DNA from: the human T2T-CHM13v2.0 reference genome, Homo sapiens | DNA length: 64,000 bases | NCBI RefSeq assembly: GCF_009914755.1 | Contig: NC_060936.1 | Reading direction: 5' to 3' (one strand) | Shown: positions 1 to 64,000 of the stretch, piece by piece | How positions within the stretch are numbered: position 1 is the first letter of the stretch | Layout: each line of letters opens with the position of its first letter | The notes under the pieces: model-generated | What the model was told of the DNA's origin: nothing | Database searches by the model: none | Seen by the model: only the letters and a program-made list of their open reading frames with translations | Position numbers and translations under genes: made by a program

Positions 1-157
1 GCCGCTGCTCTGTCTATGGAGTAGCTACTCTTTTGTTTCTTTACTTTCTTAATAAAGTTGCTTTCACTTTACTCTGTGGACTTGCACTGAATTCTTTCTC
101 GTGCAAGAGCCAAGAACCCTCTCTTGGGATCTGGATTGGGATACCTTTCCAGTAACA
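1..157 (+). mobile_element. 3' end of an ERV1-class LTR (LTR8-like)
   Basis: AATAAA at 51-56, then ...caagaaccctctcttgggatctggattgggatacctttccagtaaca, a typical LTR8/MER4-group terminus ending in CA. Confidence 0.75.
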
Positions 158-2685
158 CAATCATGTCTCTGCTCCTAAGCATAAACTCAATACACTGCCA
201 GCTCCTTTCCTCTCTCATTACACACAGATGAACACCATCTTCCCCTTGTACCTGGGGAATACTTTCCAATTCCTGCTTTAAACAGAATGAAGTCTCACAG
301 AGTTCCTTGGACTTCAGCCCTTCCTTGAAGCAAACCCATGTCATCAGTAAGACTTTAAGATTGTACAGATAGCAAACAAAGACAAAAATATGAGGATATG
401 CTCCATTCATCCAAGCAGTAAAAAGATTAACTGAATCCAATTAAAGTGGTGAAGCAGTATGGGGGACGGGGTGGGTTGCAGACTCAAATAGAAACAAAGA
501 ATTAGATAATGATGTAGCTTAAGCCCAGAAGGTGGGTTCACAAAACCCACCATTTTTACTGGAAAGGTTTGTACTTGAAGTCTCCAGTTAAAGTAAGTGA
601 CTAATTTTTCAAAAGGCCAAATGCATCCATTTTTGATGCTGAAAAAATCACCCTGGAATTCACATGCTGCCTTGGGCCAAATATCTCTGACAAGAAATAA
701 ATTCAACTTGCTTGGGATAGGAGGTGCAACTCATTTTGAGATGATATAATTATTCCCTTAGTTATAGTGTATACATGAATTTTAGTTTTGGGAAGATGTA
801 GAATTAAATATTGAAAAATCAAGAGACCAAATTCACAATATTAATACTTATGTATTAAATTTAGAAACAATCTGTGTATATTTCACATTTACAGTATTTA
901 TAATGTTTAAAATAATTGGGTGTGTGAGAATATCTGAGAGACTAAGCTTCTAATTCCAACTTGAAATATGTAGTGAAGTAATTGACTTTAGATTTGCAGT
1001 TTATTGCTGAAAGGTGTAAGAGGATTTTATGGTTTGCAAACAGTATGGTATTGAAATGTTTGAGATTCATTATACTGTATTTATAAATTTAATTTAGTCT
1101 GTAAGTGCTTGGGAATGTTTTGCTTGTCAGGGTAGGTGATTAATGTGCTTAAAAAAAGAAAATTGAAAATGTTGAATTTATGAATGCAGTTTACAATGTT
1201 TTAAGGGAAATTTAATTAAACTAAGCTTGTAAACAGAGCTAGTTGAAGGGAGTTTAGTTTGTTCAACTTGAGACTATTAATCAAAGCCCCCTTATTACAA
1301 TGTGCTAGACTTACTAATAGAATAATAAGACTTACTGAACTTAAGAGGCTTAAGGGAAACTAGGCTTTAAATTTTATTATTTTAATAAGTTAAATATTAG
1401 CTTAAAAATAATATTTTTCGTACATCACACCAAACTTTCACCTCTTCCACCCTCCTCCATGGATACCACGCTAAAAGAACAGTCTTTTAATATTTTCTAC
1501 GAGCTTTTACTACTAGCAAGATTGGTAAGAAGGGGGAAAAGAAGGTTCCTGGCCTTGATGAAATTCAATAGTGCAGGAGAAAAAAATTAGGAGAGTGGAG
1601 AAGGAAAGAGAATACTTAAGACCATGAAGCCAATTTAGTTTTGCCTAAGGGGCCATTTATGTATATGGACACACATTTGTTGTAACTGAATGGTGAGGGC
1701 TCCCTTAAATAATGTAACAGTATTGTTATTCAGTTCAAATGTAATTTAATTCAGCTACAATATGAATTAAGTAGTTTTGGGGAACTAGCCTGGAAACTAA
1801 CCATTGACAAAACTGTTCAGATTGGAACAAAATTCTACAGCATTTTTGAACTTTTAAGGGTCAACATTTGAAAGTTTGATGCTAAATGTTGACTTTCACA
1901 AATGAGAGAAAAATGCAAGAATATCCAGGGTAAGTATTGGGAATTAGCTACAAATGACTTTCCCTTTCCCTGAAAGATAACAATGCATAGTTTTGTATAG
2001 AGCCCACTTTACAGAGTATGATAGTGAAGATATGTTTATCTTGCTGCTTTCATTGCAGCTTTAAAGGACCATAACTAATTTTAAGGGGCATTAATGAGTG
2101 TGGCAAGGTGATATTGGGAAGTATTAACTAACATTTTTTCTCACCTCCTTCAAAAAATCCTTTGAATATTTTCATGCTTACCATGAGGTATAGCCCCTCG
2201 AATAGACTGCACCACTTCAATTGCCTCAGAAGGAAGTAGGCACATCAAGATCAATGAAGCACAGTCTTGAAATTCTTGGTTCTTAGGCAGAAGCAAAACA
2301 GACAAGAAACAAGCAAACAAAAAGCCTGAACACGTTTCCAGGTGTGAGGGTAAAAGACTTGGATAATTACTGTTGAGCTACTGTGATACGTGTCTTCCAG
2401 TTATGCAAAATTATTCCATGAGCAGAGGGATAGAAGGGGGACCACCAACAGAAGAAGAAGCTGGACAAGAAACCAGAGTGTTACATTCTGGTAGGATCTC
2501 TGAGATTAGCTAAAACCAGGTGGGGGAGAACTTGGATCAGCCCTTGGGAAGAGGGAATGAAGAAGGCAGAGGGGAAAATTCAAAATTAACTGAGTTTAAT
2601 CCTTACATATGTTTGGGGAACTCAAAGGGAAAGAGCTTGCGCTCCATTTTCTGCTGGAACCCTGGGAGGTAGGAGCCTCTTGGAA

Positions 2686-2920
2686 CTGCCCTGTTTAGCA
2701 TGGTAGCCACTACCACTTGTAGCTATTGGACCCTGGCCATGTGTCTAATCCAAATTGTGATGTGTTACAAGTATAGAACACACCTGATTTTGAAGTCTTA
2801 GTATTAAAAAAAGAAAGTAAAATATCTCGTTAATAATTTTATAGTGATTTCATGTTGAGATGATAACATTTTAGCTATTATTGCAGCAAACAAAATGTAT
2901 TACTAAAATTAATTTTACTC
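2686..2920 (+). mobile_element. MER33-like hAT-Charlie MITE, 5' part
   Basis: ctgccctgtttagcatggtagccact...aaagtaaaatatctcgttaataattt resembles recalled MER33; the remainder resumes at 4400. Confidence 0.7.
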
Positions 2921-3103
2921 TTGGCCAGGTGATCAAGGTCAACAGCAACAGTCGTAAATTATGTTGATAGTATATAACCTGGATATTATGTGATGATAAT
3001 GGCGTTTACCTCTGCCATCTTTCTCCCAAATACCCATAACCCCAATCTAATCACGAGGAAAATATCAGAAAAATTCCAGTAGAAGGATGTCCTACAATAT
3101 ACC

Positions 3104-3465
3104 CTATATGGTTTGGCTGTGTCCCCATCCAAATCTCATCTTGAATTGTAGCTCCCATAATCACCATGTGTCATGGGAGGGACCCAGTGGGAGGTAATTG
3201 AATCATGGGACTGGTTTTTCCCATGCTGTTCTCATGATACTGAATGAGTCTCATGAGATCTGATGGATTTACAAAGGGCAGTTCCTCTGCACATGCTCTC
3301 TTGCCTGCCACCAGGTGAGACATCCTTTACTCCTCTTTCACCTTCCACCATGATTGTGAGGCCTCCCCAGCCATGTGGAACTGTGAGTTCATTGCACCTC
3401 TTTTTCTTCATAAATTACCCAGTCTCGGGTATGCTCTATTAGCAGCATAAGAATAGACTAACACG
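3104..3465 (+). mobile_element. THE1B/C MaLR solo LTR
   Basis: Full THE1 sequence with 5-bp TSD ATACC at 3099-3103 and 3466-3470. Confidence 0.92.
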
Positions 3466-3721
3466 ATACCTGACAAATAATCCTCAAGACTGTCAAAGTC
3501 ATCAAACACAAGGAATATCTACAAAACAGTCACAGTCAAGAGGAGCCCAAGGAGATATGGCAACTAAATGTAATGTTGCAACCTAGATGGATTCCTGGAA
3601 CAGAAAGGCACATTAGGTAAAAACTAAGGAAATGTGAAAAAGCTGTGGATTTTAGTTGCTAATAATGTATCAGCATCGGCTCATTAATTATACCAAATGT
3701 ACCATACTTATGTTTCAAGAT

Positions 3722-4095
<374 letters not shown>

Positions 4096-4186
4096 TGAGA
4101 ACTCTTTATACTATCTGCTCATTTCCCCCATGGAAATCTAAAACTATTCTAAAGAGTTAAGTCTATTAATTGAAAAAAAAAAAAAA

Positions 4187-4399
4187 GTCAACATCCTGGT
4201 AACATGCAGAGGGCAGGAGTAGGTTGAGATTGGGCCGGGACAAGGGAAGAGGCTTGGGAGGTGGTCAGTGAAGTCTTATTTCATGCCCTGGGTAGTAGGT
4301 ACATAGGTGTTCACCTTATGAAGCTATACATTTGTTCTGTGAGGTTTCCAGCATTTATTTTTCTTACATACAAAAAGTTAAACACAAATGAAAAGACAA
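4187..4399 (+). mobile_element. L1ME-like 3' end fragment
   Basis: gggtagtaggtacataggtgttcacc motif and A-rich end. Confidence 0.45.
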
Positions 4400-4493
4400 A
4401 CTTCACCTGTTCTTTTTTTTACCTTTTTAAAAAACATGGCTACTAGAAAATTTAAACTGTGTATCTGACACATGACATTTTTATTGGAAAGCT
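4400..4493 (+). mobile_element. MER33-like MITE, 3' part
   Basis: ttcacctgttcttttt...ggctactagaaaatttaaa...tattggaaagc continues the element broken at 2920. Confidence 0.7.
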
Positions 4494-5685
4494 TTGCCTT
4501 AGAAGCTTCCAGTGTGTCAGAATATTGTTGCATTTTATGTTTGCATGAACCTTTCACACCAGATGCTTGTCAGGCTCTAAAAGGGCAGAGAGTAGGGATG
4601 TCACTGAAATTATAGGAACAGGTTGTATGATTTTTTTGTGTGTGCCGGCTTGCCAATAAATATTTGTACATGCTGCTTGCTTTATATGATACCATCTGGT
4701 AGTGATACTGCACAGAGAAGACACATCAGTCCCTCTAAGCATGGGACACACCTGATCCTTACCAAAAGAACCTGACAATTATAAGACAGATAAGTTAGCT
4801 TAGGTCAGTTTGCAAGGAGTAAAACAAGCACAATTTCCAGAGGCCCCACAAAATGCCTAGAAATGAGCTGAGAGAGAGCGACCCTACAAAGAATTGTCAG
4901 TTTCAGTGAGGGGTTGCTGCGGAAAGCAGAAGTAGAAAGCAGAAAGTTGATCATGTCCCCTGGGACATGGGTGCCTCAATAGAAGCCAGCATGGAAGAAT
5001 GCCCATACCCCAAGTTCAGCTGAGATTTTACCCTTTTAACCAATGATGGTGTAGAATGGAAGACAGCTGCATATCAGTTTCCAATCTTGCTTCCAAGCTG
5101 TCTTAGCTTGTCTTCAGCTTGTCTTGATCCAAGCTGAACTTAGATCAGTCTTCAGGAAGACAGAATGAAGAAGGCAGAGGGGAAAATTCGAAATCAACTG
5201 AGTTTAAACCCAAGGTGGCTGAGAACATCCTGAACCGGCTGAGAAAACCTAAAAACATCATAAGTTTTCTGCCCTCATACAGACTGGGAGCTCAGGTAGA
5301 AACAAAGTTTGATCATTGAGAAATATGCTTGATATCTTCCTGGTTTTTTGTTTGTTTGCTTGTTTCTAACACCTGAGTTTTGTGGCCTAAGAAACTTGTC
5401 TGAGCCATAGCCTTCTGGCTTAGCTAAAAGATACAGCTTATAAGATACTTACTGTGCCCGTTGGTAGAGGTGCACCAAATATAACTTTTGGCCAAATACC
5501 CAAGGGCTGAGTGTTATAATCATGCCAAAAACTAATTATTGTCACCACAGAATGAATTTCTGGTTTATGCAAATGTGGTAGGTTATTTTTAAGAATGACT
5601 TTAATTATACTCCTCCCTGTATTCATGCCCCCCTTGGTATGTAACGGGAATGCCCTTCCACTCGGGTTCAGATTCTGGGCTCAGG

Positions 5686-5853
5686 GTTTTTTTGGGGGCG
5701 TGCAGGGTTTCACTCTGTCATCCAGGCTGGAGTGCAGTGGCACGATTACGGCTCAGGCTCACTGCAGTCTGACCTCCTGGGCTCAAGCCATCCTCCCACC
5801 TCAGCTTCCCGAGCAGCTGGGACTACAGGTGTGCGCCCCCACACCCAGCTAAT
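5686..5853 (-). mobile_element. AluJ right-arm fragment
   Basis: T-tract, then cactctgtcatccaggctggagtgcagtgg...cccagctaat. Confidence 0.85.
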
Positions 5854-5855
5854 CT

Positions 5856-6195
5856 AGGCTCAGTTTTGTACTTATGTTAGAGTTATCTGTGGGTCTTCCG
5901 AGTGGGGATGCCCAGAAAGCCTTTAAATATATAATGCAGGATCTCAAGAGAGATATTTGAGCTGGAAATACAGATTTGGCATCCTTAGCATATAGTCGTT
6001 GGAATGACTGACATCCCTCAGGAAGAGTGTTGGCAAAAGAGAAAAGGGCTTGGAGGCAGAACCCTGGGGCCAGAAAAGCAAGAAGTGTCTGCACAGAGAG
6101 ACAATGAAGAAAGATTTAAAAGAGAGCTAGGAGCCACAGGGAGATGATGGTTTTGAGATCTACAGAGTGGTCACAGGTATCAAAAGCAATCTAAG
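5856..6195 (-). repeat. Inverted ~330-bp copy of the L2 segment at 43390-43720
   Basis: About 22 mismatches and no gaps over a ~167-bp block, counted by hand against the reverse complement. Confidence 0.9.
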
Positions 6196-8849
6196 GTCCA
6201 AGGAAATCTTGATAGGAGCAATTTTAGGGGAATTGTCGGCTTGCTCTCTCATTGCTTTTGAATCCCTGTGACTACTGCCTTGTGACCAAGCCCAGCCTAG
6301 CCTGCTGCATGATGAGAAACCACATGGAGAAAGGAGTCAGTTATCCCAGCTGACCCAGCTAGCCTTACCAACTAGCCTTACCATCTTATGGTACAGCCGA
6401 TGACAGCATTACCACTGAGTTATTTAGCTTTTCTTTCTTCCTGGTAGTAACTCACAGAAGACTTTTGACTCCTGGACTTAAAGATATGTCTAATGGTGAG
6501 GATACAATTTTTGGAGGAGATTCCACAAATAAGAGCTCTGCGTACTATCTGAAGAAGATATACTCTACTTTCTGAAGCATTGTCATCAATTCCATTTCTT
6601 AAAATTCCTGATGTTTGCATGTACTTGCTGCCTCACACCTCCACTTTAGAAAAGTGTGTTCTTAAATCTTGGGTCCAGAAATGTGGTAATGGACCCACTT
6701 TAATTGGCTTCCAAGGTAATACAGTTCTCTGTATTTCCTTCTTCAACGTGGCCTTTGTAGTATGCAAATTTTCGCATCTTCCCTGACAAAGCATGATAGG
6801 TGCATCTTTATCGATAAGAAATGCTTGCTCTCTTAAGGACCATTGCTCTGGCTATTCAGTAGATTTTGGTGTAGGGACCACTTTCTCTGCAGGAAGTCTC
6901 TGGTGGTTAGCAAGCCCTGCTATATGGGCATTTTAATCTGCAAAGTGCTGAATTAAAGGCTCTGTTTTGTTCGAGCAGCCTTTTAAAAATGTAATAGCTG
7001 CTATTTCATCTTGTTTGAACATCTTGTATAAGTACATGACAAGTCAATTCCAAAATTCCTTGTCTGCCTTGAGGTTTGTCTTTCGCTGAAGAAAAATGAT
7101 GAAAGTGGCCTCTTATCTTCCTGTTTACAGTCAGTCATTCTGCTTCATTAGGCTGCATGCTAATTACTTTCTGAAAACACAACTGAAGATTCATGGCCTA
7201 AACAGAATTAAATTACTAAAAGCTAAATATAGCTTTGGAGATTATTTTATTTAATGTTAAGAGGGCTAAAACAAATAATTATATAAAAATTAGAATTATG
7301 AAATAATCTAATCTCTATATTCTGCCTAATGCCATTTAAATTTTTATAAAGCTTTTTGATTCAAAAAGGATATTATATTCTGCCTAAAGTTTTCTAGTTA
7401 ATGCTATCTCTATTTACATGTTAGAAATTTCTTGAAATTTTTTTTCATAACATGGAGAACTTTCATAATCATCATGAACTATTCCAGCATTTTACTCTGG
7501 CAAATTAAAAATATACATTTATACTTCAACTGAGTGATAGGAGTTCAAAGTCCAAAGCACACAAATAATTTCTTTTTACTCTCAGTTACATCTAAAATAC
7601 TTACCTATGTTTGAAAGTACACGTTCAGATATTAATAATGACTCTGAATAGCATGTCTTATTGTATTATTGTGCTGATTAAATTTGATGGTAACTATGCA
7701 TTCACTTGCTCATTGATCAAATGCACATTCAGGGAGCCCAGAAATGACATTAAAGTTGGCATTCTGTTACTCAGCCTTCCAACGGTCAAAGCCAATACCT
7801 AAACACATTTTGGCCAAATATTGTGGCTGAAGCCAAACTTTAGTACAACCCTCATTCCCAGGAAACAGTGATTGAAAGGAAGTCCAGGCATTTAGGCAGG
7901 AAGAAAAGGGCAACTATAACCACAACACCAAGAAAAATAAAAAATAAAATAAAAAAAGGCCAGCTATAATAAGCAGACATGATTTATTGCTCAAATTAGC
8001 AAGGAATATAGAGTTAGGCCAGAAATAGGATTTGGTGATCAAGGATAGAGAACTTTCTTGTGAGTTCAGGGACACTTAGATTAGATCTACCCTTTAGGAA
8101 AGTCTGCTAAATGTCATATTAATGCTAAGTTCTTTGTATGTACAGCCCAGATGTCTGCTAGGTTGATAGGCTCTGCTAATTAGTAGTTCCACCTCAACCT
8201 GCCTCCCAGCACCATCAGTGATCACAGTTATTTCCAGAAGACACCCAAAGTGTGATTCAAACCTTTCTTCTGTTGCTTGGTATCATATGTCTACCGACAT
8301 TGTCTATGCAGCTGCTTGGAGAAGGCTCCCCACCCCGCATTGCTGCCACCTTGCATGGGAGTGCCCAGGACCCTGCCAAGAACTGTACTGAAGATTTGCC
8401 TTTGGGTACTTTCAGATTTCAACCCCTGAGGTGCCTGAACAGTGTTTGCCAAGGGTTTGTTTGCCAAGGGTTTGGGCAGCGTGGTGGAGTAGCCAGGCGA
8501 ACATGGTTTCCTTCAAGATTGCTTCTAAAGCAGCTTTTCTTATGCTCAGAGCCCCTCAAATCCTCTTGAGTAGCCCCATCTGCCTCCACACTTCCCTCTC
8601 CTTGAGGGCTGAAAATAAGACACTATTTCATCACCTTTCTGGGTTTTTTCCCCTTTTCCTACTCAGCCCTTCCCCTCATGAAAACATCTCTCCTTTTCCA
8701 GTTAAAAAAACAGTCAAAAAACACCAAAAAAGCCCACCTCCATATGTGAACAGAGATAAATCAAAACTAGCCTGTGTACAGGTTAGGGGGATAGGAAGAA
8801 TACGCCGTCTCTCATCTTTCCCAGGTTTGGTTGTTGTACTAGTTTTTTT

Positions 8850-9198
8850 TTCTTTTCTTTTCTTTTTTTTGCATAACAAATCACTACAAGCTTCCTGGCT
8901 TACAATGACACCCATTTTATTATCTCGCAGTTTTATAGGTCAGAAGTTCTGTAGGTCAGAAGTGCAGGCTGGCTCTACTGGGATCTCTCCTTAGGGTTTC
9001 TTTTTTCTTCTGCTAATGGCTGGAGAAAACTTTTGGCTTTTAAAGGGCTTGTGTGATGAGATGAGGCACACTCAGACCATCTCCTTTTTGAGGAGGGATA
9101 TCTCACCATAATCACAGATTCCACCTGAACTCAAAGGGGAGGGCATTGTATAAGAGTGAGGGTCATTGGGGATCATTCTTAGAATTCTACCTACCACA
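8850..9198 (-). mobile_element. MLT1D-like MaLR LTR
   Basis: gcataacaaatcactacaa...ttagaattctacctaccaca terminus. Confidence 0.65.
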
Positions 9199-9399
9199 TA
9201 GGCATATTAGAATTATCCTTTTGATCAGGACCAAAATATACGGGTTCTCAGTCATCTCCCCTCTTCTCTGAGATTCTAGGTTTGACAGTCTGGAGCAAAG
9301 CTGAGGGACTTGTATGTTTCACAGGCCCAGCAATGTGATTCTGAGGCAGAGTCTTTTGGGGAGAGTGTTGGAATATCAACCCAAAAGGGCCTGCAATAT

Positions 9400-9560
9400 G
9401 TATATCATCTTTTATCCTGAATTAACTCTTTCAGGTTTGTATCGTTTCCTCCATTTAGAGGTGAGGAAACCAAGGTACAAAGAGTCTAAGCAACTTTCTC
9501 AAGATCTCACAGTAAGCGGGAGAAGCCAGGTTTAGCACCCAGGAAGTATGGTTTGCAAAA
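9400..9560 (-). mobile_element. MIR
   Basis: ccatttagaggtgaggaaaccaagg...aaggtacaaagagtctaagcaact core. Confidence 0.55.
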
Positions 9561-9908
9561 CTGCGTGGTTCCTCACTCTTAGAAGTGGATTAATACTAAC
9601 ATCGACCTAGAATTTTGTGAGAACCAGACAGGAGGATTTAAGCTTAGTAAGACTGAGGTGATGGCCATGAATCCCAAATACAGAGAACTAGTAGACATAC
9701 TTGATACTAGTTAAGTTTAACTTCTCTTGGACAAAGTTTGATTTTATTCACTCGGTATATCTTGAATTGCTTACCTATGTTCAGATCAACTGAACATATT
9801 TTGTTGAATGCCTATTATGCATTCCTTAATTCATTTAAAAATATAAATGAATTTATGAGCAGAAGAAAAATATTTGAATATGAGGTATGGCTTGATCCAC
9901 ATTGGTAG

Positions 9909-10238
<330 letters not shown>

Positions 10239-10903
10239 TGTAGGAGAAATTTCAAGTGGAGAAACAGATGAATATTTACCAAAATTCAGAAAGCCCTCTC
10301 ACCTGAGTATTACATAATACATATGGTCATGATGTACAAATTAAAAGAAACTCACTGTCAAACACTGATTACACTGTAAGTTCCAAAACACAGCATCAAT
10401 AATTTAGGACATTTTTATGAAGTAAAATCATATTAGCTGTTAGATATAATATTACACACTCTTATTTCCAATCCATAGCAGAAGAATGTCTTAAATATTT
10501 ATAAAGAGAATATTTTATTTGTTCAACTGTTTTATTTTCTGACCTCATTTAAAAAATTATTTCTCAAGCATATATTTTCTGCTAGTTGTGTGTTGAGACT
10601 TGTGTTAGGAGCTAGCAGTAGAAGAAATCATAAAATGTATTTCCTTCAGGAGCACATGGCCTGGTGAAGGGAGAAAAACATGCAGACAGAAAACAATACA
10701 TATTTTCCCTATGTTTTCAGGCTTTGGGATAGTTGGTAGTGTATTTATTGTATTCTTTTTTTAGATTAAACACCAAAGCCCTTGCTTTAAATTTAGCAGT
10801 GCTGAGGAATCACCTGAAAAGTTGTCTGGAGATTAAATAAAAACTTACTAAGTAGATCATTTGAAAATATAACCAGCGCTCTATTTAAAAATAAGTTTGT
10901 CCC

Positions 10904-11223
<320 letters not shown>

Positions 11224-11447
11224 AATAAGCTTGTCCCATGCTTCCTAACTTTTCTGGGACCTGTGAAATACGGGAAGTACTCTGATCGGGCAGTGATTCC
11301 GACCAGAGACATCTTGGAAGGCGCTTGCTGACTTTGTGCTAGCACTTGAATAATCTGCAGGGGATCAGGTGCTTCAGTAACAGTGCAGGAAGAAGATTCG
11401 ACTCAGAGGGAATAGCATGTGCAAAGGCACAGGGGCATAGTATAGAG

Positions 11448-11892
11448 TGACAAAGATTCTTTGCTTCACTAAACTTTGGCCAGGCATATGAAGCTTCTCC
11501 TGGGCACCTTGTAAAATCCAGTTTTAACAAGAACTCTGCTAAGCCAGTGTAGCAAGGACTCCCCCATTCTCGATATCTGATCAGATTCCTCATCCTCTAC
11601 CCTCCCCCAGGTGATGTCTGATGACCCTGACCTGTCTTCAGGAAAAATCCTGTTAGATCAGGTTAGCCAGAATTCCCCTTTTCCCTGATGTTTGCTTTTA
11701 ATAATTTCCCATCCACTGACCACTGCCCTGCTATAAATTCCAACCTGCTCATGCTGTATTCGAAGCTGAGCCCAATCTCTCTCCCTCATTGCAAAATTCC
11801 ATTGCAGTGGCCCCCATACCTATTGCAACAGTATTGAATAAATCCACCTTACTGTGCTGTAATAAGTGCAATTCAATAATTTTTCTTTAACA
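11448..11892 (+). mobile_element. MER31-like ERV1 solo LTR inserted in an L2
   Basis: TG...CA ends, gatatctgatcag motif, TATAAA near 11733, AATAAA near 11837; L2 fragments on both sides. Confidence 0.75.
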
Positions 11893-13264
11893 ATATGGGA
11901 AATGAGAAGTATTAGTTGACTGAGACTGGAACATAAGGAGCACGAGAAGAAGAGGAAGGAGGTTGGGTAAAGCTAGTTCAGAAAGCATCCTGTATACCAC
12001 AGTAAGGACTGTGGACAGTTCTGGAGTCCAAAAGGAGTCAGTGAGGCTTTAAAACAAGGGACTAATCTGATTTATATCTTAAAAGAAGAGACCTCTCTGG
12101 CAGAAGCCTGGAAGATTGAGTAGAGTGGGCTGGTACAGGCAGGGAGACCACCCTAGTAGGCAAGAAATAATAAAGTAGGTAGGTGTGAAGATAAAGAGAG
12201 GGGAGCAAATTTGAAAAAGTAACAGGAATGTGGTTATCACAATCCACCCCCACCCCCTAATCTCTCAACAAACACAGCCCTTCAGAGTCAAGGTGAAGAT
12301 GATGGAAATTAGGAAGTAGTGATTAGACATGGAGCCTTCTGGTGCCGAGTTAATGGATGAGGGCTTTGTAATGCAACCCAGGATCTTCATCATAATATCA
12401 CAGTAAGGGGAGAGTTGGGGTTGAGAGGCAGTGGTGGGGGTGGGGTGAATATCATTCACAGACCGGCTGCAAGCTGCTGGAGGTGATTTACTACAGCCTT
12501 CTTGATAGGTCTGATTAACTTTTGATATTGCGGGACAAAGATCAATTTATTGTTCCCTCTGTATTCTACTCTTGGTTCCAGAAGCTTCTCCCAGATTGCC
12601 ACATAACTGGTTTTCTCATTTTCTTCAGGTCCCTGCTGAAGATGAGGAGGAAGAATTACTGGTGAAAACCTGAAGTTTGAAAAAGTAAATCCAAATTGCT
12701 CTTTTGTCTAGTGTTTTGGGAAACAAGGAAGAGGGAATGAAATCTCTGTTTTAAAATTTTATTATTTCTGTTATTGCACATTCACAATTCACTATATTTC
12801 ATGCATTCTTTAAAGATCTAATTTTTTTAATTGGATATTGAATATCTACAATGTGATAACTATAAAACACCTGTAAAACTTAAATAACAATACCATGATA
12901 CCTATATATTCAATATCTAGTTTAAGCATAGGCTATTATTACCATAACTTCGAAGCCAACTCTGTGTACCTCCTTGGTTCCTTCCCTCTCCCTCCTTCCC
13001 AGAGGTAACCACTATCCTGAAATATATATTTCATTCCTATATTTTTCTTTAAGATTTTGAAGAAAAGCAATCTCTAATAATATGCTGCTTAGTTTTCTGT
13101 ATTTTTGAACTTTATGTAAATTGAATTATACTGAATCTAGTCTTCTGTAGCTTGGTTTTGTTGCTCACATTACGCTTTTGAAATTCAGCCAAGTTCATTA
13201 ATTTTCACTGTTGCATAGTATTCCTTTTAAGAAACAAGCCACACACAGAAAGATGAATGCTGCA

Positions 13265-13690
13265 TGCTATGATTAATACTGAGTGTCAACTTGATTGGCT
13301 TGAAGGATGCAAAGTATTACTGTGAGGGTGTTGCCAAAGGAGATTAACATTTGAGTCAGTGGGCTGGGAAAGGCAGACCTACCTTAATCTGGGTGGGCAC
13401 AATCTAATCAGCTGCCAGTGCAGCTAGATATAAAGCAGGCAGAAAAATGTGAAAAGACTAGGCTGACCTAGCCTCCCAGCCTACATCCTTCTCCCATGCT
13501 GGATGCTTCCTGCCCTTGAACATCAGACTCCAAGTTCTTCAGTTTTGGAACTTGGACAGGCTCTCCTTGCTCCTCAACTTGCAGATGGCCTATTTTGGGA
13601 CCCTGTGGTCATATGAGTTAATACTTAATAAACTTTATATATATATATATGCTATTAGTTCTGTCCCTCTAGAGAACCCTGACTAATACA
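13265..13690 (+). mobile_element. MLT2A (HERV-L) solo LTR
   Basis: ttaatactgagtgtcaacttgattgg...ctagagaaccctgactaataca; TSD CTGCA on both sides. Confidence 0.9.
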
Positions 13691-13853
13691 CTGCATGTTC
13701 TCATTTTTTTGTGGAAGCTACAAGAAATTGAATGCAAAGAAGTAGAGAGCAGAATGGTGGTTACCAGAGGCTGGGGAGAGGGGTAATAGAGAGATGTTGG
13801 TCAAAGGGTACAATGTTTCAGTTAGACAGAAGGAATAAATGATAAGTATTTGA

Positions 13854-14122
13854 GGCCGGGCATGGTGGCTCATGCCTATAATCCCAGCACTTTGGGAGAC
13901 CGAGGCAGGCAGATCACCTGAGTCAGGGGTTCAAGACCAGCCTGGCCAACATGGCGAAACCCCATCTCTACTAAAGATTCAAAAATTAGCAGGGTGTGGT
14001 GGTGCGCGCCTGTAACCCTAGCTACTCTGGAGGCTGAGGCAGGAGCACTTCAACCTGGGAGGTGGAGGTATCAGTGAGATGAGATAGAGTCTGTCTCAAA
14101 AAAAAAAAAAAAAAAAAAACAA
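13854..14122 (+). mobile_element. AluS with an internal deletion near the 3' end
   Basis: TSD gataagtatttga; poly-A tail. Confidence 0.9.
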
Positions 14123-15022
14123 GATAAGTATTTGAGATGGTAGATATGCTAATTAGCTTGGTTCACTCACCCCATATTATATACATATACCATAGCATCA
14201 CTTTGCAACCCATAAATATATACAATTATAATTTGTCAATATCAAAATAAATAAATAAATAGAATTTTTAAAAAGAACAAGCCATGATCTATGTATTCAT
14301 TCTTTTATCAATGGATTTGGATAAATTTCATTTTTTAAGAAAATTATTACAAATATTGCTGCTGTAAACATTTTGTCTTCTGATACTTATGTACAAGAGG
14401 TTTTAGGAAATCTGCCTAGGAAATCTGATCCTAATAGTATTTATTTGTCCTTTTTTTTAAAAAAATGGGTCTTCCCAGAGATTTGCCAATTTTATCGGTC
14501 CTTCAAAAAAACCCAACTAGGTCACCCTAGAATTCACAGGAAAGAAACCCAGAATGTTTTAGTTTTGTCGGGTCTCTCCGTGGTGTATTTGTTCTCTATG
14601 ATTTTCTGCTCTTATATTTTTTCTCTCTTTGGGTTTATTTTGTTCTTTTTCTAACTTCTAAAGCTGGATTCCTAGCTAATTAATTTTTAGCCTTTATTCT
14701 TTTATAGTATATGCATTTAAGATACCATAAATGTCCCTCCAAATACTCCCATAGCTGTATCTCACTAATTCTGACAAGTAGTAGTGTTGTTCACTTCTAA
14801 ATACTTGCTAGTTCTTATTATGATTTCTTTGTTTTATGAGCTATTTAGATGTGTTCTTATATTTCTAAATGTATGATTATTTCTGTTTTAAAAATGGATT
14901 TCTAAATTAATTGCATTATAGGCAGAGATCGTGGTTATCAATTTTTTTGCTGAGACTCTTTCATGGTTAGTACCATGGTTAGTCATTTTTCATAAATTAT
15001 TCCATGGAAATTGAAAAGAATG

Positions 15023-15168
15023 AGCCAGGCGTGGCGGCATGCACCAGAAGTTGCAGCTACTCAGGAGGCTGAAGTGAGAGGACTGCTTGAGTCCAGTAGT
15101 TCAAGGCCAGCTGGTCAACATAGTGAGACTCCATCTATGAAAAAATATATATAAAAAGAAAAAGAAAA
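15023..15168 (+). mobile_element. Alu monomer (FLAM-like)
   Basis: Single arm with A-tail; TSD gaaaagaatg / gaaaacaatg. Confidence 0.8.
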
Positions 15169-15419
15169 CAATGCATATTTTTCTGTTCTTGGGTTTAATG
15201 CACTATAAATAGAGATTACATCCAGCTTGTTCATGGTTATTTAAATCATATTTCAAATCTCACTGACTTCTTTGTTCACTTGACCATAAACTTCCCTTGT
15301 TTAATTTATTGGCTTGCTATAGGAACTTGTGTTTATTCCATGTGTATACTGCACCTCCCCTGAAGCCTCTCTGAATCTCATTTGGTGACTCTGAAACCTA
15401 CTGATCTACTTTACCTTTG

Positions 15420-15770
15420 CTAGGTTATATGTAATAATAAACAACCCCCAAATCTCAATGGCTTACAACCATGAAGATTTATTACTTGTGCATATTACAT
15501 GTTATTCTCTGGCCAACTCTGCTCTGTTTTCTTCATTCTGGAACCTACGCTAGAGGAGTAGCCCATACCTGAGGCAGGTCTGCTTTGTGTCAGAAGGCAA
15601 AGAATAATGAAGAACTACTGAAAGGCTCTGAAAGCTTCTTCCTGTATGAGGCATACAACACTTCTATGCACATGGCCAACCCTGATGTCAGGGAGGTGTG
15701 GCGTTATTATCATATCACAGGCGGGGAGAAGAGAATGATAGAGAACAAAAATGCAGTCTACAACACCTGC
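15420..15770 (-). mobile_element. Old MLT1 (J/K-like) LTR
   Basis: aataaacaacccccaaatctcaatggctta...cacatggccaaccctgatgtca. Confidence 0.55.
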
Positions 15771-16844
15771 CTTTTTGTTCTCTGAATAGTATGTACACAG
15801 AATTTCTAAACTAGATCTTTCAGTAACTGGTTCAGAGCTGCCCCTGCCTGGCCCCAATTACATGGTACATCTAGCTCAAAATAGCTGGGCTGGATGATTT
15901 GTGTACGCTTTGGTTATATGTGCTTGTGACTTTTACATGTAGTTTTGTCTCACCTGAACCATTTGATTGAAGATGATTAAATATCTGCTAAAATAGTGAA
16001 AAATGCACATAAACATACATACCCAGTTTTGTTTGCCAGTTAAGGATTTTTTTTTAAACTCCCTGAATTTCATGCAGGAGCCATAGGTCCCTACCATTTT
16101 TGCAATTGTCTATTCACACATCTGTATTGTCTACTAGACTACACTGTGAGGTGGGGTTGCATTTTTGTTCACTCCTGTGTCCCAGCTATTAGCACAGTTG
16201 CACATAATAAGGCTGTGATTTAAAAAAAAATGTGTTAAGTGAATAATAAAACTGAACTACAATTAGAATACAAGTCCAGCGTTCCAAATTGAATGAACAA
16301 GATCAAATTAGTAAAGATAAGCTATACTCACTAGAAGTCCATAATAAAAAAGAGATACTGTTTATACTAAATTAACAGTCTTTGGAGATTGTCTTGCTTC
16401 TTTTTGTAAAGTGAGATGAAGAACAAAAATCCTGGACAGATTGAAGCTAGCTTTTATGTCAGTGTAACTGAACTCTTCCTCCACTTCCTCTTTTAAGGGG
16501 TTGTAGCGGGAACATGCCAGGCTGATAATGATTGTTTTTATCTTATGTCATACCCTTCTGAGGGGAAACCAATAAATCCAGGCTGACGGTCTGGATGAAT
16601 GAATAGGTGCTAGCAGCAAAAGATGGGGCCATGTCATGAGTTTTTTATTTGAGAATCAGCCTCTCCTCCATACACAGAACCACCAGCAGATGTCATATCT
16701 GATCTCTGTTGTTGGGCCTGCTGCCTGATTTTCAGTTAATTGTTTCCATAACACAATGTTTTTCCATATTGTGTCATGCTTCCTATTACACAGGACACAT
16801 TTTCTTTACCATCTCCCATAAGCACACAGATATGATGTGCTTAT

Positions 16845-17130
16845 TTATTTATCCATGCAATAAAGATTTATCATGTGTCTATTCTGTGCCTGGTATTGAG
16901 ACTACAATGGTGAGCGAAACAGATACAGCCCCTGCCCTCTTGAAGAATTCTACTGGGGAGGACAGTTAATTCAATGAGTAACTTCCAAAAATTATAATTT
17001 GGGTTTTGTTAGTTGAAGCATGGTACTAGGAGGACAAGTTAAAAAAATAGCCAAATATAGCCTAAGAAATCACGGAAGTCCTCCAGGGAAGCAAGGTTTC
17101 TAGGGAATTCTGAAAGACGACTGAGTTAAG
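16845..17130 (-). mobile_element. L2 3' fragment
   Basis: atttatcatgtgtctattctgtgcctggtattg...cagcccctgccctc. Confidence 0.55.
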
Positions 17131-17199
17131 CAGACCAAGAACCAGGAGGAGAGCTGAATCTTTGTTATTTTAATTAAAAGAGTGAAGGGAGGGTGTCCC

Positions 17200-17390
17200 G
17201 AGTGTCCCATTAAACACATAGGCTCTGGGCTAGCCTTCCTGGGGGCCTATTCCTCACTCTGCCATTTATTAGCTCTGCTTCAGTTTTCTCGTTTGTACAA
17301 TGGGGAGTGTGACAGTACTTGCCTCACAGGATTACTGTCAGGATTAAATGAGTTAATCCATGCAGGTGTCTGACATAGAATAAGCAATCG
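17200..17390 (+). mobile_element. MIR
   Basis: ctctgccatttattagct...cagttttctcgtttgtacaatgggg...ggattaaatgagttaat. Confidence 0.7.
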
Positions 17391-18021
17391 ATTCCTGTTG
17401 GCCCTTATTTTTCTTTGTTGGAATATTCAGCAAAACCCATTGCATCTCAATTCTTTCTCAGATTAAAAAATTCTCTACCTGTGAATCAGAACTATGCTAA
17501 CACAATGAACTCCAGTCTGCCAAATTTCATTTCTGAAGCAAAGCCACCTTTGGGTTTTGATTGTTGTGCCTGTGTCTTGTGTAGATGGTACAGGGAACTT
17601 GGCCAAGTTTCACACGACAACATGAAGTGTTCAGCTCCAAGCCACATGATATAGTTATAAGCCATATAATAAAATATATTATCTTAATCCCACAGGAGAT
17701 CCCATAGATATCATGGCCACGTGGATAGAGACAAAGTCCTTGAACCTTAAAATAGCAAATCACAGACTCATTTCAAAGTTATTGGTACACAGAAGGTCTC
17801 TGTAGTGTCTTTTTGAATTCAGTCAGCTTTAATTACAAGCTTTTAGTCTCACTTGACAATATAATCCCTTCATTCTCAGGGCTGCACAGCATATTCAATC
17901 ACTTAGCTTTCCTGACTGTTTAATGAAGATCTTCATGGTTGCATTTGGGGGAGTGCTTTCAGTCTCTTTCCAATAACAGGAACACTGAAAAAGACGTACA
18001 GGACATAATTATATGGTCTCA

Positions 18022-18405
<384 letters not shown>

Positions 18406-19806
18406 ATAATGATAATTGCAAAGTCTACAAATATACTTGATAGAAAAAACCCTCTGAAAAGAAGAGCATATCTTTTAAATTACAAATTATGTTTGTTTTC
18501 TGAAATTGTACTCTACTCCAGAATATCAGTCAAATGCCCACCTGAGTTTCGAGTATTGTTAAATTTTAGGTTTCTAATTTTCCTGTTATTCACTTCTCAG
18601 CAATCTTTTTGATTTTCAAATGATGTCAGAACTTTTTTTATATCTATTTTTAAAAGTCACAGATTCAATCCCAATTTTATTTGCATCTACATATAGACAT
18701 GCAGAAAAAATACTATAAGACATTACTCATGGTTCTCTTTGGGTTCTGGGATTAAGGGGAGCCTTGTTTTGGTTGTTATAGTTTTCCTATATATAATTTT
18801 AGTTTAATAACAAAATGTGAGTGTGTGGTGTTGGTTTTCTGTGTGGACCTAGAAAATAGTTCGCAGACCTAGGTAATTCCATTTGAATAAAATTCACTTA
18901 TTTTTAAAACAAAAAAAAGCCAATCAAATAAATTAGCTAGTAAAGGAAGTATTAAATTTTATTGGAAAATTCCTCAGTTCCAGTATGCTTTGCTTGTCAA
19001 AGGTTAACATACAATATCTACAACTTGGCTTTATAGGCTTCTTAAGGGTCTTGCCTTTGGATTGATTCATTATTGAGATGGAGTTAAATTTTCTGGAAAA
19101 GAGAATTCCACTGCTCAGCAGGCTAACTGCCTTTAGATGGGCGACATTAACTCTACTTATTGCCAACCTAGCCAAAAAATCAATAAAAGCTGGTGGACTA
19201 AGACAAGTCATAAATTTGATTTCTATATCCAAAATCACTTCCATTCCAGGCCGACCTCACATTGGCAGTCTGATTTGATTACAAGGTCATTTTCCCACAC
19301 GTTGTACTCAGCAGTTTGAAAAGTACAATGTGTTGGTTAAAATATGATCCTTGGGGGATATTTGCTCACTTTACAAGCAGCTCCTCCATTTGCCATAATT
19401 AAGCCCAATGGGCAGTTGCTCCTCAGGGAAGCTGATGTGCTAAATCCTTGGAGTTGTCCCAACCCCATCGAGAGAGGCCCTGCAGAGTCTGCATGGGGCT
19501 CCATGCCGTCCTGTCATCAGTGCTCGCTCTCGGCTTTCCCCTGACCTCATTTCACATCAAACCTTTAATAACAATCTACAAGGAAGCCTTTGTGCTCCAA
19601 AATGTTCTCATATTTATGATGGCTCTAACATGGGGGAAAATACTTAACCTAAATATTTGATTGAAATGTTTCTCTTAGCTTCAGAATAATCATTTTATAA
19701 TAACCATATATTTCCATTACTCAGAACTTCAAAACCACATTTACAGCAACAGATCTCATTGATTTAATATCAGAGTGGAAACGGATCAAGTACACTAGCG
19801 ATTTTA

Positions 19807-20261
<455 letters not shown>

Positions 20262-20329
20262 TCATTCTGGACTTCTAATCCCCTTATCACTTTTGGCCAA
20301 GGGGCTATGACATTTGATATCATTATTAT

Positions 20330-20570
20330 TAATAATGATTACTACCATTTATTTAGCTCTTATTAAGTGCCTGATGCTGGGTATCACACTCAATTCTGAC
20401 AACAGCCTGATGGGGTAAGTATGCTTATTATCCCATTTTACAGCTGAGAAAATTGAGTCACAGAATAAGTAATTTATCTGGCATTTTAAATGACAGTGAG
20501 TGAAAGGGAGGACTGAAATTTAAATCTACTTCTTTCTGACCTCAGAAAACAAGTGTTTAACTATTTAGTA
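20330..20570 (-). mobile_element. MIR
   Basis: ttattatcccattttacagctgagaaaattgagtcacaga. Confidence 0.7.
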
Positions 20571-21597
20571 CCATCCTTGGGTCCCAGAACCTTATCCTCT
20601 TGGCAAAAGATATGAAACTATCTTTTAAAGCCTGCTGGCCTAGAAAGCTTAAGTTATCCTACTTGATATGAGCAGATTGTTATCAGACAGCCCAAACGCA
20701 TTATAATGCTTTCTCTCATCCTGGCCCACACAGTTCGAATATAATCCTTTAAAAATAGGAGCCTTTTGTCTTATAGTAACTAACCCCCAATGAAGTCTAT
20801 TTTGCACTAAATTCTGCTCTTTGGGGTATGAGCTAGTAGCAAAACCACAATAGAGCCTAAACAATGATTTCAAGCACCCTAGAGTGGTAGTTGCTAAGGA
20901 CAACATTTGACAAGCCAGAGATCCTGGGCAGAGGCCACTGGGAAGGACAAGAGGAGGGCGCCCATCTGGCTCGCCCACCAGATCCAGGCAGGCGCAGCAC
21001 ATCGTAAATAACCTCTTACACATGCCTCACTGCCAGCTCAAAATGGGTTTTGAGTGCATTTGGCTTGTTTTTAAAGAGGGTGTGAGCTAAAGGCTGTCAT
21101 TTAAAATTGCCCAGAACCCATGTCACAAGAACAGGTGGGCCCAGTTTAAAACAAAATAAATGAGAGGCTGAACTTACCAAAGCAAATATTGTGGAGTGAT
21201 TATTCTGCTTTAGAAAAGGATTACCCTTGGGACTCTTCAGAGCAGTGATCTCTCTTATTGCCATTAAAATGTAAATCTCTCAATTCAAATTTGGTTAACA
21301 CTCATGACCTTTCAGGAAAATGCTTGCTTTATTGAGCAAGGAATCCATTCCTTGTAAAGAAGAACAAATGAAAGGTTTGGTTCTTTTTTACAAATATGGA
21401 ATAAGGTCTGCAAAGCTCTATTTCCTTTTTCTTTCTAAATGTGAAAGCTGTTAGAGAAGCCCCTCTATGGGAGAGGTTTTGTTTTTAAATTTCACTTGAC
21501 ATTCTTTCCTGAAACACGCTTATTAAAAGGTCAAGATTAGGTAGAGATACCAAACCCTTTTGTGAGCACATTTTATCTGCTGCTGAAAAGCTCTTTA

Positions 21598-21613
21598 TCA
21601 GTAGGTGGCGCTA
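21598..21613 (+). promoter_or_regulatory. CTCF-like motif
   Basis: TCAGTAGGTGGCGCTA versus consensus CCASYAGRKGGCRS: one mismatch, CpG retained. Confidence 0.5.
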
Positions 21614-22256
21614 TAAGAATGAGATTACCATACGCAGGGGCCAACACATTCAGGATAGAAAGCAAAATTCCGCCCTTTCTTGGACATCTTCCTGAAGGAA
21701 ACAGCTTCGCTCTGCACCTTCATAGGATTCCTCTTTGCTTACCCCGAGCTGTCCCGCTCTGAATTGCTGTTTGAGCAGAGGGATGCCCACATTGTACCCT
21801 TCTTAGAATCCCAGAATGTGAAGGCTAGGAAGGACCTCTTATGTAATGGCTTAGCTTGCAGTCTTTTCATCCTGGAATCACAGGATCTGTAAAGGTTAGA
21901 GGAACCTTAGAAATCATCTCCAACACTCATGTTTTCCATGAGGAAGTTGAGACTGAAATGAAGGACTCAAAATCACCTAGGTAGTTCATAGCTCAGGCAG
22001 GACAAGAGCCTTAGTGGGCTTGCTTGACATCCAGTGTTTCCCAGTTATTGGGGAACACTGCAGGGCAGTGTGAGAGGGAAATGATAAGTGGTGTGTGGGG
22101 AGACAGTGGCCCTGCCTGGCCTGGGTTCAGGCAGAGCTCACTGACTGTGGGTGGACAACATTAAACATTAAGGATTTTCTCCCTCTATTCCCTATAGTCA
22201 ACGATTGCCACCCTTGCAGGACTTACGACAAATGTCAGGTGCCGAGTCTTTCTCTT

Positions 22257-22617
22257 TGATATGGTTTGGCTGTGCCCCACCCAGATCTCATCTTGAATTG
22301 TAGCTCCCATAATTCCCACGTGTTGTGGGAGGGAACTGGTGAAAGGTACTTGAATCATGGGGTGGTTTCCCCCATACTGTTCTCATGGTGGTGAATGAGT
22401 CCCATGAGGTCTGATGGTTTTATAAGGGGTTTTGCTGTTTGCTTGGCTCTCATTCTCTCTTGCCTGCCGTCACATAACACCATGCCTTTTGCCTTCCACC
22501 ATAATTGTGAGGCCTCCCTAGCCAAGTGGAACTGTGAATCCATTAAATCTCTTTTTCTTTATAAATTACCCAGGGTCAGGTATGTCTTTATCAGCAGCGT
22601 GAAAATGGATTAATACA
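22257..22617 (+). mobile_element. THE1B/C solo LTR
   Basis: tgatatggtttggc...ggattaataca; TSD CTCTT. Confidence 0.92.
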
Positions 22618-24462
22618 CTCTTCAAGCTAACTTTCCCTTATTTCTGCCAACCAAACCACCATTTCCCCCAACACTCAGATTTATAACTTAGAGTCCCTGT
22701 TGTCTAGTCCCTTTAGTATGGATTCCCTGTGTGCTTGGAAACATTCTAGGCTGCAGGGTACAGAATCGAACAAAATAGATAAAATCCTTGCTCTTATAAA
22801 GAAAACAGAAAATAAATAGAATAAATAAGTAAATTAATTAGTATATTAGTGATGAGTGCTAAGGAGGGGGGGAAAATCCAGAGTGGAAAGAGGGATGTAA
22901 AGTGTTAGGGATGGAATAGAAATTGGGTCAGAGAAGGCCTTACTGAGAAAGTCCCTGAGTCAGGAGCAGGCTTTGAATCTTAGGAACAGAAAGGAGACCA
23001 ATAGACTATTTCTAAATTCTTACCAAGTGCAGATTTGTTTTTTCTTTCTCAATGTGTCCTCCTGATCCCCTATTTGTCCCTGTTGTGATCTCTTTAGGCA
23101 AGGTCCAAGCCGAAACTGAACAGATGAGGAGGAGTAAGCCAGGTGCAGGGAGTTGGGAGGGTGAAGAGAAGAGGGATAAGGAGAAAGTTCTAGTATGTGG
23201 TAAAGGCCTACTGTTCCTGAAGAGTCATCTTATGCCAGACTAGAGGACTTAAACTGTCCTTGGAATCCACATTTGTGGCCTTGGTGATTATTTCCCTACT
23301 CTACCTCTTGGGGTCCCATGTCACTATTTTCAGGCTTAGCTTTCCAAACCTGGACAATCTTTTAAGACCCAGTAAAAATGCCATCTTTCTTAGGCGTGGG
23401 CAAGAAGCCCATCTCCACATGCTCATTCCCTACTTTGAGTCCTATAACGTAATAGATTATGTCTTTCATTTGCTATTTAATAGTCCTCCCTTCGATTGGT
23501 TACTTATCTTTGACTCAGCTGTGTGTTGACATGACACTGTTGTGAGCCACAGAAAGCTGAAACGTCTCACCCACCTATGCAGATAGTGCTTTGCAGATTA
23601 CTGTGTTGGGCACCTACAGTGAGAGAGGCAGCTTCCTCCTTTGCAAAATGAAAGTAGGAAAATCTGCCTCTGGAGAGTTGTAAGGATTACATGAGACACT
23701 GGAATGAAAGTCCTTAGTTCAGGGTTGGCTTCCATTGTAACCACTTAATAAAAGGTAATGGTGACTTGGTTGTCACTGAAAAGACCATTGGACTTATAGC
23801 TGAGCTGTTGGTTCTGCTACTTATTAGCTTTGTGACCTTGGACAAGTAATTTAACAGGATTCTTGGGTCTCTCTTTTCTCATCTGTAAAATGGGATAATA
23901 ATAACTAACTTCAAAGAACAATTTTGAGGCTCAAATTTCTAACAGTGTGTATGCAATCAATTATCTGAAGGGTCTCAATCCCTTTGGGTATAATGCCATG
24001 AAGTAGTTTTATTTTCCCCAATCATTGCTTCCAACTGTGCTATGTTGTATTGCTCTTTTCCTGGGGATAGTGCTCCCTTGGTGATAGCTTGGACAGATTT
24101 AATAACTTCCTAGTCACCTTGTGGTGTGGGCAATCTTGTCTCAGAGTTTAAGACACAGCGCAGTTTATTTTCATGACCCCAATATCAAGCTTGATTAAAA
24201 GTTCTGTTCCTGGCCCCAGGTAGATCATTCTCTTTTGCAGCCCTGGGAGCCTGGAGTGGAAGACCAAAGACCAGAGATGGCTCTGAGGTCATTGCCCTGC
24301 CCCCATTCCCCCCTCCTCCCCCCAGTTCTTGTGTAATTGAGGGCAAGGAGGAAGGTTACAGGAAGCAGAGGTATTCTTCTGTGATTGCCCACAAGGCCAC
24401 CAGGGGTAGGCAAAAGTTGTGCCTCTGGCTTCCCTCCAGTTCTATTTGGGTCTATCTGATGC

Positions 24463-24478
24463 TAGCGCCCTCTGTTGG
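24463..24478 (-). promoter_or_regulatory. CTCF-like motif
   Basis: Reverse complement CCAACAGAGGGCGCTA: one mismatch to the core consensus. Confidence 0.5.
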
Positions 24479-25076
24479 AGTGGTGGTCTCCTCACAGGTG
24501 GTGTGCATGTTTTTCTTTGGAGTGGTATTGGGTCTCCTCTGCCACTGGGGACCACTTTCCCTGGTTGACATTCCATCATTTGGTCCAGGGGTCATCAGGG
24601 CTGCTCAAAGATTCCTGCTCTTCTTGCCTTGGTATTGCTTTACCCAGTGGAGACACAGAAATTTCCAAATTCCTCTTCTGCACCCTCTAAAGGCCACAGA
24701 GAACAGGTATGGAGTGGGCCTTCACTGTCTTCTTTCCAGCCACACCACACTGCACCATGGATATTTCCAGCCCTGTGGGTATGGGCTATCCCACCAAGAT
24801 ATCCAACTTCAGTAAGAAGTTAAGTAAGCACCAGTCTGTTTCCAAAGTCCCCCAAATACAAGACTGCACATTTCGGGCACCTACTCTTTTTTCCCATAGT
24901 AAGGAGAGAAATGAGAAGGTTTATGGGCTATTCCTGGGTTTTTAAAACATTCTCCAAGAGCTCTCTCTCACTAGAGAATGCTTGGGGACAGCTTGATGAC
25001 TGGCCCAGCAGGTACCAGAGATCAGCAAACAACCCACCAGGAAATGGGAAGCTCTTTGTCTTGCAAGCTCCCCTAA

Positions 25077-25448
25077 TGTCTTAATCTGCTCAGGCTACCA
25101 TAACAAAAAGTAGCATACACAGGGTGGCTTCAACAACAGAAATTTACTTCTCACAGTTCTGGGGGCTGGCAGTCTGAGATCAGGGTGCCAGCATGGTCGG
25201 GTTCTAGTGAGGGCCTTGTTCTGGCCTGCAGATGGTTGTGTTCTTACTGTGTCCTCACATGGCAAAGAGCAAGCTCTCTGGTGCCTTTTCCTCTTCTTAC
25301 AAGGGTACTAATCCCATCATGAGGGCCCCACCCTCATGATCTCATCTGAACTGAGTTATCTCCCAAAGGGTCTATCTCCAAATACCAGTGTGTTGGGGTT
25401 AGGGCTTCAACATGTGAATTTTGGGAGAACATAATTCAGTCAATAACA
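25077..25448 (-). mobile_element. MLT1A/A0 solo LTR
   Basis: Matches recalled MLT1A0 end to end; TSD CCTAA at 25072-25076 and 25449-25453. Confidence 0.88.
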
Positions 25449-25605
25449 CCTAACATCACAAGAGGTATTCCTGGCTTAGAGGAGAGAATGTTCTCTCTCC
25501 ACAAACACTGCACTTTCTTTAAGGCCAGTGATGTTTTTCTCTCCCTGCCTCTCCCTACCTCGGCACTTTCTCTAGTTCCTTCATATTATTTAGAAAAAAT
25601 GCTGG

Positions 25606-25810
25606 GGCCAGGTGCGGTGGCTCATGCCAGTAATCTCAGCACTTTGGGAGGCCAAGGCAGGTGGATCACTTGAGCTCAGGAGTTAGAGACCAGCCTGGGC
25701 AACATGCCAAAACTCTGTCTCTATAAAAAATACAAAAATTAGCCAGGCATAGTGGCACAGACCTATATTTCTAGCTACCTGGGAGGCTGAAGTGGGAGGA
25801 TCGCCTCAGC
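25606..25810 (+). mobile_element. AluJ, 3'-truncated
   Basis: Left arm plus part of the right arm; no tail. Confidence 0.85.
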
Positions 25811-26321
25811 TTCATAAGAGTCAATGGACTCTTTTGGCCATTGAGTCCTATGTGAGGGGTGACTGGTAGTAGATGGAAGTATTTGTACCAGTTCTGGTGT
25901 CTTTTCAGCAAACTCTGCAGGAAGGCAGATGATTTCAATGGCTAATGGCTTCTAGAAAGCTCCTTGAGCTTGGAATATGGGGCTATCTAGTGTCATTTGT
26001 CTTCAGCTTTGAACCTCAGCCTATAGAATGGCCCAAAAAATCCTACTCTATATATAGCTCCATATTTGAAAGTGCTTTGAAACAACACAACATTATACAA
26101 AGAAAGGCATTAGTCTTAGTATTACTTGTTTCATTATTACTACTAGTAGTGTGCTGTTTTATTTATTTCGTACATCTTTTTCAAGTTCCTGCTGTGGCCA
26201 GACACTGTTTTAGGCACTGGGAAATACAGCAGTGAACAAGCGAGATCAAGTCTCTGCAGTCCTGAAATATGGACTATAAAAAAGTAAGCAACTATGTAAA
26301 CGATGTAAACCAAGTGATTCC

Positions 26322-26449
26322 ATTTTTTTTTCTTTTTCTGAGACAGTGTCTCTTTCTGTCACCCAGGCTGGATCTCCACTCACTCTTTCCTTTATAAATT
26401 ACCCAGTCTCAAGTAGTCCTTTACAGCAGTGTGAAAATGGATTAATACA
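26322..26449. mobile_element. Fused fragments: Alu 3' end (-) joined to a THE1D/MST 3' end (+)
   Basis: T-tail gagacagtgtctc...cccaggctgga abuts ctctttcctttataaattacccagtctc...ggattaataca. Confidence 0.75.
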
Positions 26450-28207
26450 ACCAAATATCTGGGCACCCCATGGCACAGTCAAGTTGACATAGAAAATTAA
26501 CCATCACAATCTACCCCTTGTCATCATCTTCTTAAACCATACTTAATCTCCAAATGAAGACAATATCAAGGTTATAATTCTACCAGTTCTGCCAACTAAT
26601 CTTCATACAGCCAAAAAGGCACGAACTCCTTCTCTAGAAGAGAAGTCCTTGAGTGATATTTACTCTTCTCCTTGATATCCCATAACTTAATACTATGATG
26701 TAAAATTAATAATACTTAAATACTATGACACAAAGTTAATACATCTATGTTGGATGATAAGGGAATAGAAGAGGGAAGAAAACAAAGATATTTGACATAC
26801 ACATAAACATATTTATAACAAAATAAAGAGAAAATACTCTTGGCAATTATAGTCTTTGTTTCTGTAACTGGCCAGGTGGTCATACCTGGTCTTTATAACT
26901 ACCTTCTCCCATTACTTATTCTGTATCCCCTTTGCCTTCAACAAGCACGTCAGCTGGTTGTGGTTCTTTACCTGGTGGGTAACCCAAAACTTCATTCCTG
27001 GAGAGTCTGGGCCGTTAGTAGTCCTGCCTGGATTAGGTTGCTGTAGTTTTCATTTGGCCTTAATCACAGGGCATGGTAATACTAAGAGATATCATAAGGG
27101 ATCTCCTATATTCCAGCCATGTTCTTCCTCACCTCCACTGTGAAGTACTCGTCCAATTTCTCTTGGTAGTCAGGATCAGTCACCCCAACTAGAGTCATGA
27201 GGAGCTCAAAGTAGCCAATCAGCAGTCTTAAGTTCCAGTTAAGTGAAATAATTTTTGTGTCTCTTGGTGGAAGCATTCTTCCCTCTCAGGAAAAAGATGT
27301 CTATGACATCTAGGCCAGAAGAGGATAAAGTTGTGGGAACAGAAAGCAAAAATTTTGCTAGTGGGTTGCTAGGGGTAATAGTGAGTGATGCCACTCCCAT
27401 TTTCACCTGTTGGCTTCTGGCCTCATGAACTCTGAATATGGAATATGGGAGAAACTGTGTCATATATTGGACACTGATTCAGAGCATCCACAGCCTTTGG
27501 AGAACCTTGCTCCAGTCCTTCAAGGTATTGTCACCTACCTGGTGCTATAACTGAGTCTTCAAAAGGCCATTCCATCAACCTGTCAAGCCAGGTGCTTCAG
27601 GATGTTGGGAAACATGGTAAGATGAAGACCATGAAATTCCATGAGCATGGACCTATTGCTGTATTTCATTTGCCATGAAGTGAGTTCCTTGATTGGAAGC
27701 AATGCTGTGTGGAATACCACACAGGCGTTCTGAAAGGTAAGGCATTCTGAAAGTCCACATATGGTAGTTTTGGCAGAAGCACTGCAGGCAGGGAAGTCAA
27801 ATCTGCATCCAGATAAAGTTTCTATTCCAGTAAGAACAAAATGCTGCCCCTTCTGTGACAGAGGTGATCTAATGTAATCAACCTGCCACCAGGTAGTTGG
27901 CTGATCACCCCAGGAAATGGTGGCATATTGGAGGCTCAGTGTTGTTCTCTGCTGCTGGCAGATTGAACATGGAACAGTTGTAGACAGGTAAGACTTGGTG
28001 GGTGGAAGTCCATGTTGCTTATTCCATGCATAACTTCCATCCCTGCCACCATGGCAACCTTGTTCACAAGCTCACTGCGCAGTGGCAGTGGAGGTTGGGG
28101 AAAGAGGCTTGACTAATATGCACAGAAAAGGTCATCCCATCCACCTGATTATTAGAATCCTCTTCTGCTGAAATCACTCTTTGCTGAGCATTCACATAGG
28201 ACCCAAA

Positions 28208-28504
28208 TATATATATATATATTTGGAGACAGAGTCTTGCACCAGGCTGGAGGGCAGTGGCAGGATCTCGGCTCACTGCAACTCCACCTCCAGGGTTCAA
28301 GCTATTCTCCTGCCTCAGCCTCCTGAGTAGCTGGGATTACAGGCGCCTGCCACCAGGCCCACTAATTTTTTTAAATGTATTTTTAGTAAAGATGGGGTTT
28401 CACCATGTTAGCCAGGCTGGTCTCGAACTCCTGACCTCAGGCAATCCACCCGCCTTGGCCTCCCAAAGTGCTGGGATTACAGGCGTGAGCCACTGCTCCC
28501 AGCC
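28208..28504 (-). mobile_element. AluS with (TA)n tail, inside the ERVL
   Basis: Dimeric Alu reverse complement. Confidence 0.9.
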
Positions 28505-28951
28505 ATCTTCACATTTTTGCCCATTCCAAGAGTTCTACACATACCTTTTCTTCAAATTTCTGGTCACCATTTTCTCAATTGTTTCACTTTCAAGTTCCTG
28601 ACCATCCAGCCATGCCACTGGCCACAGCCCATGAACTGGTATATAATTGCATGTCTGGCCATTTCTCCTTCTAAGCAAAGTGAACAACCAGGTGCATGGC
28701 TCAAAGTTCTGCCCACTGGGAGGATTTTCCTTCACCACTGTCTTTCAGGGATATCCCAGAAAGGGGCTGTAGTGCTGCAGCTGTCCCCTTTCCGGTGGTG
28801 CCTGCATATCATGCAGAACCATCTGTAAACCAGGCCTGAGTTTTCTCTTCCTCTGTCAACTAATTGTAGGAAACTCCCCATAATGCTGTAGATGGAACTC
28901 AGAGAGAGAACACAGTGTAGCAGAAGTGGGAACCATGGATATTTGGGCTGA

Positions 28952-29249
28952 TTTTTTTTTTTTTTTTGAGATGGAGTTTCACTCTGTCGCCCAGGCTAGA
29001 GTGGAGTGGCACGATCTCAGTTTACTGCAACCTCTGCCTGCCAGGTTCAAGCGATTCTCCTGCCTTAGTCTCCTGAGTAGCTGGCATTACAGGCAAGTGC
29101 CAGTATGCCCTGCTAATTTTTGTATTTTTGGTAGAGATGGGGTTTTGCTATGTTGGCTAGTCTGGTCTCTAACTCCTGACCTCAAGCAATCCGCCCACCT
29201 GGGCCTCCCGAAGTGCTGGGATTGCAGGTGTGAGCCACCGCGCCTGGCT
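28952..29249 (-). mobile_element. AluS inside the ERVL
   Basis: TSD ggctgatt. Confidence 0.92.
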
Positions 29250-29961
29250 AGGCTGATTGTTCATGTAACTTGCCTATGCCACCAGGGCCTAGTTGAGCCC
29301 CATCATGGATGTACCACTTTCATCTGATGATGGAGTGTTGCTGTGCACATCCAATTTATGGCTTGGTGGGTCAGATAATTCCCAGTTCATGATGGGCAGC
29401 TCAGGTTACATGGTAACTTAGTGGCCCAGGGTTAAGCATTCAGTCTCTACTAAAGCCCAGTAGCAGGCCAAGAGCTTTTTCTCAAAAGGAGAAACAGCAG
29501 CTGTAGTTACCTGCAGAGGATGGCAGAGCTTTGCTCCAACATCCTAAGGATGTACATTGCAGTTCCCCTATAGAGACCTGCCAAAGGCTACAAACAGTAT
29601 CCCTATCAGCAGTGATGCTTTAAGCACGATTAGATCTTCTTAATTATGTTGCCCAGTGGCAGAGCAGCTTGCACAGCAGCATGGACCTGTTGCAGAGCCT
29701 TCTTTTGTTCTAGGCCCCACTCAAAACTCACAGCTTTTTGGGTCACTCAGTAAATGGGTAGGAGTAACACACTGAAATGAGGAATGTGTTGTGTGATGGG
29801 GCCCATCCACATTAGAGAGGGCAATCAGCTTTATCCAGCCTATTGATTTAAATGTTAAACTCAACCAAAAACACCCCCGCCAAAACACTCAGAATAATAT
29901 TTGACCAAATATTTTGGCACCCTGTGGCCCAGTCAAGTTGACACATAAACTTAACCATCAC

Positions 29962-30151
29962 AAATTCTCCCCTAGCACCTTCAGAAAGAGTACAGTCCTG
30001 CTGACACTTTGATTTTGGATTCCTGGCCTCCAGAACTGTAAGAGAATGGATTTATATTGTCCTAAAACACCGAGTTTGTGGCTTAGAATACCATTAGTTT
30101 TCTAGGGATGCTGTAATAAATGGTATTACAGCATCCCTAGGAAACTAATCT
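29962..30151 (+). mobile_element. MLT1C/D-like LTR 3' half
   Basis: ctgctgacactttgattttgg...cctccagaactgtaagagaat...ctaggaaactaat. Confidence 0.75.
30093..30149. repeat. 26-bp inverted repeat (hairpin) with a 5-nt loop
   Basis: attagttttctagggatgctgtaata-aatgg-tattacagcatccctaggaaactaat: 25 Watson-Crick pairs plus one T-G. Confidence 0.95.
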
Positions 30152-30199
30152 AGGAGGTAAGCATTGAAACAGGAAACGGTTAAGGAGACAGTTTGGTAA

Positions 30200-31215
<1,016 letters not shown>

Positions 31216-31375
31216 GGATGAAAACTATTTTACCCGGGCTGGTCTTGTTGACGTTCTCCACCCCATTCCCATTATGGTGTCTTGCTAAGGCATTTCTTTC
31301 CTCTTACAATTTTTCCCTTCCTGCCTATATCTTTCCATGCTGGATTTAGAGACTTAGAGATGTTAGGTCTTCTAA

Positions 31376-31522
31376 GGGTCAGATAATTCCCAGTCCATGA
31401 TGGGCGGCTCATGTCACATGGTAACTTGGTGGTCCATGGTTAAGCAATAAACCTCTGTTTGATTAAGCCACTATTATTCAGGTTTTCTGCTGTATGTTGC
31501 AAAGTACAGTCCCGATACCCAA
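31376..31522 (+). repeat. Two-part templated insertion copied from 29368-29438 and 33106-33181
   Basis: 64/71 identity to the first source; 5 mismatches and 1 indel over 77 nt to the second. Confidence 0.9.
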
Positions 31523-32294
31523 ATAAGAAACTGGTGAGCTGCAGAGAAGAAATGTGGAATTAGGCTATCTAACTCCAAAGTTTATATACTTAACCACTAT
31601 ACTGCATAGAGTTAAGCACATTTGTAAACTGTCTCCCAACTTAATAACATATCATGAGCATTTTCTCATAACATTATGTCTCATGACATTAAAAACATAA
31701 ACATAAAAACCTAACAAAAACTCTCCATAATGTTTCCCATAACATTAAAAGCTCCTTATAAGCGTAATTTTTGTGATTGTTTAACGTTCAGTTGTATGGC
31801 CTTTTTGGCTATTGAAAACAGCATGTGGTCAACATCTTTGTGCATATAATTTTTATCTGGCCTCCCAGCTGTGTGTTGAGAGTTGCCCTGGAATGAAATT
31901 GCTGGGTTAAAGGTAAGAACATTTCTAAGGCTATCGATTCTTAAGGCCAGATTTCTTTCCATAATGTTCATAAATTCCTTAATTTGGGCCACCTCTTGCC
32001 AGAAGAGATTGTATGATCTATGAGACCAGGCATCATTTCTAAATTTTCAGGTCCTCTTGCAGCACATGGCAAGTTTTGCATACATACTGGGAATGTAGTA
32101 AATAGTTGAGTTGGCTGGAATGGTTGGAAATGAATAACTTGGGGTGACTTATCTTGTGTGGAGGAAATGGGACCCAGGTGGGTAACAGGTAGATGGGAAG
32201 CTGGGACTATTCACTTCACCCAGCTTGAGTCATGTAATTGAGGGGAAAAGTGCACATCAAAATGGAAATATGTCAAGTGGCTGTCTCTAAATGG

Positions 32295-33483
<1,189 letters not shown>

Positions 33484-34967
33484 TAGAGTAGCTAATATCT
33501 TGAATTACTTTTATGTGGCTTTGTACTACATCATTTTTCTTCTCCTGTTAGAGTGTTAGCTCAACAAGGACAGGGTCTACAACAACTTTGTATATTACTG
33601 TATCTCAACACAGTGCCTGGTACATATTAGATGCCCAATAAATACGTTTTGAGTACATGAGTAAGTCAATAAATGATTGATAGCTAAGACTGTAATAAAT
33701 TTAGTCTCCTGTCCATGCTTTACTTAGCATTACACTAATTTGCATCCTCTGAATATAGGCTAGCAAAGGGAGAGAACAGGAGTACTGTGCTTTGTGGCCA
33801 TGTCAGTCTAACCTGGCATAAAAAAATACACTATGAATAAATCACCAAGTCAAGGAACCATTGAGAGGGAAGTATATTTTTGGGTATTTTGTTTCCCTTG
33901 CAGTCGTCTCTCCCCTTTCAGCCCTGTCTTTAGCTATCAGTTTCTTACTTTCTTTTAATTCTATACCACCTCTAACATCGATTTATCCTTTTGATTTATG
34001 TATTTCATATATGCTTTTTTCTTCTTCCTTGTCTATCCTTATTTCCCTGGACATTCTGCACAATTCCTCTCTACTTCTGATAGAGTGATTTCTCGAAGGT
34101 AAAGAAAACCGTTTGCTACCCTCTAATGTACCCTGCTTGTGCCATCCTCACCACTCATTTCAACTTCTTGGTGTGATTTATCCAGCAATCAGACCATTGC
34201 CCAAAATTGGCTTTGCAGAAAGGCTTAATGTGTTTGTCTTACCCATTCAGGGACTACTTCTAATTATCATGCAGGGAAGCTCACGTCTCCATTTTGCTGA
34301 TCCTTCACTTGGGCCAGATCAGCCACGAGACCCATTTTGTTTAATACCAGATTGAGCCATTAATTCCCAGAGTAACAAACATGCAATATGTGGAAGGAGT
34401 CACATGCCTCCTCGTCGGCAGGAGGGGATTCTGTTTCTTCCCTTTGACACGGCTTGCTTTTTCTCCCTGTGATGCAGTGGAGAGAGCCTTAGAAATTGGT
34501 GAGCTGGGGCCTAGGCTCATCTCTGTGCAAGATGCTGGTCTTGAGAAGTCTTTGACCCCCTTTGGACCTCCATTTCCTAACCCCAGAGAGTTGAGAGTTG
34601 AACTCAATGTACCCTAAGATATCATCTGGCCCTGTAATTTATGATTTTATAAGCAAGAAATGACAAAATAACTTAAAAAATCAATATTACATAGACAACC
34701 TCACTCATCTATCAGGGGAAAAGTCTCAGACCTTCCCTACAAACATATATTATAAAACTAATCACTTCAGTCTTATAGGTCGAGTTCAGAAAAATAGATG
34801 GGAAGGATCAAATAACAGGGAACAGCAGGAATACCAGACTCAAGATTAGCTTAATGGCAGGAATTCAAGAACAAAGGGGTTAAGCCCTACCAGTGGACTT
34901 GGGTGAGGCATGGGGAAACAGCTTCTTAGAAAAAAAATTCTTCTTAATTGGTGAATTTTCCCAAACG

Positions 34968-35070
34968 TTTTAAAAAATTTATATATGATAATTGTACATA
35001 TTTATGGGACACATGTGATATTTGGATACATGCATACAATGTGTAATGATCAAACCGGGTAATTAGGGGT
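34968..35070 (-). mobile_element. L1MA 3' end fragment
   Basis: ataattgtacatatttatgggacacatgtgatatt...tgtaatgatcaaa. Confidence 0.75.
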
Positions 35071-35089
35071 GAAATTTGTTTTTGTGTCT

Positions 35090-35618
35090 TTCCTAGTGAT
35101 AACCCACAGATCGCATTTGATGGGCTTCCAAATTAACTGCCTGGGGAAGGTCTTATGATTCATGGCTTACATCCTGTCCTTCAGTAAAGAATCTTACCAT
35201 GAATCCCTCTAATCTTCTCCTGAGTTCCTCAAACCGCTGTCATACTGATTAATACGTAACCTACTGACACTGAAAAGGACACTGCTTTGTTTCTGAATCA
35301 TGAAGTTTTGCTGATTTGTTTCTGAATCATGAAGTTTTACTTATCGTCTTGCAGGTAAAACATTTTATCCTGCATGTTGTCATCTGTAGCCAAGGATTGT
35401 AACATCGGTATTGTACTCTCCAACAAAAAAGGACAACTCCAATATGAGGAGTCCCCTTCCCTTCTCCTAAACTTTCTTATAAAAGCATTTTAACTTGCAA
35501 CAGACTTCAGAACCTGCTCAACTTTGTTGGAGTATCTTCCTGGGTTGATCCTCAAATTGGCTTACTGTAAACCTTTATCAAATTATTTCTGCCTCTAAAG
35601 CCTTAATTTTGGTTGACA
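35090..35618 (+). mobile_element. Solo LTR (MER72/LTR47-like)
   Basis: TATAAAA near 35478, terminus ttttggttgaca, internal 28-bp tandem duplication. Confidence 0.6.
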
Positions 35619-36249
35619 TGAGTTCTGCTGTTTGTGCTCTCTTGTTTATTGACCCCCTCCACCTTCCACCTCTTCTCCAGGTATTTTTTCCATATTTGCC
35701 ATTTAAAAGATTTTTTGTTATATCTGTTATAGAAAGATACATTTTCACAGGAAATTTATAAAATAACAAAGTGTGCATTGTTTTCTTTGCCCATGAACAT
35801 ATTCTGGTATGTTTGGCCTTCCTGGGCTATAGTAATCTAATCAGCAGGTAGCTGCAGTTGCTGTGATCTCAGGTTAATGTTCAGATGTCAACAGATGAAT
35901 GAGCTCCTGACATTCTCTGCTCCAAGTTTCCTTTTAGGCAGTGATGCCAATAGGAAGAGCAGGTGAACGTCACAGATATGCTGCATTATATTTTATTATC
36001 TGCATGGACTCTATCTGAAGTCAGTAGGGGAAATGGGAAAGTCATTTGGAACCCAGAACTTGTGCACAGGCTCAACTTAAACCAGTTATGCATAACTCCC
36101 ATGTGTTCCCTCTACGACACACAGCCTTCCCAGGCCTTTCTCTGACCTTCTTCCACATGGAGCCAGTTAGAGCATGCGTGGCTCTTTGAACTTCATTTGC
36201 ATGGAGTTTCCTCATTATGAAGTAGAGGTCCCATAACTGAAGTGAGGTT

Positions 36250-36676
36250 GTTGGGAGGGTTCATTTTATGCATCAAACTGGCTGAGCCACAGTCCCCAGA
36301 TATTCAGTCAAATATTATTCTGAATGTTTCTGTGAAGGTATTCTTTTTTGGATGACATATAAATCGGAGGATTTAGAGTAAAGCAAATTGCCCTCCACAA
36401 TGTGAATGGGACCCATTCAATCAGTCAAAGGCCTTCATAGAACAAAGCCTGACCTCCCTGAGCAAGAAGGAATTCTGCTAGCAGAGTGCCTCAAACTGCA
36501 CTTAAACTGCAACTCTTTCCTTAGTCTCCAGCTGCCGGCCTACCCTATCAGATTTTGGACTCACCAAGCCTCCACAATCACATGAGCCAATTCCTTAAAA
36601 TAAATCTCGCTTTTCTATATATATAGATATACACATCCTGTTGGTTCTTTTCCTCTGGAGAACCCTGACTAATACA
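36250..36676 (+). mobile_element. MLT2B/D-like LTR
   Basis: cagtcaaatattattctgaatgtttctgtgaagg...ctggagaaccctgactaataca. Confidence 0.8.
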
Positions 36677-37489
36677 GATTTCCACAGCTAGTCTTGCCCA
36701 CAGAAAGCCCCTAGGAAGACAGAAACAGGAAACTTCTGGCCTTGAAGTGCAGGTGCTGATAATGGAAGATTACCTTGGTGCAGAATTTCAAGGCTTGAAC
36801 CTAGGACCTTAAGCTTAGATGACCTGACTGGCTGAGAAGCAGAATTACTGCCTTCTATGGTAATATTATTTGTTTCTAGCTGCTGCCATGGCTGGAAGGT
36901 GATAGAAGCCATTGAGCTTGCAATGATTTACTCCTCTGACCTGGCAGACATTTTATTCAGAGTGAGCTAAATGTAGGTGCACCTCTCTGAGATAAGGGAG
37001 GAATGAAGAACAAAGTCTGTCCTCCTGTACCCATGTCTACTTTGGGAGCTCTCCTAAAGAGAAGCAATTTTGAGTCTCAGGTGCCATTCTCACCTAGTCC
37101 AGAGCCCAGATCCAGCTATATGGTCTGGCTAAGCACATGCAGGAAGGCCAAGTGCCGTGACTGTCACTCTTACATAGAGACCTGCTCTTCCATCTGGTCA
37201 AACTCTCGCTGCTCTTGGCTACCTCACCTTCTTGGTCACAAGGATGCAAACATTATGCAGTTTCCAGTTTCCACTTCCTTGTTTTACCTGTTTATTCACA
37301 AGATCTTTGTGGCTTGTACTTATTGCCTTAAATTCACAGAGTCTGTATCTATTCTTTATTCCTGAATCCTTTTCCTTCTGTAATATCATTAATTCTTTCT
37401 CTGATCAGTGTTGCTCATTCAATAGTGTAAAGAAAAACAGAAATCACCTATATTTCTACTATCCATGGACAGTCCCTATTAGTATATGG

Positions 37490-38215
37490 GCCTGGGCAAT
37501 GAAGTGAATGGTAGTGCCATTTACTGACATTGGAAGATTGGGAGAAGAGCATGTTTCAGGGATGGGCATTAAGATGTAAGGGAAACTAAGAATTCAGTTT
37601 TGGACAGTTTTGAGATATTTATTAGACATCCAAATGCAAAAGTAGAGTAACAAGGAGTCTGGAATTCAAAAGAGAAACCGAGGTCAGAGATAGAACTTGA
37701 AAGTCACTGGCATATAGATGGAATTTAAATTCATGGACAGGATGAGATCACTGAGGAAGTAAAAAAACAGTAGACGCCTGAGGACTGAGTTCTGGGGCAC
37801 TACAATGTCTAGAAGTGGGGAGGATGAGGAAGAACCAGCAAAAGAAAAGACTAAGAGATTGAACAGGGAGGTAGGAGAACAGGAAAGAGTCAAGTTTCAG
37901 AAGCCAAGTGAAGGAAGAAATTCAAGAAGATGTAAGCCATCAATCATGTCAAATGCTGCTGATAAGGTCTAGAAAGATGAGGACTGAGAATTAGCCAATA
38001 GACTTGGCAACATGAAAGTCATCGGTGACTTTGACAAGAGCAATTTTGTGGAACAGAAATTGATTAGAAGGGATTTTGGAAAGAAGGGGAGGAGACACAG
38101 TGGAGACATTGAGTCTAGATAAGTCTTTCTAGGAGTTTTGCAGAAAGGGAGGGGAGAGATGCAGTGTGGAATGGAGGAGGACATGGCAGGCGGAGGGAGG
38201 ATTTTTAAAATGGAA
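37490..38215 (-). mobile_element. L2a fragment
   Basis: attagacatccaaatg, gatgagatcactgagg, gatttggcaacatg-like motifs. Confidence 0.75.
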
Positions 38216-38221
38216 GATAGT

Positions 38222-38563
<342 letters not shown>

Positions 38564-39369
38564 TCATATCACTATTCCATTTGTAGGTATATCATAGTTT
38601 ATTTAGCCGATCCTGCATTAGAAGACATTTTATGTCTCAGACTTTTCCTATTATAAATAATGCTGTGATAAACATCTGCACTATTTCAAATGCAAATGAC
38701 AAATCCAGCTTGAAAAATAACTAGCCATCCCTGGACCAATAAATGATGATTGATCAAGGGAGTGGAAACTCTCATGGATCCAGTTTGGGTCAGGTGTCCA
38801 GCCAATCAGTGGTGGCCAGGGGGCCTGGGATGGGTGAGATGATATCATTTGAACCATGATGAGATGGGAGTTTCTACAAAGGTGAGTGTGCATGGGAGTT
38901 GTTCTGGATAGAATTCAAAAAGCATTTACTGCAACACTCTCATATATCAATCATTGCATTTCTAATTATTTCTTAGCATAAATTCCCATGTGAAATCACT
39001 GGGTCAAATAATATTAATATTTTGACAGCTTTTACCAAGCTTTTTGCCAATCTTTATTCTCACCTGCTGAGTATTAGAAAATCATTCCATGTCCCTTCTC
39101 CATCTCAGCATTTACTACTATTTTTTAAAAAAATGAAGTATTTGAAAAGTGGAAAATGGTTTCTCATTGTTGTTTTATTTTTTAAAAAACCAGTAAGCCT
39201 GAATCCAGGTAAAAATTGGCAGTAACCAACATATGCATTAATAGTCCACTCATTGGGGTATTTAACATGGTGGAACTAAAAGGTTCTGGCCTTCAAGCCA
39301 CCAGAGGCCTGATAGGCAGATATGTCCCCTTACAACAGCAGGAACGGATGTTTCAAAACACAGCCTCAG

Positions 39370-39374
39370 TAACC

Positions 39375-39411
<37 letters not shown>

Positions 39412-40101
39412 CTTTAAGTTCTAGGGTACATGTGCACAACATGCAGGTTTGTTACATATGTATACATGTGTCATGTTGGTGTGCTGCACACATTAACTAG
39501 TCATTTACATTAGGTATATCTCCTAATGCTATCCCTCCCCTCTCCCCCGACCCCTCAACAGGCCCCAGTGTGTGATGCTTCCCTTCCTGTGTCCAAGTGT
39601 TCTCATTGTTCAATTCCCACCTATGAGTGAGAACATGTGGTGTTTGGTTTTTTGTCCTTGCGATAGTTTGCTGAGAATGATGGTTTCCAGCTTCATCTAG
39701 CAATGGAGTAGAGGTAAAATATACTTGTAATAACTTATTTTTTAACCCTATACTGTAATGTATTATATTTTACAAAAACAGTGACTGTGGCACATCAGAA
39801 TCTATATAACAGTCACGTGGTTTCTAACGATCAAGAAATACACTGGATGATGAATGTCAAGAAGCCATTGCTTCCACGTGAAATATTTTACCACCACAAG
39901 GCTTTGAAATGCAAAATAAATCACAGGTACTATTTCTAAAGATATCTGCCATCAGAACCATCAGTCCATTGGATTCTGAACTGCAATCACAGCTCTTCTT
40001 GGACTTTATATAATTTGACAACAGTGTACAGTTCTAAACAGGTATAAATAAACAATATCAAAGCAAAAAAAAAAAAAAACCAAAAAAACAAAAAAACAAG
40101 C
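39370..40101. mobile_element. Composite L1 insertion: inverted L1PA4/5 3' end (39375-39697, -) plus transduced unique DNA (39698-40064, +) plus poly-A
   Basis: TSD acacagcctcag at 39358-39369 and 40102-40113; AATAAA 40047-40052; A-tail from 40065; (TTA)n L1 tail 39375-39410. Confidence 0.85.
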
Positions 40102-40919
40102 ACACAGCCTCAGAGCCTAGACTTTTTCTTAGAACCTTCCAGCTTGAATTGTTGGAGAGCAGAAGAAGAAAGATTGAATTCCTTTGCCTCAGATTCTCAG
40201 CCAAAAGGAGACACCAAGGACACTCTTGGGAAGCCTGTCCTGGTGCACTGGAAAGAAAATCTCAGCCTCAGATTTGGATTTCTTTTGTGTCCTCCATGCA
40301 CCACAATGGCTTGACTGTCAGCTGCAAGAGAACATGCCTGGGGCCAGAGAGTAGCAGCTGATGGTGGAAACCATGCTCAGCCCATCTCCTCCCTCCCAGA
40401 TGCTGGTTTAGGTGTCAGTGTGATCTGTGGTGTCACCTTCCATTCCAGGCACCTCTAGCAATGGCTCCTGAGTCCCTAACACCTGGACATTGTTCCCAGG
40501 CTAGCTGCTGAGATGATTGAATTCCTTAGGAGAGAAAAATGACCCTTTATTCCAAAAGGGGAAAAGGAGGAGGAGAGAGTTTCATCTTTAAAACTTCTTC
40601 TTAAATTGTGTGGAGGAGCTCCATCCTTCATCTTACCATGACACCCCACCAGAGCAAAGCGGTTGGGTCTGCTTTTTTTCTGGGGCCATGATCCTGATTC
40701 CTCTATTCCATTTGGGCAAGTCATGTGACCTCTGTGCCTCCAAATTTGTAAAATGAGGAGAATAATGGGTATCACTATCTCTTGGGTGTCATTAATGCTC
40801 TTATGAGTAGATTTATACAGTGCTTGCTTCTAATAGGTAACAGAGCATTGAAGAACTAAGATGTACTGCAATGTGTCTTTTAAAAAATTTATTTTTTATT
40901 TTTAAATTAAGATGGGGTA

Positions 40920-41826
40920 AAGGTTTGTAAAGGCAGGGAGGTGAAGATTACAGGAGAAGTCACAGATCAATACGTGGAGGTCATACATTGGTTTGACCTA
41001 AAAAGACAGAACATCTTGAAGCAGGGAGGCCACAGGTCATAGGTGGATTCAAAGACTTTCTGATTTGCAATGGGTTAAAGAGGCAAAGCTTTGTTTAAAA
41101 ATTTGTGATCAGCAGAAAAGAATGTTAGCTCTGGCTTGTGGGTGTGACCTCCTCCAGGCCCCTCAGGAAGAAATTAAGAACACAGAACAGTGGCCAGAGT
41201 TCAGTTCTTAATTCCTCCTTATGTGAAACCTATGTGCCAGCGGATTCATTTGGTGGGGGTTTGGGTTTCTGGAAAACAACTCAGGGACATAGGTTAAGAC
41301 ACTATATTTGGTTTCTTTAAATTTTTTAACCTTTATTTTTAATAAATAGGTTCTTGTTTTGTCATCCAGGCTGGAGTACAGGGGTGAGATCATAGCTCAA
41401 TACAGCCTCGAACTCCTGGGCTCAAGTGCTCCTCTGACCTTAGCTAGGACTGCAGGTGCATACCACCACGGCAAGCTAATTTTTAAATTTTTTGTAGAGA
41501 TGAGGTCTTGTTGTGTTGTCCAGGCTGGTCTTGAAATCCTGGCTTCAAGGGATCCTCCTGCCTTGGCTTCCCAATTTGCCAGGTACAGGTGTGAGCCATC
41601 ATAGCAGGCCTGTTATCTTTAGTTTCTGTAGGGAACCAAACAATATTGTGACTTTAACTTCTTTGGGTATTAAGTTACTATTACCTTCTTGCTTATCAAG
41701 CTGCTCATTTACTTTTCAAGGCTAGCTAGGTGCCTGGAATTTCCCTTGAAGGAACTCGAGATTTTTCTATATTTCCTTGCTTGGGGTGGCCTACAGGCCC
41801 CTAAGACAGGTCCCTGCTCCGTCTCA
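40920..41826 (-). mobile_element. MER39-like ERV1 LTR, interrupted by AluJ
   Basis: Minus-strand start tgagacggagcagggacc...aagggaaattccaggcacctagctagcc. Confidence 0.8.
41312..41610 (-). mobile_element. AluJ
   Basis: Diverged dimer. Confidence 0.85.
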
Positions 41827-42214
41827 AAGCTGGTGAATATATCATCTGGGCCCCAGTGCCCGACTGCCTGGCTCTATCATGAGCTCCTTTAATAACCCCT
41901 CTTCCCCAGGTGTTCATCCATATCATGTTCCTTCCCTGACCCTGATCAAAACCCAGGGTAGACTCTGAGAATTAATTTTAGTCCACGAGACATCTTTCTG
42001 AAGGATATTTGCAACTTAAATCTTATCTTGAGTGGTAAAACAAAGCTCTGGCCACTCTCCCAGGAATTTTAGGCATCAGCAACCAGGAAAGACTTTTTAT
42101 CAAGCAGCCAGCATTATCAGTGCCCTTAATATTGCAGTATTTTAGTGGTGGATCTTGGAGAATGCTGGACCTGAACAGAATAGTAATTCAAAGTCAGATG
42201 TATAAGATGACATA

Positions 42215-42990
<776 letters not shown>

Positions 42991-43199
42991 ACTGTTATCT
43001 CTACCATAGATACTATTTCTTTTAAGCCAGCTATGTTCTCTGTTTTGCTTTGTTTTTAGGGCTGAGTAGGTGGACATATGCCAACTCACTTGGCTGACTT
43101 AAGTCATCACCAAAAAATAAATGGTATCCCTCCCAGCTGATTAGTTTTTTTTTTCCAGCCAGATTAAAGGTCTGAATTACAGGAGATTTTTTTTTAAAG

Positions 43200-43950
43200 A
43201 CATTGTAATTTTCTCCTCAAATTTCTTTGCATGCCTTTAACTGGTAAGTCCTTCTTGGTAGTTTCACTGCATTTGGATTTTAAACCTACCACTCTTCTCA
43301 AGTTGCTCCTATGAACGTCTTCAATGACCTTCCTGATGGCTAGATTCAAGATACCCACTTCAGTACTTATCTTTCTTAAACACACCATGGCTGTTGATGC
43401 CAGTGACCACTCCACGGATTCCAAAACCATCCACTTCCTGTAAGTCCTAGCTCTTTTTCAATTCTTTCTTCATTGTCTCTCTGTGTAGACGTGTCTTCCT
43501 TTTCTGACCCCAGGGTTCTACCCCCAAACCCTCTTCACTTCTTTCTCCAACATTCTTCCTGAGAGATGTCAGTCATTCCAATGACTGTATGCTAAGGATG
43601 CCCAGTCTGCATTTGCAGCTCAAGTGTCTCTCTTGAGATCCTGCATTATACATTTAAAGGTTTCCTGGGTATCTTCATTTGGAAGACCTATAGATAACTC
43701 TAACTTAAGTTCAAAAGTTAGCTCACTATCCTTCTCCCCAGATACATTCCTCTTCCTCCTTTTTCTGTTTAGGCCCCCCTTTCCCCTCTAGATACCCAGC
43801 TAGAAACTTGGAAACCATCCTCATTCTCCACATTCAATTGATCTCAGAATCCTGCTGCTTCAAATTCCCTTTATATCTCCTGAATCTGTCCCCTCCTGAC
43901 TATTTTCCCTTGCATTACACAGGCTCTGGCTTGCACTGGCTTTCTAATAG
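43200..43950 (+). mobile_element. L2 fragment (source of two templated copies)
   Basis: caatgaccttcctgatggctagattc, tatgctaaggatgcccagtctgcatttgcagc and other L2 ORF2/3' motifs. Confidence 0.7.
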
Positions 43951-43954
43951 ACTT

Positions 43955-44915
<961 letters not shown>

Positions 44916-45209
44916 TACCTCTCGTGGACCTTTGCAACTGTCCCCTCACTGTCTTCTATCTTCTTCATGACAAATGCATTCTCCCACTCTAGGTAGAGTT
45001 TATTTTTTTTAAAGGCAAACGTGCTTTTGTCATTTCCCTGATTAAAGCCTTTCTATGGCTCCATGTTAGGCAATGATGCAATTCAAAGCTTTAGCACAGC
45101 ACACAAGGATCTTCATGAGATGATCCCTTTGCTTGTCTTGTCTTATCTCCCAACATTATCTCCTGAATGTTCTACCACAAAACTTATAACCTTACATTGT
45201 ACAATTATC

Positions 45210-46090
45210 AATGGTTTAATCAATTTATTAAACAAGTGTTTACGGAACACTTACTGTTCTGGACATAGGTTCTATAGCAGTGAAGAAAACAAAGTCCCTG
45301 CCTTCATGGATTTTCCATTTTGGTGGGTCTTGGCAGTGATGGTAGAAGGCTATAAACAAATAAATAATATATCAGGTGGTGATAAGTGCCATAAACAAAT
45401 ATAAAGAGGCACAGAGAATGCTGCGGGGAGGTTGCTATCTTAGCTAAGGTGGTCAGGGAAGACCTCTCTAATGAGGTGACTTTTGAACAGAGACCTGAAA
45501 GTAGTAAGAGGGGGAGCCATGAGGATATGTGGGGGGATGGCATTCTTAGAGGTTGCAGTGATTGCAAAGCTCTGTGACAGGAGTGACCCTGGCAAGAGCA
45601 ACAGGGGGGCCCATATGGCTGGGGTAGAGTGAGCCAGGGGAAAAGTGGTTGAAGATGAGATCAAAGAATTAGAAGAGAAATCAGATCATGTCGACTCTTA
45701 AGGCCATAGGAAGGACTTAAAGTGCTCTAAGACAAAAATTTATTGGAAAGCTTTGAGAAGAGGAACAAGATATGATCATGTTTTGAGAGGACCTCTCTCA
45801 ATGCAGTATGTGAAATATACTCTGCAGTGGGGAAGTGCAGAGGTACAGGTGCCAGCTGGAAGACCATGAAAATAATCCAGGCAACAGAGAATCGTGGTTT
45901 GGACAAGAAGGGTTGTAATGGAGAGGGTGAGATGTTATATTCTGCATATAACTTGTAGGTAAAGCTGACAGAATTTTCCAAGGTATTGGATGCAGAGTAT
46001 GAAAGGAAGGGAACAATGACTCCAAATTTGTGGCATGTCAACCAAATGGAAAAATAATATGGCACCATCAAAACCAAAATTATGAAGACT
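45210..46090 (-). mobile_element. L2a
   Basis: ggtcagggaagacctctctaatgaggtgacttttgaacagagacctgaa. Confidence 0.8.
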
Positions 46091-47198
46091 GTGGAAATAT
46101 GGGCAAATATTTATAATGAAATATTAAGTGAAAAGAATGGAATTCAAAACAGCATGTTTCCAATGATTACAAGTCTGTTAATTGCAAACAACTAGTAATA
46201 TGCCAAAATAATAATAATTCTATGGTAAATTTTAGAAATTATCAGCCTTAAAACCAAGGGTAACACTGGTAAAAGGTTAGTGTGCCCTTTTCAGGATTAG
46301 GCCGTCACATAATTCCACAAATTAACTCTCTTGGTCTCAGTGCATAAGAAATAGAATGACGGAATCTAGACATGGATGGTGGGGTGCTGGTGGGGGGTGG
46401 TTGGAGATCACCTGATACAACCCTCTCCTCTTACGGTGACAGAACCAAAGGCTCCAAATATTAATGGTGTTCCATAAGGTCACACTGTTAATTATGAGCA
46501 GAGCTCAACCTAACGTGCAGCCTACTAACACTTGGTCCACTAGTCCTGGTAAATCCTTGCACCTAATTTTATTTTCTGCTTTTGAAATTATCCTGGAAAT
46601 GTATTTCTCACAGTTTACTGAAATCTTGTTTCTTGGTGATTTATTCAAAATCACTCTACTCACCTAGACTTGTTTGCATGCAAAGTATACCCTATTTTCA
46701 AAGTTGAGAAGACGTGAAATGTCTTTTCCTCTGCAAAGCCTTGCACAACATGTGAATCCTAATATTAGACCTTCAAATGCGGAAACTTGGTAAATCCCAT
46801 ATGTGCATAACAAATGCTTACTCCACATTTTTCCAGGTCTCTGATTTATTCAGCAGGATAAGTTATTAATAACTGTAATGCTGGGTGAGATAAAGTTACC
46901 TGTCATAACAAATTTGAGTCTGGAAGTAAATAAAGTAAAAAACTGGGAAAACCCCCAATATCTTAACATTTATTAGATTCCCATTAATGTCACGTTCCTA
47001 TTACTGAGGTATCTAGGTAAATACTACAGAAGAATTGGAGAGAAAACCTCCAATAGGATTGGTTACATGTCTTTTAGAGGAATTAAGATACTGCAGAGAG
47101 AGAAGAGTGATTCTTGGAAAGAATGCAGAACCAGATACTCATATTACTGAATTTATGATACTGAGGTAGTACTAGGTAGTAGAAAGAGCTTCAGGCTG

Positions 47199-47552
47199 TA
47201 ACATGGTTTGTCTCTGTGTCCCCACCAAAATCTCATCTTGAATTGTAATCCCCACGTGTTGAGGGAGGGAGATGATTGGATCATGGGGGCGGTTTCCACT
47301 ATGCCGTTCTCATGATCGTGAGTGAGTTCTCACAAGATCTAATGGTTTTATAAGAGTCTCTTCCCCCTACACTTTCTCTTCTCTCTCCTGCTGCCTTGTA
47401 AAGAAGGTACTTGCTTCCCCTTCCACCATGGTTATAAGTTTCCTGAGGCCTCTCCAGCCATGTGGAACTGTGAGCCAATTAAAACTCTTTCCTTTATAAA
47501 TTACCCAGTCTCAGCGAAGTTCTTTATAGCAGTGTGAACATGGATTAATACA
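47199..47552 (+). mobile_element. THE1D/MSTA solo LTR
   Basis: TSD GGCTG at 47194-47198 and 47553-47557. Confidence 0.88.
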
Positions 47553-49049
47553 GGCTGGAACTCAGCATATCTAAATCCTAGCCACTGTTCTACCACTATA
47601 GCAAACTTAGACAGTTTACTTATTCAACCTTGAATGCCTTACACTGACATTCAGTCTGCAAATATTTATTGAGCTCCTACTATATCACAGGCTGCAACAG
47701 ACACTGTGAGTAGCCAACTCAATATCCACATCCACTTCTTTGCTCATAGAACGCTGATTTTGTTTGGGGAGGCAATTTGCTCAGCTAACTACTTCCTTTC
47801 CCAGTCTCCGTTGCAGCTAGAGGTGGCCATGTGACACAGTTTTGGCCGATGAGACAGAAGCAGAAGATAGCTGGGGATTCACATGGAGATCAGAGGTCCC
47901 TGGGATGCAGAGAAGACTTGCTTTTTTCCTATACAGACTTCAGAATCTGGTTCTGTCTATTACCAACAAGTTCTATGATAAAGGATGGATACCTGGCTTA
48001 GTCTGTGAGGGAGTAACAAAGCTGAGAAAGCTTATTGGAAGAGGTGATTTTTAAAGTGGGTCATGAAATATCTCTGGGCTTCTGGTTCCTCATTTATAAA
48101 ACAAGAAGATTGAACTAGATTCACTGTTTATATCTTGGGTTAAAATTAAAAAAGCCACTGATGAAAAAATATCTTACTTATAAATATAGAGAAAGTTAAA
48201 GGAGCAAAAAGCCGTATTATATTTGGAATAATAAACAGGGCATTGGATACGGGTTTGTGTGTGTGCATATGAGAAATTCAACAACTTCAACGTGGAAACT
48301 ACAGCCCAGGGCAAAGAGTGAGCTTTCCTGTAAACCACGGCCCTAAAGTGTTCAGAAGATATTTTTATTAATTTGTTTTTGGATCCATTTTTTTAAAAAT
48401 CATTCTTCCTTGGGAAAAACTCAGATTGCAAAAATTCCGAACAAGAAAGAGAACTGCTTGCCTGTTAATAGAGGTGAGAGAGAGTGGAAGGAACTGAACC
48501 TGACCATCTGAGAGAAAAGGAGAGGGGATTTAATTTGACAACAACATGACCCAAGAGAATGATCTCAAAAGGCAAATGCAACTTGACTCCCTTTTAGTGG
48601 AGATGAAAACTAATTTTGTCTAAAGCTTTCTAGTGAACAAAATGTTTTCATATCCCTTATCTTATTTGATCTTCACAACAACTTGACGGGGAAGCATTAT
48701 TAATATCCTTCTTTGACAGAGAGGAAAGCTGATAGGATCTCTTCAAGGTCAGACAACATAAGTAAGTGGTAGAACTTGGACTCAAACACTCCAAATACTA
48801 TATTCTTTTCATGATTGCAGAACTGCCTCAAACTGCAATTTAACAAAAAGAAAATGGTTTGCACATCTTTTAACAACAAGAACATCAGCACAAATGTTTC
48901 CTACACAAAATAGTTAAACAGCAAACTCTTGGTGAGGCAGCTAGTAGGCAATTTTCTACGCGAGTCTTTTATTCCAGTTATTATAATTTGAAGCCAAGGG
49001 TGGAAAATTTGAAAGTGGGATCACAGGAAGTAACTACAGAGTAGAGGGC

Positions 49050-49470
49050 TTTACATTAGTCTAGATAGGCTAACTGCTATAACAAAGAACCAGCCACTCT
49101 TAACACAATAAAAGTTTATTTCTCACTTTCAAAATGTGGGTATTCCTTGTCAGGCTGGCTTTCATGTAAGGGGTAATTTAGGGATTACAGTCTTTCCACC
49201 TCGTGACACCACCGTCTTCACACATGGCTCTCTGTGAAAGGGTGAGCAAACATGAGGGCACACCATATACTTAACCAACTGACTTAGCTCTATAAAGACA
49301 CACACATCACTTTTGCTCTCATTCATTGTTGGCTAGAAATAGTCACCTGACTGCCATGTAGAAGAAAGTTAGGTTGGGAAATGTAGTCCCTGAATGGGCA
49401 GCTGCTTTCCAGTATCCAAGATACATGATAGAAGGGAAACATGAATCTCTGGCATCAGCTGCCTCTGCTG
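49050..49470 (-). mobile_element. Old MLT1 (J/K-like) LTR
   Basis: attagtctagataggctaactgctataacaaa...cattgttggctagaaatagtcacctgac. Confidence 0.6.
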
Positions 49471-49769
49471 TAGAACTCAAAGTCATTGGATCATTGGTTC
49501 TCACCCCACTAAAACCTGGAGAGGCCTACAAAACATGTTCAATTGCAGCAATCTAGAAAGAAGGCATTTTGTACCAGGAATATTTGTAGAATTGGAGGAG
49601 AGTTGCACCATCAGCATTGGCTCAGGTGTAAGTAATAGCTAAGGGAAACAGAAGTAGTTAAAGCCAGGGAAATGTTACTGGGATGATTCTGTGTTTTAAA
49701 GATGTGTTCTGGTTAGTATTTAGTGCCCACTTTATGTGGCAGGTTTAGAAGCACAAAGTCATTGAGGCA

Positions 49770-50260
49770 GTGTGTCAGCTATCTTCTGTGGATCCCCTAG
49801 ATTCACTTTACCATTTTCCACTCTGCCCTCTACCCTAGGAGCCTTCCCTGTCTGTTCTACATTGAAGGGCTGCCCAGCCCTCTGTATCCCAATTGGGGAA
49901 CCCATGCAGCCCATAAGAAGCCCTGGTAGAAGACTAGAGAAAGGGAGGAGAGGAGGTCAGGGGTCTGTGCCCTTGGCTTCATTCCTGCAAGGTAGCCTGA
50001 GGTTTGCCATGTCCTTCTATGGATGGTCACTGCTCCTTCAAGCTTCTGTGCTTTGCAAGACCCTCTCTTCTTCCAGGTTGTGGTAACATCTCTGTCCTGG
50101 GATCCCTTCAAGCCTAGGAGTGATAATAGTTCTGCTATTCCCAGCCCAGGGTTTCTGTGCCATCTTCAGGGGTCCCCCAGATCTCATTCACACTTTTGTT
50201 CTTAGTTTCTTTGCAAAAAAATATAATTTGATTTTGCCACTTGTTTCCATGTTTGGCTAA
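49770..50260. mobile_element. LTR33-like ERVL LTR
   Basis: tgtcagctatc...ccactctgccctctaccctagga...cttcaagcctaggagtgataa. Confidence 0.55.
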
Positions 50261-52129
50261 CATATTTAAAAAAATCTGTTAGCATTATGCCCTCAGCCCC
50301 AAGCAGGAGGTACTTTCTCTGTATAAACTGGAAGAATCCTTTTTTTGTTGTTCTTAGCATTTTTTAAATCAGCCTCAGAGATTTGGGGCTTTACCCCCTG
50401 GACATGATTCTTACAGGGCTTCGCCAGATTTTGTGTATTCAGTCTTGATTATGTGTCCCTCATTCCCTCTTCCTGTACATGCCCTTTGAAAATTTGAGCT
50501 CATCAGCACAGTCCCCACCCAGTCACATGTCCTTCATCATTGCTCCCTGAATCTTCTAAAAGAAGAAATTGCTAACAAGGCAAGTGAAGGATTCATCAAA
50601 TGTTTTGCTTTTTGCAGAATGAGAGTTCCATCAGATATCAAAAAAGCTGAATTAGGAAGAATCCAGTAGAGGAGGTAAAAGCTTGTTTTGAGATTTCCTG
50701 TGTTGCCAGAGAAATCCAGATATGCTGGATATCTAAACTCAACTGTTGTTTGTCCAATTCATTTTCTTCCCTGATTATTTTTGAAGTCTGTATTTTTTTT
50801 TTAAAGTTTTACCTGGTTTTATCACAGCTCTATGCTGAGTCATCTCCCTTCTCTATTCTCTCAACTCTCCAAGGAAAATTTTGTTTGATTTCCAGTTTCT
50901 CCTCTTAGCCTACACTTTTTTGATCCTGCTTCTCTGAGAAACAACTTTCTTCTAGCCTCAGCTGGTACAGAACCTGCTCTTTCTTTTCATCTTCTACAGT
51001 GGAATTTTTGAGTCAGATAGAATTGGGCTTGACTTCTGCCACTTTCTAGACTGAGTGACCTTGGTGAGATTTCTGGACCTAATCTCAGTTTCTTCATTTG
51101 TAAAATGGAGATAAGAAAGGTTCCTAGCTCAAAGGACTACTATGAGTGTTACATGGGAAAATGAATATGCCATGTATGGCAAATAGAGAGCACTCAACAA
51201 GTACTGATCATTTTTATTATAACCCACTGTATGTGACCTAAATGCCTGGGTTCTAGATTTGATCTGTTGTTCAAAGTGGAACCTGAGGTCTTTTTTCCCT
51301 TCTGGAGGACCCCAGAAGTGTTCTTACTTGTTTATTGCTGACTGATGCCCTTCCATTTGTTCTGGTTATTGCTCTAAATAGAGCAGAGTCACTTAAAATA
51401 TGCATAAAAAATCAAACTGAACCAATATTTATGGAGTACCTTATAAATACCAGATATTGTGTCGACAATGCTCAATAGATCTTCTACAAGAAAGGTTAAT
51501 GCTAATTACAGGCTCAGACACAGGCAGTGGACAACTTTGTTTGTATAAGACGGTCGTCAACTTTTTTATTCCCTACTCTAATTTGACTTTCAATTTGTTC
51601 TAATCATCTGACCATAGGCAGCATTTTCTGGAACAGGTTTTTGAAAGTTTCAAAAAGGCAATCATAGACACATAAAATTTGGATGGAAGGGATTATTTCA
51701 AAATCACCTGTTTTTAGTACTCTTTTGCTTATCAAAAGACAGCATTTGCTTTGAATAAATATAATTTCAAAAGGCTTTTTTAATGGTCATTCGTTCTTGA
51801 TAAAGTTACATACTTGTTCAGGTTTTATTTGCTCTAACTCTGTACCTACACATTTGTACCAGCTCTTTTCCCTCCTCCACAGGGACCTGACCCAATTTTC
51901 TGTTTCAGTGGGCTTTCCAATTTGCATTTAAGTTCTTTATGCCATTCTTGTCACCTGGTTGATATATCTAGGTTTAGCTACCTTCAGTTGTTTCTTCTTC
52001 CATTTAATTTTTCCCATCCCTTCTTATATCCCAGGATATTTGCCTCTTTTGTTTTTGTCTTTGAAATGTCACTTAAGACTGACAATTTTGGAGCTAGAAA
52101 GACCTCTAAAAGTCATCTATTTTATAGAT

Positions 52130-52680
52130 GATGAGTTTGGAATGTTCTTGGTTGCAAGTAACAGGGTATGCAAATAAAGTGGTTTAAACAATAGGAGTGC
52201 ACATTTTTCATATAACACTAAGTCTGAAAATAGGTTGTCCCAGGTTGTTTCAAAGGCTCAACAATGTCAATGACGACCCGGCTCTTCCCATTTTTCCATG
52301 CTGGAACTTCAGTGTGTTTGCAATGTCTCCTCTCAAGGTCTAGGCAAGCCATAGCAGCTCCAAGTATTATAGTCTCATTTTTCAGCATCCCAAGAAGGAA
52401 GTAGATAGGGTCAAAAGTCCTTCTCATGAATCTTTTTCTTTTATCAGGGAGGACAAACTTTTCCTGAATGTTTTCATCAGACCTTCTCTTAATCTCATGG
52501 GTCATAACCTAATCACAAGCCTACCTTTAGACCAATTAGTGTCAAAAAGAAAATAATTCCCATCCTTGGCTTAAACCAATCATAATTAATTCCCCTGGGG
52601 GTGGGCACATTCCCACATACAAACAACTGTGGTTCTATTATCCAGAAGGAAGATGAAAGGACTGTTGGATAAGCACACCT
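52130..52680 (-). mobile_element. MLT1K/L-like LTR
   Basis: ttggttgcaagtaacag...ggctcaacaatgtcaatga...ggcttaaaccaatca. Confidence 0.65.
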
Positions 52681-53974
52681 GCCTAGTCTCCACATACCTA
52701 CTGCCGCCACCATTTATAGGGGAGAAATCTGAGGTCCATTGAGGTTAAAGGCTTCCTAAGGAACACATACATAGAATGTGTCAAAGCCAAGACTGAGTCC
52801 TTCATCTTATGTCCCAGAATTAATTCCTCCATTCAATAATTTTTAAAGTAACCTTTAACCATAAAAGTTCTGGGGAAGAAATGGAAGTCAGTAGAGAGCC
52901 AAGTCAAGGGGAATTTCTTTTCCTGTTTCCATGTCCCAGACTCAGACTTACAGGGTGATAGACTTGTTATGTCCAAATTTGTGAAGTTAGCTCATACATT
53001 CATCCAACAAATACTTACTGCTCTCCTACAATATGTTAAGAATAGTATTACATGCTAGGGATACAGTTCATTTGGTTCATTTTCATAATTGCGCCTTCAA
53101 ATATTAAATCGAAATCCAGGGGTAGAACTGTAGAAATCATTGTAATTGTGGATAGAGATAACATGTATTTCTCAAAGCTTATTTTATTTTCCTCTTCCTA
53201 GTCACATAGGAAGACTACATTTCCCAGCCTCCTTTGAAACTAAGTTGGACCGGATGTGGGCAGAGGTAATGTATGTCATTTCCAAGTCTGGCTCTAAAAC
53301 TCTTTATGCTCTGGAAAAGGAGCAGGATCATCTCTACTAGGCATTTTTCCTGTAGTTTGGATTGTCAGACAGTATCTCCACCTTTTTTCCCCTTCAGCTT
53401 CATATGGTTTAGCAAATTAATAGCTTTGAGGATAGTCTTGGACTCTCATAGCTTTTTAACACTTTCCCACCGGTTCCTTTTAATAAATGGCCTCATCTTG
53501 TTTTATTTCAGCTTCTTTGAAATGAAGAAATGTTTCCCTTTTTAAATCTGAAGCAGAAGTCTATTTTTCCATCTGGAGGGGAAGGTCTAGAAGTAACAAC
53601 CTCATTAGTGGAAGTTCAAGCCCAGTCACAGATTGTGGAGAAGGGGGTTAAGTCTCATCTCAGGGTTGGGCTTAGTTGCTTTTAATTCCCTTCTAGTCAT
53701 GAGAGTCTGTGTTCTTATGCATTTGCTCTATTTCTGCCTCTTAATACTAACAACTTAATGGGGAGAGGAAAGTGAAAACAAGATAAATCTAAGCCTTTGA
53801 AAGTTCTAAGTCCCTCACATGTAAAACTGGGATAGCAAACTCTACTTCATTGGGTTGTTGGAAGGATTCAATGAGATAAGAGATAAGATGTTTCAACAAT
53901 AAGGCCTAGCACATGCTAGAACTTAAAAATGATGTTATTTAAATTATTATATTGTTATTGTTGAGGGATGCCAG

Positions 53975-54215
53975 AATATGGTAGTTAAGAACCTAGACTA
54001 AGAACCTCAGAATGCCTGTATTCAAATCCCTGCTCAGCCATGTACTTGTCACATTATTTGTATAAGTCACTCAATCTCCTATTACACATTGTTTCTGTCT
54101 GCAAAATGACAATAATAATAATATTTGCCTCACAAAGTTGTTATGAGAATTGAGTTAATTCATTGAAAATGCTTAGAACAGTACCTGGCACAGTTAAACA
54201 CTTCAGACTGTTAGT
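53975..54215 (+). mobile_element. MIR
   Basis: gtagttaagaacctagac...ttcaaatccctgctc...gcttagaacagtacctggcaca. Confidence 0.75.
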
Positions 54216-54584
54216 GGTTCATGTGGTAGTTTCGTTTCTCTTGCCTTATTACATCTTTTTTTTTTTTTCAAATGAAACAGCATGGCATTAAATCAGCCTC
54301 ATGACTTAATATAGGCCAAGTGATATGGGACCTTTTGAGATTTCTATGTTAGAAAATGGAAAATTGTCTTGGTTTCCTACATGCAATTTATTCTTGCCAT
54401 ATCTTCTCTCTGTCTAGTGCTTAGTATAAACAGTAGGTCCCTAATCAATTGTGTATTAAAATTCTATGCTTGCCTTTTCTGATTTTATACTATATGTTGC
54501 ATATTTGATATGAAATGTTTGGTTTTGTGACCATTTCACGTTTCAGTATCCAAAAGTGTTAAGTCATTTCTAAAAGCCTCATAA

Positions 54585-54827
<243 letters not shown>

Positions 54828-55911
54828 TAAAAGTCATATACTTATTTAAGTAAAAGCCACTTTCATACAAAAGAAGAGGAAACATGAATTGTTAGCCTTT
54901 GAAAATTTAGCATACCATGAGGTGCTTCAAAGTTTTACTTCTTGTCAACAGATGCTGTACCTTTTCTGAGTTAGTGGCTCAGTTTTAGCTATTGGCTACA
55001 TATAAAACATTTCTTAAGTAAGTACTGGAAATTGAATAACAGTCTCAATCAATATCTCATTAAAATGCATGAAAACATTGAAAAGGTACCAAAGATAACC
55101 AGTGACCTATATAGTATGTGGAAAAGTTATCTAACTTCTAGGGCTTTGATAACTGATTTGGATATAAAAGAAAGATAAACTACAATACCTTTTGAATCTT
55201 TTGAATAGACAATAAGAAATCAGTTCCATGGGTCTTTACAATTTGTTGTAACAACACACAATATCACATGTTCAAGTTAACTGCTACACATTTCATTAAA
55301 GGTGATCTATTTGTGGGAAAGACAGAGACCGAGAACAGAGAAAAATAATAGATTGACTCACCTCACCTCCTCAGTTTAATAGGCTCTAAGTCCAAAAGGT
55401 CACAAGGACAACTGAGTCAGTGGGGGAACCCAGAGAAGCTAATCATTCATAAACTCTTGTATTGCTCTTCCCTACCTAACCCAGGAGGATGAGAGAGGAT
55501 TGGTTGTTACAACACAATATGTTATGTAACTCTTGGAGACCCTATTGGGTTGTTCCTTTAACATTAAACAGAACCTGGATTTGAGTCCTGGTTCCATTAT
55601 TTCCTGGCTATGTGGTCTTGTGACATCACATTTTCTTCATTCGTAAAATGGGGATAATAACAGTCTCTACTTCTGTGAGTAACTGTGAGAATTATAAAGC
55701 ACTTTGCAATAGACCTGACACATAGTAAATGCAAAATAAATGTATCTATTATCATCATTATGTTCAATTATATTAGGTAAGTCACTTCAGCTTTCTGGTC
55801 CTTAGTTTGCCTCATAAGTCAAAATGAGCATGACTATTCGTACTCATTTGAGGGCATGCAGATAGATGATCTCCCAAGGTCATGTCCCATGATTCTTGAC
55901 TGAAAAAAAAT

Positions 55912-56036
55912 TATATCTCTATCTCTATCTATCTATCTATCATCTATCTATCTTATATCTGTATTTCCATATATCTATATCTCTTCCTCTCTCTCTTTCT
56001 CTCATTCTCTCTCTCTCTTTCTCTCTCTCTCTTTCT
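55912..56036. repeat. (TATC)/(TC)n compound simple repeat
   Basis: Directly visible. Confidence 0.9.
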
Positions 56037-56329
56037 CCATTTGTCTTGAACATAGAGCATAGGAGTAAAACTGACCCATGATTATGAATCAAACTATGAG
56101 CATGTTGGCAAAGTCACCTGTGTGATGGAGTTATTTTGACACTCTCCCTCACACCCATATTCAATGTATTATTCATTAAACAAATACATAACAAATGTAA
56201 GTGCCAGATATTCACCAGGCCATCTTTTAGAAACTGAGAAAACAAAAATTCAAAGTCTCTGTCCTCTTGGTGATCATTTCGAAAGTACTATCAGTAATAG
56301 ACAATAAACAAATGAGGAAATGAATACCA

Positions 56330-56870
56330 TGACCCCATCAAGTCCTGTGAGCTATATCTTCAAAATATAGCTCAGATCTGACCATGCCCACTGCCTTTCC
56401 TGCTACCATCATATAAATCAACATCATTTCTGGCCTTGGTTACTGAACCGGCCTCCCAACTGGTTGCCCTGTGTCCACTCCTGGTACCCTCATGCCTATT
56501 CTGCACCCAGCAACATATGTGGATATTACATTATAGCACTCCCTTACTTAAAACCTACAGATGGCTTCCCATCACACTTGAAACAAAAAACAAAGCCTTT
56601 TCCTATATGATCTATCCCTTGGCTACCTCTTCACTGACTTCTTACCGCTCACTCCCTTCTTCTGTCCACTGCAGCCACATTTGTCTGTCTGTCCTTCCTC
56701 AATCATGCCTTTGTACTTCCTGTCCCTCTGCCTGGGGTACACTTTCCTTATATTTCTCTCCATCACCTCATTTGAGTTTTAGCCCTTCAGGACATCTTTC
56801 CAGCTACCCTTCTCAGAATAAGCTGTCCATCCCATCTCTCTTTAGACCGTGTCCTGCTTTATTTTACTAC
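56330..56870 (+). mobile_element. L2 3' region
   Basis: cttaaaacctacagatggcttcccatcacact...ccctctgcctggggtacact. Confidence 0.7.
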
Positions 56871-58342
56871 AGTTTAAGTGAGCACTTTCTACCAGCCAAG
56901 CGCTGCAGTAAGCACTGCAGTAAGTCTCTGATGTGCATTGTCTTCTCTAATCCTGACAACTCCAGGATATAAATATGGATGTTATTTCTATTTTTCCAGA
57001 TGCAGAAACAAAGGCACAGAGTGGTCAGGTCAGTAATGGAGCTGGGATGTGATCATCTGACTGCTAAGCATGCTATCCCACCCCTAGAAAGCTCTTCCTG
57101 AAGATGATTCCTTTGGTACTTGGAGGCTGTTTTATGTTCTTTTAATCTTCCCTGAGGGTGTTCATTCTGACATGTCTGTTTACCCCATCACTGTGAGCCT
57201 TTGAAGCTGGAGATCATCTTACTCATTTTTGCATCTTCACCAACCAGCAGAGACTCTGGCAGGTATTACAGTCAGTTAAATTCTGTTGAATTGACCTCTA
57301 TTAAAACGGGATCGGTGCTGGGAGGGGTATTCTAGGCAAAGTGCAGCCTCACCCATTTCTCCCCCTCCCCTTTCTCTCAGTCACCCTCCCTCATACCTTT
57401 TCAATGCCATGCTGTTCAAAAGTTTTTCAGGATGTGAAATTTTTAAACTAAAGATTATAAATAATGGTTACAGAAACAGATTCTATTTTGCTCTGCTCTA
57501 GTCTCTGAAGAGTTCAGGGCAGCAGTGGGTTAGTGGCCAGACTAGGAGCAGCTCTTATTCACAAGGGAGGTGAACTGGAAAGTATGTATACATCGCGTGT
57601 ACACACAGACATACATGTCTACTTTGTATAAACAGAGAGAAACAGAGCATAAGATTTTTCACATTTCTCCTGCTCTAACCACAGTATGTTGTTTTAGTTT
57701 ACTGGAGTGAATGATTATCCACTCCACAGAAAATTACTATTTTGGTTTTTGCTAAAGGGTGATTTGTTCTACAGTAGAGAAGTACAAAAAGACTAAGTTT
57801 CCAAAAGGAGTATTTTTGTCCTATAGCAGAGCACCAGGGTGCGGAAGGAAGAGTGCTGGCTTGGGGGATCAAGAATTCTGCATTTACACCCCTCTCTGTC
57901 CTGGACAAATTGTTGGCTTGGGGTAGGTCCCTTTCTGAATTTCAGAGTCTTTCCTGGGATTATTGCTCATCTATAAAATAAATATTTAAGAAGTAACCCC
58001 TGCCTTCCATTTTCTGCTCTGTAATCTGACCCCAGAGTAATTTTGGAAACTACGAGTGTAGGCGTGGGAGTCAAATGGACCCAAGTGAAGACTTAGTTTT
58101 GTTACATCTGGCTGGAGAGAGACTCAGGCTCTGGAAGTCCCTGTTTCCTCCTCTGTGAAATGGGAGTAATAACTGTCCCCACATTACAGGGTTGCTGTGG
58201 GGATTGTTGAAGGGGTACATGTAAACAGCTTGCTACTTGATACACGGCATGCCATTGATAAGTGGTTACAGTAAAAATAGTTGCAATAATGATAATGACC
58301 AAAACAATGTGCTAGGATATGGGGTCAGGGAAGAGATGGGAG

Positions 58343-58511
58343 GCTTAAAGCAGAGGACACAGTACCTGACCTCAAGGAGGTAAAACATATAAAACATTAA
58401 AACAAAAAGGCCCCCTCTGAATAGAGCTAAGACAGAGGACACAGTCCCTGGCCTCAAAGAGGTAAAACTTATAAAACATTAAAACCTTAAAGGACAACCT
58501 GAACTAAGCTG
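58343..58511 (+). repeat. Tandem duplication, period 82 bp
   Basis: cagaggacacagt(a/c)cctg(a/g)cctcaa(g/a)gaggtaaaac(a/t)tataaaacattaaaac starting at 58351 and 58433. Confidence 0.9.
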
Positions 58512-59207
58512 CAGGGACAGGCAGAGAGTGACAATATCAGGATTCAGAAGGGAGCAAGTGCTCCTCAGACTGACATGATCAGAGACTTCCCAGAGGTGGT
58601 GGGAGAGGAGCTGGTCCTTAACAGACGTTGCGGGGCAGGAAGGAAGAGGATGCGATTTCCAGGAGAGAATGAGATCGGCTTTCAGAGGTCAGTATACAGG
58701 CTGCTTTCATGGAGCAGAGTGTTTTTAATAAAATATAAGTGGAGCAAAGGCTTCTCTACTTTCTCAGTGAGTACAAATCCATAATCATTTTGTTCTTTCT
58801 ACTCAAAATTCTAAATCTGAAATTGACTTCAGTGAAGGGCTAGCTAGGTACTGAAGACTGCGTCGGTGTGGCTTGAGCACCAAGATATCTGCATTGTCCT
58901 GAAGCACGTGTGTAACTTATGGATGTGCCCTGGGCCAGCTGGGGGCGGGGGACAGTGAAGGTGTTCACAAGAACCAATGCCAGCTTTCCAGCTGTGCAGG
59001 CCCTCCAGGCACACAGGGAATTTGGCTGGAGAGTGCCGGAAGTCGAGTTCTCCCTGCTGTGTCTCCTGTACCAGCTTGCCCTTGTTATCTGTGGTTGGGC
59101 CACTCAGGAGTGCACATATCCAGAGTTATTCTGTTGAACAGGTCATGAATATGTGTGCTGAGACTCATGGTTTGCTGAGATTCTGTAAGAGGGTAAATTT
59201 TTAAGGA

Positions 59208-59221
59208 AACACACACACACA

Positions 59222-59261
<40 letters not shown>

Positions 59262-59268
59262 CACACAC
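59208..59268. repeat. (CA)n microsatellite
   Basis: About 28 CA units with two interruptions. Confidence 0.95.
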
Positions 59269-59484
59269 AGGAAAGACTAGCTAAGTTAGCATCTGCTTCC
59301 TTCCACCTCCCACCAGGTAACAAGGCCAACACTAGATTTCTAAAGACCCATTGAGAAGACCCATTCTGAGACTAGAAACCTGGGGTAGGAGGCAACTCAT
59401 TGCATCACAGTGGGCGCCAGCTTTACCACTGTCCCTTCATGCTGTGTCTGCTGAAGGGACTTGTCTGTAATTTCAGAATTCTTG

Positions 59485-59771
59485 TTTTTTGAGACAGGAT
59501 CTCGCTCTGTCACCCAGGCTGGAATGCAGTAGCACAATCACACCTTACTGCAGCCTCGACCTCCTGGGCCCTAGCAATCCTCTCACCTTGGTCCCACAAG
59601 TACCTGGGACCACAGGTGTGTGCCACAATGACCAGCTAATTTTTTAATTTTTGTAGAGATGAGGTCTCCCTGTGTTGCCCAGGCTGGTCTTGAACTCCTG
59701 GACTCAGGTGATCCTCCCACCTGAGCCTCCCAAAGTGCTGAGATCACAGGTGTGAACCACCACACCTAGCC
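59485..59771 (-). mobile_element. AluJ
   Basis: TSD cagaattcttg. Confidence 0.9.
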
Positions 59772-60464
59772 CAGAATTCTTGAATTATCCAGTGGAAGTG
59801 GGGAGAGAGTCCTTTCTTCCACCTTGCAATTACTGAATCCCCACAATATTCCCCACCAGTGAGGGGAATGTGGTGGGGGGTGCGTTGGAGCAGATTACGT
59901 TTGATTTCAAGAAATGAAGTGTGACATGTCTCGCACCCTAGATTTGAGGACTAAATTCTTTGTGCACTTTACTTCTGTTCTTAACTATCAACTACTGAAT
60001 AAAGGAGTAAGTTTTCTTCACTCCTTGCTCACATCCCCACCATTGCTCCAAGTAGAAAGCTCAGGCCAGCCCTGGTACCTCTGTGGCTAACTTTTCAAGA
60101 AGGTAGCAGAGTCTCCTGGACCTCACTATGGTCTAAAGAGGAATTGCTCAGTAGAACTGTTCCTTGAGAGCAGAGATGGTCCAGGAACCTGACCAGGTGA
60201 CAAGTAAGTATAGTATTTATACTTCCCATGCTCAGACATTCAAGTGCTTCAAATTAAGGGGTCACATTACAATTGCAGAATTTACAAAGCAAATCTCTAA
60301 GAACAATTCTGTGACCCTTGGATCCCTCAACCAGATCAAAGATCTAACAAAGGGTGAGGGTGGAAGAAGATTTGTGGAAAGAGTTCTTTTGGGGGGTCCT
60401 GTGCAATTTCCCTCTATCCTCCCAGGAGGGGAGAGAAAAAGGGTTCTACTTCCTTCGCCCAAGT

Positions 60465-61020
60465 CTAGTGCAATCATTCCCACAATCAATTTTACATTTT
60501 CATCATCCCAAAAGTAGTCCTGTGCCCATTAGAAGTCACTCCCCATTTCCCTCCAAACTCACCAGTGCTAGGGAGCCACTAATCTACTTTCTATCTCTAT
60601 AGATGTGCTTATTCTGGGCATTTCATATAAATGGAATTGTGTACTTTGCAGTATTTTGTGACTGGATTTTCCACTTAGCATAATGTTTTCAAGGTTCACC
60701 CATGTTATATCATGAATCAGTACTTTATTTCCTTTTTCCAGCCAAATAATATGCCAGCATTTATGAGATGGATGTTGGAGACCCACGTTTAGATATCTAC
60801 ATTTTAAAAAATCCATTCATCAGTTAATGGACATTTAGGCTGTTTCTACATTTTGGCTACTATGAATAATGCTGCTCTGAACATTAGTACACAAGTTTTT
60901 GTTTGGACATGTATTTTCATTTCTCTTTGATGTATATCTAGGAGTGGAGTTGCTGGGTCACATGATAACCTTTGAAAAACTGCCATGTTTAACCTTTTGA
61001 GGAACTGCCAGACTGTTCAC
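60465..61020 (-). mobile_element. L1MB 3' region
   Basis: ccactaatctactttctatctctatagat...cacttagcataatgttttcaaggttcacc. Confidence 0.85.
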
Positions 61021-61310
61021 TGAATTACTTTTAAAGAGATAGTGGGAGATAAATATAAAATTGTGTTTTGATTATGTCACAAGTTGTGCTTGTTCAACAT
61101 ATTGATTATAGATGAACTCAGCTGCCATCCCCCATCCACTCCTTCTGTAACCTTAGAGTTCAGGACCAGAGGACTTGAGGAGAGACAGGAGACAGAGAGA
61201 GAGAGAGAGAGAAATAGAAAGGGAGAAAGAGAGAGAGAGAAAGCGAGCCCAAGCTTGAGTAAGAGCACGAATAGGAGCTTAAAGACTAGGACAGTCATCA
61301 AAGATGACCT

Positions 61311-61641
61311 GGCCAGGCATGGTGGCTCACGCCTATAATCCTAGCCCTTTGGGAGGCAGAGGTGGGTGGATCACTTGAGCCCAGGAATTCAAGACCAGCC
61401 ATGGGCAACACGGTGAAACCTTGTCTCTACAAAAAAAAAAAAAAAAAAAAAAAAATTATCAGGTATGATGGCACATGCTTGTAGTACCAGCTACTTGGGA
61501 GGCTGAGGTGGGAGGATCACCTGACCTTGGGAAGGCTGAGGATGCAGCAAGCCGTGATCATGCCACTGCACTCCAGCCTGGGTGACAGAGTGAGATCCTG
61601 TCTCTCTCTCTATATGTATATACATATATATATATATATAT
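61311..61641 (+). mobile_element. AluJ with an expanded middle A-tract and (TC)n(TA)n tail
   Basis: About 25 A between the arms; tail converted to microsatellite. Confidence 0.9.
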
Positions 61642-61865
61642 AACTCAGGAGGGATCAGAATTGGATAAGAAGTGGTTTAGATTCAGAGGTCTGTGAGGCA
61701 ATTAAGCCAACAGTGTGTGCTTGGAATGGGCTCATTTGCCATTCAACACATATATGCCCACTATGTGGCTACTGTGTGCCAAGGACTATATTTAGGTAAG
61801 TCATGATTATATACACATTGTTTTACCCAATCATCACAAACACATGAAGTGGCTGGCATCATTCC

Positions 61866-62164
61866 TTTTTTTTTCTTTTTTTGAGATGGAGTCTCACTCT
61901 GTTGCCCAGGCTGGAGTGTAGTGGCATGATCTCAGCTCACGCAACCTCTGCCTCCTGGGTTCAAGCGATTCTTGTGCCTCAGCCTCCCGAGTAGCTGGGA
62001 CTACAGGTGTGTGCCACCATGCCTGGCTAATTTTTTGTATTTTTAGTAGATACGGGGTTTCACCATCTTGGCCAGGCTGGTGTTGATCTCCTGACCTCAA
62101 GTGATCTGCCTACCTCAGCCTCCCAAAGTGCTGGGATTATAGGCATGAGCCACTGCACCCAGCC
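61866..62164 (-). mobile_element. AluS inside a MIR
   Basis: TSD atcattcc. Confidence 0.92.
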
Positions 62165-62382
62165 ATCATTCCATTTTATAAATGAGAAAGCTCAGGTAAG
62201 TGACTGGATCAGGGTCATACAAGTATAAGAGCCAATCTGGGATTAGAAACCTTGTCTGCCTAACTTCAAGGCCAATGTTCTTGACTATTACATGACTCCC
62301 AGTTAGCCTGTACTCCTGAGCTTGCCCTGGCAGCTCCTGAAAGACCAGTTTTGCATGTCTCTAAAAACTCTTCTATGTAGAC

Positions 62383-62884
<502 letters not shown>

Positions 62885-63105
62885 CTTTGATGGCTTTGAG
62901 TTGTACGGACCTTTGCTCTTGGTCTTTGGCATCCAACTACCAATGTTCTAGTCAGGACCACGTGCATCCTTGAATATTATGGCTAATTGAGGATTTTAAC
63001 CTGTAACACTAACTCAACCATTTCTGGGGGGAAGACATGCCTATAAAACCTGACGTTTCATGACTCACAAAAATAGAAGCAAAGTCATATTAAATAAATG
63101 CACTG

Positions 63106-63420
63106 GGCCGGGTGCAGTGGCTCACGCCTGTAATCCCAGCACTTCGGGAGGCTGAGGCGGGTGGATCACCTGAGGTCTGGAGTTTGAGACCAACCTGACC
63201 AACATGGAGAAACCCTGTCTCTACTAAAAATACAAAATTAGCCAGGCGTGATGGCGCATGCCAGTAATTCCAGCTATTGGGGAGGTTGAGGCAGGAGAAT
63301 CGCTTGAACTCAGGAGGCAGAGGTGATGAGCCAAGCAAGATTGGGCCATTGCACTCCAGTCTGGGCAACAAGAGCAAAACTCTGTCTAGAAAAAAAAAAA
63401 AGAAGAAGAAGAAGAAGAAA
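63106..63420 (+). mobile_element. AluSp/Sq
   Basis: cctgaccaacatggagaaa; A/(GAA)n tail; TSD aaatgca. Confidence 0.92.
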
Positions 63421-64000
63421 TGCAGCAATTTTGTATGCATTTTCCTCTTTTACCTCTAACTAATAGTTAGCATAGTTTTAGGTTTATGTGAAAAATGTCG
63501 GTTGTAAGCCAGTGACCATATGATAGAAGCTGAAGTTGACAGAAGCCAGATCTTCTTCAACACAGTATTTCTTAAACTAGGGTCTGTATGTTCTACCAGG
63601 ATTTTAAAATATAGTATGTATTTTTCGCGGTAATCTTAAAATACTTCATCAGTTATAAAGAGAAAGATAAAACTTCTCTTTGTGCATGATTATTTGCCAT
63701 TCACAGCCATTTAGCAAAATGGCTTTTGTTTCTTATGGCAAATAAATTCTTTGGTTGGGGAGGAGGATAATTTTTTTTCCTTTAAAATGAGTGCGTATGT
63801 GTGTTATGGTTGAGAAATCCTGCTCCATCCCTTAGAATCTGATCACTTTTTAAGATATTCACCATTCCATATTCTTTCCAGATTTTTTACAGATTTTTTT
63901 CAGTTTTATTCAGCTTCTATTGTTTTCGTACAAACGGGAAAACTCGTGACGACACCCAGCTCTCACTATGTGACAGGCCACTGAGAGCAGGATAAACTGG

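What the first reader, a model, noticed from the sequence alone, without database searches (positions are those of the whole stretch)
5400..8340. Hidden full-length BED-finger hAT transposase fossil: candidate lost domesticated ZBED-like gene
Seen: translating the minus strand through stops and frameshifts gives each ZBED/Ac-family module in order and at plausible spacing. (1) MRGGEPSPSSCIDNVGRHMIPSNRRKV*(W), ATG at 8340, 27 codons before the BED Trp. (2) C-D-H-*(C), GGTTN, RHL: BED zinc finger. (3) ELTRK...LITKSYFWPNSIF. (4) GIGFDRWKAE*QN, the first catalytic Asp, then SECIVT...NT. (5) CLGH (CxxH). (6) RKIRGHFHHFSSAKDKPQGRQGILELTCHVLIQDVQTR*NSSYYIFKRLLEQ. (7) TFLDPRFKNTLF*SGGVRQQV. (8) After an MLT1 insertion, FWHD...LAKSYIWCTSTNGHSKYLIS. 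Established: TRWNS, LDPRFK, CxxH and SERxFS are hAT transposase hallmarks. Human ZBED1, as recalled, has KSKVW, GISTDMWRSENQN, PCLGH and [21 protein letters not shown]. Inference: one frame holds for ~600 nt (7185-6590) despite great age, I found no TIRs, and the second Asp and the Glu are not retained. It may therefore be a domesticated ZBED-type gene pseudogenised early in eutherians rather than an ordinary transposon copy.
Basis: partly seen in the sequence, partly recalled or inferred. Interest (0 to 1): 0.92.

Follow-up and report, generated by a model that had tools for sequence, protein, structure and literature searches.

The report
Decayed, internally deleted hAT transposon copy
This stretch is one worn-out, internally deleted copy of an ancient "cut-and-paste" hAT transposon that is scattered over the human genome, not the remains of a lost ZBED-type host gene, so it is ordinary.

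Summary
Window 7854 to 5465 (minus strand) is one copy of a dispersed hAT DNA transposon family. Own-genome DNA searches found 11 and 26 other places. All 23 fetched loci fit one profile of about 2.65 kb.

The family has roughly 15-bp terminal inverted repeats and several different internal-deletion derivatives. Its rough consensus encodes a ZBED4-like transposase (45% identity over 87 aa, 82 bits).

The window copy keeps these parts:
- the 5' end and untranslated region (7854-7195)
- the family's start codon (7194-7192)
- after a deletion of about 770 nt, the ORF from 7189 to 6370
- about 745 nt of foreign DNA
- the 3' end (5623-5465)

The deletion removed the family's BED finger, the stretch where the first catalytic Asp should lie, and the CxxH motif.

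Its "first Asp" lies in non-coding subterminal repeats, its "CLGH" is the start-codon region read out of frame, and its C-terminal motif straddles the 3' repeat and the flank.

Decay looks neutral: 76% identity to the consensus in coding and non-coding parts alike, with no codon-position bias. Domestication is not supported.

The parts
7839..7854 (-). 5' terminal inverted repeat remnant; the element starts here (plus or minus 1 nt).
   Evidence: In 9 copies, homology to the window stops at window 7799-7855, and none of the 23 loci goes further. The MAFFT alignment shows a shared start of the form (C/T)AG.G.TGCA..AAAG. The profile consensus starts TAGGGATGCAC.
7195..7838 (-). 5' subterminal and untranslated region of the transposon, with TTTGG(C) repeats near the end.
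   Evidence: The leave-window-out profile hits 7644-7186 at E=2e-62. The r2 profile hits 7852-6392. 26 other genomic places match 7196-7860. TTTGG lies at 17 and 36 nt from the end.
7192..7194 (-). The family's transposase start codon (ATG in GGCCATGA).
   Evidence: Column alignment of 13 copies around model 440-470. The consensus reads M-S-L-S-R-K-S-P-I-W-E-F-F from this ATG.
7186..7189 (-). Junction of an internal deletion of about 770 nt (profile positions about 468-1236), at a TCTT microhomology and in frame with the ATG. The deletion removed the BED finger, the stretch where the first catalytic Asp should lie, and the CxxH motif.
   Evidence: The window matches model 2-468 and then 1237-2104, with nothing in between anywhere in the 64-kb window. 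Junction columns are shown.
6370..7189 (-). Transposase ORF remnant, from just after CxxH to the start of the C-terminal domain. It carries 7 in-frame stops plus indels and includes the real modules 6 (7134-6952) and 7 (6693-6610).
   Evidence: Leave-window-out profile E=2e-119. ZBED4 E=1.8e-7 and ZBED1 E=0.003. Stops are seen and indels.
5624..6369 (-). Foreign DNA replacing about 160 profile positions (2097-2256, where the family's SE.LF C-terminal motif lies). It includes an Alu-like piece at 5686-5890 and another repeat at 5891-6369.
   Evidence: There is a gap between profile hits. 5690-5885 matches dozens of places in the fetched loci. 5892-6190 has an 83% copy at window 43387-43688 and short copies elsewhere.
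5465..5623 (-). 3' subterminal region and 3' terminal inverted repeat (5479-5465, TTTGGTGCACCTCTA).
   Evidence: The leave-window-out profile hits 5623-5464 at E=7.6e-11. An alignment of 8 copy ends shows homology stopping after CTCT(A). blastn to L037 gives 5428-5561 at 64%.
7855..8340 (-). Flanking DNA that is not part of the element.
   Evidence: No family homology. The own-genome search with 7690-8345 found only a 40-nt match. Pfam gave 0 of 3 frames. No ZBED BED-finger hit.

Best explanation
Window 7854-5465 (minus strand) is a dead copy of an ancient autonomous-type hAT (Ac-like) DNA transposon family of about 2.65 kb.

Family layout:
- TIRs of about 15 bp, with TTTGG(C)-rich subterminal regions.
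- A 5' untranslated region of about 660 nt.
- One ORF. Shown: an N-terminal BED finger, a CxxH motif, the TRWNSSYY and LDPRFK blocks, and a hAT-type C-terminal motif seen by eye only. Inferred from hAT architecture, not located here: the catalytic Asp/Asp/Glu residues.

How the copy arose (inferred): the element inserted by cut-and-paste transposition roughly 100 million years ago or more. It carries an in-frame internal deletion of about 770 nt at a TCTT microhomology. That is the kind of product abortive gap repair gives, although the deletion could equally have happened in place after insertion. The copy later took up about 745 nt of foreign repeat DNA near its 3' end and has decayed neutrally since.

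It does nothing today as a gene. Only the central and late part of the transposase (ZBED4 aa ~835-1060 equivalent) survives, riddled with stops.
For: Multi-copy and dispersed:
- 11 other places match 6590-7190 and 26 other places match 7196-7860, on 17 chromosomes.
- All 23 of 23 fetched loci match one 2677-position profile. They had been picked by similarity to the window.

Shared ends:
- 5' homology stops at window 7799-7855 in 9 copies.
- 3' homology stops after CTCT(A).
- The majority ends read by eye are complementary at about 13-14 of 15 positions. The hmmemit consensus gives 10 of 15.

Different deletion derivatives:
- L051 joins model 516 to 2195.
- L054 joins model 407 to 2013.
- L029 joins model 154 to 892.
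- The window joins model 468 to 1237.

Family consensus against human ZBED ORFs:
- ZBED4 aa 823-909, 45% identity, 82 bits.
- ZBED6 62 bits.
- ZBED1 37 bits, plus LDPRFK at 34 bits.
- ZBED4 BED finger aa 458-515 against model 474-653, E=0.002, which falls in the part missing from the window.

BED remnants appear in 8 other loci at E<=0.004 and none in the window.

Neutral decay:
- Identity to a leave-one-out consensus is 76.0% in the window's untranslated part and 75.9% in its ORF part. All 47 segments range from 65.6% to 82.3%.
- Differences by codon position are 34/174, 41/175 and 37/171.
Against: - No 8-bp target-site duplication could be recovered: the window's flanks match at 3 of 8, and L051 and L036 are no better.
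- Pfam does not recognise the window. It found 0 families in 3 frames and no hAT dimerisation domain in 0 of 18 frames from 6 other copies.
- Only 1 of 6 BED remnants reached zf-BED, at E=0.018, which is below Pfam's cut-off.
- The hAT C-terminal motif of the family rests on reading a rough consensus by eye. An ad hoc HMM gave no significant hit.
- The consensus comes from a median of 8 copies, so lengths and frames are approximate.
- The Dfam/Repbase name was not established.
- Age is inferred from K2P of about 0.29 and a recalled neutral rate.
Confidence: 0.93

Rival explanations
1. One reading: a full-length, BED-finger-bearing, domesticated ZBED-type gene at this locus that became a unitary pseudogene early in eutherians.
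For: Modules 6 and 7 do resemble ZBED4, ZBED6 and ZBED1. They share a reading frame, and the deletion junction is in frame with the start codon.
Against: - The sequence is multi-copy and has TIRs.
- The claimed ATG and BED finger lie outside the element and match nothing.
- The family's real BED finger and its CxxH motif, and the stretch where the first Asp should lie, are deleted here.
- Decay is equal in coding and non-coding parts, with no codon-position bias.
- There are 7 stops and 11 indel events.
Confidence: 0.02
2. The copy was full-length when it inserted, and the 770-nt deletion and 3' damage happened later in place. This contrasts with a pre-formed deletion derivative that was mobilised by the family's transposase.
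For: None of the other 22 loci shares this junction. Old insertions accumulate deletions, and the 3' side clearly suffered later insertions.
Against: Other copies show clean 5'-to-3' joins typical of derivatives made during transposition (L051, L054). The junction sits at a 4-nt microhomology, which fits gap repair but also fits replication slippage. The data here cannot decide.
Confidence: 0.4
3. The fossil, or part of it, has been co-opted as a non-coding regulatory element.
For: None from my calls. The hub's annotation lists RefSeq functional elements elsewhere in the window (21549-21843 and 24209-24503) but none here.
Against: Divergence from the consensus is in the middle of the family's range. 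No annotated element overlaps. Cross-species conservation was not testable.
Confidence: 0.03

Closest known systems
Ancient mammalian hAT DNA transposon fossils, as catalogued in Dfam/Repbase (autonomous consensus plus internally deleted non-autonomous copies)
   Same: Short TIRs starting (C/T)AG, a single BED-finger transposase ORF, many dispersed decayed copies, and heterogeneous internal deletions.
   Different: I could not name the family. The one locus annotated as OldhAT1 that I could place shows no match to my profiles at E<=10. That locus is on chr19 (L056). OldhAT1 is described as hAT-Ac, 2848 bp, in passages of PMC6224067. OldhAT1 is also described as tetrapod-age with no long copies (bioRxiv 10.64898/2026.04.14.718546, passages read), whereas this family has copies of about 2.4 kb. 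So it is probably another, somewhat younger family.
ZBED4, ZBED6 and ZBED1 (domesticated Ac-family hAT transposases; Hayward et al. 2013, PMC3606216, abstract and passages read)
   Same: The family consensus shares the CxxH...TRWNS...LDPRFK core with ZBED4 at 45% identity over 87 aa, and a BED finger of the KS.IW.FF...C..C...HL..RH type.
   Different: The ZBED genes are single-copy, intact, and lack TIRs. This locus is one of dozens of copies, is bounded by TIRs, lacks the BED finger and CxxH, and decays neutrally. The ZBED loci were named from chromosome position and ORF length (recalled), and for ZBED1 from Table 1 of PMC3606216.
Ac of maize / Hermes (active Ac-family hAT elements)
   Same: Overall layout, and a TIR beginning (C/T)AGGGATG-like. 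The Ac TIR is recalled, not tested.
   Different: No activity and no recoverable 8-bp target-site duplication. phmmer of the 75-aa window fragment against PDB chains found no hAT transposase; the best hit was E=1 and unrelated.

Membership tests
hAT superfamily DNA transposon | Short terminal inverted repeats, typically starting (C/T)AG | tested here: met
   Family ends from aligned copies: the 5' end reads (C/T)AG.GATGCA..AAA and the 3' end reads TTTGGTGCACCTCTA. About 13-14 of 15 positions are complementary by eye on the majority ends, and 10 of 15 on the hmmemit consensus. The window's own 5' arm is decayed, matching the consensus at about 9-10 of 15-16 positions.
hAT superfamily DNA transposon | 8-bp target-site duplication | tested here: inconclusive
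   The window's flanks match at 3 of 8. L051 and L036 show no clear duplication either. This is expected to be eroded at about 25% divergence, and the ends are known only to plus or minus 1 nt.
hAT superfamily DNA transposon | Transposase core homologous to known hAT proteins (CxxH, TRWNS and LDPRFK blocks) | tested here: met
   Consensus against ZBED4 82 bits, ZBED6 62 bits, ZBED1 37 and 34 bits. The window itself against ZBED4 gives 43 bits, E=1.8e-7, and against ZBED1 E=0.003.
hAT superfamily DNA transposon | N-terminal BED zinc finger | tested here: met
   Met at family level only, and weakly. The consensus matches the ZBED4 BED finger aa 458-515 at E=0.002 with a C..C...H...H pattern. Remnants appear in 8 loci at E<=0.004. 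Pfam zf-BED hit 1 of 6 remnants, E=0.018, below the cut-off. It is absent from the window copy.
hAT superfamily DNA transposon | C-terminal hAT dimerisation domain (PF05699) | tested here: inconclusive
   Pfam matched 0 of 18 frames from 6 copies, and an ad hoc HMM was not significant. A YP.LA...TSVESEHLF...LLFL.YN pattern is visible by eye in the consensus.
hAT superfamily DNA transposon | Dispersed copies, including internal-deletion derivatives that keep both ends | tested here: met
   (L051, L054, L029 and the window each have a different junction).
Domesticated ZBED-type gene / unitary pseudogene | Single copy without transposon ends | tested here: not met
   At least about 36 other places match, and TIRs bound the locus.
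Domesticated ZBED-type gene / unitary pseudogene | BED finger and complete ORF at the locus | tested here: not met
   The BED finger and CxxH lie in the 770 nt missing from this copy. The claimed BED finger at 8260-8150 is outside the element and matches nothing.
Domesticated ZBED-type gene / unitary pseudogene | Trace of purifying selection after insertion | tested here: not met
   75.9% identity in the ORF part against 76.0% in the untranslated part. Codon-position differences are 0.195, 0.234 and 0.216.
Domesticated ZBED-type gene / unitary pseudogene | Intact syntenic orthologue in outgroup species | not testable with these tools
   No other vertebrate genome is held.
Dfam OldhAT1 (DF000001275) | Sequence match to an OldhAT1-annotated copy | tested here: not met
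   The chr19 locus L056, located from a 25-nt stretch printed in PMC6224067, gives no nhmmer hit to either profile at E<=10. This is a weak test: one short, old fragment.

The most novel reading that the evidence does not exclude
The family could be a mammalian-age autonomous Ac-type hAT transposon that is not yet curated, or is curated only as fragments. Its transposase is closer to the ZBED4/ZBED6 clade than to ZBED1 (82 and 62 bits against 37 bits). That would mean mobile relatives of that domesticated clade were still active in early mammals.
Probability: 0.06. Interest if true: 0.25.

Novelty: already known. Interest (0 to 1): 0.07.

Why it matters
It matters mainly as a correction. A striking "hidden ZBED gene" turns out to be an ordinary transposon fossil.

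Six of the eight motif matches were accidents of reading decayed DNA in three frames. They came from flanking DNA, subterminal repeats, a start-codon region read out of frame, and a terminal repeat.

The case shows that aligning a few genomic copies is enough to find an element's true ends, its start codon and its deletions. Motif order and spacing alone are not evidence of a gene.

Tried and rejected
- Pfam hmmscan of the three minus frames of 5400-8420 with stops as X found 0 families at E<=10.
- The PF05699 whole-genome search found the ZBED-type genes but not the window.
- The repeat finder for inverted repeats within the single copy gave nothing convincing. The TIRs only emerged from the family alignment.
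- phmmer of the 75-aa fragment against PDB gave only an unrelated E=1 hit.
- tblastn of ZBED ORFs against the 23 individual loci at E<=0.05 gave no hits outside the window, because the copies are too decayed.
- I first thought 'VQESKVFC' (window 6477-6451) might be the SE.xFS motif. The family consensus puts that motif about 110 nt further on, in the part missing from the window, so I dropped the idea.
- I first read a contiguous blastn alignment as L029 sharing the window's deletion. The profile shows a different junction.
- The target-site duplication search was not informative.
- The OldhAT1 identity test was negative but weak.
- Earlier findings of this scan were not open.
Full report
**What is in the sequence**

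The window is human T2T chr12:107074001-107138000 (hub note; confirmed). Whether the strings are homologous to a transposase is a separate question.

**Direct protein tests on the window**

Pfam hmmscan of the three minus frames of 5400-8420, with stops read as X, returned 0 families at E<=10.

A whole-genome search with PF05699 found 11 places, none of them the window. I took the longest ORFs at six of these places. By position and length (recalled) three are ZBED1, ZBED4 and ZBED6; for ZBED1 this also agrees with Table 1 of PMC3606216. The other three are hAT-derived genes. I ran these ORFs with tblastn against window 4000-10000.
- ZBED4 aa 827-910 aligned to 7179-6952 (33% identity, E=1.8e-7).
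- ZBED6 aa 606-671 aligned to 7134-6937 (E=0.04).
- ZBED1 aa 470-497 aligned to 6693-6610 (E=0.003).
- ZBED1 aa 195-242 aligned to 7799-7668 only at E=0.11.
- Nothing on the minus strand matched a BED finger in 7855-8340.

Modules 6 and 7 are therefore supported. The rest is not supported by direct comparison.

**It is a multi-copy repeat**

An own-genome DNA search with 6590-7190 found 11 other places at 70-81% identity over 80-240 nt. A search with 7196-7860 found 26 other places. A search with 7690-8345 found only a 40-nt match. A protein search with the 75-aa module-6 fragment added two more loci and the ZBED4 gene itself. The places lie on 17 chromosomes.

I fetched 23 loci. Sensitive blastn and nhmmer showed collinear homology at about 60-66% pairwise identity over window 7855-6380 and 5561-5428.

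**Ends of the element**

No locus extends past window 7855. Nine reach 7799-7855 and stop there. Flanks beyond that point share only Alu-type matches. The aligned 5' boundaries begin (C/T)AG.G.TGCA..AAAGTTTGGC.

At the other end, homology in 6 of 8 aligned copies stops after TTTGGTGCACCTCT(A), which is window 5479-5465.

Read by eye, the two majority ends are complementary at about 13-14 of 15 positions. The cruder hmmemit consensus gives 10 of 15. TTTGG occurs four times in the first 90 nt and twice in the last 60 nt of the consensus, against about 2 per kb inside.

An 8-bp target-site duplication could not be recovered: the window shows 3 of 8.

**Full-length family and the window's deletions**

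I built a profile starting from the nearly complete copy L037. It has 2677 positions, and the element ends near position 2441. It omits the first roughly 210 nt of the element. All 23 loci matched it.

The window matches positions 2-467 (7644-7186), 1236-2096 (7189-6369) and 2257-2454 (5623-5433). I then rebuilt the profile without the window (44 rows) and ran it over the whole 64-kb window. Only three hits appeared: 7644-7186 (E=2e-62), 7189-6370 (E=2e-119) and 5623-5464 (E=7.6e-11).

The copy therefore lacks about 770 nt (positions 468-1236). It also lacks about 160 nt (positions 2097-2256), which are replaced by about 745 nt of foreign DNA. That DNA contains an Alu-like piece at 5686-5890 and another repeat that has an 83% copy at window 43387-43688.

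Other loci carry different deletions. L051 joins 516 to 2195, L054 joins 407 to 2013, and L029 joins 154 to 892. This is the classic pattern of a cut-and-paste family.

**What the family encodes**

I made a majority consensus, kept inside scripts, at a median depth of 8 copies. Its matches to the human ZBED ORFs were:
- ZBED4 aa 823-909: 45% identity, 82 bits. This stretch holds CxxH and then TRWNSSYY.
- ZBED6: 62 bits.
- ZBED1: 37 bits, plus the LDPRFK block at 34 bits.
- ZBED4 BED finger aa 458-515 to profile 474-653: E=0.002, with the KS.IW.FF...C..C...HL..RH pattern.

Remnants of this BED finger are seen in 8 other loci at E<=0.004, and none is seen in window 4400-9000 at E<=10. Pfam zf-BED recognised 1 of 6 such remnants, at E=0.018, below its cut-off. 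It recognised none of the 3 frames of window 8100-8345.

The hAT C-terminal pattern is visible by eye in the consensus at about 2065-2240. Pfam found it in 0 of 18 frames from 6 copies, and an ad hoc HMM was not significant. I did not locate the catalytic Asp/Asp/Glu residues in the consensus.

- Column alignment shows that window GGCC-ATG-AAT-CTT is the family's start codon region; the consensus reads M-S-L-S-R-K-S-P-I-W from that ATG.
- It is joined through a TCTT microhomology to CAG-TTG-TGT, the codons that follow the family's CxxH motif.
- 'GIGFDRW' lies 53-88 nt from the 5' end, in the TTTGG repeats, about 600 nt upstream of the start codon.
- 'LAKSYIWCTS|TNGHSKYLIS' runs across the 3' terminal repeat into the flank.
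- Modules 1-3 lie entirely in the flank.

**Selection**

I measured identity to a leave-one-out majority consensus.
- Window untranslated part: 76.0% (425 sites).
- Window ORF part: 75.9% (723 sites).
- Window 3' part: 65.6% (160 sites).
- All 47 segments: 65.6-82.3%.

Differences in the window's ORF part fall evenly on codon positions: 34/174, 41/175 and 37/171. Other copies pooled give 0.250, 0.243 and 0.268.

The frame from the ATG to 6610 has 7 stops. There are 11 indel events between modules 6 and 7, most of them not multiples of three. So the shared frame of the two modules is a one-in-three coincidence, not constraint.

K2P of about 0.29 and a recalled neutral rate of about 2e-9 per site per year suggest an age of the order of 100 million years or more. 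This is an inference, and the noisy consensus inflates the figure.

**Comparison with what is known**

This is an Ac-type hAT fossil of the kind long catalogued in mammalian genomes. I could not run Dfam.

OldhAT1 was my recalled candidate. It is described as hAT-Ac, 2848 bp, in passages of PMC6224067. It is described as tetrapod-age and highly fragmented in passages of bioRxiv 10.64898/2026.04.14.718546. The one OldhAT1-annotated locus I could place does not match my profiles at E<=10. The family name therefore stays open.

Hayward et al. 2013 (PMC3606216, abstract and passages read) place ZBED1-4 and ZBED6 in the Ac family. The fossil's transposase is nearest to ZBED4 and ZBED6.

**Verdict**

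The locus is an ordinary, internally deleted, neutrally decaying transposon copy.

Three questions remain open: the Dfam name, cross-species dating, and whether the 770-nt deletion preceded insertion.

Noticed in passing
window 43387-43688 (+) and 44261-44319 (-): An 83%-identical copy of window 5892-6190, part of the foreign insert inside the hAT fossil, lies 37 kb away in the same window. A 92%-identical 60-nt piece lies nearby. This is probably two copies of one LTR-type or other interspersed repeat.
   Followed up: no
window 7186-7194: The internal deletion fuses the family's start codon in frame to the ORF just after the CxxH motif, at a TCTT microhomology. A deletion derivative of this kind could once have encoded an N-terminally truncated protein lacking the BED finger.
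   Followed up: partly
window 7837-7760 and 5529-5465; family consensus ends: TTTGG(C) motifs cluster in the subterminal 60-90 nt at both ends, against about 2 per kb inside. They are plausibly transposase-binding subterminal repeats.
   Followed up: partly
L032 (G000:C3:46297500-46307000) 5267-5592 (+) beside 5053-4223 (-): This chr3 copy carries an inverted partial duplicate of profile positions 1010-1338 next to the main copy.
   Followed up: no
L051 1412-2351 and L054 1315-2056: These are short derivatives that join the 5' untranslated part directly to the 3' end (516 to 2195 and 407 to 2013). They are MITE-like non-autonomous members of the family.
   Followed up: partly
L046:2496-2684 (+): The decayed BED-region translation of this copy gave a sub-threshold Pfam hit to DUF7829 (E=7e-4, 19.4 bits against a cut-off of 28.6) rather than to zf-BED.
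   Followed up: no
window 7920-7990: A T-rich low-complexity tract lies just outside the 5' end of the element. It gave the only genomic match of the 7690-8345 query.
   Followed up: no

What the first reader, a model, noticed from the sequence alone, without database searches (positions are those of the whole stretch)
39355..40113. Twin-primed L1PA insertion carrying a ~370-bp 3' transduction
Seen: one TSD (acacagcctcag, preceded by an endonuclease-like TTTC/AAAA site) brackets, in order, 5 nt (taacc), an antisense L1PA 3' end starting from its own (TAA)n tail, 367 bp of apparently non-repetitive sense sequence, AATAAA and a poly-A tail. Established: twin priming places the inverted, more 5' RNA segment next to the left TSD, and read-through of the L1 poly-A signal yields 3' transductions. 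Inference: the inversion breakpoint fell just past the source L1's tail, so 39698-40064 is a barcode for the source element.
Basis: partly seen in the sequence, partly recalled or inferred. Interest (0 to 1): 0.7.

Follow-up and report, generated by a model that had tools for sequence, protein, structure and literature searches.

The report
Fossil barcode of a vanished L1
This is an old, partly flipped jumping-gene (L1) copy on chromosome 12 that carries a piece of the CAMK2D gene region from chromosome 4; no L1 sits at that spot in this genome, so the copy likely records the exact address of a once-active parent L1 that was later lost from our lineage.

Summary
But the left junction matches chr4 at 14 of 15 bases, 247 bp upstream of that piece (chance about 1e-4 per kb). 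The match covers the 5 nt, four tail A's and six TSD bases, which is the expected second-primer site, and it starts in an endonuclease-like A run. Best reading (0.8): twin-primed insertion of a ~617-nt 3' transduction, with 238 nt lost at the inversion, from an ape-age L1PA that once sat there and did not persist, most likely never fixed. Main rival (0.13): a template switch between a chr4 RNA and an L1 RNA. Twin priming, transduction and 'parentless' sources are all described, so this is a new, unusually well-resolved member of a known kind.

The parts
39351..39358 (+). L1 endonuclease-like target site, TTTC|AAAA (bottom strand TTTT/GA); likely nick 39354|39355
   Evidence: sequence; TTTT/G is one of the EN motifs listed in PMC12016303
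39358..39369 (+). left TSD (12 bp exact; likely 15 bp from 39355). Its last 6 nt are the inferred second primer
   Evidence: 5 of 6 nt complementary to C4:117,063,896-901
39370..39378 (-). inverted 9 nt (5 nt plus 4 A's) identical to C4:117,063,887-895, the inferred start of the source's 3' flank
39375..39410 (-). L1 tail, now (TAA)11 plus A4
39411..39697 (-). inverted L1PA 3' end, 287 bp: last 28 codons of ORF2 (39696-39613, stop 39612-39610) and 3' UTR
39697..39698 (.). inversion junction, blunt, no microhomology; 238 nt of the inferred RNA are missing here
39698..40064 (+). non-inverted transduced piece, paralog of C4:117,064,134-117,064,501 (CAMK2D intron, antisense to the gene)
40047..40052 (+). 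AATAAA used for polyadenylation; on chr4 it is 14 nt before the cut, with two upstream TGTA and a downstream T/GT-rich run
40065..40101 (+). poly(A) tail, 37 nt, 84% A, not present on chr4
40102..40113 (+). right TSD

Best explanation
The insertion joins an inverted L1 3' end to two pieces of one CAMK2D intron on chr4 that holds no L1 in this genome, and it likely arose by twin priming on a read-through RNA from a parent L1PA that once sat at about C4:117,063,885 and was likely lost without ever fixing. Steps. (1) Inferred: a full-length L1PA inserted at the A run at that site, antisense to CAMK2D. (2) Inferred from shown signals: transcription ran through the L1's own signal and two further AATAAA hexamers and was cut 14 nt after a third, about 617 nt downstream. 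(3) Shown hallmarks, inferred process: the bottom-strand nick on chr12 primed on the poly(A) and copied 367 nt. (4) Shown complementarity, inferred process: the top-strand end paired with the RNA about 11 nt past the L1 tail and copied 5 nt, the tail and 287 nt of L1 in reverse. (5) Shown: the two copies are joined bluntly and 238 nt between them are missing. (6) Inferred: the daughter spread in an ape ancestor while the parent allele was lost by drift or selection; precise deletion between its TSDs is a less likely way to the same empty site. No function is proposed; it is most likely a neutral fossil.
For: One paralog of the 367 bp in the genome (2 matches including self). The junction 15-mer matches chr4 at 14 of 15, on the same strand and 247 bp upstream; it is the only hit at <=1 mismatch in 61 kb on both strands. 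Genome background is 458 hits in 2 x 3.12 Gb, or 7e-5 expected per kb of one strand. With a 23-nt query fixed by the anatomy, 0 of 1000 dinucleotide shuffles reached the observed score, and 1 of 120 real tiles did. The match splits as twin priming predicts: 9 copied nt plus 6 TSD nt pairing 5 of 6. Both halves look equally old: L1 piece 9 of 287 from the majority base of 29 relatives, transduction 18 of 366 between two lineages; Fisher p = 0.64 against half of that. Chr4 has the poly(A) signal but no tail or TSD, so it is the donor. [quoted passage not shown] Gaps over 20 bp between the two cDNAs are not unusual: 46% (132 of 287) lay within 20 bp (PMC12016303). Parentless transductions were traced to dimorphic parents in dogs.
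Against: The parent itself is not seen: no L1PA 3' end in 61 kb, and no other primate genome could be searched. No sibling insertion from the same source was found. The endonuclease-like context of the chr4 A run is weak evidence: 199 of 795 runs of four or more A's in the region follow TT or TC. A 5-of-6 primer match alone is common (3 of 612 positions in the inferred RNA). There is no microhomology at the inversion junction. The 15-mer was first noticed by eye, so its chance figure is post hoc.
Confidence: 0.8

Rival explanations
1. Two-RNA chimera, no L1 ever on chr4. An antisense CAMK2D-intron RNA was mobilised in trans and twin-primed. The second cDNA copied 5 nt and the A6 run, then slipped onto the poly(A) tail of an L1 RNA and went on into its 3' end.
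For: Needs no lost element and fits every base seen, including the 14-of-15 match. Template switching is a proposed route to L1 chimeras, and one row of Table S5 of PMC13174262 with a similar layout is annotated as a switch to LINE-1. No siblings were found.
Against: It needs two rarer things together: an antisense RNA with no evident promoter upstream in 49 kb, and a switch at exactly the A run. L1's preference for its own RNA (established knowledge) favours a single RNA. None of the 15 listed of 77 papers names a human CAMK2D antisense RNA in its title or abstract start (weak).
Confidence: 0.13
2. The parent still exists in people: it is polymorphic, or was deleted only on the CHM13 haplotype.
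For: Dog parentless transductions resolve this way; human non-reference sources exist.
Against: The two copies differ by 4.9%, far older than ordinary human polymorphism (established knowledge). No L1 remnant or duplicated target site is seen on chr4.
Confidence: 0.04
3. Two unrelated events or RNAs at one site: a retrocopy of chr4 RNA plus an independent antisense L1, the 5 nt being untemplated.
For: The L1 piece has its own tail and the junction is blunt; antisense chimeras from two RNAs are proposed in PMC13174262.
Against: The 5 nt and their neighbours map to chr4 next to the transduced piece. One TSD encloses everything, the L1 piece has no TSD of its own, and the ages agree.
Confidence: 0.03

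Closest known systems
Twin-primed (5'-inverted) L1 insertions (Ostertag and Kazazian 2001, not held, recalled; described in PMC12016303 and 10.1101/2024.08.27.596794, passages read)
   Same: Inverted segment beside the 5' TSD, internal priming by spurious complementarity, internal deletion at the inversion point
   Different: The inversion point lies in the transduced flank, a few bases past the L1 tail, so the L1 is wholly in the inverted arm
Partnered L1 3' transductions with 5' inversion (PMC13009371, passages read)
   Same: Unique downstream sequence ending after a poly(A) signal; 21-46% inversion rates per source; breakpoints can fall in transduced sequence
   Different: Those are recent L1HS events with living sources; this one is ape-age and its source is absent
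'Parentless' 3' transductions (dog genomes; PMC13141329 and PMC13103737, passages read)
   Same: The donor locus has no adjacent L1
   Different: In dogs the parent still segregates. Here it is likely extinct, and the inverted junction places its insertion point to within a few bases and keeps 287 bp of its 3' end
L1 chimeras with unique RNAs found by TiMEstamp (Law and Burns; preprint sections 19 and 24, PMC13174262 passages and supplement searches)
   Same: One TSD around L1 plus unique sequence; a lost ancestral intronic L1PA5 is offered there as one model for the MAP3K13 chimera
   Different: Those are mostly sense 5' exon fusions. This locus was not found in their tables, and here the empty parent site can be pointed to

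Membership tests
L1 TPRT insertion | Target-site duplication | tested here: met
   12 bp exact, 13 of 15 extended
L1 TPRT insertion | Endonuclease motif at the nick | tested here: met
   TTTT/GA on the bottom strand at 39354|39355
L1 TPRT insertion | Non-templated poly(A) tail | tested here: met
   37 nt, 84% A; chr4 continues with other sequence (an A7 run begins 5 nt later)
L1 TPRT insertion | Empty site with one TSD copy in outgroups | not testable with these tools
   no relatives held; the flanks have no paralog spanning the site
Twin-primed 5' inversion | More 5' RNA segment inverted beside the 5' TSD | tested here: met
Twin-primed 5' inversion | Complementarity of the TSD end to the RNA at the second priming site | tested here: met
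   5 of 6 nt, directly after the 9 copied nt
Twin-primed 5' inversion | Deletion or duplication between the two cDNAs | tested here: met
   238-nt deletion
Twin-primed 5' inversion | Microcomplementarity at the cDNA-cDNA junction (common, not obligatory) | tested here: not met
   0 nt
Partnered 3' transduction | Unique segment maps to another locus and ends shortly after a poly(A) signal | tested here: met
   C4:117,064,134-501; AATAAA 14 nt before the cut
Partnered 3' transduction | Source L1 present directly upstream of the donor | tested here: not met
   no L1PA 3' end in 61 kb
Parentless 3' transduction | Donor locus lacks an adjacent L1 | tested here: met
Parentless 3' transduction | Parent recovered in another haplotype or species | not testable with these tools
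   only CHM13 could be searched
L1PA4/L1PA5 subfamily | Diagnostic 3' positions and divergence | tested here: inconclusive
   3.1% from the majority base of 29 close copies, which lie at 1.4-3.9%; no Dfam or Repbase library was available, and the subfamily name is recalled
Processed pseudogene of an mRNA | Segment maps to the exons or 3' UTR of a gene in sense | tested here: not met
   unspliced, 3.5 kb past CAMK2D coding exon 2, antisense to the gene; an unannotated antisense RNA was not tested

The most novel reading that the evidence does not exclude
No L1 ever sat in CAMK2D: during twin priming the second cDNA began on a cellular antisense RNA and jumped in trans, through a six-A run, onto an L1 poly(A) tail. 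That would be a two-RNA form of twin priming that forges fake 'parentless transductions', so some inferred lost source L1s would never have existed.
Probability: 0.13. Interest if true: 0.6.

Novelty: new member of a known kind. Interest (0 to 1): 0.36.

Why it matters
If right, a few bases at an inversion junction give the near-exact address, orientation and 287 bp of sequence of a once-active L1 that this human genome no longer carries. Collected genome-wide and checked against complete ape assemblies, such insertions would let one count what share of ancient source L1s never fixed, and tell lost parents from template-switch chimeras. The single case has no sign of function: no gene or RefSeq element is annotated over it.

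Tried and rejected
Parent L1 upstream of the donor: none in C4:117,015,001-117,076,000 with the 287-bp probe at E<1e-3. A second probe set of 29 related loci gave, in the first 60 rows printed, only matches of 67-90% identity, mostly about 300 bp and Alu-like; the remaining rows were not printed. Siblings: the 367 bp gave 2 matches (self and chr4); 621 bp and 196 bp of upstream chr4 gave 1 match each (self); a 20-mer at <=2 mismatches gave 5 hits against 17 for the reversed control, and none of the 4 non-source hits follows an L1 tail; an L1-end plus flank pattern gave 3 hits, self and 2 without L1. These searches skip common words, so absence is not proof. A paralog spanning the chr12 empty site: none. 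Structured RNA: no Rfam match. The (TAA)n tail as a barcode: rejected (4 of 29). Priming on the genomic A7 run instead of a real tail: disfavoured, since the 5 nt before that run are absent from chr12. Not done: the position of CAMK2D exon 3 was not checked, so 'intron 2' is recalled; earlier scan findings were not available; three classic papers (Ostertag and Kazazian 2001, Szak 2003, Pickeral 2000) were not held.

Full report
Observation. A 12-bp direct repeat at 39358-39369 and 40102-40113 is exact and occurs 2 times in the window, counting both strands; extended to the likely nick it matches at 13 of 15. Inside it lie 5 nt, a tail of TTA x 11.3, 287 bp of antisense L1, 367 unique bases and a 37-nt tail that is 84% A. 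The L1 identity was tested: 39696-39613 on the minus strand encodes 28 residues that match residues 1248-1275, the C-terminus, of human L1 ORF2p (E 4.7e-9). A genome search with the piece gave 2675 candidates, of which 40 were scored, 39 of them other copies at 95-96%.

The donor. The 367 bp have one other match in the genome, C4:117,064,134-117,064,501 on the + strand, with 18 substitutions in 366 aligned bases and 2 gaps. Two coding exons lie on the minus strand 3.5 and 5.2 kb higher. One is identical over 31 residues to CaMKII delta and the other begins with Met. The donor therefore lies in the CAMK2D intron after coding exon 2, antisense to the gene; that this is intron 2 throughout is recalled. 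On chr4 the match ends 14 nt after AATAAA, with two TGTA motifs upstream and a T/GT-rich run downstream, and there is no tail or TSD. Chr4 is thus the donor and the tail was likely added by polyadenylation. Two earlier AATAAA hexamers were bypassed.

No L1PA 3' end was found in the 61 kb from 117,015,001 to 117,076,000 (direct reading). The bases just upstream of the 367-bp match are not the predicted 5 nt.

The left junction maps to chr4. The reverse complement of 39364-39378 matches C4:117,063,887-901 at 14 of 15, on the same strand as the donor piece and 247 bp upstream of it. It is the only hit at one mismatch or fewer in 61 kb on both strands. Genome-wide the 15-mer has 458 such hits, and its reversed control 503, which is 7e-5 expected per kb of one strand or 7e-4 per 10 kb. 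I noticed the match by eye, so I repeated the test with a 23-nt query fixed by the anatomy (TSD, 5 nt and first tail bases): score 12 in the kilobase upstream; 0 of 1000 dinucleotide shuffles reached 12; 1 of 120 real 1-kb tiles scored 12, as expected for the tile holding the site, and 3 scored 11. The match divides as twin priming requires: 9 nt copied into the insertion, then 6 nt that belong to the TSD and pair 5 of 6 with the RNA. Upstream of it chr4 has a run of six A's after TC, the same endonuclease-type context as the chr12 target. That context alone is weak, as 199 of 795 A runs in the region have TT or TC before them.

Mechanism. The RNA implied by the insertion reads: L1 3' end, tail, chr4 flank from the A run onward for about 617 nt, poly(A). 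The simplest source is an L1 inserted at that A run. Priming on the poly(A) copied 367 nt; the second strand primed just past the L1 tail and copied back into L1; 238 nt between them, including a CA microsatellite, were lost; the joint is blunt. The junctions and signals are shown; the parent and the order of steps are inferred. The two halves agree in age: 9 of 287 differences from the majority base of 29 of the 39 related copies (those lie at 1.4-3.9%), against 18 of 366 over two lineages (Fisher p = 0.64). Law and Burns place L1PA4 and most L1PA5 after the ape-monkey split (preprint section 19); an age near 20 million years is recalled. An allele this old is unlikely to be polymorphic today, so loss before fixation is the likeliest fate (inference); precise deletion between TSDs would look the same.

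Against this reading. The parent is unseen and no sibling was found: searches gave only self or donor; one search gave 5 hits against 17 control hits; one search gave self and 2 non-L1 hits. A two-RNA template switch at the A run fits the same bases and keeps 0.13. It needs an antisense RNA for which I saw no promoter: the only CpG-rich windows in 61 kb are around the CAMK2D start, beyond the 3' end of that RNA. Non-CpG promoters were not assessed.

Literature. PMC12016303 (passages and section 8): inversions in 18.4% of germline L1s; 132 of 287 had the two cDNAs within 20 bp. 10.1101/2024.08.27.596794 (passages): internal priming by spurious complementarity, frequent internal deletions, and switching within one RNA. 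PMC13009371 (passages): inverted partnered transductions, with breakpoints also in transduced sequence. PMC13141329 and PMC13103737 (passages): parentless transductions in dogs, 3 of 27 next to an L1, one resolved by a dimorphic parent. PMC9311842 (passages): human sources include non-reference L1s. Law and Burns (abstract, passages, sections 19 and 24; published version passages): a lost ancestral L1PA5 or RNA recombination for the MAP3K13 chimera. This locus was not found in print: 0 papers hold CAMK2D, LINE-1, transduction and retrotransposition together, and the Law and Burns supplements hold no CAMK2D and no row at my estimated hg38 position, which rests on a recalled offset (one large PDF could not be read). 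Ostertag and Kazazian 2001, Szak 2003 and Pickeral 2000 were not held and were seen only as reference entries; Szak 2003 surveyed human transductions and could list this or similar cases.

Verdict. A real, single L1-driven insertion; twin-primed and transducing with high confidence; parent absent from CHM13 and most likely lost (0.8). Every component is a known kind. What is unusual is how precisely the inversion junction marks the empty parent site. Novelty: new member of a known kind. Interest 0.36.

Noticed in passing
L002:1271-1306 (C4:117,063,904-939): A CA microsatellite begins a few bases after the inferred second-primer site and falls inside the 238 nt lost at the inversion.
   Followed up: no
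C4:117,064,042 and 117,064,351 (the second is window about 39915-39920): Two AATAAA hexamers inside the inferred read-through RNA were bypassed; the one used has upstream TGTA motifs and a downstream T/GT-rich run.
   Followed up: partly
PMC13174262 Table S5 row 14 (hg38 chr9:75,950,195-75,950,902): An insertion with one TSD, a T-rich end, antisense unique RNA and an L1 piece is annotated as a template switch; it could be re-examined as a twin-primed transduction from a lost parent.
   Followed up: no
window 40186-40195 and 40257-40274: Short partial copies of the TSD end recur 80 and 158 bp to the right of the insertion; probably chance.
   Followed up: no
window 38993-39033 and L048 (C6:101,798,513-553): A 41-bp, 90% match in the left flank (E 1.1e-5); probably a fragment of an old repeat.
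   Followed up: no
C4:117,015,001-117,076,000: This 61-kb stretch around the CAMK2D start holds several Alu-like repeats but no L1PA 3' end.
   Followed up: partly
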